A stretch of DNA of 64,000 bases from Selaginella moellendorffii (lineage: Eukaryota; Plantae; Lycopodiophyta), in contig NW_003314268.1 in assembly GCF_000143415.4 (NCBI RefSeq), positions 1,534,672 through 1,598,671 on the forward strand, in the 5' to 3' direction. The translations under genes were made by a program, and so were the position numbers. A model generated the notes under the pieces. It was given only the letters and a program-made list of their open reading frames with translations. It ran no database searches and was not told the DNA's origin. Positions 1 through 64,000 of the stretch are shown one piece after another (the stretch's first letter is position 1; each line of letters opens with the position of its first letter).

Positions 1-61
1 AAATCATTCCAGAGAAACACATACGCACACAAAAAAACCGAAGAAGAGAACAAGTATGTAC

Positions 62-1814
62 CTGATAAGCTGCTCTCTTGAGCGTATGAACTCCACGTTT
101 TATAAGCTTTTGCCATCCAGTTTTCGCTCGTAAAGCTTTCACGAGTTCTTCTGTCCGCTGCCAAAGGACGTATCATCAACGAAACAGCAAAGCATAGCAA
201 AGTTACCTGTGATGGATCAAAAACTAAAAGGAACGCTTCTTCCGGCCCGCCTAGCTTCCTTCTTCTTTGAATCCCCACAATTGTCCTAGAATGCCCCTGA
301 TGCTGAAAGTAAAGAGGCCTGCAAGAGAAAAGTTTCAATGAGCACAGAGAAAATCTCATCAAAGAACACGCAAAGAAATACTCACGGTCGTCTGGAGATG
401 ATAACCAGCGGCTGGCGATTCTCTACATGGTCCCTGTCCTCCTCCGTGTAATAGTTCCACACCCAGTCCACAAGCCGCTGGTGATTATAATCCTCGAAGT
501 CACCCCCACAAGCCTTCGGCGATGGCTTTTCAATCCTCTCAAACTCATGCGACCGTCCTGGCTGATTTTTAAAGCACACGAAGCAGAGATCACAATCCTG
601 TTGCTTGCTGCTCGAGAACCTCGGACCACGAATCGGATACATCCCGCAAGAATCACAGTGAGCGTTCCAGTGCTGAACTATACCTCTCTCGGAGTCGTTT
701 TGCTGCCTTGGCCCGGCTCTCTTCGCAACCCTCTTGGATGGAACTTTACCACCGGTCGTTCTCGTCAGTGCCTTGAAGTCGACGATTCTAGCACGAACTC
801 CAAACAGTCTCAGCAGCGCAGCACACTCTGTCGTTCCAATCCATTTCTGCGAACCGTATATGGCACCGTTGAAGTGCTCGGCTCCATCCGAGTCGAATCC
901 TTTCGACCAGGCGATCTCGAGCCACTGCTGCAGAGCTGCTATCGTCGGCACAAACCCGGCTCCTCCAAACAAAGCTTTCCTGTAGGCTTCATCTCTCGCG
1001 AGGAGATAAGAGCTAAGCATCTGTATGTTCCGCCACCCGCAGCCCCATCCCAGATCATGGCTAGTGCTCTGATAATGATCGATGAAACTCGTAAGTGCGT
1101 AGGCCGAGGGCCTTTGCTGCTCGGCCACCACGCACTTGCGGAGAAGATCGATGAAGCCTTCTTCAACCGGAACAAAACTATCTCTTTCCTGCGAAGCTAT
1201 GACTGCCGGAATCTCCCACGGACAACCATCTCGAGAGCTGGATGGACGAGCAGCAAAGAACTGTTCCTGCTGTTGCTGCTCCTGCTGGCTACTGCTACCG
1301 GTATCTAGAGGATTCTCGACGAGCTGCCAGAGTCGAAAGTTTCAATCAAAACTGGCCAGAAAACTGGAAAAACAATTCGACTCACGAACAGTGCTCTTCT
1401 CACTCTTGGCACTCTCCCTTTCCGAGCAAAGTTACCTCAAAGTGTACCGACTGACGAGCATTCAAGGAAAACAATGAGCTCTCCCATTCTACCACACTAT
1501 TAAACAAGCGGTCCTAAAACACTGGAAACGTTAGCGAGAGAAAAGAAAAAAAAATGTAGAGAAGAACACAAAGAAAAACAAAAAAATGCGGGAGACAAGG
1601 ACGCACTCACTTGCGCTCGGGCAAACTCCTCGTCCCTCTCGATCTGCTCCTGATCCAGGTGCTCATTCACATGCCTGATACCCCAAAAATCGAATGAACG
1701 CCCACAACCGAAGCTAACTCGCGAGATCTTGGGATCTACTAGATCCCAAAAGCCCTGCGCTTACCGATCGAGATCGCCATCGTCCACCGCGCACCCGCAA
1801 ACGGGGCAGTCCAT
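62..1814 (-). CDS. ZUP1/ZUFSP (Mug105)-like peptidase C78 deubiquitinase with N-terminal UBZ finger and internal ZZ finger; 3' end runs off the left edge of the window
   Basis: Exons 1814-1765, 1674-1611, possible microexon 1450-1436, 1323-386, 318-207, 157-62, joined by GT-AG introns. N-terminus MDCPVCG..RHVNEHL..DEEFARAQ is UBZ/MIU-like. Catalytic motifs present: DLGWGCGWRNIQM (Cys), KWIGTTE, PLYFQHQGHSRTIVG (His), LLVFDP (Asp). Confidence 0.88.
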
Positions 1815-1989
1815 CGCTTCCCGCCCGCCAAGAGCCCTAAACCATTTCAAACCAGATGGCGATTCATAGTTCTTACCGTGCAAAATGTAACGTTTGCCGT
1901 ACATAAGGTTTCAAAGATAAGAATATCGCACGAATAATCATGTCGTACAACCCATCGATTAAGAATGTCCTTCGAACAATCATGCCGTA

Positions 1990-3516
1990 CTACCGCCCAA
2001 CCGATGGAGAGCGCATCAAGCGCGGGCTCTCGGGCGGCAAGCTTCCCTCCCTGCTGTTCCTCACCGCGTTCCTGGCCATCCTCGGCGTCCCCGGCGTCGT
2101 GCTCGCGCCATAGCTGGCCCGCAGCTTGGCATCCACCGACGCGCACGTCCTCGCGATGGTTTTGTTGACAAGCCTCTGCGCCGCGTCGGAGAAGTAGCCC
2201 CTGCCCGGGCTCCCCATGGCCGCCCCTCGAGCTGGCGATGGAGTGCTGTAAGGAGCGTGCCGGATCTTCGTCCTCTCGCGGATGTTCCTCGACGCCTCCC
2301 TCGAGAGGCTGTGAGCTCGAGTGTCCCGGACTGGCGGCGCTGGGATCTTGAAGTGAGGACCATCGCCGCTGCCACCAATCCCGACCGGAGTATCCTCCAT
2401 CTCCAGCCTCAGTGGAGTCCCCTCGATCTCTCCCCAAGTCACGAACGGCGAGGAGTCCACTCCTGGAGCTGGCGATGGCGTCGAGACGTAGCTGTATCCC
2501 GCCGTCCCGGCCTTGGGCGGAGGCTTGGCGTTGTCTCCGAGCTGTGGGGTCTTGCGGAGCTCCTCGAGATCATACCTCCTCCGCGCGGCCGGGTCGAGCG
2601 GCGTGGAAGATCCGTGGTGAGCAGGAGTGTAGAGCATCGAGAAGGACTCCTCCTCCGGGAGTTTCGCGTCGAAGATCTTCTCGTGGAAGCGAGTACTACG
2701 CAGGTTGACGGACTTTGGCGGACCGTGGAGGCGTTCTTCCTTCTCGGCCTCGGTGAGCGGAGCGTCGTCCCTTTGAGTCGAATCATACATGAGTAAGTTC
2801 TTGGGCGTGTAGCTCCAGGTATCCAGAGTACTGATCGGCTGGTTGGAAGTTCCATAGCCATCGGTCTGTCGATCCTTGTCGGTCAGCTGGAGCGGCTGCG
2901 TCGACGACGAGATCGCCAAGAACTTAAACTTCTCCTCCCGCCTCCTGTTCACCTTCTCGATGATCTTGGAGAAGCTCTCGTTGTCCTCGCTCGTGTACCG
3001 CCGCATGAACTCGTCCAGAGACACCGAGGTGTTGATCACCGTCCCCTGCTCATCCACCAAGCTCGAAGACGAAGATGGAGCTCCAGCAGTCGTGGATGGA
3101 GTAGCAAATCCTGGCGTTGGCATCACCGACCCTGGAGTAGCGAAAGTTCCTGTGTGGAACAAGGGCGTTCCATCCTTGCCGGACGGCCCAATCCCCCGTA
3201 GCCTCTGGATGATATTGAGCTGGGCCTCCCGCATCAGCACCGGATCACCGCTCCTCACCGCCTCGAGCCACTCGAGCTTGTTCTGGAGCTTGGGGATGTC
3301 CGGGAAGAAATCCCGCTCCACGATCCTCTCGATCGCGGCAACGTACGTGTCCTCGTCCAGCACTGCGTGAGATCGCTTCCTGGGCTTCCGTGGCGGCGGC
3401 GGCCCCATGATCGCCCTACCGGATGTCGTCGCCACGGCTCCATCCAAGCTCTGGACGCTCGGCGATGGAGAGGGGGGCACGATGAGCCGCGGCGAGTGCC
3501 CTGGAGACGCTAGCAT
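1990..3516 (-). CDS. ESS2: Splicing factor ESS2/DGCR14 (Es2) homologue, 508 aa, intronless
   Basis: Family motifs LDEDTYVAAIERIVERDFFPDIPKL, SLDEFMRRYTSEDNESF, KNLLMY, SPFVTWGEIEGTPLRL and FKIP. Confidence 0.92.
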   Translation of the reverse strand: MLASPGHSPRLIVPPSPSPSVQSLDGAVATTSGRAIMGPPPPRKPRKRSHAVLDEDTYVAAIERIVERDFFPDIPKLQNKLEWLEAVRSGDPVLMREAQLNIIQRLRGIGPSGKDGTPLFHTGTFATPGSVMPTPGFATPSTTAGAPSSSSSLVDEQGTVINTSVSLDEFMRRYTSEDNESFSKIIEKVNRRREEKFKFLAISSSTQPLQLTDKDRQTDGYGTSNQPISTLDTWSYTPKNLLMYDSTQRDDAPLTEAEKEERLHGPPKSVNLRSTRFHEKIFDAKLPEEESFSMLYTPAHHGSSTPLDPAARRRYDLEELRKTPQLGDNAKPPPKAGTAGYSYVSTPSPAPGVDSSPFVTWGEIEGTPLRLEMEDTPVGIGGSGDGPHFKIPAPPVRDTRAHSLSREASRNIRERTKIRHAPYSTPSPARGAAMGSPGRGYFSDAAQRLVNKTIARTCASVDAKLRASYGASTTPGTPRMARNAVRNSREGSLPPESPRLMRSPSVGR

Positions 3517-4046
3517 TCTTCCTATCGATCGACCCTAGTTACCTGTGTTCGCGCACAGAGGCAAGAACCCTAAAATCAGAGATCCCAAATTTTAGGGCTC
3601 TAGATATTTAAGTGGACAAAAGGCTAAGGAATCATTGTGCCCTAATTTAACATTAAACAAAAAGTGTAAGCTGTAGTACGGCGTGATTATTCGTAGTATA
3701 TCCGTTGCTTTTTGTTGTACGGTCTTATGTTCGTAAGAAACAAATTTCTTCGCTAAAAGCTCTCTAGAAATCATAGTGTTGCCGCAAGATGGAGCTCTTG
3801 AGTGAAGCTACATACAACTAAAAGCGTGACGACCCTCGATCGATCAACGAGTCTCTCGCACGCCAGTGACAACATCATCTCTCCACGATTGGAATGGACA
3901 TCCCAACGCACGACCCGCTCGTCTCGTCCACGCCACACCACCAGCGATGGCGGCTTCCAAGTCTCAGGCGGAGGGTCCCTTATAAAGCTCCCGGCTCTAA
4001 ACCAGCGAAGAAATCCAGATTCCAGATCCAGCGCCAGAGAGATCTC

Positions 4047-4694
4047 ATGGCGGCTCCGGCAACCAGTGGAAGTTCCAGCCTCCTCATCGCTCCTCCTAAA
4101 GCGGAAGATCGCCAAGAACACGTAGACGAAGATGTCAAGGAGTTTGACGACTTGATCGCTAGATCTCTCGCTAGCGCGCTCCGCGGATCGGCCGACCTCG
4201 CCAACATGCTTCCAACAGGCACGCTGCTTCTCTTCCAGACCTTGGATCCGATCCTCCGGCGAGCTGGGAGCTGCCAGGACAAGACTTTGAGTGCCGCCTT
4301 CCTCATCGTTTGCAGCGTTGTGTGCTTCGTCCTCTCATTCACGGATAGCTTCGAGGCGCCCAATGGGAAAGTCTACTATGGATTCGCGACCTTCCGCGGG
4401 ATGTGGACTCCGCAGATCGAGCAGCCGTGCCCTGGCGTGGATCTCTCCAAGTTTAGGATCACTGTTGGTGATTTCGTCCATGCCTTTCTCACGGTTTATG
4501 TGTTCCTCACGACCAGTGCCTTCTCCACCGATGTTGCGAGTTGCTTCTTCACGGTCCCGGACGAGGTTGTGAGAGCCGCGCCTTCCATCACGGCCTTCCT
4601 CGTGAGTAGTGTGTTCTTGTTATTCCCAACAACGAGACATGGAATTGGATTTCCTGTGAAGCCTCCAAAGACTACCGCATCCTCCAAAGCATGA
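4047..4694 (+). CDS. DMP: DMP (DUF679) membrane protein, copy 1
   Basis: Motifs LANMLPTGTLLLFQ, SFTDSF..NGKVYYGFATFRG, DFVHA, FPTTRHGIG. ATG 4047 is preferred over 3894 because a TATA box (TATAAA) lies at about 3981. Confidence 0.88.
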   Translation: MAAPATSGSSSLLIAPPKAEDRQEHVDEDVKEFDDLIARSLASALRGSADLANMLPTGTLLLFQTLDPILRRAGSCQDKTLSAAFLIVCSVVCFVLSFTDSFEAPNGKVYYGFATFRGMWTPQIEQPCPGVDLSKFRITVGDFVHAFLTVYVFLTTSAFSTDVASCFFTVPDEVVRAAPSITAFLVSSVFLLFPTTRHGIGFPVKPPKTTASSKA

Positions 4695-5583
4695 CCTTTA
4701 GCTGCATTGGAAAGTTCACTCTTATCTAAGATATTTGTTTCTTGAGAGCCAATTCCATGATTATATTGATTCATTCAATGTTTCAGATATCAAAATAAAA
4801 TGTTCTTGTATTAAATAGTTATTTTATTTACTATTATATTCCCTAAGATTCTCTTATTATATCTTCCCCACCAAAGCATGATCTTCACTTAGGTTAAAAG
4901 TCCACGAGCGATTATTTGTTCTATGTGAAAGAAGTCCAAATTGATTTGAAGGCGAAATAGTGTTCAACAATCAATCTCCACCTTTAATATGAATTAACAT
5001 TTAAGTTTGGCGTTATTTAATCAGTTGAAAATCTGATCAAATCTCGAGTTTTGTGTTCGAATATCAGGGCTACCAGTTTCTCGAGAGGAACTTCCCCAAA
5101 AGCCAAGAAAAAAGAGCTTCTTTCCTTCTGATTACAGGCAAAGTCCAGCCTATAACGCACGACTCCGGAGCTCGATACGCAACGCAAAAAATTTGGAGAA
5201 AACGTGCGGGCAAATTCTTTCCTTGCTTTCGGGCTTTTTGGCTTCCTCTCTTCAAGTTTACTCAAGGGACTCTCGTTTTGCTCCTATCGATCTTGTCATC
5301 TCCTGGGCAGAGATTACAAATACCAGGAACATGTGATCTCTTTTTGGGAGTGATCTCGTTATCTACAAAAAATTCTCATCTCGATCAGGTGAGCACGCTA
5401 TTCGATCATTCGATGGTCTTTTCGTGAGTTTCTCGGGATCAAATTTCTCTTCTTCTGTTCTTTCAATGGTCTCGTTTCTTGATTCCATCATTAGCTAGCG
5501 GGCTCCTCAAAGATCAAAGTGTTCCAATTGGGTCTTTCGGGACAACGCCATTCTTTAGGAGAATCAAACATCCAAGATCATCC

Positions 5584-6291
5584 ATGGACAATGCCGGGGT
5601 GACGCAGAGGCTCCTCCCAACCAGCGGAGCCCCGACTTCCTCGTCGTCTCCACCGGACGATCACGATCACGCCACCGACGACGAGAAGCTCAGCGACGAC
5701 ATCAAGGAATTCCAGAACTTCATCTCGAGGACGCTCACCACCGCCCTCCACGGCTCCGCAAATCTGGCAAACATGCTCCCAACAGGCACCGTCCTCTTCT
5801 TCCAGATGCTCGACCCAATCCTCTTCCGCGCCGGATCCTGCGAGAACAAGCTCCTGAGCGCGATCTTCCTCCTCGTCTGCGCGATCCTCTGCTTCACGCT
5901 CTCCTTCACGGACAGTTTCCAGGCCCCGAATGGGAAGGTCTACTACGGCCTCGCAACATTCCGAGGCCTGTGGACTCCCCAGATCCAATGCACCATCAAT
6001 CTCTCCCAGTACCGGATCAGGTTCTCGGACTTCGTCCACGCATTGCTCGCGGTGTTTGCGTTCATGACCACCACCACCTTTTCCACCGACGTTGTCAGCT
6101 GCTTTGTCAAGGTGCCCGACTCGTTCGTCGGATCGGCCCCGGCGCTCTCGGGCTTCCTCGTCAGTGCCGTGTTCTTGTACTTCCCCACGAACAGACACGG
6201 GGTGGGATTTCCACTCACACCGCCGGGAACTTCTCCTCCTCCTCCTCCTTCAACGGAGACCGGTTCTTCTACGGCAAATAAAACTGTTTGA
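5584..6291 (+). CDS. DMP: DMP (DUF679) membrane protein, copy 2
   Basis: Same motifs as copy 1 (LANMLPTGT, DSFQAPNGKVYYGLATFRG, DFVHA, FPTNRHGVG). ATG at 5584; probable 5'UTR intron at 5389-5558 (CAG|GTGAGC...TTTAG). Confidence 0.88.
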   Translation: MDNAGVTQRLLPTSGAPTSSSSPPDDHDHATDDEKLSDDIKEFQNFISRTLTTALHGSANLANMLPTGTVLFFQMLDPILFRAGSCENKLLSAIFLLVCAILCFTLSFTDSFQAPNGKVYYGLATFRGLWTPQIQCTINLSQYRIRFSDFVHALLAVFAFMTTTTFSTDVVSCFVKVPDSFVGSAPALSGFLVSAVFLYFPTNRHGVGFPLTPPGTSPPPPPSTETGSSTANKTV

Positions 6292-6479
6292 AACAGTGCA
6301 AGCTTGGAAATCTGGACAGAATTCTTAGAATTTCCATCAAAGTTCTTGGTATTTTGGGATTTTCTTGTGTGATACCGATCTATTTCAAGGTGAGCGTCCT
6401 ATATATTGTTTCGGCAAATCTCAGTGTCGGTTTGGAATGATCCGCACGAAAAGGTCCAGTGTATAGTCATAGAAACTCC

Positions 6480-6900
6480 ATGCCACACTGTGGAAAAGCC
6501 GTAACATTTCTGAAGTTTTTGCCAGGCATCTCCAGTACTGCTGGATTTACTGGAATTCGTGCTCTATGGGAAAGGAGGAGATTGGATGGCGCCTCACACC
6601 ATACCTGGAGATGCCTGGCGGAAACCTTGGGGAAGCTCTAAATTACAGCCCTTTGTTATCAGCTGAAATCTCACTTAATCCATCATTGACCTTCTTTAGC
6701 CGATTGTCCCACAAATCTTTCAGTGTATTTTCATGGATCTCTTGCTCGATTGTCCTTCATATATGGATAGCTAGTTGAATTCTACTGCAGAAATGTTAGG
6801 TAAGAGAAGGTTAAGGATGGATTATGTACGTGAGGTTTCAGCTGGTAGTGGAGACGGACATTGACAAGAACTTCCAGAGCTTCATCCTAGACATTTCCTC
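6480..6900. repeat. Fold-back element with nested inverted repeats (MITE-like or hairpin RNA)
   Basis: Perfect 15-bp inverted repeat at 6521-6535/6605-6619 (GCCAGGCATCTCCAG). Imperfect ~38-bp inverted repeat at 6661-6696/6805-6843. Weaker outer complementarity between ~6506-6545 and ~6837-6880. Confidence 0.6.
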
Positions 6901-7304
6901 CAGCCGCAGGAGCAGCAGTCTCAGTTGTAGAAGCAGGGTTGACGGTTTTTTGCTAACAATCTCATTGGTGTTACATCAAAGGTAAAGTCGTTCAAAGCTT
7001 TAGGAGAACACATGTTGCTCATATCTTGTCTAGACTGAATGTCGCTTCCAAAACCTTGTAACTCAACTTGGAACGAAGGATTCTCGCTGTTTAAAATGGC
7101 CAAAACTATAGCGTGACCTTTCCCCATGTTGATCAAATAGTGAAGAACTCCAAGAATCTATCTATATGTTATTTTTTGAGAGTCTCGTGGTGCCCACCTT
7201 GAAGCGTGAGACTGATGGATGCAAAAATGCAATTTGGATTATCCATGCCGTGTCTTATTTGTCTCTTTTCCTAGCAACAGTAAATATCAAGAGAGTTTGC
7301 GACA

Positions 7305-7971
7305 ACAGAACTTTCTCAAGTATGTCATAGTTTCAAGCTTGGGAAAACTCAGGGTTCCTGGCAAAATGAGATGAACGCTTTTGCTTGTTTAAATGAGAAT
7401 TTGTTCCACGTAAACTCCTTCCACTCAGCCGACTCGGGATCCAGCTCCAGCAGCTCAGATCAAACAGCTCCGAAATCGGCATCACTTCGGCATCACCCAC
7501 ATGAATATCCTGAACATCATCGGCCGCCTCCCCAGCTCCAGCAGCACGATCCAAAGCTATAAACGTCCAACTCCCGCGTTAGTGGCCCGAGACGGTTTCT
7601 TCCGGCCAATTAATAATAATTTTCAATTCTACTATAATAGACGACATCGATTTGCCACTGCTCCTGAAAGAGAGCAGTTTTTGCGATTCCAACTATGCTT
7701 GATTGAATTTTACACAAGTAAAACTGAAAAGGAAAGGGTGGAGACCATCCACCTTCTTGCATCAGAAAATACTATTTGGAAAATACAGCTCCTAACATTT
7801 TCAAGAAAACCAAAAACTAAAAGAAAAAGAAAAGAAAATTGTAATATATTTATCTTTTCTTCAGATTGGATTTTGGGATGACAGAACTTTCTCAAGTATG
7901 TCATAGTTTAAAAAACTCAAAATTCCTGGCAAGATGAGATGAACGTTTTTGCTTGTTTAAAATGAGAATTT
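7305..7971 (+). repeat. ~95-bp direct repeats (7305-7402 and 7881-7971); the 3' part recurs at 13853-13897
   Basis: ACAGAACTTTCTCAAGTATGTCATAGTTT...CCTGGCAA(A/G)ATGAGATGAACG.TTTTGCTTGTTTAAA(A)TGAGAATTT occurs twice; GGCAAGATGAGATGAAC..TTTTGCTTGTTTAAAATGAGAATTT also sits just 3' of the LRR-RLK. Confidence 0.85.
7412..7606 (-). pseudogene. Frameshifted fragment of the LRR-RLK kinase C-lobe
   Basis: Aligns to 14225-14447 (AAACTCC.CCACTC.GCCGACTC.GGATCC..., CAGCTCCAGCAGCACGATCC.AAGCT.TAAACGTCC) with indels; translation includes PISELFD. Confidence 0.85.
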
Positions 7972-8149
7972 CAACATAAGTCCATGTTGATGACCCGCAG
8001 CAGCTTATCCCAGACTTGATATGGACTTCTTATGGATTTATGAAGACCTTATGTAACCCACCGAAATCTATGAAGATCTTTTCGAATTGGTTTTCATGTA
8101 CTTGAGAAAATGATCATCCCTGCTGGTCACCAAGTTGATAACTATGCGG

Positions 8150-8375
8150 GAGCCTAACCTAGACTTGATACCAACAGAAGACAGGTAGCCACTAGAAGAT
8201 TCCGGCAGCTCAAAGTTGATGACATGCACGACCTGGAGGATATCTACATTGATCACCAGCACCTCGAACTGTCCATCTAGAAAATCACAATTGATGTTCC
8301 CAACGACTCCCTGATCCATGCTGTTGTGGGTGGCACAGACGCTGCGCTCCCTTTGACGAAGCTCCCTGAATAATT
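8150..8375 (+). mobile_element. Possible retrotransposon gag remnant
   Basis: Translation FRQLKVDDMHDLEDIYIDHQHLELSI*KITIDVPNDSLIHAVVGG loosely resembles the Retrotrans_gag pattern and contains stops. Confidence 0.3.
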
Positions 8376-9040
8376 CATCTACAGTGCTTGAGCTGTTGCA
8401 TGCCACAGCAATCTGTCCTACGGAGCCTCTCCCATAGACAGCACAACACTTCAGCTTTGTCCTTGTCCTCAACTGTAAGGTAGAATAGCCATGAAAGGCA
8501 TCAGACAGTCCTATCTACTGCTGGTGTGGAGTTGGGGACGTGCAGGTTCAAGGATGGGAAGCAACTCATCACAAAGGTTTGTGGTGGCAGTGAGGTACTC
8601 ACAAAGTCGCTGGTGTTGCCGTTACTGGAGGAAGAGAGGGAGGGGTAGCTCAAAAATTGAGGAGTGGTTCCTTGTCCCGTTGTTGTTTGTATGCAGTGCA
8701 CTGCAGAGTGAAGTGGAGGATGGTTTCAATGTCTTTGGCGCATAAATAATAGATCTGGTCCTCCCAGGGTAACTTGCATCCCTCCCAATTACCAGCTTCT
8801 GAGTGCAGGTGATGTTGTCCTGTTTGATAGCATGCCAGGATTCTGTATCTGTAGTGGTGTTGTCCCAAAGATCAGTAGATAACAATACCGATAAGCCGTT
8901 ACAGGTTGATGGCCGTGCTGGAATTTTGGTGAGTAGTGCATATGAGATTGAGGATGTATTGTATTGTGTTTTTCCACACTTGGAGTTCAATGAGGAGCAA
9001 GCCAATTAGGATCCCAATTGCCACTTTGTTGCAACCAAAT

Positions 9041-9310
9041 TCAATATTCAAGAACCAACCATGTTATTCGTGGTAGTTCAGGGCCCCAAACCTCCCCAGC
9101 ATATGTGAGGATAGTGATCACTTTTGTGTGGTAATACTGTCTACATTCATCCCATCCAAAAATACCAGCTTGCTTAAGGTCACTCTGGGGTGAGTAATAT
9201 GCTCTTGTGGCTGCTTGGATGCGTTCTATTGTCTCGACCTTCCAGGGATTCTTTTGGCAGACTATATACCCAAGGTATTTATAATTTTCTACTTTGACCA
9301 GCAAGTGATG
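9041..9310 (-). mobile_element. Non-LTR retrotransposon (LINE, RTE-like) ORF2 fragment, C-terminal part of reverse transcriptase
   Basis: KVENYKYLG...ERIQAATRAYY...YYHTKVITILTYAGEVWG matches the LINE pattern V..FKYLG...RI..A..AF...Y...I.P.L.YG.E.W. Confidence 0.7.
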
Positions 9311-10687
9311 TTGGTAATAAAGGTCATTGTCGTCACTTCTGTGTTGCAGATGGCCAAATACCATAACTTGTGTTTTCGTAGTAGTGCAGCAGAAGGTTGC
9401 AAGCAAGTCTCACACCTGCAAAAGGTGCCTCACACCTAGAACTGTTAATTCCGAAAGACAACAAGACCTCAACCTAGACCTAGACAGTTCTGGTTTGCAT
9501 CTCCTAAGGTGTTGAAGCAGTGCATTGAAGCCATAGTGCATTTCTTTGCAGTGAACACCAATCTGAGCTCAGTGACATCAATTGCCATTAATTAAAGGGA
9601 TGACACCAGAGGATCAAAATTCCGAGGTATATCAGAGGGACTAGGACACAAATGCCTTCAGAAGCACCTGCTTTGTCATTTTTTATGGCTCCCGCCTGAA
9701 TTGAATAAAACCTAGAACTTTGCAGCTACGAAAAGGGCATGACATATTTGGGCTTAAATGTGAGCTAGCCAATTGGCTTGGAGAATGGCGGAGCTGGTGG
9801 CCTCTATTTTGGTAAGATGGTTGACAATAAGGTCGCTAGTAGTGGTCCCCCCCCCTGGCTGGTGCCCCCTCTCGGTCTGTCTTGCGCTTGGCATGGGGGA
9901 GGCACTTCAACACTGACATGATCTATAGGAGACATCTATATTTGCTTCTACTTCAAATTGAGACACAAGTAGAGTAGCTTAACCAGAGGGTGGTATGCCT
10001 GATTTTTGTATTAGTCCCTTTGGGACATTAGAAGATGTACATATATGTTCATTAAACACAAATTAACCTCTTAGATCACTTGGACTAAGAGTGTAGTGAT
10101 GAACTCAATCAATTGGAGTGTAGAAGCAAAACATTTCTTTGTGTCTTTAAGGCATTGAGTGTGGTGGTTTTTGGCCGTGAGCAGTCATGGTCTACTGCCT
10201 CCTAGATCAAGACACTAACTTCCATGAATTGGCAACTAATACCATCCACTCGTCCACTGCATCACAGATCTTGCTGCTACTCCTTCTGAACAATGCAAGT
10301 AGTGGCAGCAGCCACACAAGCAACAGGTGTACCCACTAGAAATAAGTTTATATGTCATTGCCATGAACCCTAAGACCAGCTTCAAGAAATATAACAAAAA
10401 ATAATAATGCCTTTTTTTGAGTGCTTAGGATATATACTGTATTTACCTTATGATATTATATATGTATATATATTTACAGAACATACACTTTAAATTGTAA
10501 CATAGATATGGATAAATTAGAATTTAGAAATAAATGATTGATAACTGTTTTTTGAATTTTACTTCAACGTGATAATTTGATAAATCACATGATTTCAAAC
10601 TTAATTTATATGAAGCTTTTTGGTTTTCTTGGGATGGTAGTGAATACACCTAGAATATGGTTGGATAATCTAGAATATTTTACCATC

Positions 10688-10875
10688 TAACGGTTGTTAT
10701 TCATTTAGATTAATCTTGTAATTATAATTTATAAACGTGTTTATAATTTATAAAAATTCTTAATATTTTATAGTATATTATTTTTTATTCTACCATTTAA
10801 ATGGTTAATATGCAATAATATTAATCCTGTGTTTATAAATTATAAACTTTTATTTAATCAATTAGATTAATAAGT
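10688..10875 (+). repeat. AT-rich dispersed repeat (MITE-like), copy A
   Basis: TAACGGTTGTTATTCATTTAGATTAATCTTG...TTAATCAATTAGATTAAT matches the reverse complement of 27625-27815. Confidence 0.7.
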
Positions 10876-11049
10876 AAGAATAACACTACTTTTAAGCACA
10901 CCAAGTGCTGCTACATGCAATGCGTAACAAATTTCTTTCATTTTATTTATTATAGCATTATTAATAACATTTATAAATAGGAATTGTTAGTTGAAGCTTC
11001 AAAAACCTATGTTTTAAATTTTGTTTGGGGCATCATATTAGAAACAGGA

Positions 11050-11280
11050 AGCTCTCAGATCCAAGTAACGAGCTTCTGCAATGATAAGTATGTTGCAAAG
11101 CTGGTGACCCAGATGTATAGATATTAACGATGTGAGTAGTGTATTTGACAACCCAAGTTGAAACATAGGAATTTAGATAGAGCTTGGAATATCTTCTGCT
11201 TGATACTCACAAAGAAGGTTGTCTCTTGGAATGCCATATTTGCCAAAAGACTGTAGCATGATAAAGCCAAGCAGCATTTT
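11050..11280 (+). pseudogene. Highly decayed PPR fragment
   Basis: Broken frames give NDKYVAKLVTQMY and KKVVSWNAIFA, typical PLS-PPR motif residues. Confidence 0.45.
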
Positions 11281-11799
11281 CAATTGTTATATTGATTGAA
11301 TCCCTAATACATAATCATTAGTTGACATGGATTATAAATTAAGGCATTGAGGTCATTGTAATCTTGATCAAGTCATTTTCCTTTAAATTCTTCTTGAATT
11401 TCATTAAGGTTGTTTTTTTTAATCATGCTTTAATACATTACATTCCTCTACATGACGCTTTATTATGTTCTAGAATGGTGGATTGTAAACTATAGTGGAT
11501 TTTTACATCTCCAAAGCCTTGCACTTCTTTTGCTGCTTTTACAAATGTTTCAAAATATCAAAGTTTACACTGATGATACATTGGTAATGCTACTTGGCTT
11601 GATATCACATATATTGCTAATTCCTTGGGGCAATATCTCATAGCTCCATAAATTATTTATTGGGAGGTAGCAAAATGAGTTCTTTGATATCTTAATGGCA
11701 CTATTAATCATGGACTCGTTTTATGACATTAATAGCTTACACTAATTCAGATTGGGTTAGTATAATAATAACTTTCATCAATCTACAAGTGGCTTTTAT

Positions 11800-12500
11800 T
11801 TTCATAAAAATTCTGGTGTTGTCTATTGATTTCCTAAGCATGAACAACATTAGCAATATCTTCTACAGAAGTAGAATATTTTACAGCTAGTCTAACTACT
11901 TGAGAAGTCATATGGTTTCATAAATTATTTACTAACTTGGGACATCCCCATGTCCTTATATTGTGATAATCAATATACTATTGCTTTAGCTAAATATCCA
12001 GCTCTTTACTTCAAGTCTAAATGTATTGACACATACTATCATTATATTCAATTTGAAGTACCAAAGAGGAATGTCATTATAACATCACATTGTCTTCTAA
12101 ACTGCAGTAAAGAGTGAGATCTTTTGGATGTTCAATTGTTTGTTATCTCTTGATAAAATTACTCTCCACACTTTATTACTACAAAAGATATGGTAGTTGA
12201 TATATTTTATAAAGGGTCTTTCGCTACTTTTATCTTGAAACATTGTGTTGGTTTTGGCATTTCAATTGTCATTACTGCCTAAGGCTAAATTGTTTTTCTG
12301 GTTAATGGTATAAGTCCATATTTTTTATTAATTATATCTATAATCTTGGGTTTTACCTGGAAGCTTGTTGTATCTACATTTCTATAAACAAATTATTTTA
12401 TAAAAAATGTAGGGATTTCATGTTAATTAAAATATTGAATTAGACTACTATAAACTAGTCTTTTAATCTCTAATAACTACATAAGGGAGGGTGCTAGTCC
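11800..12500 (+). mobile_element. Ty1/copia remnant: RNase H and polypurine tract
   Basis: SSTEVEY (11859), PMSLYCDNQYTIALAKYP..KCIDTYYHYI (11947) and HFITTKDMVVDIFYKG (~12167) match copia RNase H (SSTEAEY / LYCDNQSAI..NP..KHIDIRYHFI / ADIFTK). PPT-like AAGGGAGGG is followed by TG at ~12483-12493. Confidence 0.82.
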
Positions 12501-13498
12501 ATATCACAGATATAACATTTGAATTTTTTTTTGATTCAACGGATTATATATTAGAGATTCAGTCAAGATAATATATTAATCTATATAAGATTGAGTCTAT
12601 GTCCAAGGCATTCAGTCAAGATAATATGTTAAAGTTGACATGTTTCCCTTAGGATTATGTATTAGGGATAGTTAAAATAATATGAGTAAGAGCTTGTACC
12701 AAAGCCATAATGTTGAGATTGAGCTAGTGCACTTTGACAATTAGGTACTTGGATTTATATTGTTTTCGACCATTTTGTTTTTGTCCAGATGAAACTAGTG
12801 TGCTTTGACAATTACTACAATGTGCAAAGATACTTGGGTTTATATTGTTTGCATTTTTGTCCAGATGACTATATCATTACCTTCGTTCGTATGGATGCTG
12901 GTCATACTACCACAATTGATCTTCTTACGACACAGATGTTTTGGGGTGGATATGACAACCCCTTTATAGTTGAAGTGATTGCTGGTGATCACATCTTGGG
13001 ACACATTTGTTTTCATTAGCTCAATCATCCTTTCTCTAAAGAGAGGATTTTACCTCCACAAATTGATGTTTTTGAAGGATTGCTTATTGGTGGTATTGCA
13101 TCTATTTTTGAGATTCAACATTTGGCTTTATTCCAATATGTTAGTGGTTATGAGAGTTTTCCAATTTCTTTCATATTTCTGATACTTTTGAATGGGGCCA
13201 AAGTATCCTCGATTTTGATGATCAACGAATAAGCAACCCTTCAACATCATCAATTCCTAGAGGCATAATTTTTTAGAGAAAGAATGATAATGTTCAAGAG
13301 AGCCACAATGAAAACAAATGTGTCTCAAGGTGCAAGCACTAGCAGTCACTTCAACTAGGCAGGGTTGTCCCAAAAAATTGTGCCATTATGGCTTTGGGTA
13401 TAAGCTCTTTATCCAAAGACTTACTCTCAGATACCATGTTATCTTGACTGAATCCCGGCAATGTTCCAAGCTTGTGGTTTTTGGAAGAAGCTTAATCC

Positions 13499-13867
13499 AT
13501 GTTTGAGAAAATCAACAAGCCAACATTGTATCATGGACCACTCTGCTTCAAGCATGTACCCAAGAGGGTCTTTGACTTGATCCCTAAAAGGACATGGGAA
13601 GCACGAGGAAGCAAAATTGATGCCAACAAGAGATATGGTAACTTGGAATGGATTGATCCAAACTTCGGGCAACTCGGGCAAGCCAAGCAGATGTTTGACG
13701 CCATGCCCGAGAGGAATGTCGTCTCTTGGACTTCCAAACTCTACGCTTACTTTCAAGGTGCGTCCACCGTGTACAAATCCATGCCTGAGAGGAACTTGCT
13801 CGCTGGGAACTCGCTCATCTCGGCCTATGGACAAAGCGGCACCTTAGAAACCGGCAAGATGAGATGA
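13499..13867 (+). pseudogene. PLS-class PPR gene fragment
   Basis: AKQMFDAMPERNVVSWTS, MPERNLLAGNSLISAYGQSG and KRVFDLIP; short and disrupted. Confidence 0.75.
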
Positions 13868-14068
13868 ACACTTTTGCTTGTTTAAAATGAGAATTTGCCA
13901 TGCTTAAATCCTTTGGCCCAAGTCAGATGTTTTACAAAAGAGATTTGATCAACTCCACTGGTTAGTGCTACCTCTAGAAAAGAAAAGAAAAAAAAATCAA
14001 TCAAAGTCACTTGAATCTTCCTTGTCCTTCATTGCTGTTCCTGTTGCCTGCTTGATCAGATCGATCGA

Positions 14069-17000
14069 TCAAACTGGCGACGTATGCGAAGTTGGATCCG
14101 ACGAAGAAGTGGGAATCTCCGGGCCGACTCTACACCCCTCGAGCATAAACACCACCTCCGTCATGGCCGGCCTGTCAATAGGATCCGGAGCAGTGCACAG
14201 CAGCGCCACCTTGACGGCCAGCAAAAACTCCTCCCACTCGGCCGACTCTGGATCCAACTCCAGCAAGCTCGGATCAAACAGCTCCGAGATCGGCCCACTC
14301 TGGAGCTGCCGCTTCACCCACTTGACGATATCCTCGTCCTGCGTGAACATCACCGGCCGCCTCCCCGTTAGCAGCTCCAGCAGCACGATCCCAAAGCTGT
14401 AAACGTCCGACTCGCGCGTCAGCTGGCCCGAGACGGTTGCTTCCGGCGAGACGTAGCCGAGCGATCCCAGCGGCGTGGTCGAAGAAGTGGAGGGATCCAT
14501 CGGAGTCACCGCCATGGCCTCGAGGCCAAAGTCCGAGAGGTGTGCCTCAAAGTCGGCGTCGAAGAGGACGTTGCTGGGCTTGACGTCGCCGTGGACGATG
14601 GGAGGCTCCTGCGTGTGGAGGAAGGAGAGGCCCCGAGCTACGCCCAGCGCGATCAAGTGCCGCATCGGCCAGTTGAGGACGTGACCGTCTTGGTGCGACG
14701 CCTCCTGGAGCAGCGCCGCCAGGTTCCCGTTTGGCATGTAGTCGTAGACAAGGAGCTTGACGTCGCCGCGGATGTAGTAGCCGCGCAGCACCGCCAAGTT
14801 CTTGTGTTTAACCCGGCCAACTTTCTCGGCCTCGCTCCGGAACAGGCTCTCCTCGATCACGCCGTCTGGGAGCCGGCGGATCGACAGCACCGTCCCGTCT
14901 TGGAGGCAGGCCTTGAAGACGATCCCGTAGCGCGTCCTGCTCAGGACGTGCTCCTCGTCGAACTGGCCGGTTGCTTCCAGGACGCCCGAGTATGGGATCG
15001 GGCTGTAGAACATGACCAGCTTCTCCTCCGGCTCGGACAGCTCTAGAGGCCGAGGTGCCGCGGAGCGTTTCTTGGCGAGGAGAAGTATCGCGAAGAAGCA
15101 GACGACGGTGACGAGTACCAGGCACAGCACCCCAACTCCTACTGCTATTCCGATCACCGCCTGCTTGCTCAGCCGCAGCATCTTTCGCCTCCTCGGGCAG
15201 TCCTGAAGCGGGGCTCCACACAGCGATGGATTCTCGGCGAAGGAACTCGAGCCGAACTGACTTCCAAGTTCTCCTGGGATGACGCCTTCCAAGCTGTTCC
15301 CAGAGACGTTGAACACTCTGAGGCGAGTGAGGTTTCCGAGTGACTGTGGGATCTTGCCGGTGAGATTGTTGCCGGAGAGATCCAATTCTTGTAGCTGGTT
15401 GAGCATGCCAAGGAGAGAAGGTATGCCACCCGCCAGTGAGTTGTCTTCCAGGTGTAGAAACTCCAAGTTCCTGAGCACGCCTAGCTCGGGAGGAATCGCC
15501 CCGCTAAGTTGGTTACTTCCAGCGTCGAGGCTGCGAAGATCTTTGCATCCGACGACCTCTGCTGGCATGGACCCCGCGATCTTGTTACCATGCACGTCCA
15601 GCTTCTGGAGCTTCGACAGTCTGCCGAGCTCAGGCGGCAAGCTTCCTCGCACGCTCGAGTTCCGGAGCTCTATAGAAACCAGGTTGCTGCAGTTGCCGAT
15701 TTCTGGAGGGATGTCACTCGATAGCAAGTTGTTGGACATCGAAAACGACGTGAGCTGCGCCAGGGAGCCAATGCTGGATGGGATCTGCCCGCTGAGAGTG
15801 TTCCCGCTCACGTTGAGCAGCCGCAGACTCGCCAGATCACCAATTTTGGCTGTAACCGAGCCGTTAAGAAAGTTGTTCGACAGATCCAGCGACTGAAGCC
15901 GCGTGAAACCTGTCAGGCTTTGAGGAATGCCACCGGTAAGCTGCTGGTTGCTAAGATCAAGCACCACCAGCGCCGGAAACTGGCCCCGAACGAATCCTAT
16001 ACTTCCAGAGAGGTTGTTCCGGCTGAAGTCAAGAGCTTGGACCCTGCCCAGCGGCAGGCCCGGTGGTATACTTCCCGAGAAACCATTCCTGCTGAGGTTG
16101 ACCACCTGAAGACTAGAGGACTGTAGCAGCGACGCTGGAAGTTGGCCGCTAAGATTGTTGGCAGCAACAGAAAAGTTCGTGAGCTGCCTCAACGAACTAA
16201 ACTGCACGGAAAGCTCACCCGAAAGTTGGTTCTCGTCGAGCAGCATAACGGTGATAGCGGCGAGATTACCGAACTCGGATGGAACGGGTCCGGTCAAGTT
16301 GTTGCGAGAGAGCGAAAGATGCTGGAGCTGCTGGAGCTGGCCGAGCTGGGCGGGAAGAGACGATGATAACTGGTTTGATTGAAGATCGATGAGTTGGAGG
16401 TTCCTACATTGGCCAAGCCCAGAAGGAATAGATCCGGATAAGCCGTTGAACGAGAGATTGAGCTGCTTCAGCTGGAACAAGTTTCCAAACGAAACAGGAA
16501 TGGAACCTGTAGTTTTGAAATAAAAGACAAGCTTTTAGCACTGGAAGAAAACAAGGAGACGAAAAAAGAAAGAAAGAAAGAAAAAAAAAAAAAAATCGTT
16601 CTCGTACCAGTGATGTTGTTGTTGGCGATCTCGAGTACTTGCACATTGGAGAGGTTGCCGAGACCTTCCGGAAGAAATCCTCCAAGCCTGTTGTTCGAGG
16701 CAGCAAAGGTCTGGAGATTTTTCAAGCGACCCAGCTGCGATGGGAGCTGGCCAGAGAGTGCATTGTTCCCGAGGATCAGCGAGAACAAGCTGCTGCAGTT
16801 GGAGAGAGCCGCAGGGACAGTGCCGCTGAGATCGTTGGAGCCCAGCACGAGACTAGCCAAGAAGAGGAGCTTGCCGAGAGTGTCTGGGATGCTCCCACTT
16901 AATCTGTTCTGCGAGACATCGAGCGAAGATAGTGACGAGCAATTCCCGAGCTGCGAAGGAATCACACCTGTGAGCTGGTTGTTTGACAGGTTGAGCACCC

Positions 17001-17593
17001 GGAGGCTGCTCAATCCGCCAAAGAGGGGTGGAATGCCTCCGCCCAGAAGATTGGAGGACAAGTCCAGAACCATGAGACCCTGTAAGCTGCCAATGCCGGC
17101 TGGAATCGGCCCAGAGAAGAGATTTCTACCCAGAACCAGGCTCCGGAGATTGACGAGGTTGCCTATCGACGCTGGGATGGTGCCGTTGAATCGATTCGAG
17201 TGGAGGCTCAATCGTCGCAGGCCCACGAGATTGCCGATCTCATCTACACGGCAAGAGAGGATGAAATCTCTGGGAAGAAGAACGAGACACGAAAATGGAA
17301 AGATTACCTGAGATTGCTCCTCGCAGCTCCAGGCCAGGAAGGCGGAGCTCCACGACTCGGTTGTTCAAGCAAGAAATCCCACGCCAGGAGCACGGCGCGG
17401 TGGTGGAGTTGATCCATTGAGCCAGCGCTCCCTCCGGATCATTCAGATTGCTCTTGAAGGCGATGAGAGCCGCAATATCGCTCTCAGCCGATCCTCCCTG
17501 CGCCGCCACGAGCTCACCGCAAAACCCCCAAACCAAGAACGCGAGCAGCAGCAGCGCCGCCATCGCCTCGGACGATCTTGCGACGACGCTCAT
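14069..17593 (-). CDS. LRR receptor-like kinase, At4g36180/At1g75640 (MUSTACHES/MUL)-type
   Basis: Exons 17593-17308, 17243-16608, 16506-14069. Signal peptide, LRRNT (PCSWRGISC), more than 20 plant LRRs, TM helix, then kinase with subfamily signature LSRTRYGIVFKA, LSIRRL, HGDVKPSNVLFDADFEAHLSDFG, GSLGYVSPE. Confidence 0.92.
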
Positions 17594-19722
17594 CCCGCAA
17601 GATTCGTGCGCGCCGCCTTCCTTCTCCTCATCCCGAAATATCGCGCGGCGACCCGGATTTTCGAGCCGCCATTCCCTGCCCTCACGAGCGCTGCGAAGAT
17701 CACACTACCCTAGCTCGCCGCGGCCGAATCAAGAAGGCGGCAGCGCTCTCTCGGGGGAGCTCGCTCATCGATCAGACAAGATCACGAATGCTCGTCCGCT
17801 AGCGCGCAGCGCCATGGATTGAATCGATCGCTGCCCGGATTCTCGCCTCGCCGCGCACTCCTATTCCCCGCCCCTGGCCGTTGTTTTCTTGCACTGACGA
17901 ACGAGAGCTACGAGTAGAGGGCACAATGTACGCATATTCCAGCGTATACGTTACTGCCACAAGCAAACAGACGCGTCAGTTAATTTAACCCCGCTCAGTT
18001 AGAATTTGACTCGCGCCTTCGTTCGCGCCTGATTTTACTGCGATGCTTTCGCCATAACGTCACGTCCTCCTACCCATAGACCCTAAAATTTAATCGCCAC
18101 ATTGGCGCCAACTTTGGCATTATCTAGATTGGTGCATTCTAGAAACCATGGAAAATACCTTTGAGCCTTTACGAATTATTTGATCAATCGAGAACATCCA
18201 TGGATCGCGATGTATCATGCGACGTTTGCCCCACCTCACAAAGATTCCTTAAAGATGTTTTTGTCCCAAAAGAGCCCCTGGGTTTGATTGGATTGGAGGG
18301 GGAGAGCGAGCGATCCAAATTCCTTGCAAAGGTTTTTGGCGAGAGAGAGCGATAAGGTATAGTAGCAACACGAATGAGAGCAAGCTACGTGACACGACTC
18401 GGACGGCCAGGATGGAGCCCACAATCCGACGGACGGATGCGCGCCATGTGGGCAGCCTGTCGGGTGTAAGATCGAACGGCCAGCGGTGGCAGGGACCCTC
18501 GATCCGCGGGTTTTCCGGCCGTTGGTCGCGCTTCCCAGATTCCGGAATCCAGGACGCCAAGAGCGCTTTCAAATGCGGTAGAATCCAGCCCCCGTCCATT
18601 TCACTGCCAGAGACCTCTTCTATCGCTCTTGCTTATGACACTGCGAAGAACACAGCGAGGCACTGGAGTGGTAACTTTGATGATCAGTGGTACCTGGTAA
18701 GGAGAACTGGCTTGGTTCAGTCTGCCCGTCCCTCTTCAATTCATATAAAACTTATCCTTCCCGCGAAAAACGAGTATAAAAATCGCTGTTGGAAGCTTGC
18801 CTGCGTAGGAATGGAAAGAAAACTGCGAAGAACTCTAAACTCTATTGCTTTGCGGGAAAAGTACCTACCAGCCTGGGCTGCGTCGTTTTCGTGCCTGCTT
18901 CCACTCTTGGCTGGAAAACACAAAGATATTAAAACCAGCCACGATCAAGCGGAAGAAAGATAGAAAAGCATGGAAGCTCACCTGATTGATATTGATACCG
19001 AGTAGCCATTACTGCTGGGAGACTGAGAAGCAGAGTTTGTTACGCTGGAGCAAACGGTGTCTGCGTTTCCTGTTCTTCATCCCAAAGTCGTGACGTATAA
19101 GTCCACTGTGTATAGACAAGCCCTTCAAAACTCCTCCCGAGTCCGTATCTTACTCGCTTTGATCCGCCGGGTTCTTTCCAACTTTGGAAAACATTTCGCT
19201 GCCAAGTTCTTTGGTACTTCACGGGCTCTCCAGAGTCGATATAGTTATATACTTCGAGGAAGAGGACGTGTGTGTTCTTGGCGAATCCAGCGCATGGCGA
19301 ACCATAGCTAGAGTTCTTTTTCAGTGTGTCGTTGCGGAGCTTCATAAAAACGAGCTTGTCACCATGTGTATGAGTGACACCTTCAATCATGGAAAGGAAA
19401 AATATGCTGAGGGAACGAAGTTGAAAATAGAGGAAGCACTGACCTTGTTTTGTCTGGAATGACTTCATTGCTACGTGGCCCTTTCAGCAGTGTTCCTTCG
19501 TCCAGTTCTAGCATACTACCTGTATTGAATACGACTGCCATCCAAATGCTGTTTGTTGATTTGGCATGAGCAGTGCCTCCTTGGCATTACCCGTGCCAGA
19601 CAGTAGCATAGCTCAGCAGGAAGTTCACGTCGCAAACTTATGATGAATTTCTTCGAAGTAACAGCAAGCGATCCTAGAACAACCAGCCAAAACATGTCAA
19701 TAAATCAATCTTACAAGGGCAT

Positions 19723-23150
<3,428 letters not shown>

Positions 23151-23169
23151 AGACGCCGCTGCTCCCCTA

Positions 23170-23193
23170 AAACCCTAGTTCTTGCTTTCCCGC
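23170..23193. promoter_or_regulatory. Telo-box-like AAACCCTAG (23170-23178) and E2F site TTTCCCGC (23186-23193) upstream of MCM4
   Basis: Exact match to the E2F consensus TTTSSCGS 36 bp upstream of the MCM4 ATG; MCM genes are established E2F targets. Confidence 0.7.
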
Positions 23194-23257
23194 GCTCTCC
23201 AGCTGGAGATTTATTTGCCGCTTAAATATTTAAATTAATAATGATTTTAACAACTAA

Positions 23258-23331
23258 GCTGGAGTAGCTCAGCCGGACAGAGCGTGTAGCTGTTAACCAC
23301 AAGGTCGGAGGTTCGAACCTTCCCTCTAGCG
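23258..23331 (+). tRNA. trnN-GUU: tRNA-Asn (GTT)
   Basis: Acceptor stem GCTGGAG/CTCTAGC, D-arm GCTC..GAGC, anticodon loop CTGTTAA, T-arm GGAGG-TTCGAAC-CTTCC. Upstream CAA motif and AT-rich box are typical of plant Pol III genes. One A:C mismatch in the anticodon stem. Confidence 0.93.
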
Positions 23332-23442
23332 TATATTTATACTTGTAATTTATACAAAATATCCAGGGGTCAAGGGTTCGAAGCCTGGGAATGGCTTTCG
23401 AACTTTAGGGTTTTGCCTAGCTATGGCGTTGTGAGGCTGGTC

Positions 23443-25336
23443 ATGTCGACGCTATCACTTCGTTGCAGCGTGTTCTCGGAGCCATCGTCTTCCTCCACTC
23501 GCCAAAAGAGGGCTATTTCTTGTGCGTCTTGTTCCAGCTCCGAGAATTCGCGATGCAGGGATAGACGAAGCACGAAATGTAGGCTTGGAGGGCGTGTAGG
23601 AGTAGGATTTAGAGCTGGGAAAGGCGTAGGCGAGCAGCGATGGCTTTTTGCGGGGAGAAGAATTAAAGCGAGGCCGCTGCTTTGTCGAAATTCTTACCAA
23701 AGTAGCAGGACTGCGGCGACCCCATCGGATTATTATCAAGTTCTCGGGGTCAGTAGGAACGCTAGCAAGCAGGAAATCAAAACTTCTTATAGGAAACTCG
23801 CTCGAGAGGTATGATTTTCCTCCTATGCATTTCACAAGCTTGCATTTTGATAACTTTGTTGTTTTTCAGTTTCATCCAGACGTAAACAAGGAGTCCAATG
23901 CGGAAGAAAAGTTCAAGGAGATCACTGCTGCGTACGAGGTAAGAATTGGTCTTTGCATTTCTTTCCATTCGACGAAGATCATTCCCATGTAGGTGCTCTC
24001 GGATGATGAAAAAAGAGCCATTTACGATCAATTTGGTGAAGATGGTCTAAAGGGAGGAGGTCCAACTTTCACGGTAAGACACAAACATTTCGATTGATAG
24101 AGATGATCTAGAGTTTGTTTGTGTGTGCAGGATAGTCCATTCGATATTTTTGACTCGTTTTTTGGAGGTCGAAGCGGATTTGGAAGGCGCAGAGGCACTG
24201 ATAATTGGTCTGGAGTTCAAGGAAACGATCTCAGGTATGATCCAACTTGCAAAAAGCTCTTCTGTCGTTTTTCTCTTTTGGATTTTATTCTTTTTATCGT
24301 GACAATGTGTGTGTGTCTCTTCTGCAGCTACGATCTGAGCCTTGACTTCAAAGAAGCGGTTTTTGGAGTGGAAAAACAGTTTGACATATGGCATTTGGAA
24401 AGCTGCGAGGCATGTAGCGGAACTGGCGCCAGAAGTAAGAGCAGAAAGAAATGCCGAGTCTGTGGAGGAATGGGTGAAGTTATGCGAACACAAGAAACAG
24501 CCTTTGGGATGTTCTCACAGGTTAGCGATTCGTCGATAACGTTTGTTTTGTTGGCTCACATTGTTTTTCTCTCTCTCAGGTGTCTACTTGTACAAACTGT
24601 GGTGGCGAGGGTGAAGTGATTTCCGATCACTGCAGAAAATGTGGAGGCAAAGGAGGTATTCGAGCGAAAAAAACGATCAAACTAAGTGTTCCATGTGGAG
24701 TTGACAGCGGGAGCACTCTCCGTGTTGCTGGTGGAGGAGATGCTGGAGAAAGAGGGTGAGCTTAAATCTTGTGCTTGTTCTATATAGTTTCTTTGTGACT
24801 GACTGTGCCCTCTCTCAGTGGTCCATCTGGGGATCTCTACGTCAATCTTAAAATCAGAGACATGCCTGGAATTCGAAGAGACGGCATCAATCTTTACTCC
24901 GAGATCTCTGTGAGCTATACGGAATGTATACTCGGGACAACGAAAAAGGTATGTTTCGCTGTTCTCTCGTATCTTAGTCGCATAAAACACAACTCTGACA
25001 GGTGAAGACGCTGGAAGGATTCTCGGATCTTCGTATTCCTGCGGGAACTCAACCAGGGGCATGTATAACTCTTCCGAAGATTGGTGTTCCAAGGCTTCGA
25101 AAGCCATCACTTCGAGGGGATCACATTTTCTCCGTCAAAGTCTTACTTCCAACCAAAGTCAGGTGGGACTTTAGCAAAACTTTCTTCCTTGTTCTTCTTC
25201 GTAAAACCTTATCTTTTTCTTCTTCTACAGTGCCGCTGAGAAAGAACTCGTGGAAGAACTGGCTCGTCTCGAGAAAGGCGCTCAATCCAGGCAAAGAAAA
25301 TCCCAAAACTCCAAGAGTGAAGCTAGTACGTGGTGA
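23443..25336 (+). CDS. Plastid-targeted type I DnaJ (Hsp40; DJA4-7 class), multi-exon
   Basis: Ser/Arg-rich transit peptide; J domain DYYQVLGV...KLARE|FHPDVNK; G/F region; CxxCxGxG repeats (CEACSGTG, CRVCGGMG, CTNCGGEG, CRKCGGKG); C-terminal GDLYV and IPAGTQPG; stop TGA at 25334-25336. Confidence 0.92.
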
Positions 25337-25563
25337 TCAAACACATGGTTTGTCTATAAAACATTGGCAAGTGTAAGCGTGTGTCCATCCCCCATGTGAA
25401 AGCCAACAGTGGAGATTGAATCGAGTTCTACCATCCTATCTGCCGAAAGAGCTGTGTAAGGATTCCTTTGTTCGTCTGGCAATGGCTCTGACGAAACAAT
25501 CTTGGTACTTTTGGCTACATTCCTAGGATCTCACAAATTTGGCGAGGGAATCATCACTGTCCT
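24845..25563 (+). repeat. Left copy of ~720-bp direct duplication (intact DnaJ 3' end + decayed BAP31-like 5' end)
   Basis: Collinear with 41678-42423. 25482-25563 (ATGGCTCTG...GCTACATTCCTAGGATCTCACAAATTTGGCGAGGGAATC) is a deleted copy of the BAP31-like start. Confidence 0.9.
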
Positions 25564-27624
25564 CACTAGAAGTTTTTAGTGCCTTAGAAAAATAACTTGT
25601 TAACAATATATAAGGCGTAGCTTCATCAAATCTTAGGCCTTGAAGAGACATAGTTGTTGGAAATTTTTTGTGGATGTTGCTCTCAGCCAATGCCTCACAG
25701 CTTGGGTCTTTGGTTAGACAAGAATTTAACACATGTCCAGTTGAGTTTAAAGGTGAAGCCGGATAGCGCCATCCGATGGGGGTGGGTTATAGGATGAAAG
25801 GATAGTTGAAGCTGCTGGCGAGCTATTGGAAGACTTCAAGGATTGAGATGCCTCTTGTGGATATAAAGGTTTCCCATTGTGTCATATTCAACACGTTCAA
25901 CCACAGGAAAGTGAATGAAGATTGGGTTCAACAGTTGATGTAGTCCATGCTCAAGAATCCACAAGTCCCGGACATTGGTGTTGTAATACCATATAAAAAT
26001 ATGGAGGGGAATGAGATCCACATTACTCACTGGTTTTATCGATGAACTGGAGCGCTCCAACGTGATAGTCTCCAGGCAACACTTACGCCTCCCAACGTGC
26101 CATAGAGTATCAAGGACAAGTTTCACTTCTGCATCGACTTCTTTTGAGAAGGTCATCACAATATCATCTACAGCAAACGCCAACAAAAGGGAGTGGTTCG
26201 AATCATACATCTGGGAGATGCTTAAACACACTTGTTTCCATTGGAAGAAGTTGGATTGTCCAAGGAAGCTCGGCACTGGAAAAGTAAAGAAGGGGATTGC
26301 TTTTCAGGTTAGTCCAATCATGATAACAGGAGATCTCTCGTACTAAATTCCTTTTTACTGCAGGACTTTGAAGAAAACCTTGAAAAAAGATTGCAATCTC
26401 ACTTGCTAGTAGATGATAGTGTATCACCCTTGGTTCAATGTCATCAAGGATTATGAGAGTGGAAACCTCTTCAACATACTTGGGAAGCAAGCTGGGAAAA
26501 AGGTTAACTCTTCCACAATCTTCAGTTAAGGGCTGAAAGAGATTTTTGGAAGGGTTTTAAATGTATAATAGGAGGTTTGGCATGATTGACCAACTTGAGA
26601 TATTATTTAATTTCTTATTGGGCATATTTATCCTTGTTTTGAGTTTGACTTGGGTCCCAGATGGAGTATTTAGAAAATAATGTCAAATTCCATTTTGGCC
26701 ATATTATTTTTGGCGTTTAAATGCTGGAAACTTTAATATTGATCCTATATTATTCTGTACTGTTATTACTTTGCTCATTGGTTGTATATTGAGAGTTAGT
26801 TAAACTTGAAACTTGAATCCCACTTTATTGCTTTTACTGAAGAGTTAGGTTTCACACTTTGGTTAACTTCTGATAATTTATTATAAAGTATAAAGTCAAA
26901 ACCACATGTGGTGCATTTAGTATTATAAGAATAGTCTCAGCAAATACTATTTAATACAGGGAGGGGATTTTGAGTGTATATTGGATGTTTATTTAGTAGT
27001 GCAATAAGATTGTACTTTGACTCCAAATTCATATATGCTATAGGAGTCTACTTCTCACTTTTATGTTTTTTTATTATAAATTTATATTAACAATATCTAT
27101 GCAAACTAAGTCTAACACCACTTAAGTTGCTTATTAGTGCTTAGTATTAAAAGGGGCGATGATATCATATATTTGTCATCTTTTGGTATTTGAAGTGTGT
27201 TTTTAATTTAAACATTTGTTGATGGGATTTGAACTCAAGAACTATTATCCATATGCATAAGCATATTGATTCTAAACTTAAATTAGGTTTTTGGATTAGT
27301 TTGAGGTTGGACCAAATTAGTTTTTAGAGATTCAGAACTTTTTATTTAAAGTTTTTAACACAATTTGTTTTTCTTTAATATGTTATTAGTAGTTTATTGT
27401 TTATCCTTCTCTTGATGACAAGCTCCTGACACTAATAACTTATATATATATGAAAATAACAACAACTTTTGTTTCAATGAAAACATGTGAGATAAATATT
27501 CTCTATATTTTCATAAGCATACATTTTTTTTTAATATAAGTTATTTAAATTGCAATAATAATCCTATACAAATAAACATACTAATCATTGCATATGGTTT
27601 GCTTAAGTTAATAGAAGTGTTATT

Positions 27625-27815
27625 TTATATATTAATCCAATTGATCAAATGGAAGTTTATAATTTTAAACATATTTACAATTTATAACACAAGATTAATC
27701 TTATTATATATCAACCGGTAGAATGAACTAGAATATACTAAAAGTAAGTTTATAGATTATAAACTTATTTATACATTAAAAATACAAAATTAATCTAAAT
27801 AAATAACAACCGTTA
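27625..27815 (-). repeat. AT-rich dispersed repeat (MITE-like), copy B
   Basis: Reverse complement of 10688-10875. Confidence 0.7.
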
Positions 27816-28874
27816 CTTGATAAAGTATCCCAAAATATCAAAATATATTCTATGATTAGTCTTTTTACATTGAAATGTATGCTGGAACATGGGAAGGATG
27901 ATTATTGAATAGCAGCATCTGGCAATCCAAAAGCTTTGGAGATCATGGTATGAGCAGAATCCCCAGCAGATGGAATGCAACCTGTGAGGCAAGCGCTTCA
28001 ACTCTTCCAATTGCAACACCCGAGCAGTATATTGTTCAAAGCGTTGACTTTTGATCCTACAAAAAGCTTCTTGGCTGATATCTTAATTGGCTACCTGCAA
28101 TCTGGGACGGTGTGTTCGATTCGATGCCTTGCCAAAGCCTGGTCTTATTCACCACGAGGCTTCTGGCATTTGCCGAGAAGGGGACTGAATCCCTGTTCTT
28201 TGCGATTGCTTCGAAGAAGGATGTAGTCTCCTAGACTGTGTGGCAAAACGCATCCGCTGGGAATATCAAGCTATATCTGCTGAGTCTGATGCCGCAGTGG
28301 GATGAAATCGCCTGGACGATCAGGCTACGGGCATCTGGATCGAGCAGGGTTTGTGGAGGCTTCGCAAGTTCTCAATTTCTGGCTGACCATGTTCGGCTTG
28401 CGACATCACTATCCCTTGACTATCAAGGGTGTGGAGCACCATCACCAGGAGGAGACAAAGAGCAAGGAGCTTCTGCAGGCAATTCCGGTGTACAAGAAGA
28501 TCCCACATCGTCGACTGCATCGACAATGGGTGGCCGGATGTTCACAAGCTGCTGCCTTATGATCCTTACGAGAAGGCTGGACAGATTTCAGTGACAGGTA
28601 GGTGAGACGAATGAGTTGGGGAGGTTTCTTGTTTTGCCGAGGATCTGTTCAACGCCCTCCGTGCTGGTTTCTCTCGCGGGCTGCTATCTGTGCCGCTATG
28701 GATTCAGCTGGCTACATTCTCCTGGCCAACATGTACATGGAAGGGTAGGTCAGATCGATGTTGTTGCCCCTCCGTCCGTGGAACACGATTCTCAGAGCAA
28801 ATGCCGAGTGTTATTTTCTGGACATGAATAAAGGTTTTTATATCTAAACAAATTTATTTTAAAATCTTTTTGTC

Positions 28875-30640
28875 TTAGAAGTTCCGCCTTGGCTTGAGTA
28901 TGACAGGCATGCCGTGCTTTGGGATCAGGGGTCCTGTAATGACTGGGTGGTGCCGGTAATTTGGAGACAATTTAACCTCGAATCTCTGAAGGATGTTAGC
29001 AATGATTACTTTGCACTGCACCTCAGAGAACGCCCTTCCAATGCAGGTTCGAACTCCATAGGCAAATGGCATGAACGCCATGGGATGCTTGGCTGCAGTT
29101 GCTGTACCATTCTTGAAGCGGGATGGGTTGAATTCATTTACATCATCTCCCCACAGCTCTCGGTCATGATGCAGCGCAACAACATTAACGCTCACCCCCA
29201 GTCCTTTGGGAATGAACACGTCCCCCAGCATAGTGTCTTTAATGCACACCCTTGTGATGAGCGGCATTGTGGGATACAGCCTCAATGTCTCTTGCAGAAT
29301 CATCTCAATCTGCACAAACAAGAACCATACAGCAAGCTCAGTTATGTGGATCAAAGGACAAATCTGATTAACTGGTTACCGTGGTTAGCTTGCTGACATC
29401 TTTGGGACTAACAACTTCTCCATCCAGAACTTGGTCAACTTCTTGTCTTGCCTTCTCTTGCCAACTGGGATGGAGAGCCAGCATCAACATTGTGAATGAG
29501 AGAAGTGGGGCCAAGCTGATAAACCCTGTAGCATAGAGTGTTTTCAACTCGGCAACAATCACGTCTTCTCTAACATCTGGCTTATCCAAGAGTTTCCCAA
29601 TAAAATCAACGTTATTGCCTTCTGTCGTCTTCTTTCTTTGCTCTCTCACTTGCTTACGAACAAGGTCATTTAGCTGTTTCCGTACTTTCCACCGCTCAAC
29701 GTTTATACCGAAGGGGATTAGCCTGCACCACAATATCTTCCGTAAGTCAGTACAGTTGATATGCTTTTTCCTTAAGCCACCTGTACCTGGCAAATGGTAA
29801 CCAGCTCCAGGTCTCTTGATCATCTTGCAGCTTGAGCAATGTGATGTTATACTTGAGAATGTTCTGAAAGTCATTGTTTTTCAACCCCAGTGTTGTCCTC
29901 GCTACAACATCCACATTCAAGCACATGAACTCAACTTGAACATCCAGCTCCCTCTCCACGTCTCCACTGTCCTTCACAAAGGCTTCCCATTTTGCCATGA
30001 CTTGGCTTGTTGCATTGTTCACAGCTCCAACCATTGCCTGTGCAATAGAGTTCAGTCAACCTTAGACTTTGATTTTGTTAATGCAGTATCACCTTGACTT
30101 CGTCAATGTAGTATCTGGGCGCTACAATTTGTCTCTGCCTGGCCCAAGCTTCTCCATTTGCATGGAAGAGGCCCTTATGAAAGATATCATCAGAAAAGAC
30201 TTTGATGAAGTGGGACTTGACGAAATCCTTGTGCTTCTTCATAAACAGATCCCATATCATCTTGGGCTCTGAGATCACAATCCGGGGCTCCCGCAGCCAC
30301 CAGTTCAAGTGTACGTTCCCTGAAAATCAAAGTGAATTTGAAAGCACACGAATAATGTTGTGAAATTAAATTGAAGCCCACCATAGAATTTGATGTTCTG
30401 TGCGGCCCAGGGAAGAACATGAGGCAGAATATCGTGGCTGATCTCCTTCATGTCAGGCTTCCCATACAAAACATCAAAGATGGGATTCGGAGGATTGGGT
30501 GAGCCTCGTATGCCTTGCTTCTCCATCACTGGACGGAGAGCACTGGCCACCCAATAGTAGCGCATGAGGAAGCTGCACACCATCCATAGAACAGACAATG
30601 CAAGCACGAGTGCGACAAGAAGAACCGAGATGACATCCAT
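28875..30640 (-). CDS. Cytochrome P450, CYP72 clan, 504 aa, intact
   Basis: Exons 30640-30382, 30319-30093, 30037-29787, 29722-29380, 29309-28875 give 1515 nt in frame (5-exon layout typical of the CYP72 clan). N-terminal TM, KQGIRG, HDILPHVLP, WARQR, WQEKARQEV, ETLRLYP, FNPSRF, heme motif FMPFAYGVRTCIG. Confidence 0.93.
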
Positions 30641-30681
30641 TATTGGTGAGGCAGAGCTGAGACGAGGGCCGTAGAGAATTT

Positions 30682-31279
30682 ATACACCAGCAAGTATTCA
30701 CAGAGCTGCCCCATGAGACGACCTTGAAAGCACGAGCCTAAGATCTTTGTGCTTGATAAGACTACTCAAGGCGGTTGTAGTTCAACAAGTGAAGTCTTTT
30801 ACAGGCAGTGTTCCTAGGCGCGAAACGACCATTACGGAAAGACACGGCTCAGAGTGACAATAACAGCGACGGGCATGCTGCAAAAGCTACTCCTTTATTT
30901 GTCCTTACACAGATTCTCCTTCAAGAAACATCCTTCCTGGTTGAAGACTGTCTGGCGGGGAGGAACGTTTTTGAATCAGTACGGACTGTTTTCATGCAGC
31001 ACCTGTTTACGAATTACACGCCATGACTTTCGATCACTCACTTTATTACGGACCACCCATTCGGGTCGAGATGGCGACCCGAATGGCTGGCTATAGGACG
31101 ATCTATCCGGTGACCATGGATTCGGGCTTGACGTGTCTGAAAGTTCCCAAACACTATGATGGACGTTGTTTCACTCTGGTCTCGAAGATCTTGCAAGATA
31201 CACCAGCAAGTATTCACAGAGCTGCCCACGAGACCAGCCAGTCATAGAGAATGAGACCTTAAAAGCACTAGCCTAGAGA
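30682..31279 (+). repeat. Duplicated ~60-80 bp element in the P450/CCR divergent promoter (30682-30743 and 31198-31279)
   Basis: ATACACCAGCAAGTATTCACAGAGCTGCCC..GAGAC..GACCTT.AAAGCAC.AGCCTA occurs twice. Confidence 0.85.
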
Positions 31280-31531
31280 GATTCCGGGTCCTCCCATGGT
31301 CCGGGTCGACCCCCGATTCTGTCAGGCCCCCTCCAAAGCTCAGCTAAATCTTCTTGCGCCTTTTTTATTTGACCTTCCAAGTTACAGGAGTAGAAACAAC
31401 GTATCCGAGTGTATCTGATCTCCCACCACGTTTGGCCTTCACGAAACACTCCAGGAACGTCCTTCAAAGACTGACCCAAATTTTCAGGTCTTATAAATAG
31501 AAATGTTGAGAGTAAACACCAGAAGTGAGGG

Positions 31532-32521
31532 ATGATGGCTCAGTTGCGAGGGATGATGGTTTGTGTCACTGGAGCATCGGGTTTCATTGGATCCTGGATT
31601 GTCAAATACCTCCTTGACAAAGGCTATACTGTACGTGGAGCAGTCCGAGATCCAGAGGATTTGCACAAGGTGGAACACCTCAAAAATCTCAAGGGGGCCA
31701 ACCAGAGGCTGGAGCTCGTAAAAGCTGATTTGCTCGACAATAGCCTAGTCGCGGCAACTGCAGGTTGCCAAGTTGTGATCCACACGGCATGCCGCTGTCC
31801 AGAGGCGAATTTCCGAATCACTAATCCGCAGACCGAGCTGATCGAGCCTTCAGTGAAAGGCACACTCAACGTCCTGAAAGCCAGCTTCAGTTCTGGAGTT
31901 TCCACTGTTGTGATGACGTCCTCGGTGGGTGCCATGTATTTGGATCCAACTCGGCCTCTGGAGCAGACAGTGGATGAATCATGCTGGAGCGATGTGGAGT
32001 ACCTTGTCCAGATCAAGGAGTGGTACTGCCTGGCGAAGACTCTGGCTGAAAAATCCGCATGGGAGTTCGCTGCTGCCCAAGGCAATGGTATCAAACTGAT
32101 TGTGATCAACCCAGGAGTCGTGATGGGTCCAGTTCTTCAGGCCAAGCTGAATGCGAGCAGCACCCACATTCTCAAGTATCTGACCGGATGCGTGAAGAGC
32201 TACGCAAATCGCTGCCAGGCATATGTGGACGTGAGGGATGTGGCACTGGCTCATGTTGCGGCTTTCGAAGATCCAAAAGCATTTGGGAGGTATTTTCTGG
32301 CAGAGAGATCGATCCACAGGGCGAGGCTTGTGGAAATGCTGGCAGAGCTGTACCCGCAGCTCCCAGTTCCTAAAATCTGCTCGGACACCAAAAATCCTGA
32401 AGCCGTTCCACACAAGATATGCAATGCCAAAGCCCGTCAATTGCTGGAATCAGAGCTGATAAACATTGGGAAGTGTCTGTTTGATTCAGTGGAGAGCTTC
32501 AAAGAGAAGGGATTTCTGTAA
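31532..32521 (+). CDS. Cinnamoyl-CoA reductase-clade NADPH-dependent reductase (extended SDR), intronless, 329 aa
   Basis: VCVTGASGFIGSWIV, TSSVGAMY, DESCWSD, EWYCLAK (YxxxK), NASSTHILKYLTG..KSYAN..QAYVDVRDVALAH; TATA box at about 31492. Confidence 0.92.
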   Translation: MMAQLRGMMVCVTGASGFIGSWIVKYLLDKGYTVRGAVRDPEDLHKVEHLKNLKGANQRLELVKADLLDNSLVAATAGCQVVIHTACRCPEANFRITNPQTELIEPSVKGTLNVLKASFSSGVSTVVMTSSVGAMYLDPTRPLEQTVDESCWSDVEYLVQIKEWYCLAKTLAEKSAWEFAAAQGNGIKLIVINPGVVMGPVLQAKLNASSTHILKYLTGCVKSYANRCQAYVDVRDVALAHVAAFEDPKAFGRYFLAERSIHRARLVEMLAELYPQLPVPKICSDTKNPEAVPHKICNAKARQLLESELINIGKCLFDSVESFKEKGFL

Positions 32522-32958
32522 GCAATTGAATAATAATATAAAATAAATGTTTTAATTCAATGAATTTGAAACAAGTTATTGAAAAAAAAATTAGACTACA
32601 AATAAATTCAGTATTTATTTATTTATTTAAGAAAAAAAAAAAAGACTTCAAAAAGTTGTCTCATACTTAAGTCTTTGGATTTGGACTTGTCCATGGATCG
32701 ATTTCAAAGTAGAACTTCCGAAACAGAAACAGAAGATTCAACAATTGTCTGGAAATGCAAACAATGTGTGGTATGTCACCTTCTGTGATGGAAGAGTCTC
32801 ATGGTTCCACTGGTCAAAATCTAGTTCTCTATCGCTATAAAAAGCGTAGAATTTGCTCACTTGTTTGTAGAGCTCCATTTGATTTTATAGTGCTCCCTGA
32901 AAGTTTCACAATCCACCTGTGGCACGCTGTTTCATCTTCACCATTCACCTCGGATTTC

Positions 32959-34098
32959 ATGGCTGCGTTTGCTCCTGGTGAAGAGCTCGTCCTCTATGCT
33001 ACTATCCCCCTCGCTCTCAATGCGGTGGTGAAGCTGGGAGCCTTGGACGAGATAGCAGATTCGGTCCTCTCTGCTTCTGAGATTGTTTCCCGGATTACAA
33101 ACAACCCATCTGCGAATGTTGCGTTTCTGGACAGAACTCTCCGAGTTCTGGCAACTTACGGGGTTGTGAACGAGACCGTTGTGCAGGGGGAGCGCAAGTA
33201 TGGGCTCTCCGAGATAGGCAAGCGTTTTTCTCCAGGAACGAAATTGGCAGCGCGTGGTTTGAGTGTCATGTGCAATCACCGGATCTTCCTCAAGCCTTTC
33301 GAGCATCTTGCCGAAGGCATTCTTGATGGTGGCGAGCCATTCCGCAAAGCCCACGGCAAAACCGCATACGAGCTTGTCGCTGAGGAGCCGGAATTCAACA
33401 ACAGCTTCAACCTCTGCATGGCCGATCATTCCAAGAGGTCCAGTGCTGTGCTGCTGGATTGCTACAAGGGGTTTGCAAGCATCAAAACTCTGGTCGATGT
33501 TGGTGGCGGGAATGGAGCATTGCTGTGTGACATTCGAACTCGCTATCCGCATATCAAAGGCATAAATTTCGATCAGCCCCATGTTGTTTCTCAGGGAATT
33601 GCATCTGAAGGTATCCTCTCACAGATTTTTCATGCTCGATCATTCAAGCACTCTTTGTTTACTTCTTCCAGGAGTGGAGCATGCTGGTGGCGACATGTTC
33701 GGATCAATTCCCCAAGGAGATTCAATCATGTTGAAGGTAAAGGATCCAGAAACAAATTCTCCTTGCCAATCTGTTGTTTCATTCCTTTCTAGTGGATTCT
33801 CCACAACTGGAACGACGAACAGTGCCTGAAGATCCTGCAAAACTGCTACAAATCCCTTCCTGCTCAGGGAGGGAAAGTCATTGTCGTGGAAGTTTTACTA
33901 CCTTCTGAAGCTTATCAAGCTGCCAGTGAGTTTGAGCTGCGAATCGGACTGCTCCTAGATCTTGTCATGATGGTTAATTTCAACGGCAAGGAGCGGACCT
34001 TTGAAGAGTACCAGGCGCTCGCCGAACAAGCTGGTTTCAACAAAGTGCATCTTGTCAACGTCTCCAATGGACTAGCAATTCTGGAGTTTCACAAGTAG
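32959..34098 (+). CDS. SAM-dependent O-methyltransferase (COMT-like), 340 aa
   Basis: Exons 32959-33610, 33672-33736, 33793-34098 give 1023 nt in frame. Dimerisation domain LDRTLRVLA; LVDVGGGNG, INFDQPHVV, GGDMF, KWILHNW, GKERT; TATAAAA at about 32835. Confidence 0.92.
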
Positions 34099-35559
34099 CA
34101 AAACAGGTCACTTTTGGCTGTCACCGTAACACAATGAAATTGTTTTTAACTTTTGATGTCGAATCATTCATTCATTTATATATGCCCACCATGAAACATG
34201 AAATCAAAAGATTTAGAAATGTTATTTTGAAGAAGATTGCCAATGTAGTCCATGTCTTCCCAAATCCATATAGAAGACAAGAGGACTATACAGTCATGAT
34301 TATAAGCACCATTAAATTTAAGCTGTGTTTAAGCTCAATGTCAATTTCCTAGTGGGAGAATATACTTTAGGATGGTTTTGCTCAGCTCAACAATTTATGT
34401 GCCAGTCAGTATTGGAAAGTAGCATTCATTCATATTCTGTTTACATGGCCTCATGGCACCCCCCCAAGAAGATGTGACCTAGGGATTTAAATAAGCTGCA
34501 TAAATGATTGTCTCCATAGTAGATGTTTTCTGTTGTCTCCACCTAAAGTCACCCACTTAGTCTCTTGTGCTTTTAGCCTGTGACTCACTGTTGCCCTTTG
34601 GGTAATTGTTCATGTAGTGGTCACAAGTGTATACATCATGTCTATTAGAAGGGCTTGGGCTTCTATCTCTACACAATTGCATTGCCTATTTTGTATTGCC
34701 AAGGATGACATGAAGGTTAGAGCCCAAGGGGATAAATGGTTTTGGATTTGGTCTTGGATTCAATTTTAAACTTGTTCTAAGACTCATTATTAGACTTGGT
34801 TTCATCTTATTCAAAATTTTTATTGTTTTGATTGTGATTTCAAAATCCTAAGCCTTGTAAGCCTTGAGTCTAAACACAAGCTTTATGTTGCTCTAATTGG
34901 TGAGGTACCCTCTTCTTCGTGTTAGGCCACTAGCATATCAAAATTGTGCCAGACACTGTCTGACATCATTTTGCATACAAGTGTTAGATACAGAGAATTG
35001 GTGCTCATATGATTAAAAGTGTATGGGACCCTTATTTCGTAGCACAATAGGCTTAGAGTTCGGCTCCAAATTTATGTGTGTTACATTTGGTATTAGAGGA
35101 ATTGTCATAACGATTCCTATCCAACTTATGTCGGAATTTTTGACTCAAGTTGCATATACAGAGACTTTTTTAGTAGATTTGAAGCGATATGTGTAAGATT
35201 AATTGGATTCCACCATTCGGTAATATGTTATATGTATGTTCAGTTATTGAAAGAGGCATGCATGTAGCTGGCGAGATGGTGAAAAAGAGCCATATTGATG
35301 ACATTGAAACCTCTAGACGGGAGAATCAACAGGAAGAAACTTTTGCTAAAGATGCTGTAGAAGAGGTTGAGACCGAGTCAAGAAGAAGAAGAGCTCGATG
35401 CTATGGCACTACAACATATGACTCAAGATATTGAAATTGAAAATTTATGAAAGGAAATTCACAAATTGAAGGAGAACAAAAAGAAAAAGAAGAAACCTAA
35501 GATAGCTAAACCAACTAAACCTAAACAACTAAACTTCTTTTCAAATTTTGAGGATGATG

Positions 35560-36070
35560 AAGTTTTGCAATTGCCCCCAGTTGCACACATTTCAAAGTTC
35601 AATCTTCTGAAACCACTTAATTTCAGAGGCATACTGGACTATCAGGTTTTGGAAAATTAGGTTTATGATATGGAAAAGCATTTCATACTGACAAACATAG
35701 ATGATTGTACAAAAGTTGCATGCACATACTCCTTTCTCACCAATCATGCCAAAACTTGGTGGCACTAGATGTGTGCTGAGAAAGGGTAGACTAGATGTTG
35801 GACTAAGATGCAATTTTATATCCGTGAGGAATATTTGACGGATGATCTTGATGTGAGACTTCACGCAAAGCTGTGGCAGTTAAAGCAGCATGGAGACCTT
35901 ATGCATTACATTAATGTGTTTGCTCGGAAGTGCATTATGATTACAAATATAAGTGACGAAGATGCTTAAAGTTACTTCCTGAAAAGTTTGAGTTCACTTT
36001 TTCACAATAGGATTTAGAAGTTTAATTTGAAGACATACTTGGAGTGTAAAGAGGCAGCACAATAAGTTGC
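35560..36070 (+). mobile_element. Ty3/gypsy gag remnant
   Basis: PLNFRGILDYQVLEN*VYDMEKHF...TKVACTYSFLTNHAKTWW...LWQLKQHGDLMHYINVF, with stops. Confidence 0.7.
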
Positions 36071-36870
36071 TTTTAGTCACTCGCTCATGAAATAGTATCA
36101 GCAGCCATATGCTGGTATTTTAGACAAGAATAAGAACTCTGGGAATAAATAAAATGAAATATAAGGGGTGGAATGAAAGTTTTGCCCTGGAAGCTCACAA
36201 GCATGTAAGCCACAAATTTTTTTTTCTAATTTGCCAGCTTACCTTGTTTATCTGACTAATAGTACCTTGGCTTTAGTTAAGTTCCCTTGCCAAGGTTCTT
36301 GCCTATTGTACCAACTCTTACTTGGTCCTACTTGGTTTTAGCTACTCATTACACAAGCAACAGAGCATTAGCCATCCATCTACGGATTCCTAAATTTCTC
36401 TCAATCCCCCTCCCCAGGTTAGATTGGACTTAAGGTTCGGTTACACTCCCCGCAGGCACAAGCAACCAAGCACACCAAGCCTCTAGGTTCCTAACATCCC
36501 TTGGCATAACAAGACTTGATCATGGGATCCTTTAAATCCTAAGCCTTGGGTGTAACACTTGCTTCGGGACGCTAGGGCAAAACACCGTAGCATGAGCCGT
36601 AAGATACTCAAGTGGGGCACCACTCCATATGAGCTGGGAGCACCAAAGTCGGTTTCCCTTCCAAGAGTGGGAGTTGCTCTTGAGCACTTCCTTGGGTAGC
36701 ACCTCTAGCACCACCCAAGTCCATGCTCACTCCCACCCAAGGCCCCTCGGTCCCAATCTCAACCTCAAGTCAGTTTAGAAGCACCATTGGAGAGTTCCTT
36801 CAAAATTAGTTCCTGGACCTCACTATCCATACTATACTTTTAGGCTTTCACCCTTTGACCTGTATTAGTA

Positions 36871-37104
36871 CTTGGACTCGGTCTCGGATTTGATCTCGAA
36901 CCTATTTTCGGACTCGGTCTTGAACTCGATCTCGGACTCAACCTCGAACCCAATCTCAGACTCGACCTCAAACTCGACCTTGGACTCAATCTCAGACCCG
37001 ATCTCGGATCTCAGACTCAGTCTTGGAGTCAACCTCGGACTCGATCCCAGACTCTATCTTGAACTTGGTCTCAGAATCGGTTTTGGACTCGATCTTAAAC
37101 TCTG
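36871..37104 (+). repeat. Degenerate 6/12-bp-period minisatellite (GACTCG/ATCTCG)
   Basis: Repeated GGACTCGATCTC-like units over ~230 bp; these generate the spurious SDS-rich ORF 36872-37117. Confidence 0.8.
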
Positions 37105-37333
37105 TCCCATCCAATGAACTCTTTATCATTTTAGTTGTGCTTTTGGGAATCTTTTAGCTTATGACATCTTGGGGAGTTGATTCCTTACAAAGCAATGGTT
37201 AACAAAAGTGGTGGTTGGTGACCACTAGTGGTTTCTTTTGGTCTTAAGCCCTTTATTCTTCCTCCTGGTGGGTACAAGCAACAATAACCTATGAAACCTA
37301 CTCCTAGCGGAATGTCAATAGTACAGTTGTAGT

Positions 37334-37406
37334 ACTCAATACTATATGAGTATGGTATGGTATAAACTCATACCATACCATACTCAATACTCAATATAGT
37401 ATGAGT
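37334..37406. repeat. Palindrome/hairpin with a perfect 16-bp stem
   Basis: GAGTATGGTATGGTAT-AAACTC-ATACCATACCATACTC, extended by outer ACTCAATACTATAT / ATATAGTATGAGT arms. Confidence 0.85.
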
Positions 37407-37599
37407 TTATTGCCCTTACCATAAATAAAGTGTAATATTGTATGTGCAAGGGCAATTAGCCTGGATATTGTGCCCCATGAAAAAAGACATCCTTAAAGTC
37501 TAGTGGATGACTTTAAAAGGGACATATAGCTCTATCCACCATATATCTAAACAGCACTTGATTCCTTGTGTAATAGAAGTAATGTTGATTGTCAAGAAG

Positions 37600-40500
37600 G
37601 CAACCTAAAAGATACAAAAGAGAGTGACACTTTATATGTGTAGAAGGATATTGTCAAGGAAGTTGAGTTTGGTGCATGCTCCTATAACACTTTATAAGAG
37701 AATGCTATTTAAAGTATTATGTACGATGTGTTATTTGTGGAGTCATAACTTGTTGCCACAGCTTTATACAAGGGTTTCTAACAATACTTTGCAATCCTTA
37801 ACAACATCTCAAGTAATGTTATACTGTAGGTTTTTGGTGGAGGATATGGTAGGATCACAATTGAGGATTAGCTTGTGGCATGTAATAGCAATAACTTTTG
37901 CTTGGATGTGCATGTGCTTATAGTGGTTGTAAAGTAAACATTGCAAAACACAAACTTTAGGAAATTGTGTGGTTGTGGTAAAACATGTGGTATTTCTATA
38001 ATATCCTTATTAATGAGTGGTGCCACTATATTGCAATACAAACTCAACTATAAAAGATATTGAATGTGTATCTCTATACCTCCTTTCGCATTCCTTCAAT
38101 TGAAACATTCGTGTTAAAATATAAATTATTTAATAGCCATGCTTGGGTGATAATTTGTATAGTATATGAAATCTAAGTCTATATGTGCTTTTCAAGTCAT
38201 TCCAAGAAGCTTGTGAAAATAACCTCATGCAAGTTATACACTTGCCACTTATTCCATATATCAATGAGGCATTCTTTATTTGTTATAATAAATATGATCT
38301 TGGAATACCATATGACCTTGAATTATATCTCCTTCAAAACGTACTACCAAAAAATAATTACTACTAGTTTTGTAGTGTATTATATACAATACCTAGTTGC
38401 GGATAGATGACTTGCACGTGAATATTTTTTCACCCTTTCATGCATTGATTATATCAAGTTTAACTTTTTTGAACTCTTTTTTTATACATTTACTTTGAAC
38501 AGCCATATTTTAAAAATATTATACTCTTATATTAATGGCATTTTTTTATTTGTCAACACATGCATGACTATATAATGGGTCTCTAGAAGAGGCTAGAATA
38601 CTACATATATAAAAAGAGTTAGCTTCTATATATAATTCCATATAAATATAAACCCTAATCACTAATTTCCCAATAGACTGTCCAGGCAAGAATAGGAAAA
38701 ATATAAAAACACCACAATGCCATAGGCTTTTGATATTGAAAGATATATATGGTATCAATTCTAGACAATCACTCTTTCAAAACATATGTGAGTTAATGGG
38801 GTGGCTATTATTCTATAACCAACTTCTCATAACTCCCCATTAGCATATATGAGACCCTACATTGTAATATTCTTGCATTGCAGCAAAATTTGCTAAAGAA
38901 TTACTTTCATCCCATCTACACCCTTGATTGGATATACTTTTTTTCAGCTCATGTTTTTCAAATGCCAATGGAATGTACTCTAGTCTACATTGATTGTAAT
39001 AGTGAGATTGCCTACTTTATAACACCTTTTCTTTCATCTATGCAATCACATCCTTGTGTATAGGCATCTTTACTATATTTAGAGCTTCCTTAATGGCACA
39101 CTCAATCTCCTATCTCATAATAGTAATAATCTTGTGAATATTAATGATAAAGAAGTTGAATTCAATAAACTCCTTAAGTTCATCCAAGAGTTCGTTGGAT
39201 AGCTTCATGAATAAAATATAATTTATCATCCTGAATAATACACCAACCACTTTATTATCACCTCCATACTTATATTAAATCTTAAAAAACATCTCTCATA
39301 AGAACTCTTATTAATGAGTAAGGCGGCCTTAAAGATTTTTTTAACAACTGAAATACTAAAGAGACTAATGGTTTATATTTATATGAAAGTTTGATTCATA
39401 TAGATAATATTCATAGCAGCAATCACAACATACAACTCCTTATTTTAAGTAGGTTAATTCTATTATGTAGCATCAAACTTGTAACTCATGTATGTGAAAA
39501 AATGCCCAACTTGAAGCAATACAACCCCAATAGCAATGTCACTCACATCTCACCACAAAAGGCTTTTTAGGATAAGAAATCTTTAATAGACACAAATGCT
39601 GAAATATCATTTGACACTTTTCATCTCAACTATGAATAGTAGCATGTTTTGATGTGTTCTAAAGAACATTAGTCAAGGGAACTAACTACCTCATATGTGC
39701 ATTTCACCAACTCTAAAGTATTAATTAATGGAGTATCACTATTTTTTGTCCATCTCTATTACATTCCCATCAACATTAATACTTAGAATAATGTGCTCCC
39801 AATCAATCCTTAGTTTTTGATTACAAAACCATTCCTTCCTAAGAACAACATTTGTGCGACCAAGATTCATAATTTAGAATGACAGATGGTTGAGATTTCT
39901 TTGAATAGTCAAAAGAACACTTAAAGCCCATTTACAGTAAACATAAGTGCTTCATTTACCATAACCACCTTGTAGATTATCAAGTTCTTTTCTAAAGTTT
40001 CTTCACTATGTTAAAACTTAAAAAGTTGTGTATAATATTTGGATTGAAAAGAATACTAAATGCACCAATTTGAATGTCCCCTCAAGGGGCTTTCACAAAT
40101 TGATTATGCATGGAATTATTGAGCTCTAGAGAGTTGATACAAACTCAAGAGTTTGGTTTTTGAACTTTTGCCAAAGGACCATAACAAATACTTAAGTCAT
40201 TTCCACAATAGATTACATAACATTTATGTTATAATTCAGTGCAAAACAACAAAAATTTAATCTTTTTAAATTACATTACACCTTCTTTTAAAGTTCCTCA
40301 CCCCAAGTTAGCTCTATTGAGGGTAAATTAGGTTTCTTACCTTAGCATGCCTTAATATACCCTTGAGTTTCCCTTTGACCAATGTTAACTAGCACCTAAT
40401 AATTTTCTTTGATCCTTTCACAAGAGGATAATATTCATTTTGATGTCCAACATTGTGGCAACTAAAACAATCACTTTTTACCTCTCTTTTTTCTATTGAT

Positions 40501-41250
40501 CTAAATAAAGCTTTTTAGCCTCATTGCCATCTTTATTATTCGATTATTTCTTCCTTAAATATGAAGTATTGGTTGGCTGGTCATGATTTTGACTACCGTA
40601 GACCATCCTATTGACTAGAGTTGACCAAGTTGACTAATGTCACTAAGGCTCAAATCTTTTCAATCCGCTAAGTTTAAATATTTGAGGAAACATTGCATCT
40701 TTAATAATTTATTATAAGTGTTTGTGAGATTAATGCAAAGATCACAAAATTTGTGGGTATACACATCCAAAGACAAAGTCCCTTACCTAATCTTTAACAA
40801 TTAATTTATGAGATCAACTTTTTCAAACTTTTTGATAAATGAAGTGAGAAAAACTTTTTCCAAGAAGTCAACTTTATATTAGCTTTAATGTAATTCTTTT
40901 GCCATGAAGAAGTATGATCTGTAAGCTTTATCACAAAAAAATCAATCTTTATTTTGTCTTCAGAAGGGTTATGAGATTAATAAGGTTCTCATAATTCCAA
41001 AATAACAATCAATCTCCTGGCTATAACAAACATTTAGTACAATACTATAATCCTTAGCGTGTTTGATGTAACAATGATAATCACAAACATGAAAATTAAG
41101 GGTCAATGCAAAACATGAAATCCTTAATAAAATTGATGGAATCCTTAATGTCACTCTGAACCTTAGTGATTTAGCATTCTTGTTACATGATAATATCATT
41201 AAAAGTTTCTTTCTACTACTTTGATACTAATAAAATTAACAAGGAGTGAA
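37600..41250 (-). mobile_element. Heavily decayed Ty3/gypsy LTR retrotransposon (gag, Zn knuckle, RNase H); outer limits approximate
   Basis: gag SEDKIKIDFFVIKLTDHTSSW..LTSWKKF and GTLSLDVYTHKFCDL (~40700-40970); Zn knuckle CFSCHNVGHQ (~40430-40475); RNase H KPFVV..DVSDIAIGVVLLQVGH..YMSYK...NKELYVVI (~39410-39570). Confidence 0.78.
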
Positions 41251-41677
41251 TTGTGGGCATGGCTAGTTCAAAAATTCATTTAACATTCCATATGAATAAT
41301 ATTTACACTTTAATAATCCATCATCCAAATCCCAAAGATTAATATTGGGAAGGTTAATCTAGTTAATATCAAAGATTAATGAAGATATGCTGTAAGACAA
41401 CTCAAGAGTTGTTGATTCAGTGGAATGATTATATGGGAAACTAAAAATGACATGAAAAGAGTGTTTCTAAGTTTTGGTTATAACTTGGATAAAAGGGCTA
41501 TATTGCCTCTTATTTTTATGACCAAAGCCATATTGCTTTTTTTTTCATAATTATTTTTCTTGACATTTTTATTCCATGGCTGTATTACATTAAACTCTCT
41601 TCATGTGAAGCTTATTTAACTTCTCAAGGCTGCCATTCATAGATATAGTTCATAATGGAGGGGTGAACCACAGGAAT

Positions 41678-42423
41678 AATCTAAGAATATTCCGGGATTT
41701 AAGGTGGCTCTGAGATCTCTATGAGCTAAGTATATACTTAAGACTACATAAAAAGTATGTTTCACTGTTCTATGTGTTTTATTGTATCTTAGTCACATAA
41801 AACATAACTCAGAATTTTCAGTTCTTGATATCCCTAAGGGGTGTGTATAACTCTACTGAAGATTGGTGTTACAAGGCTTCCAAAACCATCACTTCAAGGG
41901 GATCACATTTTTCCATCAAAGTTTCCTCCCAACCAAAGTCAAAGTGGGACTTCAGCAAAACTTTCATAAAGCCTTTTTTTCTTTACTTCTTCTTCTACAG
42001 TGATGCCAAGAAAGAATTCGTGGAACAACTGGCTCATCTGGAGAAAGGCACTCATTCCAGGCAAGAAAAATCCCAAAACTCTAAGAGTGAAGCTACATGG
42101 TGATCAAACACATGGTTTGATTATAAAATCAAGTTTGTTCTTACAACAAAGTATTTGACGTGTAAGCGCGTGTCCCTCCCCCGTGTGACGACAACCCCAC
42201 GGTGGAGATTGAATCGCGCACGGGAGTTCTCCATCCTAGCCGTCGAAAGCGTTGTGTAAAAGCACTCTTATTTCCTCTCTGGCGTTCTAGGGTCTTTATC
42301 TCGTCTAGTGATGGCTCTGGAGTGGGGAGCTCTGGCTCTCGTCGTCGCCGCCGAAGGAATCTTGTTACTCTTCGCTACATTCCCAGGATCTCACAAATTT
42401 GTCAAGGGAATCGTCGCCGTCCT
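41678..42423 (+). repeat. Right copy of the direct duplication (decayed DnaJ 3' end + intact BAP31-like 5' end)
   Basis: Collinear with 24845-25563; includes degenerate DnaJ terminal exon DAKKEFVEQLAHLEKG..SQNSKSEATW*. Confidence 0.9.
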
Positions 42424-42718
42424 GCGCAGCGCGCTCCAGCCGCTACTTTCGATCGTCCCCTTCGCGCTCTTCTTGCTCCTGGATCTGTACTGGAAGTATG
42501 AGAATCACCCACGTTGCGAGGGGCCGTCGTGCACTATCGTGGAGCGCGAGCACCACGCCAAATCCCAGATGAAGAGCCAGCGAAATCTCCTCCTCGTCAT
42601 CGCCGCGCTCTTCCTCTACTGGGTCCTCTACCGCGTCACCGCCATGCTCGTCCGCATCGATCACCTCCAGCGCAAGACGAAGATCCAGAAGGATGGAGAC
42701 GACGAAGACTCGGATTGA
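42311..42718 (+). CDS. B-cell receptor-associated protein 31 (BAP29/BAP31)-like ER membrane protein, 135 aa
   Basis: MALEW..L..VVAAEG.LLL, LQPLLSIVPFALFLLLDLYWKYE..CEGPSCT..E...KSQMKSQRN..L...LYW; three TM segments. Confidence 0.85.
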   Translation: MALEWGALALVVAAEGILLLFATFPGSHKFVKGIVAVLRSALQPLLSIVPFALFLLLDLYWKYENHPRCEGPSCTIVEREHHAKSQMKSQRNLLLVIAALFLYWVLYRVTAMLVRIDHLQRKTKIQKDGDDEDSD

Positions 42719-42931
42719 AAGAGCAATGCTTCCTTTTTTTTTGTGTTTAAAGTGTAATACATGAAATTTCTTCCAAGAACCCTAAAGCTCCAAGTAGTAG
42801 CGCCAAGCCATGGCGGTAGGGTTTTAGCGCTCGTAGATAGGCGCGATCGAAGCGCCGGGCAAGCGCCGGGGCTGGGTAGACCATCGCCATGGCTGGAATG
42901 TGAGAGATTCCAGCTCTTTTTTCGCGTCGCA

Positions 42932-45221
42932 ATGGTGATAGAATACGTCTACGAGGCCCTCACGGATGGCCTGGTCGAAGAACCGGTGATGGTTTTGGAT
43001 ACGCCGGCCAACGATGCCAAGAGATTGTGCGATTTCGAGCTGGAAGAAAAAATCCAAAGATTTACGTCGCACACACAGGACTCATCGCTCAAGGTGGACA
43101 AAACAAAGCTTGTTTCGTTTCTGGATGCCTTGCTCGCAGAGAAAGCCCGGCGGGAGAAATCTAAGGTAAGCGTCGTTTTGGTTTCGTTCCAGGCTTGAGA
43201 TCTTTTCTTTGTTTTTTTTTTTTTTTTTTCGTTTTTGCGTCGAACAGGAAACTGGAGCAACATCTTTGCAACAGGTATCGATTTTTTTTTATTTGTTCTG
43301 TTCGCTTCGTATGCTTCTGATGGAGTGTTTGATCGGTCGTGCAGATCACTGAAAAACGTTCGTTTTAATTTGCTGGAAGTTAAGCAAGTTTGAGAATTTC
43401 CATTTTTCCTGACCAAATTTCAGGTTGCATCGGCTCTGATCGAAACACACCTATTGACACAGGTAGAAACTCCAAGGTATGGAATAGACGAAAGTTTCAA
43501 ACAGTGATATTTGTTTTTTTCGTTACAGGAAAGAAAAGTTGAAATCAATCTCTCGAGGGGACTTAGCCCTCCAAGAGCGTTCGATTCGGAACTAAAAATT
43601 CTCAGGTTTCAACGAGGAAGGAAACAGAGTCCTGCCACCGAAATGCCTAAGAGTTGTTCGAATGGTCTTTCTTCCAAGTAAGGTTTCGTTCTTTCGCTTT
43701 TTGGTCGGGCCTTCTGACACTGGTTGATAAGAACAACCGTGGCCGAACGGGGTAAACAACATCGTTTCTCTCCACAGGTACTCGGGTGAGGGTCTTTGAA
43801 GAGCTATACAGTTTTTCAACGTGATGTAGGTATTAGATGCCGAGGAAACTTCTGCTAGAAGGAATACTCGTTCGTCTCCGGTAAGCTTTGACGTATTGCG
43901 ATTAATCTATGTACTATTTCGTTCAACTCATCAGGATACGGTGGTTTTGTTTTCATCTGACGATGAAAACGAGATCAAAGTCATGGAACCTGCCGCTATA
44001 TCCACAAGGAGAACAAGCTCGCGCATTGCAGCGAGAAGGTCTGTACAGTTCATCTGTGAAAGTTACACATTGGTTTCGTTTTGTCAGGAAAATGGACTTA
44101 AATATGAAAATTGCATATCCATCCAAGTATGTTGTTTTGCACGGATGACAATATCATTCTAAGAACTTATATTTCTTACAGGGATGACCCCGACGCTCTT
44201 GAGGTTTATTATGGAGACTTTAGTCGTTTACAACCAGCGGAGTTTCTGAATGACACAGTGATCGACTTCTACATCAAGTGCGTTCTCTGCATCTTATGTT
44301 GCTTGCCACCTATCTGACCCCTGCAATACCCATCAGGTATCTCCAGAGGGAAGCTATAGATGCGGAACGCAAAGAGAAGTTCCATTTCTACAGCAGCTTT
44401 TTCTTCAAAAAGCTTAGCGAGGCATTCGACACTGAGGTACACAACTTTGTCCGCGTTGTAATGCTTACAGTCGCAGTAGGCCAAACAAGTAGAAGCATTT
44501 TCCAAGCTACGGAAGTGGACAAAAGGAATTGACATTTTTTCGAAGTCATATCTTTTTCTCCCAATCAACGACAGGTAAGTTTTTTTATTGTTCACAAAAT
44601 TTTACTCTCTCTCTTTTTTTCAGGTTGCACTGGAGCTTGGCTATCGTCTGCTTCTCCCTGTCAGACGGGGGATTGACGCCATACATTTTCCATCTTGATT
44701 CGCTTGACAATGGACACTCTAGCAGGGAACTTTTCAAATACATTCAAAAGTTTGTCAATATTTCGTGTTACTAGATTTCCTCTAAGTTCCTCTCTTTCGT
44801 TCTACTACAGGTATCTTGAACTGGAACATGCTCAAATGGAGACAGCAATCGAAATTAAATGGCGTGAAACTGTGAAGAAAAGAGTAGAGGTGCGGCTCAT
44901 TTCATGCTTTTCTCCTGTTACATTGTTATGTTTCAGGTACCTCGGCAAGAGAACGAGTATGATTGTGGGCTATTTCTCTTGTATTACATCAAGCGTTTTG
45001 TGGAAACCGCTCCTCTGCCTTGCAAGCTAACAGACACAACAAGCCTGGTATTAAGCTTGTTCTCGATTCTATTGTATTGGAACGAACTTTCGTTCTTATG
45101 TGTTTCATTGTTTTCTATGCAGTTTGGCAAACGCTGGTTCAAACCTTCCGATGCTTCGATGTTGCGATGGACAATCAGAGAAATTCTAGAAAACCTTTTC
45201 GAAGCGACAAGTCCTGAATGA
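42932..45221 (+). CDS. SUMO protease (peptidase C48), OTS/ULP1c-d-like, multi-exon
   Basis: LQPAEFLNDTVIDFYIK, FHFYSSFFFKKL, RKWTKGIDIFSKSYLFLPI, LHWSLAIVC (His), HLDSL (Asp), VPRQENEYDCGLFLLYYIKRF (Cys). 5' exon structure is less certain. Confidence 0.88.
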
Positions 45222-45520
45222 CGTGGTCTAACAAGGTACTAAAATCCTTGCGGAAGTTCTTTTCGTTTAATGGATCCTTTGTTTTTAGATGCACATATGA
45301 TTCCTGCGAGCCTTGGCGAGCATTTTTCTCCCCTCGATCAGAGGTAGCTCTTGCGGTTTGCCAATGAAAATTAGCGTCACCCAGTTCCAGAGATTTTTTG
45401 TCCAACAGGAACAATGTATATGGTAGCACCGGAATTCCTGTGAGCGATGTATTTATGAGAATAACACATTACTAGTCTTCCCTTGTTGAAAGCTCTACAT
45501 TCTGGCCAGCGTTTTGCGAG

Positions 45521-46257
45521 TTATATGTAATGACGCCGATTCCAGCAACAAGGTGTTTTGGCTCTGATATGATCTAGCTCTATTTCTCGTTGTTTTTCCT
45601 TCTTTTCTAACTCCCTTTTCATTTCAGCAACCTGGTGAACACGCGAAGTGGAAAGCTATCCAAAACGAAGAGAGAAAAGGAAAAGGGTACCCGTATGTTG
45701 TCCTCCATAAGCTGTTTGAGGTAGTCTTTCTTATGTTGGATTCGTCCCATGTCATGGTTTAGAGAATGTGGAGCAAATCTGTCACAAAGTTTCCACCAAA
45801 ACGATGAAGAAAATGGAGAGGTTTGGATTTCTTACTTGCTTAGGTACTCGTTGTAGCAATTCAAGTCGTGATCTTCGTGGGCTCTCCGGATCCTCTCGGA
45901 CTCTTTGATCTTAAGTTGCTCTTCCATGCAACCTTTGAGCTCCTGCCTGGAAAAACGCTTGGACAAACTTCTTCCCTGGGGAAAAAGAATGAAATTCTCA
46001 CTTACTGACGCCTCCTTGTCTCGTCCCGGTTTGGCGAAACCCGCTGCTTCACCTCCGCCTCCTTCATGTAATACTTCTCCTGCTGGATCTTGAGGAGCTC
46101 CAACTGATCGTGATACTCCTTGTCGATATTCTGCCAAACCAGAGGAAAATTTTCGACGATGATCGCGCGAGAAACAGACACTCACCTCTTCATTCTTGGC
46201 GTAGGCGATGGCCGATCGAGGCCGCCTGTTGAGAATGCTCTGCCGGCACGGCAACAT
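45521..46257 (-). CDS. Unassigned 168-aa charged alpha-helical/coiled-coil protein (5 exons)
   Basis: Exons 46257-46186, 46130-46006, 45946-45836, 45778-45691, 45631-45521 splice in frame (507 nt, all GT-AG); no family recognised. Confidence 0.75.
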
Positions 46258-46823
46258 CGCTAGAGGATCCTCGATTCCTTCTCCTTCCTCCGCGCGGCGC
46301 TATAGAAACCCTATCCTCCCGCCCATTCGCCCTAAAATTCCCCCCCCTCGGTGCTCAATGCTCTCTTCGTTCGCTCTTCTCAACGATCTTCTCCTCCATT
46401 CGACCAAGAGACGCTGCGTCACAGAATTAGGGCTTACAAGACCGCGACACGTGTCAACTAACTGCTTAATGTCATGAGCCCGGGAAAATCGTACGGCACT
46501 GCCCACGTTTTCCATTCGAATTTGCACGGAAGGAAATCTAGGGCTTTTCGTTTAGGTTTATTGTTGGCGAGCAAGGGGCCCGCGGCGCCCATCGCCAGGA
46601 GCGCCAGGTTTGCAGCACAAATCACTCGTTTTCTTCGATTTCCCTATTCGCTAGGCTGTCGGCGGCAGGACATTTGATCGCATTAAGCGACAAGAGCGAG
46701 TGTTGACTTCAATTCTTGTGAGAATTGTGCCAATCGCTCTCTCCTGCCACTGCAAGCCATAGATTTTCTCGAGTTTCTGGTGATTTCTTCCCTTTCCCAG
46801 TGGGCCATGCGTTTCTTCCTGCG

Positions 46824-47829
46824 ATGATTGCTACCATTCGACAAGCTGATGCGTTTCTTCGTCTTCCATTTTGTCACTCTCGGCTTTTAGCAGCGCCTGC
46901 AAACACGTTTCCTTGTGCGTGTCTTTTGTCCGAGGTTCATGCTCAAGGACTTGGTTTTACCAGGCCTCTCACTGCTAAGAGGGAGGATCGAGAGAGTCGT
47001 GTAGCCGCTAGAGTGGGCGATCAAGGCCGGGTGATGGCCATCGTTAGCGTTCCTCCGCCGGGATACAGAGCCAATGTCGGTGTTTGTCTCATCAACAAGA
47101 AAAACCAGGTGAAAACTCGCGCCTTGGATCGTTTGTTTCTTTCAGAGACTTACTTCTTGTCCAGGTCTTTGTTGCGAACAGGCTCGATGTTCCTGGATCC
47201 TGGCAAATGCCTCAGGTATGAGATCGTTTTTTCTTTCCTCCCTTCTGATCGTAGCTAGATCTTTTCTTTTTCGATAGGGAGGTGTTGACAAGGGGGAGGA
47301 GCCACGAGAAGCTGCGATCCGAGAGCTACGAGAGGAGACTGGAGTTACTTCAGTGGAAGTTCTTGGAGAGGTGAGTCAAAAGAACGATTTTTTATGCTCC
47401 TTTTTCATTGATGCTTCTCGCAGGTTCCAGAGTGGCTGACTTACGACTTTCCTCCCGATGTGAAAGCGAAGATCACCCGGCTCTGGGGGAAAGAATGGAC
47501 GGGTCAAGCACAGAAGTGGTAAACTTCGTCTCTACGTGGTTCCTGAGACGAGACATTTTGTTTGTTTTTCTTCGACAGGTTTCTCTTCAGATTTGCCGGA
47601 GACGAGAGTGAGATTGATCTTGCTGGTGATGGCAAAGAGGCTGCTGAATTTGCCGAGTGGAAATGGCTGCCAGTTCCAGATGTAATCCAAGCAGTAAGAT
47701 CTCAAAAATCTCTCCTTTCTCGAAATCTCTCGTGGCTTTTAAATGTCTGTGTTCTTCCAGGCCGTAGAGTTCAAGAAGCCAGTCTACGAACAAGTATTCA
47801 AAGTTTTCACGCCGATGATCCAGGCCTAG
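46824..47829 (+). CDS. Nudix hydrolase, NUDT25/26/27 (RppH/Ap4A-hydrolase) type, probably organelle-targeted
   Basis: [43 protein letters not shown] (Nudix box), WLTYDFP, GQAQKWFL, EFAEWKW, FKKPVY; N-terminal extension. Confidence 0.9.
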
Positions 47830-48017
47830 ATAAAAAGCATTTTTCTAATGAATGCCCCCGCGTACGTTCAAGATTTTGCCGCGTGGCAGATTTTCATCCG
47901 TCGATGTAGCTCTTTAAGAATAAAAAAGAGTTTGCTTCCTCTTCTTTTCCATGAACCCTAAAACGAACTCTATGGTGTAGGTTTTGTGGAGCTCGCGCTT
48001 CTCTGCGGCACACTGCG

Positions 48018-51877
<3,860 letters not shown>

Positions 51878-52055
51878 AGGTTGCTTGCTTGCTTGCTTCA
51901 TTATAAAGTGGGCTTTGTCCAGAAATTCTTTTAAGTCACTAAGCTTAGAACGATCTTGATCATTCGAGTTGGCCGGGAAACCGTGCTCGATCATGATTGC
52001 TCGATTCAACCAAGGCAAGTTTGGGCGATCTAGAAGCTCAAGATCTCAAACTCGG

Positions 52056-52325
52056 CTAGTACTTAGAAGTTTCTTCTGGCAGTGATGGCTTGATCTTGAG
52101 CTTGAGAGCGTTCCGGGCTGATAGAGCCAGCTCTTTCTCCGCGCCGCTGAGGCACCGGCCATAGCTGCGAAGGTAGTAAACGCAGCTGCGATGGCAAGAG
52201 CAGTCATCGTCACCGAAGCAGTAGTGGACACTCTCCTCCCGAGCTGCTGTTTGGACTGAGAAAATGAGGAAGATCGCCACGACCAACATCGAGATCTTGA
52301 CCATCCCAGCCTTCAACATCGCCAT
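52056..52325 (-). CDS. Small secreted Cys-rich peptide, copy 1 (89 aa)
   Basis: Hydrophobic signal-like segment ISMLVVAIFLIFSVQTAA followed by HYCFGDDDCSCHRSCVYYLRSYGRC; frame conserved in three copies. Confidence 0.6.
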   Translation of the reverse strand: MAMLKAGMVKISMLVVAIFLIFSVQTAAREESVHYCFGDDDCSCHRSCVYYLRSYGRCLSGAEKELALSARNALKLKIKPSLPEETSKY

Positions 52326-53550
52326 TCCTGGTGGAAACCTTCTCCCTGGAAAGAAGAAAGAACAAGAGAGGCTCGCTTGAAGTTCACACTAATCTTCTCC
52401 TTCGAAACTCTCGAATCGAAAAGAAAGAAAGAACACTCTCTACTTTTATGGTCCTAGTGGTGTATCCACCGCATCAAAGCGCCAAAACTGTGGATCCTGG
52501 GAAGAAACTTTCACCTGTTCCAGAGATTTAATACTCTTCCAGCCGAGTAATCGTCTTCCAGCTCAAGAGAAATCTCATGACAGCTGCTGCAAGAGGACAA
52601 AAGAAAACGATGCGTCACACTATAGTCTTTGCGGGCCGTCACAATCTATGCTAGCTCCACGCTGTTCCGAAGTTTTCCAGGAGCTCGAGATATTTGGCTG
52701 GGCGATACGGAAATCTTCGGGGAGTTATGTTGAGAACAAAGTTTGCACTGCTTTGGTGGTTGGATTTGGTCGCTCCGATTTTGGGAATTCACAGAAGGAA
52801 AACATTACATAACTTAAAGTAAGCAAAAACGCAAAGATTTTTCCAGTGAAGAACTTCCTTGTCGCAAGTTCTCTCATCCGTCGTGGAGACTTCATATGAT
52901 TGACGTTTCTTTGCGTGTGTAGCTCTCTCCATAGAAAGTTCAGCGGTACGGCAGTGAGCTCCCTTCACTGAAATTATGTTAAGTGACGGCGTCTCTCTTG
53001 TTTTCTGCTGCACTGTAGCTTTGCAGCTGCTGATCCATTCCCTGCATATGTCCTGGCCAGTCTTGATAATCCTCCGTGACTTGTTGAAAACCAAACAGGC
53101 GTTCTTCTTCGAGTGACAGTAAACCAGGATTTTGGCTGCTCGACTTCTAGTTCTTTGTCTTCCTCGACGATCCTTACATTATCCATGGCGGCGATGTAAC
53201 GAAACGAAGAACCATCTCTTCCGAGCTCTAGCATCAAAGTAACCATGAGATTCCAGAAATCATCAGCTACGTTGAGTTCATTGTGGAGATTCGAATAAAA
53301 AAACCTAGACTTACTTCACAGTAGTATGATCAAACTATTCCCAGAGTGCTGCTTGCCTGTAGACATGTTCACAATGCTCGTTTGTATAAACTATAATTCT
53401 TTTTGAAGCTAATAAAACATAACAAGCATCTAAACTAAAGGCATAGGATATACGCTACATTTAATTAATGTTTCCTTATCACCTTTGATTCAGTAAAGCA
53501 GAAGTTTGGTCGAGCCTTCTCTCTCTCCTCTAAAGTCAGAAGTTTTGGCT

Positions 53551-54978
53551 ATGGCGCTGGAGTCTTCCAGGATCACAGTGACCAACATTTGCTTGGTTTC
53601 TCCAAGTTACAGCCCGGAGAATGTCGATCTGTTGGAGAGGAAGAAGCAAATGCGTCTCTGTGCTGCTTCTCATATGATTTGGTTCGTGCCTTACAGGACT
53701 CGCCTTCTCTTCTTCCGAAAGCCTCCTCCCCATCTCTCCTTCGGGGCCATTGTAGCAAATCTCAAGAGTTCTCTTGCCAAGGCGCTGGTGGAGTTTTATC
53801 CCCTGGCAGGGAGATTGCTTGTGAGTGACAGCGAGAATGGACTCCGGATGGATGTGGTTTGCAATGACAAAGGCGTGCTCTTCATTGAAGCCAGTGCTAC
53901 TGGAGTTACTGTTGAGGAGCTCGCAAAGGATGAAGTGAGTGGTCATTTCGAGGGGATTCCAGCAAAACTAGTGGAAGATCTGGCACAATGTGGAGACTAC
54001 GATATATTGACAATTCCATGGTCCTTCGATGCTCCTCTGTTCATCATCCAGGTACTTCAATATATATCCGCATTGATAATCAAGTCGAATCGTATGTAGG
54101 TGACAGAGCTTTCTTGTGGAGGCATTTGCATCTCCATCAAGTTCAATCACCAGCTTTTAGATGGAGCTGGGACCTGGAACTTTGTCAAGTCATGGGCCGA
54201 GGTCTGTTGTGGTAAATCTATGTCACTCAAGCCCGTGGTCGTGGAAACTCCACCATGCATTGCGGTCTCGGACGATCATCCCACAGATTTTGAGCTTCGA
54301 GCAGGGTTTGAAAGGGTCTGCAACGCGGATTTACTGAAAGTAAGCACCAAGTCAACATCGCAGTCCGCGGAGTATGACATGAAGTGCTTTGCATTCAAGA
54401 AGGAGATGATCCAAAAGATGAAGCTCGAGAATCCAGGGTTCAGCTCGTTCCAGCTTCTCACGAGTTTCATATGGTCCAGAGTTAACGCTGCGAGAGATCT
54501 CAAGGATGACGAAACCACTACTCTTTTATTTGCAGCAAACTGTAGAGGACGGATCAAGACTGTGCCGAAGGGATTCGTAGGAATGGCCGTGGTGTATGAT
54601 CACGTTTCCACCAAAGTCTCGAGCCTACGAGCTGAGGGAAATGAGCTGAGAAATGGGGCGGATCTTCTCAAGAAAAAGATCGGTGATTTGCTCACGGAGG
54701 AAGGCGCGGGTCTCTACTCAAAGGTTGTGAGCAGTGGCGACAGGGGCTTCACAGCTTTTCCTCAATCTAAGAGGGAAACAGCATTGATCGTTGGAAGTTC
54801 GTTCTACTTCCCGGTTTTCGAGGACTTTGGATTTGGAAAGCCGGTTGGAATGACGCTGGTTCGTCCTTCTGAGGATAGCAAGCTATACTATTTCCCAGGG
54901 AAGGAGGAAGGTGATGTGGTAGCATATATTGGGCTCACAAGTCACGCGATGAGAAAGCTTAGTTTTCCACAGGTTTGA
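53551..54978 (+). CDS. BAHD acyltransferase, copy 1 (459 aa)
   Basis: Exons 53551-54051 and 54100-54978, with a 48-bp intron at the conserved Q position. LKSSLAKALVEFYPLAGRL, HxxxD as NHQLLDG, DFGFG. Confidence 0.93.
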
Positions 54979-54989
54979 AACAATATAAA

Positions 54990-55770
54990 GTTGTCTCTTT
55001 GCCCCTCACCGCGGGACGGCATGGAAATCAAGGCGAGGATCTTCGAGACAGATGTTTCTGATGGTACCGTTATTGTTGACATGCACGGGAAGCTCCAGAT
55101 AATGGATCGGGCCACCGCGGCTTTTGGCTGGATGAAAGAGACGAATGCTGTCTCCTTGACTGCTATGTTCCCAGAATTTGCCCGGAATGGGCATTACAGA
55201 GGCGCTCTCGAGCTCCTCCATGGATTTGGAGGGAGTCAAGCCAAATGGCTTGCCATTTTTTTTTTCCTGGAAGCCTGCGCCGGTCCCGGGAATAGAATCT
55301 GCTGTAAAATTTTCCACTCCCGAAATCGAGGGAATGGAGCTTATGCGCTGGGGAAATGCGGTCACGTTGCGCGATGATGGCGGCGTATGCCCAAAACGGA
55401 CAGCACAGGGAAGCGCTCCGAGTCTTTAGCGAGCTCGACACGATGCTGGATCGCGAGCGTCTTGGAGGCGTCCTCAAGTTTGGCCATGGCTAGAATCTCG
55501 GATCCTTGCTAGTGGAATTCGCGTGAGCGTGATCGTGGTCGTCACCACTTACAGAAAGTGTGGAGCTCTCAGCCTCGCGAGATCCACGTTCAATGGCCTG
55601 TGCTGGAACACGATGATCTCCGCCAACGTGCAGCACGGCAACGCCAGGAAGTGCTCAAGCTCTTCAACGAGCTCAAACAAGCCGGGACTTTGAGCGAGCA
55701 CTGCTGCATGATCGATCTGCTGGGACGAGCTGGGGGATTTGAAGAGGCTGAGAGAGTGGTTGCTCCATGA
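54990..55770 (+). pseudogene. PPR pseudogene, copy 1
   Basis: GTVIVDMHGK..DRATAAFGWMKETNAVSLTAM..FARNGHYRGALELL and EHCCMIDLLGRAGGFEEAERVV, in broken frames. Confidence 0.75.
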
Positions 55771-56358
55771 AACGCAATGTCCTCTCCTGATCATGAATGT
55801 CGCCTCTCAATCACCAAGTCCTGGATAAAACCAGGGCATGGCATTTCGTAGTTCGATATAAGCTGCGGCAAATCCCCGTCACTTGTGGTCGTGGAAACTC
55901 CCCTGGACAACGAGCAGAGCTGGAGATTTAGCTCCCGCCGATTTTTCATGCGGTGGAAGATTAGAACTTGTTCACACTATCAACGCCATGAAAAGCTTCT
56001 CGTTTGCCCAGGAGTGAGATTCCACGGCAAAGAGATGGAAGACCCCGTTCTTCTCAGTCAAGTGCTGTGAAAGCTCTCCAACGCTGGAAACTATGACTCT
56101 CAGTTGGAGATGTACGCTTTCTCATGACATGAGGAGGAGTTGCCACCTCATAGATCCACGTTGGCTGGAGTTGAGTAGATCAGAGCCACATTGTCCACAC
56201 GACGCTTCCGCTATGTTTTGACACTCTCGAGACTGTCATGTTCAGGACGGCCTCCATAGACATGCAAGCCACCTCTATATGAGCCATGACTACAGCGCTC
56301 TAGGCTCGCCGTCATAGATTTTGTTTTAGTGCAGACAGGGTGTGACTGGCGGAGTCTT

Positions 56359-56580
56359 CTAGATCCTTTTGGGTATGTCCTTGAGAGCGTTCCTGGCTGA
56401 AAGATCCAGCTCTCTCTCCTCGCCACCGAGGCACTGGCGATAGCTTCGAAGGTAGTAAACGCAGCTGCGATTGCAAGAGCAGTCATCGTCACCGAAGCAG
56501 TAGTGGACACTCTCCTCTCGAGCTGCTGTTTGGACTGAGAAAATGAGGAAGATCGCCATCGAGATCTTCATCTTCGCCAT
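56359..56580 (-). CDS. Small secreted Cys-rich peptide, copy 2 (73 aa)
   Basis: MAKMKISMAIFLIFSVQTAAREESVHYCFGDDDCSCNRSCVYYLRSYRQC...; differences from copy 1 in the signal region are in-frame indels. Confidence 0.6.
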   Translation of the reverse strand: MAKMKISMAIFLIFSVQTAAREESVHYCFGDDDCSCNRSCVYYLRSYRQCLGGEERELDLSARNALKDIPKRI

Positions 56581-57806
56581 TCCTGGTGGAAACCTTAAAC
56601 GAGAGCACGAAACTCTCGAAGTTCACACTGCCTGGTCCTTAGAAACTCTCGAATCGAAATGAAAGAACAAACACTCTTTACTTTTATGGTGTATCCACCA
56701 CATCCAAGCACCGAGAACCTTTCACGTGTTCCAGCGATTCAATACTCTTCCAGCAGTGTAATCGTCTTCCAGCTCAAGCAGACACATGACAGGTGCTGCA
56801 AGAAGACAAAAGAAAACGATGTGTCACACTATAATCTTCTATGCTAGCTCCACGTTGTTCCTGATAAGTTTGCGATGGATAGAGCACCGTAGCTCTGCTG
56901 CTGCTAATCCATTCCCTGCATATTTGGAGGCAGGTTCGAAAACAGAAGATAAGCTGAAGCTTGAGATTGCTAACCCCACTTATTGCATTAATGGCTTCAA
57001 TTGATATTTGTAACTAAATTTAAGACACAATAGTTTTATATTAGAAAATTATAAATTCTTATTTAAATAATTTATAATAGTTATAAACAAAAAAAATGTA
57101 GTTTTGACCAGAAAATATGTAATTGTTATGTTTAGTTCTTATTTATGACTAAATTTTAAGTCCAAAAAACAAAGTTATAAACATAGTGGTAAAGATGGGA
57201 ATTTAAGTCATTATTTATGATGATATTTAAAAATAAACAGTTTTCTAACCAATATACATTTTTTCCTATTTTAGAAGCTTAAAGGTGCTCTTGATAAATA
57301 CTATCTAGGTCGTGGTGAATGAATGCAAGTATATTTTTTTTATGTCAGTTTTATTACTTTATATTATTTGTTGTTTCATATTTGCTAGCTTTTCTTATAA
57401 GAGAATGCATACAATCACCCACAGCAATGGAATTTACAAGGAACTCATCAATCTTCAGCATTTCCTTTATAAAACGTTCATGGTAATGGATTTAAATGAA
57501 CATTTTCCTTTGGTTTCTCTCATTTGTCATTACTCTGTGTTATCAAAAATGGATACAACCACCTTCTTTATTTTCCTAAGCCAAGCCCAATCTTTAGCCC
57601 ATTCAGGGTATAATACTCTTAATGCTTTTCGCAGCTCCAAATTTTCCTCCAAGAAGAATTTATAAGATAGGTAAAACCCTAAAATCACCAGGGAGAAAAC
57701 TAAAGGCGTAGGATATACTCTACATTTAATTAATGTTTCCTTATCACCTTGATTAAGTTTGGTCGAGCCTTCTCTCTCTCTCTTCTAAAGTCAGAAGTTT
57801 TTGGCT

Positions 57807-59234
57807 ATGGCGCTGGAGTCTTCCAGGATCACAGTAACCAACATTTGCTTGGTTTCTCCAAGTTACAGCCCGGAGAATGTCGATCTGTTGGAGAGGAAGA
57901 AGCAAATGCGTCTCTGTGCTGCTTCTCATATGATTTGGTTCGTGCCTTACAGGACTCGCCTTCTCTTCTTCCGAAAGCCTCCTCCCCATCTCTCCTTCGA
58001 GGCCATTGTAGCAAATCTCAAGAGTTCTCTTGCCAAGGCGCTGGTGGAGTTTTATCCCCTGGCAGGGAGATTGCTTGTGAGTGACAGCGAGAATGGACTC
58101 CGGATGGATGTGGTTTGCAATGACAAAGGCGTGCTCTTCATTGAAGCCAGTGCTACTGGAGTTACTGTTGAGGAGCTCGCAAAGGATGAAGTGAGTGGTC
58201 ATTTCGAGGGGATTCCAGCAAAACTAGTGGAAGATCTGGCACAATGTGGAGACTACGATATATCGACAATTCCATGGTCCTTCGATGCTCCTCTGTTCAT
58301 CATCCAGGTACTTCAATATATATCCGCATTGATAATCAAGTCGAATCGTATGTAGGTGACAGAGCTTTCTTGTGGAGGCATTTGCATCTCCGTCAAGTTC
58401 AATCACCAGCTTTTAGATGGAGCTGGGACCTGGAACTTTGTCAAGTCATGGGCCGAGGTCTGTTGTGGTAAATCTATGTCACTCAAGCCCGTGGTCGTGG
58501 AAACTCCACCATGCATTGCGGTCTCGGACGATCATCCCACAGATTTTGAGCTTCCAGCAGGATTTGAAAGGGTCTGCAACGCGGATTTACTGAAATTAAG
58601 CACCAAGTCAACATCGCAGTCCGCGGAGTATGACATGAAGTGCTTTGCATTCAAGAAGGAGATGATCCAAAAGATGAAGCTCGAGAATCCAGGGTTCAGC
58701 TCGTTCCAGCTTCTCACGAGTTTCATATGGTCCAGAGTTAACGCTGCGAGAGATCTCAAGGATGACGAAACCACTACTGTTGTATTCGCGGCGAACTGTA
58801 GAGGACGGATCAAGACTGTGCCGAAGGGATTCGTAGGAATGGCCGTGGTGTATGATCACGTTTCCACCAAAGTCTCGAGCCTACGAGCTGAGGGAAATGA
58901 GCTGAGAAACGGGGCGGATCTTCTCAAGAAAAAGATCGGTGATTTGCTCACGGAGGAAGGCGTGGGTCTCTACTCAAAGGTTGTGAGCAGTGGCGACAGG
59001 GGCTTCACCGCTTTTCCTCAATCTAAGAGGGAAACAGCATTGATCGTTGGAAGTTCGTTCTACTTCCCGGTTTTCGAGGACTTTGGATTTGGAAAGGCGG
59101 TTGGAATGACGCTGGTTCGTCCTTCTGAGGATGGCAGGCTATACTATTTCCCAGGGAAGGAGGAAGGTGATGTGGTAGCATATATTGGGCTCACAAGTCA
59201 CGCGATGAGAAAGCTTAGTTTTCCACAGGTTTGA
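57807..59234 (+). CDS. BAHD acyltransferase, copy 2 (459 aa)
   Basis: Exons 57807-58307 and 58356-59234; same motifs as copy 1, with 11 amino-acid differences. Confidence 0.93.
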
Positions 59235-59246
59235 AACAATATAAAG

Positions 59247-60015
59247 TTGTCTCTTTGCCCTTCACCGCGGGACGGCATGGAAATCAAGGCGAGGATCTTC
59301 GAGACAGATGTTTCTGATGGTACCGTTATTGTTGACATGCACGGGAAGCTCCAGATAATGGATCGGGCCACCGCGGCTTTTGGCTGGATCAAAGAGAGGA
59401 ATGCTGTCTCCTTGACTGCTATGTTCCCAGAATTTGCCCGGAATGGGCATTACAGAGACGCTCTCGAGTTCCTCCATGGATTTGGAGGGAGTCAAGCCAA
59501 ATGGCGTGACATATATTGTCTTTCTGGAAGCCTGCGCCGGGGATAGAATCTGCCGTAAAATTCTCCACTCCCGAAACCGAGGGAATGGAGCTTGATTTCT
59601 TCGTCAGAAATGGTGGTCTCGGCTTATGCGCTGGAGAAATGCGGGCGACAGCACAGGGAGTCTTTTGGGAGCTCGACCTCGAAAAACACGAGCGCCTTCG
59701 AGACGTCCTCAAGTTTGGCCATGGCTGGAAGCCTCCACTCTCGGATCCTTGCCAGTGGAACGCGTGAGCGTGATCGTGGTCGTGACCACTTACAGGAACT
59801 CTCAGCCTCGCGAGATCCACGTTCAATGGCCTATGCTGGAACACGGTGATCTCCGCCTACGTGCAGCACGGCAACGCCAGGAAGGGCTCAAGCTCTTCAA
59901 CGAGCTCAAGCAAGCCGGGGAGCGGCCAAACAGCATCACTTTGAGCGGCTGCATGATCGATCTGCTGGGAGGAGCTGAGGGATTGGAGGAGGCTGAGAGA
60001 GAGGCTGCTCCATGA
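59247..60015 (+). pseudogene. PPR pseudogene, copy 2
   Basis: Paralogous to 54990-55770; GWIKERNAVSLTAM, LKLFNELKQAGERPNSIT, CMIDLLG. Confidence 0.75.
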
Positions 60016-60798
60016 AACGCAATGTCCTCTCCTGATCATGAACGTCGTCTCTGTGAACTTCAATCACCAAGTCCTGGATAAAACCAGGGCATGGCATTTC
60101 GTAGTTCGATATAAGCTGCGACAAATCCCCGTCACTTGAGCAGGTGGTTGTGGAAACTCCCCTGGACAACGAGCAGAGCTGGAGATTTAGCTCCCGCCGA
60201 TTTTTCATGCGGTGGAAGATTAGACTTTGTTCACAACTTCTCACTATCAACGCCATGAAAGGCTTCTCGTTTGCAAACCAGGCGATTGGGTTTCCAAGGA
60301 GTGAGATTCCAGAGCTCCTCACGGCAAAGAGATGGAAGCTACCCCGTGTTCTTCGCGGTCAACTGCTGTGAAAGCTCTCCAACGCTGGAAACTATGACTC
60401 TTAGTACGCTTTCTCATGACATGAGGAGTTGCCACCTCATAGAACCACGTTGGCTAAAGTTGACGAAGGCAACGATATATCAGAGCCACATTGTCCACAC
60501 GACGCTTCCGCTATGTTTTGACACTCTCGAGACTGTCATGTTCAGGACGGCCTCCAAGCTACCTCTATATGAGCCATGACTGTCCACACTATGCTTCCAC
60601 TGTGTTTTGACATGGTATCGGCCTTGAGGGCGTTCCCTCTTGGATGCTGAGCGCTGCTATTGCACAACATCAGCACCTCCGCCTGTGTGCCCCGCGCCCA
60701 GCGTCAAGCACGCCTCTGGTACAGCGCTCTAGGCTCGCCTCTGTCCCATTGCCATAGATCTTGTTTTAGTGCAGACAGGGTGTGACTGGCGGAGTCTC

Positions 60799-61020
60799 CT
60801 AGATCTTTTTGGGTATGTCCTTGAGAGCGTTCCTGGCTGAAAGATCCAGCTCTTTCTCCTCGCCACCGAGGCACCGGCGATAGCTTCGAAGGTAGTAAAC
60901 GCAGCTGCGATTGCAAGAGCAGTCATCGTCACCGAAGCAGTAGTGCACACTCTCCTCTCGAGCTGCTGTTTGGACTGAGAAAATGAGGAAGATCGCCATC
61001 GAGATCTTCAACTTCGCCAT
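60799..61020 (-). CDS. Small secreted Cys-rich peptide, copy 3 (73 aa)
   Basis: MAKLKISMAIFLIFSVQTAAREESVHYCFGDDDCSCNRSCVYYLRSYRRC... Confidence 0.6.
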   Translation of the reverse strand: MAKLKISMAIFLIFSVQTAAREESVHYCFGDDDCSCNRSCVYYLRSYRRCLGGEEKELDLSARNALKDIPKKI

Positions 61021-63419
61021 TCCTGGTGGAAACCTTAAGCGAGAGCACGAAATTCTGGTCCTTAGAAACTCTCAAATCGAAATGAAAGAACAAACACTCT
61101 TACTTTTGTGGTGTATCCACCACATCCAAGCACCGAGAACCTTTCACGTTTTCCAGCGATTCAATACTCTTCCAGCAGTGTAATCGTCTTCCAGCTCAAG
61201 CAGACACATGACAGGTGCTGCAAGAAGACAAAAGAAAACGATGTGTCGCACTATAATCTTCTATGCTAGCTCCAAGTTCGCTCTGAGTGCCTCCGATAAG
61301 TTTGCGATGGATAGAGCACCGTAGCTCTGCTGCTGCTAATCCATTCCCTGCATCAGCTTATCTTCTCTTTTAAAACCTGCCTCCTTCAAGCTTGAGATTG
61401 CTAACCACTAGCCCCACTTATTGCATTAAGTTGCAATAAAACATTTATTTGAAGAGCTTATGACAAACTTAAAACTAAATTTTAGTTACCTCACATGTTG
61501 GTTTAGTAGTAACTTGCACATTTAGAATACTTAAACACACAAGCAAAATAGAAGCACTAACCACTTTATAAATAGGTAATAAATTGTTTCATTCCCATGT
61601 AACCATTTTGTGAAATAATTAAATACATTATAATCCTCAATAACTCAAATTAATACCACAATCATCTAAAATTACTGAATTTTCACCAATTTAAAATATT
61701 TTACTGAAGAAGTAAGGTGGCAGAAGAATATTTTACGAATATTTCAATTTAATCTTTCTATTGAAAACCATGCATCATGTGGTGCTCAATGATGTTTACC
61801 ATAAAAATAAATATGATATATGATAATATGTATAAAGAGAACATGGTTTCCTTCACACCTTAAACACTAACATGTAAGTTTCATTTCTAAATCTTAAACA
61901 AAAGGCTTAATATAAGTTTGAGAAAGAAAATAATTTATTAATTTTAATAAGAATACAAAGTCGTTCAATAAAAAATTATGAGTTAGAGGTAGGCACATTA
62001 TATTGCTACTAGTAATTTAGTTGATATATAATGTTTAAAATTTTGCAATTATAACACTTTAATAACTAACATTTTGTCCATTACATAAAATTTTAAATTG
62101 CAACTCTAACTCTAGAGACATATTTAAAATTATCTAGTTTTAGAGAATATGTTGTAAACTATAATAAATTATGATATATATTTCAGTTGTAAAGAACAAC
62201 TCTATTTTTCAACTAAATTTTGTGTGAATATACAAGCTGTCACAAATTACAACACAAAATTTGTAACTAAAGCCAATTTGCAAAGTGAAATTTATAACTT
62301 AAATTTACAATAAACACAATAAAATCGTTGAAAATATATATAGAGTTGCTACTATTACTCCCACTCCTGAAGGAGATGTCGTTTATGAATATGGCTGCAC
62401 GTCTTTGGTTTCCTCCTGGCTTTCGTCCTTAACCATGCTATGAGCAGAGCACTATCCTTGTTGTGGATCAGTTCATGTAATGTCCGTTCGGCCGAAAGGA
62501 GTCTTGATAATTCTCCGTGACTTAGACCGGCATTGTTCTTCGACCGACTTCTTGTTCTTCGTCTTCCTCGCCCTGTTTCTTATGCAATCCATGGTGGTGA
62601 TGCGTTGAAACGAAGGACCATCTCTTCAGTCAAAGGTAGCCATGAGAATCCAACTGGGAATCATCCGGAGATTTGAATAAAAACACCAAGAAAAACTGGG
62701 CTGTGTGCTGCGCTTGGATGCACTGAGATCTGCTGGGTAGCTTGCTGGGTGAGACTGCTGGGCTGGGGGCAGACAAGGTGTGACTGGCCGAGACTTGGAT
62801 CAAGAGGATGGAGTCTTCTAGATCTTTTTGGGTATGTCCCTGCTCTCTCGCTCTGCTATTTAGGTGTGGATCACGCCCTGTGACATGATCAGAGAGCCTT
62901 GTGTGAGGCGTCACCTTAAGAGGGGGACGGGATGAGGATGGAGAGGCTTTAGAGAGGGAGACTTCCAGTGTTTCGACCACGACATTTTCATATCTGATTA
63001 AGCGAGAGGGAGTGTTGGAGATGTATGACCTCTCATGACATGAGGGGTCTACGTGTCACCACCATGCATAGAGTATATATATAAGCAAGAGCCATGACAA
63101 TATATCAAAGCCACATTGTCCACAATACAGCTATGTTTTGGCACTCAAGGCTGTCATGCTCCAGATGGCTCCATGGACATGCAAGTGTCTACAGTGTGAT
63201 AATATAGTATGTCGTTTGGTAATAAATTGTCATAGATATTCCAAGCTTCTGCCACTTGTAAAGTCTTGGGATACCTACTTGGCAACAGTTGAAATCCAAC
63301 CAATTTGGAGTCCACTGGCTCTAGTAACTTTCTCCAAGGGGAGCTTCCTAGAAGACAGTAAATCTTTTAATATGAAGGTCTAAATCCAGATGTTATGAGC
63401 AATTTTTCCTAAGAAAAAA

Positions 63420-63824
63420 ATGTATTCAAAATTCTTATCTATTTCTATTTTCTACTGTTTACTTTGTAATTGTTATTCAATAGAAATGTTTATTTATAAT
63501 AGACTAGGTGGTGACATTGATTTATCTTGTGACTCTGAATCTAATGATGTAGTTGGTCCAAATATTATAGCTGATAGAAAAAGTTTACATTTTAGTTTTG
63601 GAACACGTTGGGTTTTTGGTCGAACTCAATTTTGGTGTCGTTTAACTAATATGAATGGGCAAGTATCAAGAAATTTTAATGTTTATACACAAAATAGTAA
63701 TGAAGATTATGAAGAAGCCTTAATTATAGAATATTATGTATTTGATTATGGAATTTTTGAAACTCACATACATAAGAATAAAAAATTCTGGTCTCTACTT
63801 CAGAGAAAGTCTTCTCCATTCTAG
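63420..63824 (+). CDS. S-protein homologue (SPH; plant self-incompatibility S1 family), secreted, 134 aa
   Basis: Signal peptide, then IYNRLGGDIDLSCDSESNDVVG..LHFSFG...FGRTQFWC......NFNVY, matching the SPH pattern I.N.L....L..HC.S...DLG...F.F....T.F.C...F.VY; intronless. Confidence 0.78.
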   Translation: MYSKFLSISIFYCLLCNCYSIEMFIYNRLGGDIDLSCDSESNDVVGPNIIADRKSLHFSFGTRWVFGRTQFWCRLTNMNGQVSRNFNVYTQNSNEDYEEALIIEYYVFDYGIFETHIHKNKKFWSLLQRKSSPF

Positions 63825-64000
63825 CTATTTAAAATAATGGCTTTATGTAATATTTTAGTAATATTTATTTTTGTGAAAAAATCATATATTATCATTTTAA
63901 TAGTTGTAAACATTTTCATTGATGAGTATTCTCTATTCCTTTTTTTTTTTTTAGAAAGCCTGTAGGGGACAGGTGTAATAAATAATTTTAGAAAATCTAA

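What the first reader, a model, noticed from the sequence alone, without database searches (positions are those of the whole stretch)
28875..34098. Candidate specialised-metabolism gene cluster: CYP72-clan P450 + CCR-clade reductase + O-methyltransferase in 5.2 kb
Seen in the sequence: three intact, non-homologous enzyme genes sit side by side with no gene between them. The P450 and reductase are head-to-head across ~890 bp, and the OMT starts ~440 bp after the reductase. All three lie in an accessory island otherwise filled with decayed transposons. Established: acyl-CoA reduction, P450 oxidation and O-methylation are sequential steps in phenylpropanoid-type pathways, and a divergently transcribed P450/OMT pair (F5H/COMT) is known in Selaginella. 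This P450 belongs to a different clan, so this is not that locus. Inference: a co-regulated mini-pathway making a methylated, reduced aromatic product, possibly acylated by the two BAHDs 19-24 kb downstream.
Basis: partly seen in the sequence, partly recalled or inferred. Interest (0 to 1): 0.85.

Follow-up and report, generated by a model that had tools for sequence, protein, structure and literature searches.

The report
Spikemoss P450–CCR–methyltransferase gene trio
Three intact, transcribed enzyme genes (a divergent P450, the already characterised reductase SmCCR2, and an unusual O-methyltransferase) sit side by side in the Selaginella moellendorffii reference genome; they are a reasonable but unproven candidate for a small phenolic-metabolism pathway.

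Summary
Window 22959-44098 is 100% identical to S. moellendorffii scaffold GL377572.1. At 28875-34098 there are three intact genes with no gene between them. One is a 5-exon, 504-aa CYP72-clan-like P450 on the minus strand. One is an intronless 328/329-aa cinnamoyl-CoA reductase of the SmCCR2 group; the near-identical SmCCR2-1 is reported active in vitro. One is a 3-exon, 340-aa COMT-family O-methyltransferase (OMT). Spliced RNA contigs confirm all six introns and show transcripts of all three genes in one sample.

The trio is not the known SmF5H/SmCOMT locus. That locus was fetched: its P450 has a CYP71-type heme motif, and its OMT is 44% identical to this one.

The trio lies in a 17-21 kb segment that occurs at least three times in the assembly, twice in tandem on GL377695.1.

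Between copies the OMT is under purifying selection (dN/dS 0.08). The P450 is not clearly constrained (0.57) and lacks the canonical I-helix acid-alcohol pair. Each gene appears to have its own promoter.

Co-regulation and a shared product remain untested. Nothing links the two intact BAHD acyltransferase genes downstream. A rough estimate suggests chance adjacency is plausible.

Verdict: a real, ordinary-looking candidate cluster of moderate interest. The scan noted the same kind of trio on another piece of this genome (s1-405371).

The parts
28875..30640 (-). P450 gene, 504 aa. Exons are 30640-30382, 30319-30093, 30037-29787, 29722-29380 and 29309-28875 (stop included). Introns are 62, 55, 64 and 70 nt.
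   Evidence: Pfam p450 on the exon translations. An open frame with GT..AG introns was built. All four joints are present in spliced contigs of run X1, which have 0 mismatches over the coding part. The gene is annotated as a 504-aa p450 in GL377572.1. ExxR, PxRF and FxxGxRxCxG motifs are present. The I-helix reads TGFISL where relatives have AGxET(T/S).
30641..31531 (.). Divergent P450/CCR intergenic region of 891 bp. It holds a perfect 30-nt direct repeat (30682-30711 and 31198-31227) that marks an internal duplication of about 500 bp.
   Evidence: the repeat finder families D1, D6 and D7. The same spacer is 611 bp in the GL377695.1 copies. By megablast only about 170 bp next to the P450 and about 60 bp next to the CCR align between copies. 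No AC/MYB lignin-type elements were found.
31532..32521 (+). Intronless cinnamoyl-CoA reductase of the SmCCR2 group. It is 329 aa from 31532; the annotated 328-aa form starts at 31535. EWYCL motif is at 32018-32032 and the H-X-X-K motif (HILK) at 32165-32176.
   Evidence: Exact match to P0393, in the same 90% cluster as 'cinnamoyl-CoA reductase2-1' ARC76938.1. It is 50-55% identical to bona fide CCR1s. Best solved structures are Petunia, Medicago and Sorghum CCRs at E 1e-95 to 1e-100, against DFR at 1e-73. A colinear RNA contig covers 31547-32518 with 0 mismatches. In vitro activity of SmCCR2-1 is reported by Chao et al. 2017, as cited in PMC12044727.
32522..32958 (.). CCR-OMT spacer of 437 bp. 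It carries AATAAA signals, an A-run about 60 nt after the CCR stop (duplicated 50 nt further on in this copy only), and a TATA-like box at about 32836 ahead of the OMT.
   Evidence: Sequence read. Repeat family D2. Comparison with L001 and L002. An RNA contig of run X2 begins at 32890 with adapter sequence before it.
32959..34098 (+). COMT-family O-methyltransferase gene, 340 aa. Exons are 32959-33610, 33672-33736 and 33793-34098 (stop included). Introns are 61 and 56 nt.
   Evidence: Pfam Methyltransf_2 + Dimerisation. The translation equals P0395 exactly. Both joints are seen in raw RNA reads (X23, X24) and in contigs (X1, X2). SAM-binding VDVGGGNG, the catalytic His (in LHNW) and two Glu are present. 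dN/dS is 0.08-0.20 between copies.
24897..25459 (+). Left copy of an old direct repeat (3' part of the DnaJ gene) that brackets the 16.8-kb segment holding the trio.
   Evidence: blastn of the window against itself gives 71% identity over 611 nt, with blocks at 85-89%. The DnaJ gene is annotated at window 23443-25336.
41708..42259 (+). Right, decayed copy of the same direct repeat.
53551..54978 (+). BAHD acyltransferase 1, intact, with one 48-nt intron at 54052-54099. No evidence links it to the trio.
   Evidence: Pfam Transferase on both ORF halves. A GT..AG intron spans the apparent stop; HQLLD and DFGFG motifs are present.
57807..59234 (+). BAHD acyltransferase 2, a tandem copy (97.5% identical over 1.86 kb by megablast), with its intron at 58308-58355.

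Best explanation
This is the SmCCR2 locus of the Selaginella moellendorffii reference genome. Three individually functional, separately transcribed enzyme genes are packed into 5.2 kb and inherited together as part of a 17-21 kb segmentally duplicated unit. Mechanism of each part: (1) The reductase uses NADPH to reduce hydroxycinnamoyl-CoA thioesters to hydroxycinnamaldehydes. This is shown in vitro in the literature for the near-identical SmCCR2-1, and inferred here from 97.6% identity and conserved motifs. (2) The OMT transfers a methyl group from SAM to a phenolic hydroxyl. This is inferred from family membership and conserved SAM-binding and catalytic residues; the substrate is unknown because the protein sits on a very long private branch. 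(3) The P450 is a heme-thiolate enzyme of a private CYP72-clan lineage with an atypical oxygen-activation motif; its substrate and even its reaction type are unknown. My best reading of the adjacency: it is real and heritable, but on present evidence it is somewhat more likely to be incidental than a dedicated three-step pathway. Contributing factors would be a gene-dense genome, an intronless CCR copy that landed between a divergent P450/OMT pair, and later segmental duplication. A functional coupling of CCR2 with the OMT (an aldehyde-level phenylpropanoid side branch) is the most plausible pathway reading and is listed as a rival.
For: Identity of the locus. Intact genes, confirmed introns and transcripts of all three in one sample. 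CCR identity and activity. OMT family, residues and purifying selection. P450 clan, motif deviation and weak constraint. Segmental duplication of the whole unit, junk DNA included. Separate promoters and a poorly conserved divergent spacer. Contig depths differ 5- to 13-fold between genes, and the dominant OMT transcript comes from another copy. The closest Diphasiastrum homologues of the CCR and the OMT lie on different chromosome records (CM055114.1, CM055097.1) with no called neighbour within 10 kb. The nearest P450 relatives carry locus tags of two further chromosomes (07G, 13G) and were not fetched. The rough chance expectation for such trios is not negligible once the post hoc choice of families is allowed for.
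Against: CCR and COMT-type OMTs act around the same aldehyde-level steps of phenylpropanoid metabolism, and direct adjacency of these two small families is expected only about 0.04 times per genome by chance (family sizes partly from memory). The same species has a proven head-to-head P450/COMT cluster. The OMT and P450 are lineage-specific and fast-evolving, as is typical of specialised metabolism. Transcripts of all three were detectable in each of the four RNA data sets laid. These points keep a true pathway cluster well alive.
Confidence: 0.5

Rival explanations
1. Dedicated three-enzyme pathway. CCR2 makes a hydroxycinnamaldehyde, the CYP72-clan P450 hydroxylates or otherwise oxidises it or a derivative, and the OMT methylates the new hydroxyl. 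This would be a second phenylpropanoid cluster in Selaginella, assembled independently of SmF5H/SmCOMT.
For: There are three different enzyme classes with no gene between them. The P450 and OMT lie on opposite strands, flanking the CCR, which recalls the head-to-head P450/OMT layout of the SmF5H/SmCOMT locus. All three transcripts are present in the same samples. All known copies keep all three reading frames open.
Against: Characterised CYP72-clan enzymes are not known as phenylpropanoid ring hydroxylases (my own knowledge). The P450 lacks the canonical I-helix acid-alcohol pair. Its dN/dS of 0.57 does not differ significantly from neutral (p=0.08). The divergent promoter is not conserved between copies. 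Expression levels are unequal.
Confidence: 0.22
2. Two-gene module: CCR2 and the co-oriented OMT 437 bp downstream work in one phenylpropanoid side branch (aldehyde formation plus O-methylation), and the P450 is a bystander.
For: Adjacency of these two small families is unlikely by chance (about 0.04 expected). The OMT is under strong purifying selection. Its closest characterised relative is the phenylpropanoid aldehyde/alcohol OMT SmCOMT. The P450 shows weak constraint.
Against: The OMT is only 44% identical to SmCOMT, lies on a branch of about 1 substitution per site, and is not its sister in the tree. COMT-family enzymes at this distance methylate flavonoids, stilbenes, coumarins or alkaloids (PDB hit list). 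The OMT has its own TATA-like promoter. Contig depth differs 2- to 13-fold from the CCR.
Confidence: 0.18
3. Extended cluster that includes the two BAHD acyltransferases 19-24 kb downstream, giving an acylated product.
For: Both BAHD genes are intact, with HxxxD and DFGxG motifs.
Against: About 19 kb separates the OMT from the first BAHD gene, including a Bap31-like ORF, a C48-peptidase gene and the boundary of the duplicated unit. The BAHDs are not part of the unit that is duplicated with the trio on GL377695.1. Their expression was not examined.
Confidence: 0.04
4. One or more of the genes, especially the P450, is decaying, so the 'cluster' is a relic.
For: P450 dN/dS is 0.57 and not significantly below 1. 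The I-helix motif is non-canonical. RefSeq models of the paralogous copies are shorter, at 475 and 483 aa.
Against: The frame is open in all three copies. The heme-binding Cys, ExxR and PxRF are intact. The gene is correctly spliced and transcribed, with contigs identical to this copy. The odd I-helix is shared by all copies, so it predates their divergence.
Confidence: 0.1

Closest known systems
SmF5H (CYP788A1) / SmCOMT two-gene cluster of S. moellendorffii (Weng et al. 2011, as summarised in PMC8416159)
   Same: Same species. A P450 and a COMT-family OMT on opposite strands within a few kb. Phenylpropanoid context. The OMT here has the solved S. moellendorffii COMT (PDB 9WAM = P0415) as its best structural-database and best full-length hit.
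   Different: It is a different locus: GL377568.1 versus GL377572.1. The P450 there has the CYP71-clan-type PFGSGRRMCPG motif and is only 28% identical over the C-terminal 178 aa. The OMTs are 44% identical and not sisters. Here a CCR gene lies between the P450 and the OMT. There is no biochemical evidence for this P450 or OMT.
Bona fide plant cinnamoyl-CoA reductases (Petunia CCR1 4R1S, Medicago CCR2 4R1U, Sorghum CCR1 5TQM); SmCCR2-1 (Chao et al. 2017)
   Same: 50-55% identity to CCR1s, E 1e-95 to 1e-100 to solved CCRs, a YxxxK catalytic motif, the H-X-X-K substrate motif, and a GxxGxxG NADPH fold. It is 97.6% identical to the SmCCR2-1 entry.
   Different: The signature reads EWYCL instead of NWYCY. 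There is a 7-residue insertion after the HTA(S/C) strand relative to Petunia CCR1. The gene has no introns, whereas the closest Diphasiastrum homologue has 6 exons.
Computationally defined plant biosynthetic gene clusters (plantiSMASH-type)
   Same: Three or more adjacent genes of different biosynthetic enzyme classes.
   Different: Only three genes, with no scaffold-forming signature enzyme and no demonstrated co-expression or product. plantiSMASH itself could not be run here.
CYP72-clan P450s (CYP72A, CYP734A, CYP735A, CYP709B)
   Same: The nearest named relatives all carry these names. The heme motif is FxxGxRxC(I/V)G, not the A-type CPG.
   Different: Only 29-37% identity to the nearest relatives, which by my knowledge of the usual 40% rule would make it a family of its own. 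The I-helix reads TGFISL instead of AGxET(T/S).

Membership tests
Genuine cinnamoyl-CoA reductase (CCR) | SDR Rossmann fold with a GxxGxxG NADPH site and a Ser-Tyr-Lys catalytic triad (YxxxK) | tested here: met
   Pfam Epimerase/3Beta_HSD/NAD_binding. GASGFIG at aa 13, TSS at aa 128, and Y-C-L-A-K within EWYCLAK at aa 162-168. Aligned to Petunia CCR1 over the full length.
Genuine cinnamoyl-CoA reductase (CCR) | NWYCY signature motif | tested here: not met
   It reads EWYCL. The literature reports that SmCCR2-1, with this same variant, is nevertheless an active CCR (PMC12044727, PMC12693918).
Genuine cinnamoyl-CoA reductase (CCR) | H-X-X-K substrate-binding motif (CCR-SBM) | tested here: met
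   HILK at aa 211-214, aligned with HILK of Petunia CCR1.
Genuine cinnamoyl-CoA reductase (CCR) | Reduction of hydroxycinnamoyl-CoA esters in vitro | not testable with these tools
   Reported for SmCCR2-1 by Chao et al. 2017 as cited in PMC12044727. The original paper is not held. The window protein is 97.6% identical to that entry.
COMT-type (class II) plant O-methyltransferase | Dimerisation domain plus a Methyltransf_2 domain with the SAM-binding VDVGGGxG motif | tested here: met
   Pfam PF08100 + PF00891. VDVGGGNG at aa 179 and GGDMF at aa 223.
COMT-type (class II) plant O-methyltransferase | Catalytic His with two supporting Glu (His269/Glu297/Glu329 of alfalfa COMT; numbering from my own knowledge) | tested here: met
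   His in LHNW (aa 243), Glu in VVEVLLP and Glu in GKERT align with the corresponding residues of solved COMTs. The Asp that follows the His in COMTs is Asn here.
SmCOMT orthologue / SmF5H-SmCOMT locus | Near-identity to the S. moellendorffii COMT and adjacency to the CYP788A1-type P450 | tested here: not met
   44% identity to P0415 (= PDB 9WAM sequence). Different scaffold. The neighbouring P450 is of another clan. The tree does not place the two OMTs as sisters.
CYP72-clan cytochrome P450 | P450 fold with ExxR, PxRF and a heme-binding FxxGxRxCxG | tested here: met
   Pfam p450. The motifs ETLR, FNPSRF and FAYGVRTCIG were aligned with relatives.
CYP72-clan cytochrome P450 | Phylogenetic grouping with CYP72/709/714/721/734/735 families | tested here: inconclusive
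   All nearest hits that carry CYP-type names have CYP72-clan names, at 29-37% full-length identity. No formal clan-level tree with outgroups was built.
CYP72-clan cytochrome P450 | Canonical I-helix oxygen-activation motif (A/G)Gx(D/E)T(T/S) | tested here: not met
   It reads TGFISL in all three copies, whereas most aligned relatives read AGHETT or similar.
Plant biosynthetic gene cluster | Three or more adjacent non-homologous biosynthetic genes | tested here: met
   P450, SDR reductase and OMT lie within 5.2 kb with no intervening gene call.
Plant biosynthetic gene cluster | Co-expression of the members | tested here: inconclusive
   Transcripts of all three appear in all four RNA data sets laid. 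There were only 11-17 raw reads in X23 and X24. Contig depths are not comparable, and reads from several paralogous copies are mixed.
Plant biosynthetic gene cluster | Members act in one pathway to one product | not testable with these tools
   Needs enzyme assays or reconstitution.

The most novel reading that the evidence does not exclude
An intronless (possibly retroposed) CCR copy was captured between a divergently transcribed P450/OMT pair. This created a self-contained aldehyde-level phenylpropanoid module in which a CYP72-clan P450 with a non-canonical I-helix performs the ring oxidation. That would be a further independent recruitment of a P450 for this chemistry, after CYP84 in angiosperms and CYP788 in Selaginella, and an example of cluster assembly by retroposition followed by copy-number amplification.
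Probability: 0.07. Interest if true: 0.8.

Novelty: new member of a known kind. Interest (0 to 1): 0.4.

Why it matters
Selaginella is the textbook case of convergent lignin chemistry, and its only validated gene cluster is SmF5H/SmCOMT. A second physically linked set would give a directly testable handle on lycophyte-specific phenolic chemistry (lignans, selaginellin-type or methylated phenolics). It joins a proven CCR with a private, selectively constrained OMT and a private P450. It would also bear on how plant clusters assemble in a compact genome. If the adjacency is incidental, the locus is still a useful caution: in a genome this gene-dense, three 'biosynthetic' neighbours are not in themselves evidence of a pathway.

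Tried and rejected
1. Exact-protein look-ups of the 329-aa reductase and of P0001 found nothing. Look-ups via the OMT proteins succeeded.
2. The primary papers are not held (Weng et al. 2011; Chao et al. 2017). Their content is cited only through papers that are held, or marked as my own knowledge.
3. Hypothesis 'the OMT is SmCOMT and the P450 is SmF5H': rejected by fetching that locus.
4. Hypothesis 'the OMT is the sister paralogue of SmCOMT': not supported. The tree gives an unresolved polytomy and a branch length of 1.03.
5. Lignin-type AC/MYB promoter elements: none in either spacer. There are also none in the SmF5H-SmCOMT spacer, so the test is uninformative.
6. Retrogene signature for the CCR. 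It has no introns, against 6 exons in Diphasiastrum, and an AATAAA followed by an A8-A10 run about 60 nt after the stop in all copies. No convincing target-site duplication was found. This is kept as a possibility, not a finding.
7. Transposon domains in flanking ORFs: none found by Pfam.
8. The BAHD 'in-frame stop' was considered a pseudogene mark. It was rejected because it lies in a 48-nt GT..AG intron at the conserved position after the IQ residues.
9. Ranking genes by contig depth as a co-expression test was abandoned. The tool warns against it, and the reads come from several copies.
10. The first call of the look-up of sequencing runs failed because the server was busy and was repeated.

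Full report
WHERE THE WINDOW COMES FROM. The reductase, OMT and P450 translations are 95.6-99% identical to Selaginella moellendorffii proteins. A 21,140-bp locus fetched from the reference assembly (GCA_000143415.2, scaffold GL377572.1, 1,557,630-1,578,769) is 100% identical to window 22959-44098. The window is therefore reference-genome DNA, and the three genes are already annotated there: p450 of 504 aa, epimerase-family protein of 328 aa, and OMT of 340 aa.

THE OBSERVATION. The ORF list, Pfam scan and sequence reading gave gene models. I checked them by requiring an open frame with GT..AG introns and against public RNA data.
- P450, minus strand: exons 30640-30382, 30319-30093, 30037-29787, 29722-29380, 29309-28875; 504 aa.
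- Reductase, plus strand: 31532 (annotated start 31535) to 32521, no intron.
- OMT, plus strand: exons 32959-33610, 33672-33736, 33793-34098; 340 aa.
In run X1 the contigs lack all four P450 introns and both OMT introns, so X1 is RNA. The P450 and reductase contigs match the window without a single mismatch over coding sequence. Raw RNA reads of X23 and X24 also show the first OMT junction, and single X24 reads show the second OMT junction and one P450 junction.

THE REDUCTASE. It belongs to the same 90% cluster as GenBank ARC76938.1, 'cinnamoyl-CoA reductase2-1 [S. moellendorffii]' (97.6% identity).
- Two held papers state that SmCCR2-1, whose NWYCY signature reads EWYCL, was verified as a genuine CCR in vitro by Chao et al. 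2017.
- The window protein has EWYCL at aa 162, the H-X-X-K motif as HILK at aa 211, and a GxxGxxG site.
- It aligns over its full length with solved CCRs at E 1e-95 to 1e-100, against 1e-73 for DFR.
- The gene has no intron. The closest Diphasiastrum homologue (55% identity) has six exons.
- All copies carry AATAAA and an A8-A10 run about 60 nt after the stop.
This fits a retroposed origin, but I found no target-site duplication, so it stays an inference.

THE OMT. It is a COMT-family enzyme with the SAM-binding motif, the catalytic His and both Glu. The Asp that follows the His in COMTs is Asn here.
- Its best full-length hit outside its own copies is a 353-aa S. moellendorffii 'caffeic acid O-methyltransferase' (P0415, 44% identity). 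That sequence is the one in PDB entry 9WAM.
- I fetched that gene. It lies head-to-head with a 521-aa P450 carrying the CYP71-clan-type motif PFGSGRRMCPG. This matches the published SmF5H/SmCOMT cluster.
- In a maximum-likelihood tree, the window OMT and its copies sit on a branch of 1.03 substitutions per site in an unresolved polytomy. They are not sister to P0415. No substrate can be inferred by homology.
- Between copies it is under purifying selection: dN/dS is 0.08-0.20, with 8 synonymous against 2 non-synonymous changes and p = 3e-4 against neutrality.

THE P450. A full-library HMMER search with the last exon found one near-identical protein and then nothing above about 52%.
- The nearest relatives that carry CYP-type names are called CYP72A15, CYP734A1, cytokinin hydroxylase (CYP735A), CYP709B2 or 11-oxo-beta-amyrin 30-oxidase (CYP72A154). 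All are CYP72-clan names.
- Full-length identity to these relatives is only 29-37%.
- ExxR, PxRF and the heme-binding Cys are intact. The I-helix motif that relatives have as AGHETT reads TGFISL in all copies. The acid of the acid-alcohol pair is Ile and the Thr is Ser.
- Between copies there are 27 non-synonymous and 13 synonymous differences. dN/dS is 0.57, not significantly below neutral (p = 0.08).
The gene is expressed and correctly spliced, so I do not call it a pseudogene. It is the weakest member of any pathway model.

COPIES AND CONTEXT. On scaffold GL377695.1 the whole trio occurs twice in tandem, 21.4 kb apart, with identical OMT and reductase proteins. A fourth OMT copy lies at the very start of GL377572.1.
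- The alignable unit includes non-coding flanks and a DnaJ C-terminal fragment.
- In the window the 16.8-kb segment holding the trio is bracketed by an old direct repeat of the DnaJ 3' part: 24897-25459 and 41708-42259, 71% identity. This confirms earlier scan note s1-380690.
- Synonymous divergence from the GL377695.1 copies is 0.03-0.04 for the P450 and OMT and 0.009 for the reductase.
- Co-duplication therefore reflects segmental duplication of everything in the unit. It is not evidence of selection on linkage.
- The P450/CCR spacer is 891 bp here and 611 bp in the other copies. It contains an internal duplication of about 500 bp marked by a perfect 30-nt repeat. By megablast it aligns between copies only close to each start codon.
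- The OMT has its own TATA-like box, and an RNA contig starts at 32890.
- Neighbours are ordinary genes (LRR kinase, MCM, DnaJ upstream; a Bap31-like ORF and a C48 peptidase downstream), followed by two intact tandem BAHD genes.
- I found no transposon domains in the flanking ORFs scanned, so 'accessory island of decayed transposons' is not verified.

EXPRESSION. Transcripts of all three genes are present in each of the four data sets laid.
- In the two raw-read RNA-seq runs they are rare: 11 and 17 reads among 9.2 million records read.
- Contig depths in X1 are about 40 (P450), 15 (CCR) and 200 (OMT).
- The abundant OMT contig carries 10 of 10 variants of the GL377695.1 copy, not of the window copy.
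- A second P450 variant set matches neither fetched paralogue, so at least one more copy is expressed.
- The data show transcription and correct splicing. They cannot test co-regulation.

CONSERVATION. The closest Diphasiastrum complanatum homologues of the CCR and OMT were fetched. They lie on different chromosome records and have no called neighbour within 10 kb. The nearest Diphasiastrum P450 relatives carry locus tags of two further chromosomes (07G, 13G) and were not fetched. No closer orthologues of the OMT or P450 from other species appeared in any search. The arrangement is therefore lineage-specific as far as these databases show.

CHANCE. I assumed about 22,300 genes, 18 OMTs, 22 CCR/DFR-type genes and 225 P450s per haploid genome. 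The OMT count is derived from PMC7789564; the other numbers are from memory. An OMT next to a CCR-family gene is then expected about 0.04 times per genome, and this exact trio about 0.001 times. The families were chosen after the fact, however. If some 3% of genes belong to families that a reader would call phenylpropanoid-related, about 0.3-0.6 such triples are expected by chance. The scan read thousands of windows of this genome.

JUDGEMENT.
- Shown: three intact, transcribed, adjacent genes; the identity of the CCR; the locus is distinct from SmF5H/SmCOMT; duplication as a unit; constraint on the OMT.
- Inferred: SAM-dependent phenol O-methylation by the OMT; an oxidative role for the P450; possible retroposed origin of the CCR.
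- Not shown: co-regulation, a common substrate chain, or any link to the BAHDs.
I put about 0.5 on incidental adjacency of individually functional genes. I put about 0.2 on a full three-step pathway and about 0.2 on a CCR2-OMT module with the P450 as bystander. My literature searches found no description of this trio as a cluster. The scan's own notes list the same kind of trio on another piece of this genome (s1-405371), presumably one of the paralogous copies.

Noticed in passing
window 53551-54978 and 57807-59234: Two tandem BAHD acyltransferase genes (about 97% identical). Each looks interrupted by an in-frame stop, but the stop lies inside a 48-nt GT..AG intron at the conserved position after '...FIIQ'. 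Both genes are intact, with HQLLD and DFGFG motifs.
   Followed up: yes
window 30682-30711 and 31198-31227: A perfect 30-nt direct repeat marks an internal duplication of about 500 bp in the P450/CCR divergent spacer. It is specific to this copy: the spacer is 891 bp here and 611 bp on GL377695.1.
   Followed up: partly
window 24897-25459 and 41708-42259: An old direct repeat (71% identity) of the 3' part of the DnaJ gene brackets the 16.8-kb segment that holds the trio. It probably marks the boundary of the tandemly duplicating unit.
   Followed up: partly
L002 20674-20874 (GL377695.1, downstream of the second trio copy): A 66-aa gene call with a Cu-oxidase_3 (laccase-type) domain lies about 9.5 kb beyond the OMT of the second tandem copy, near the edge of the fetched locus. 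It may be a fragment.
   Followed up: no
window 29569-29671 and 30431-30547 (RNA variants in runs X1, X2, X24): A set of P450 transcript variants matches neither the window copy nor the two GL377695.1 copies. At least one further expressed P450 copy or allele therefore exists that I did not fetch.
   Followed up: partly
window 32581-32652: A 22-nt A-rich unit after the CCR stop is tandemly duplicated 50 nt apart in this copy only. An A8-A10 run about 60 nt after the stop, preceded by AATAAA, is shared by all CCR copies and could be a remnant of a retrocopy poly(A) tail.
   Followed up: partly
window 14069-16480 (minus), 1990-3516 (minus), 3894-4694 (plus): Ordinary genes upstream: an LRR receptor-like kinase (803-aa ORF), an Es2 nuclear protein and a DUF679 protein.
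   Followed up: no
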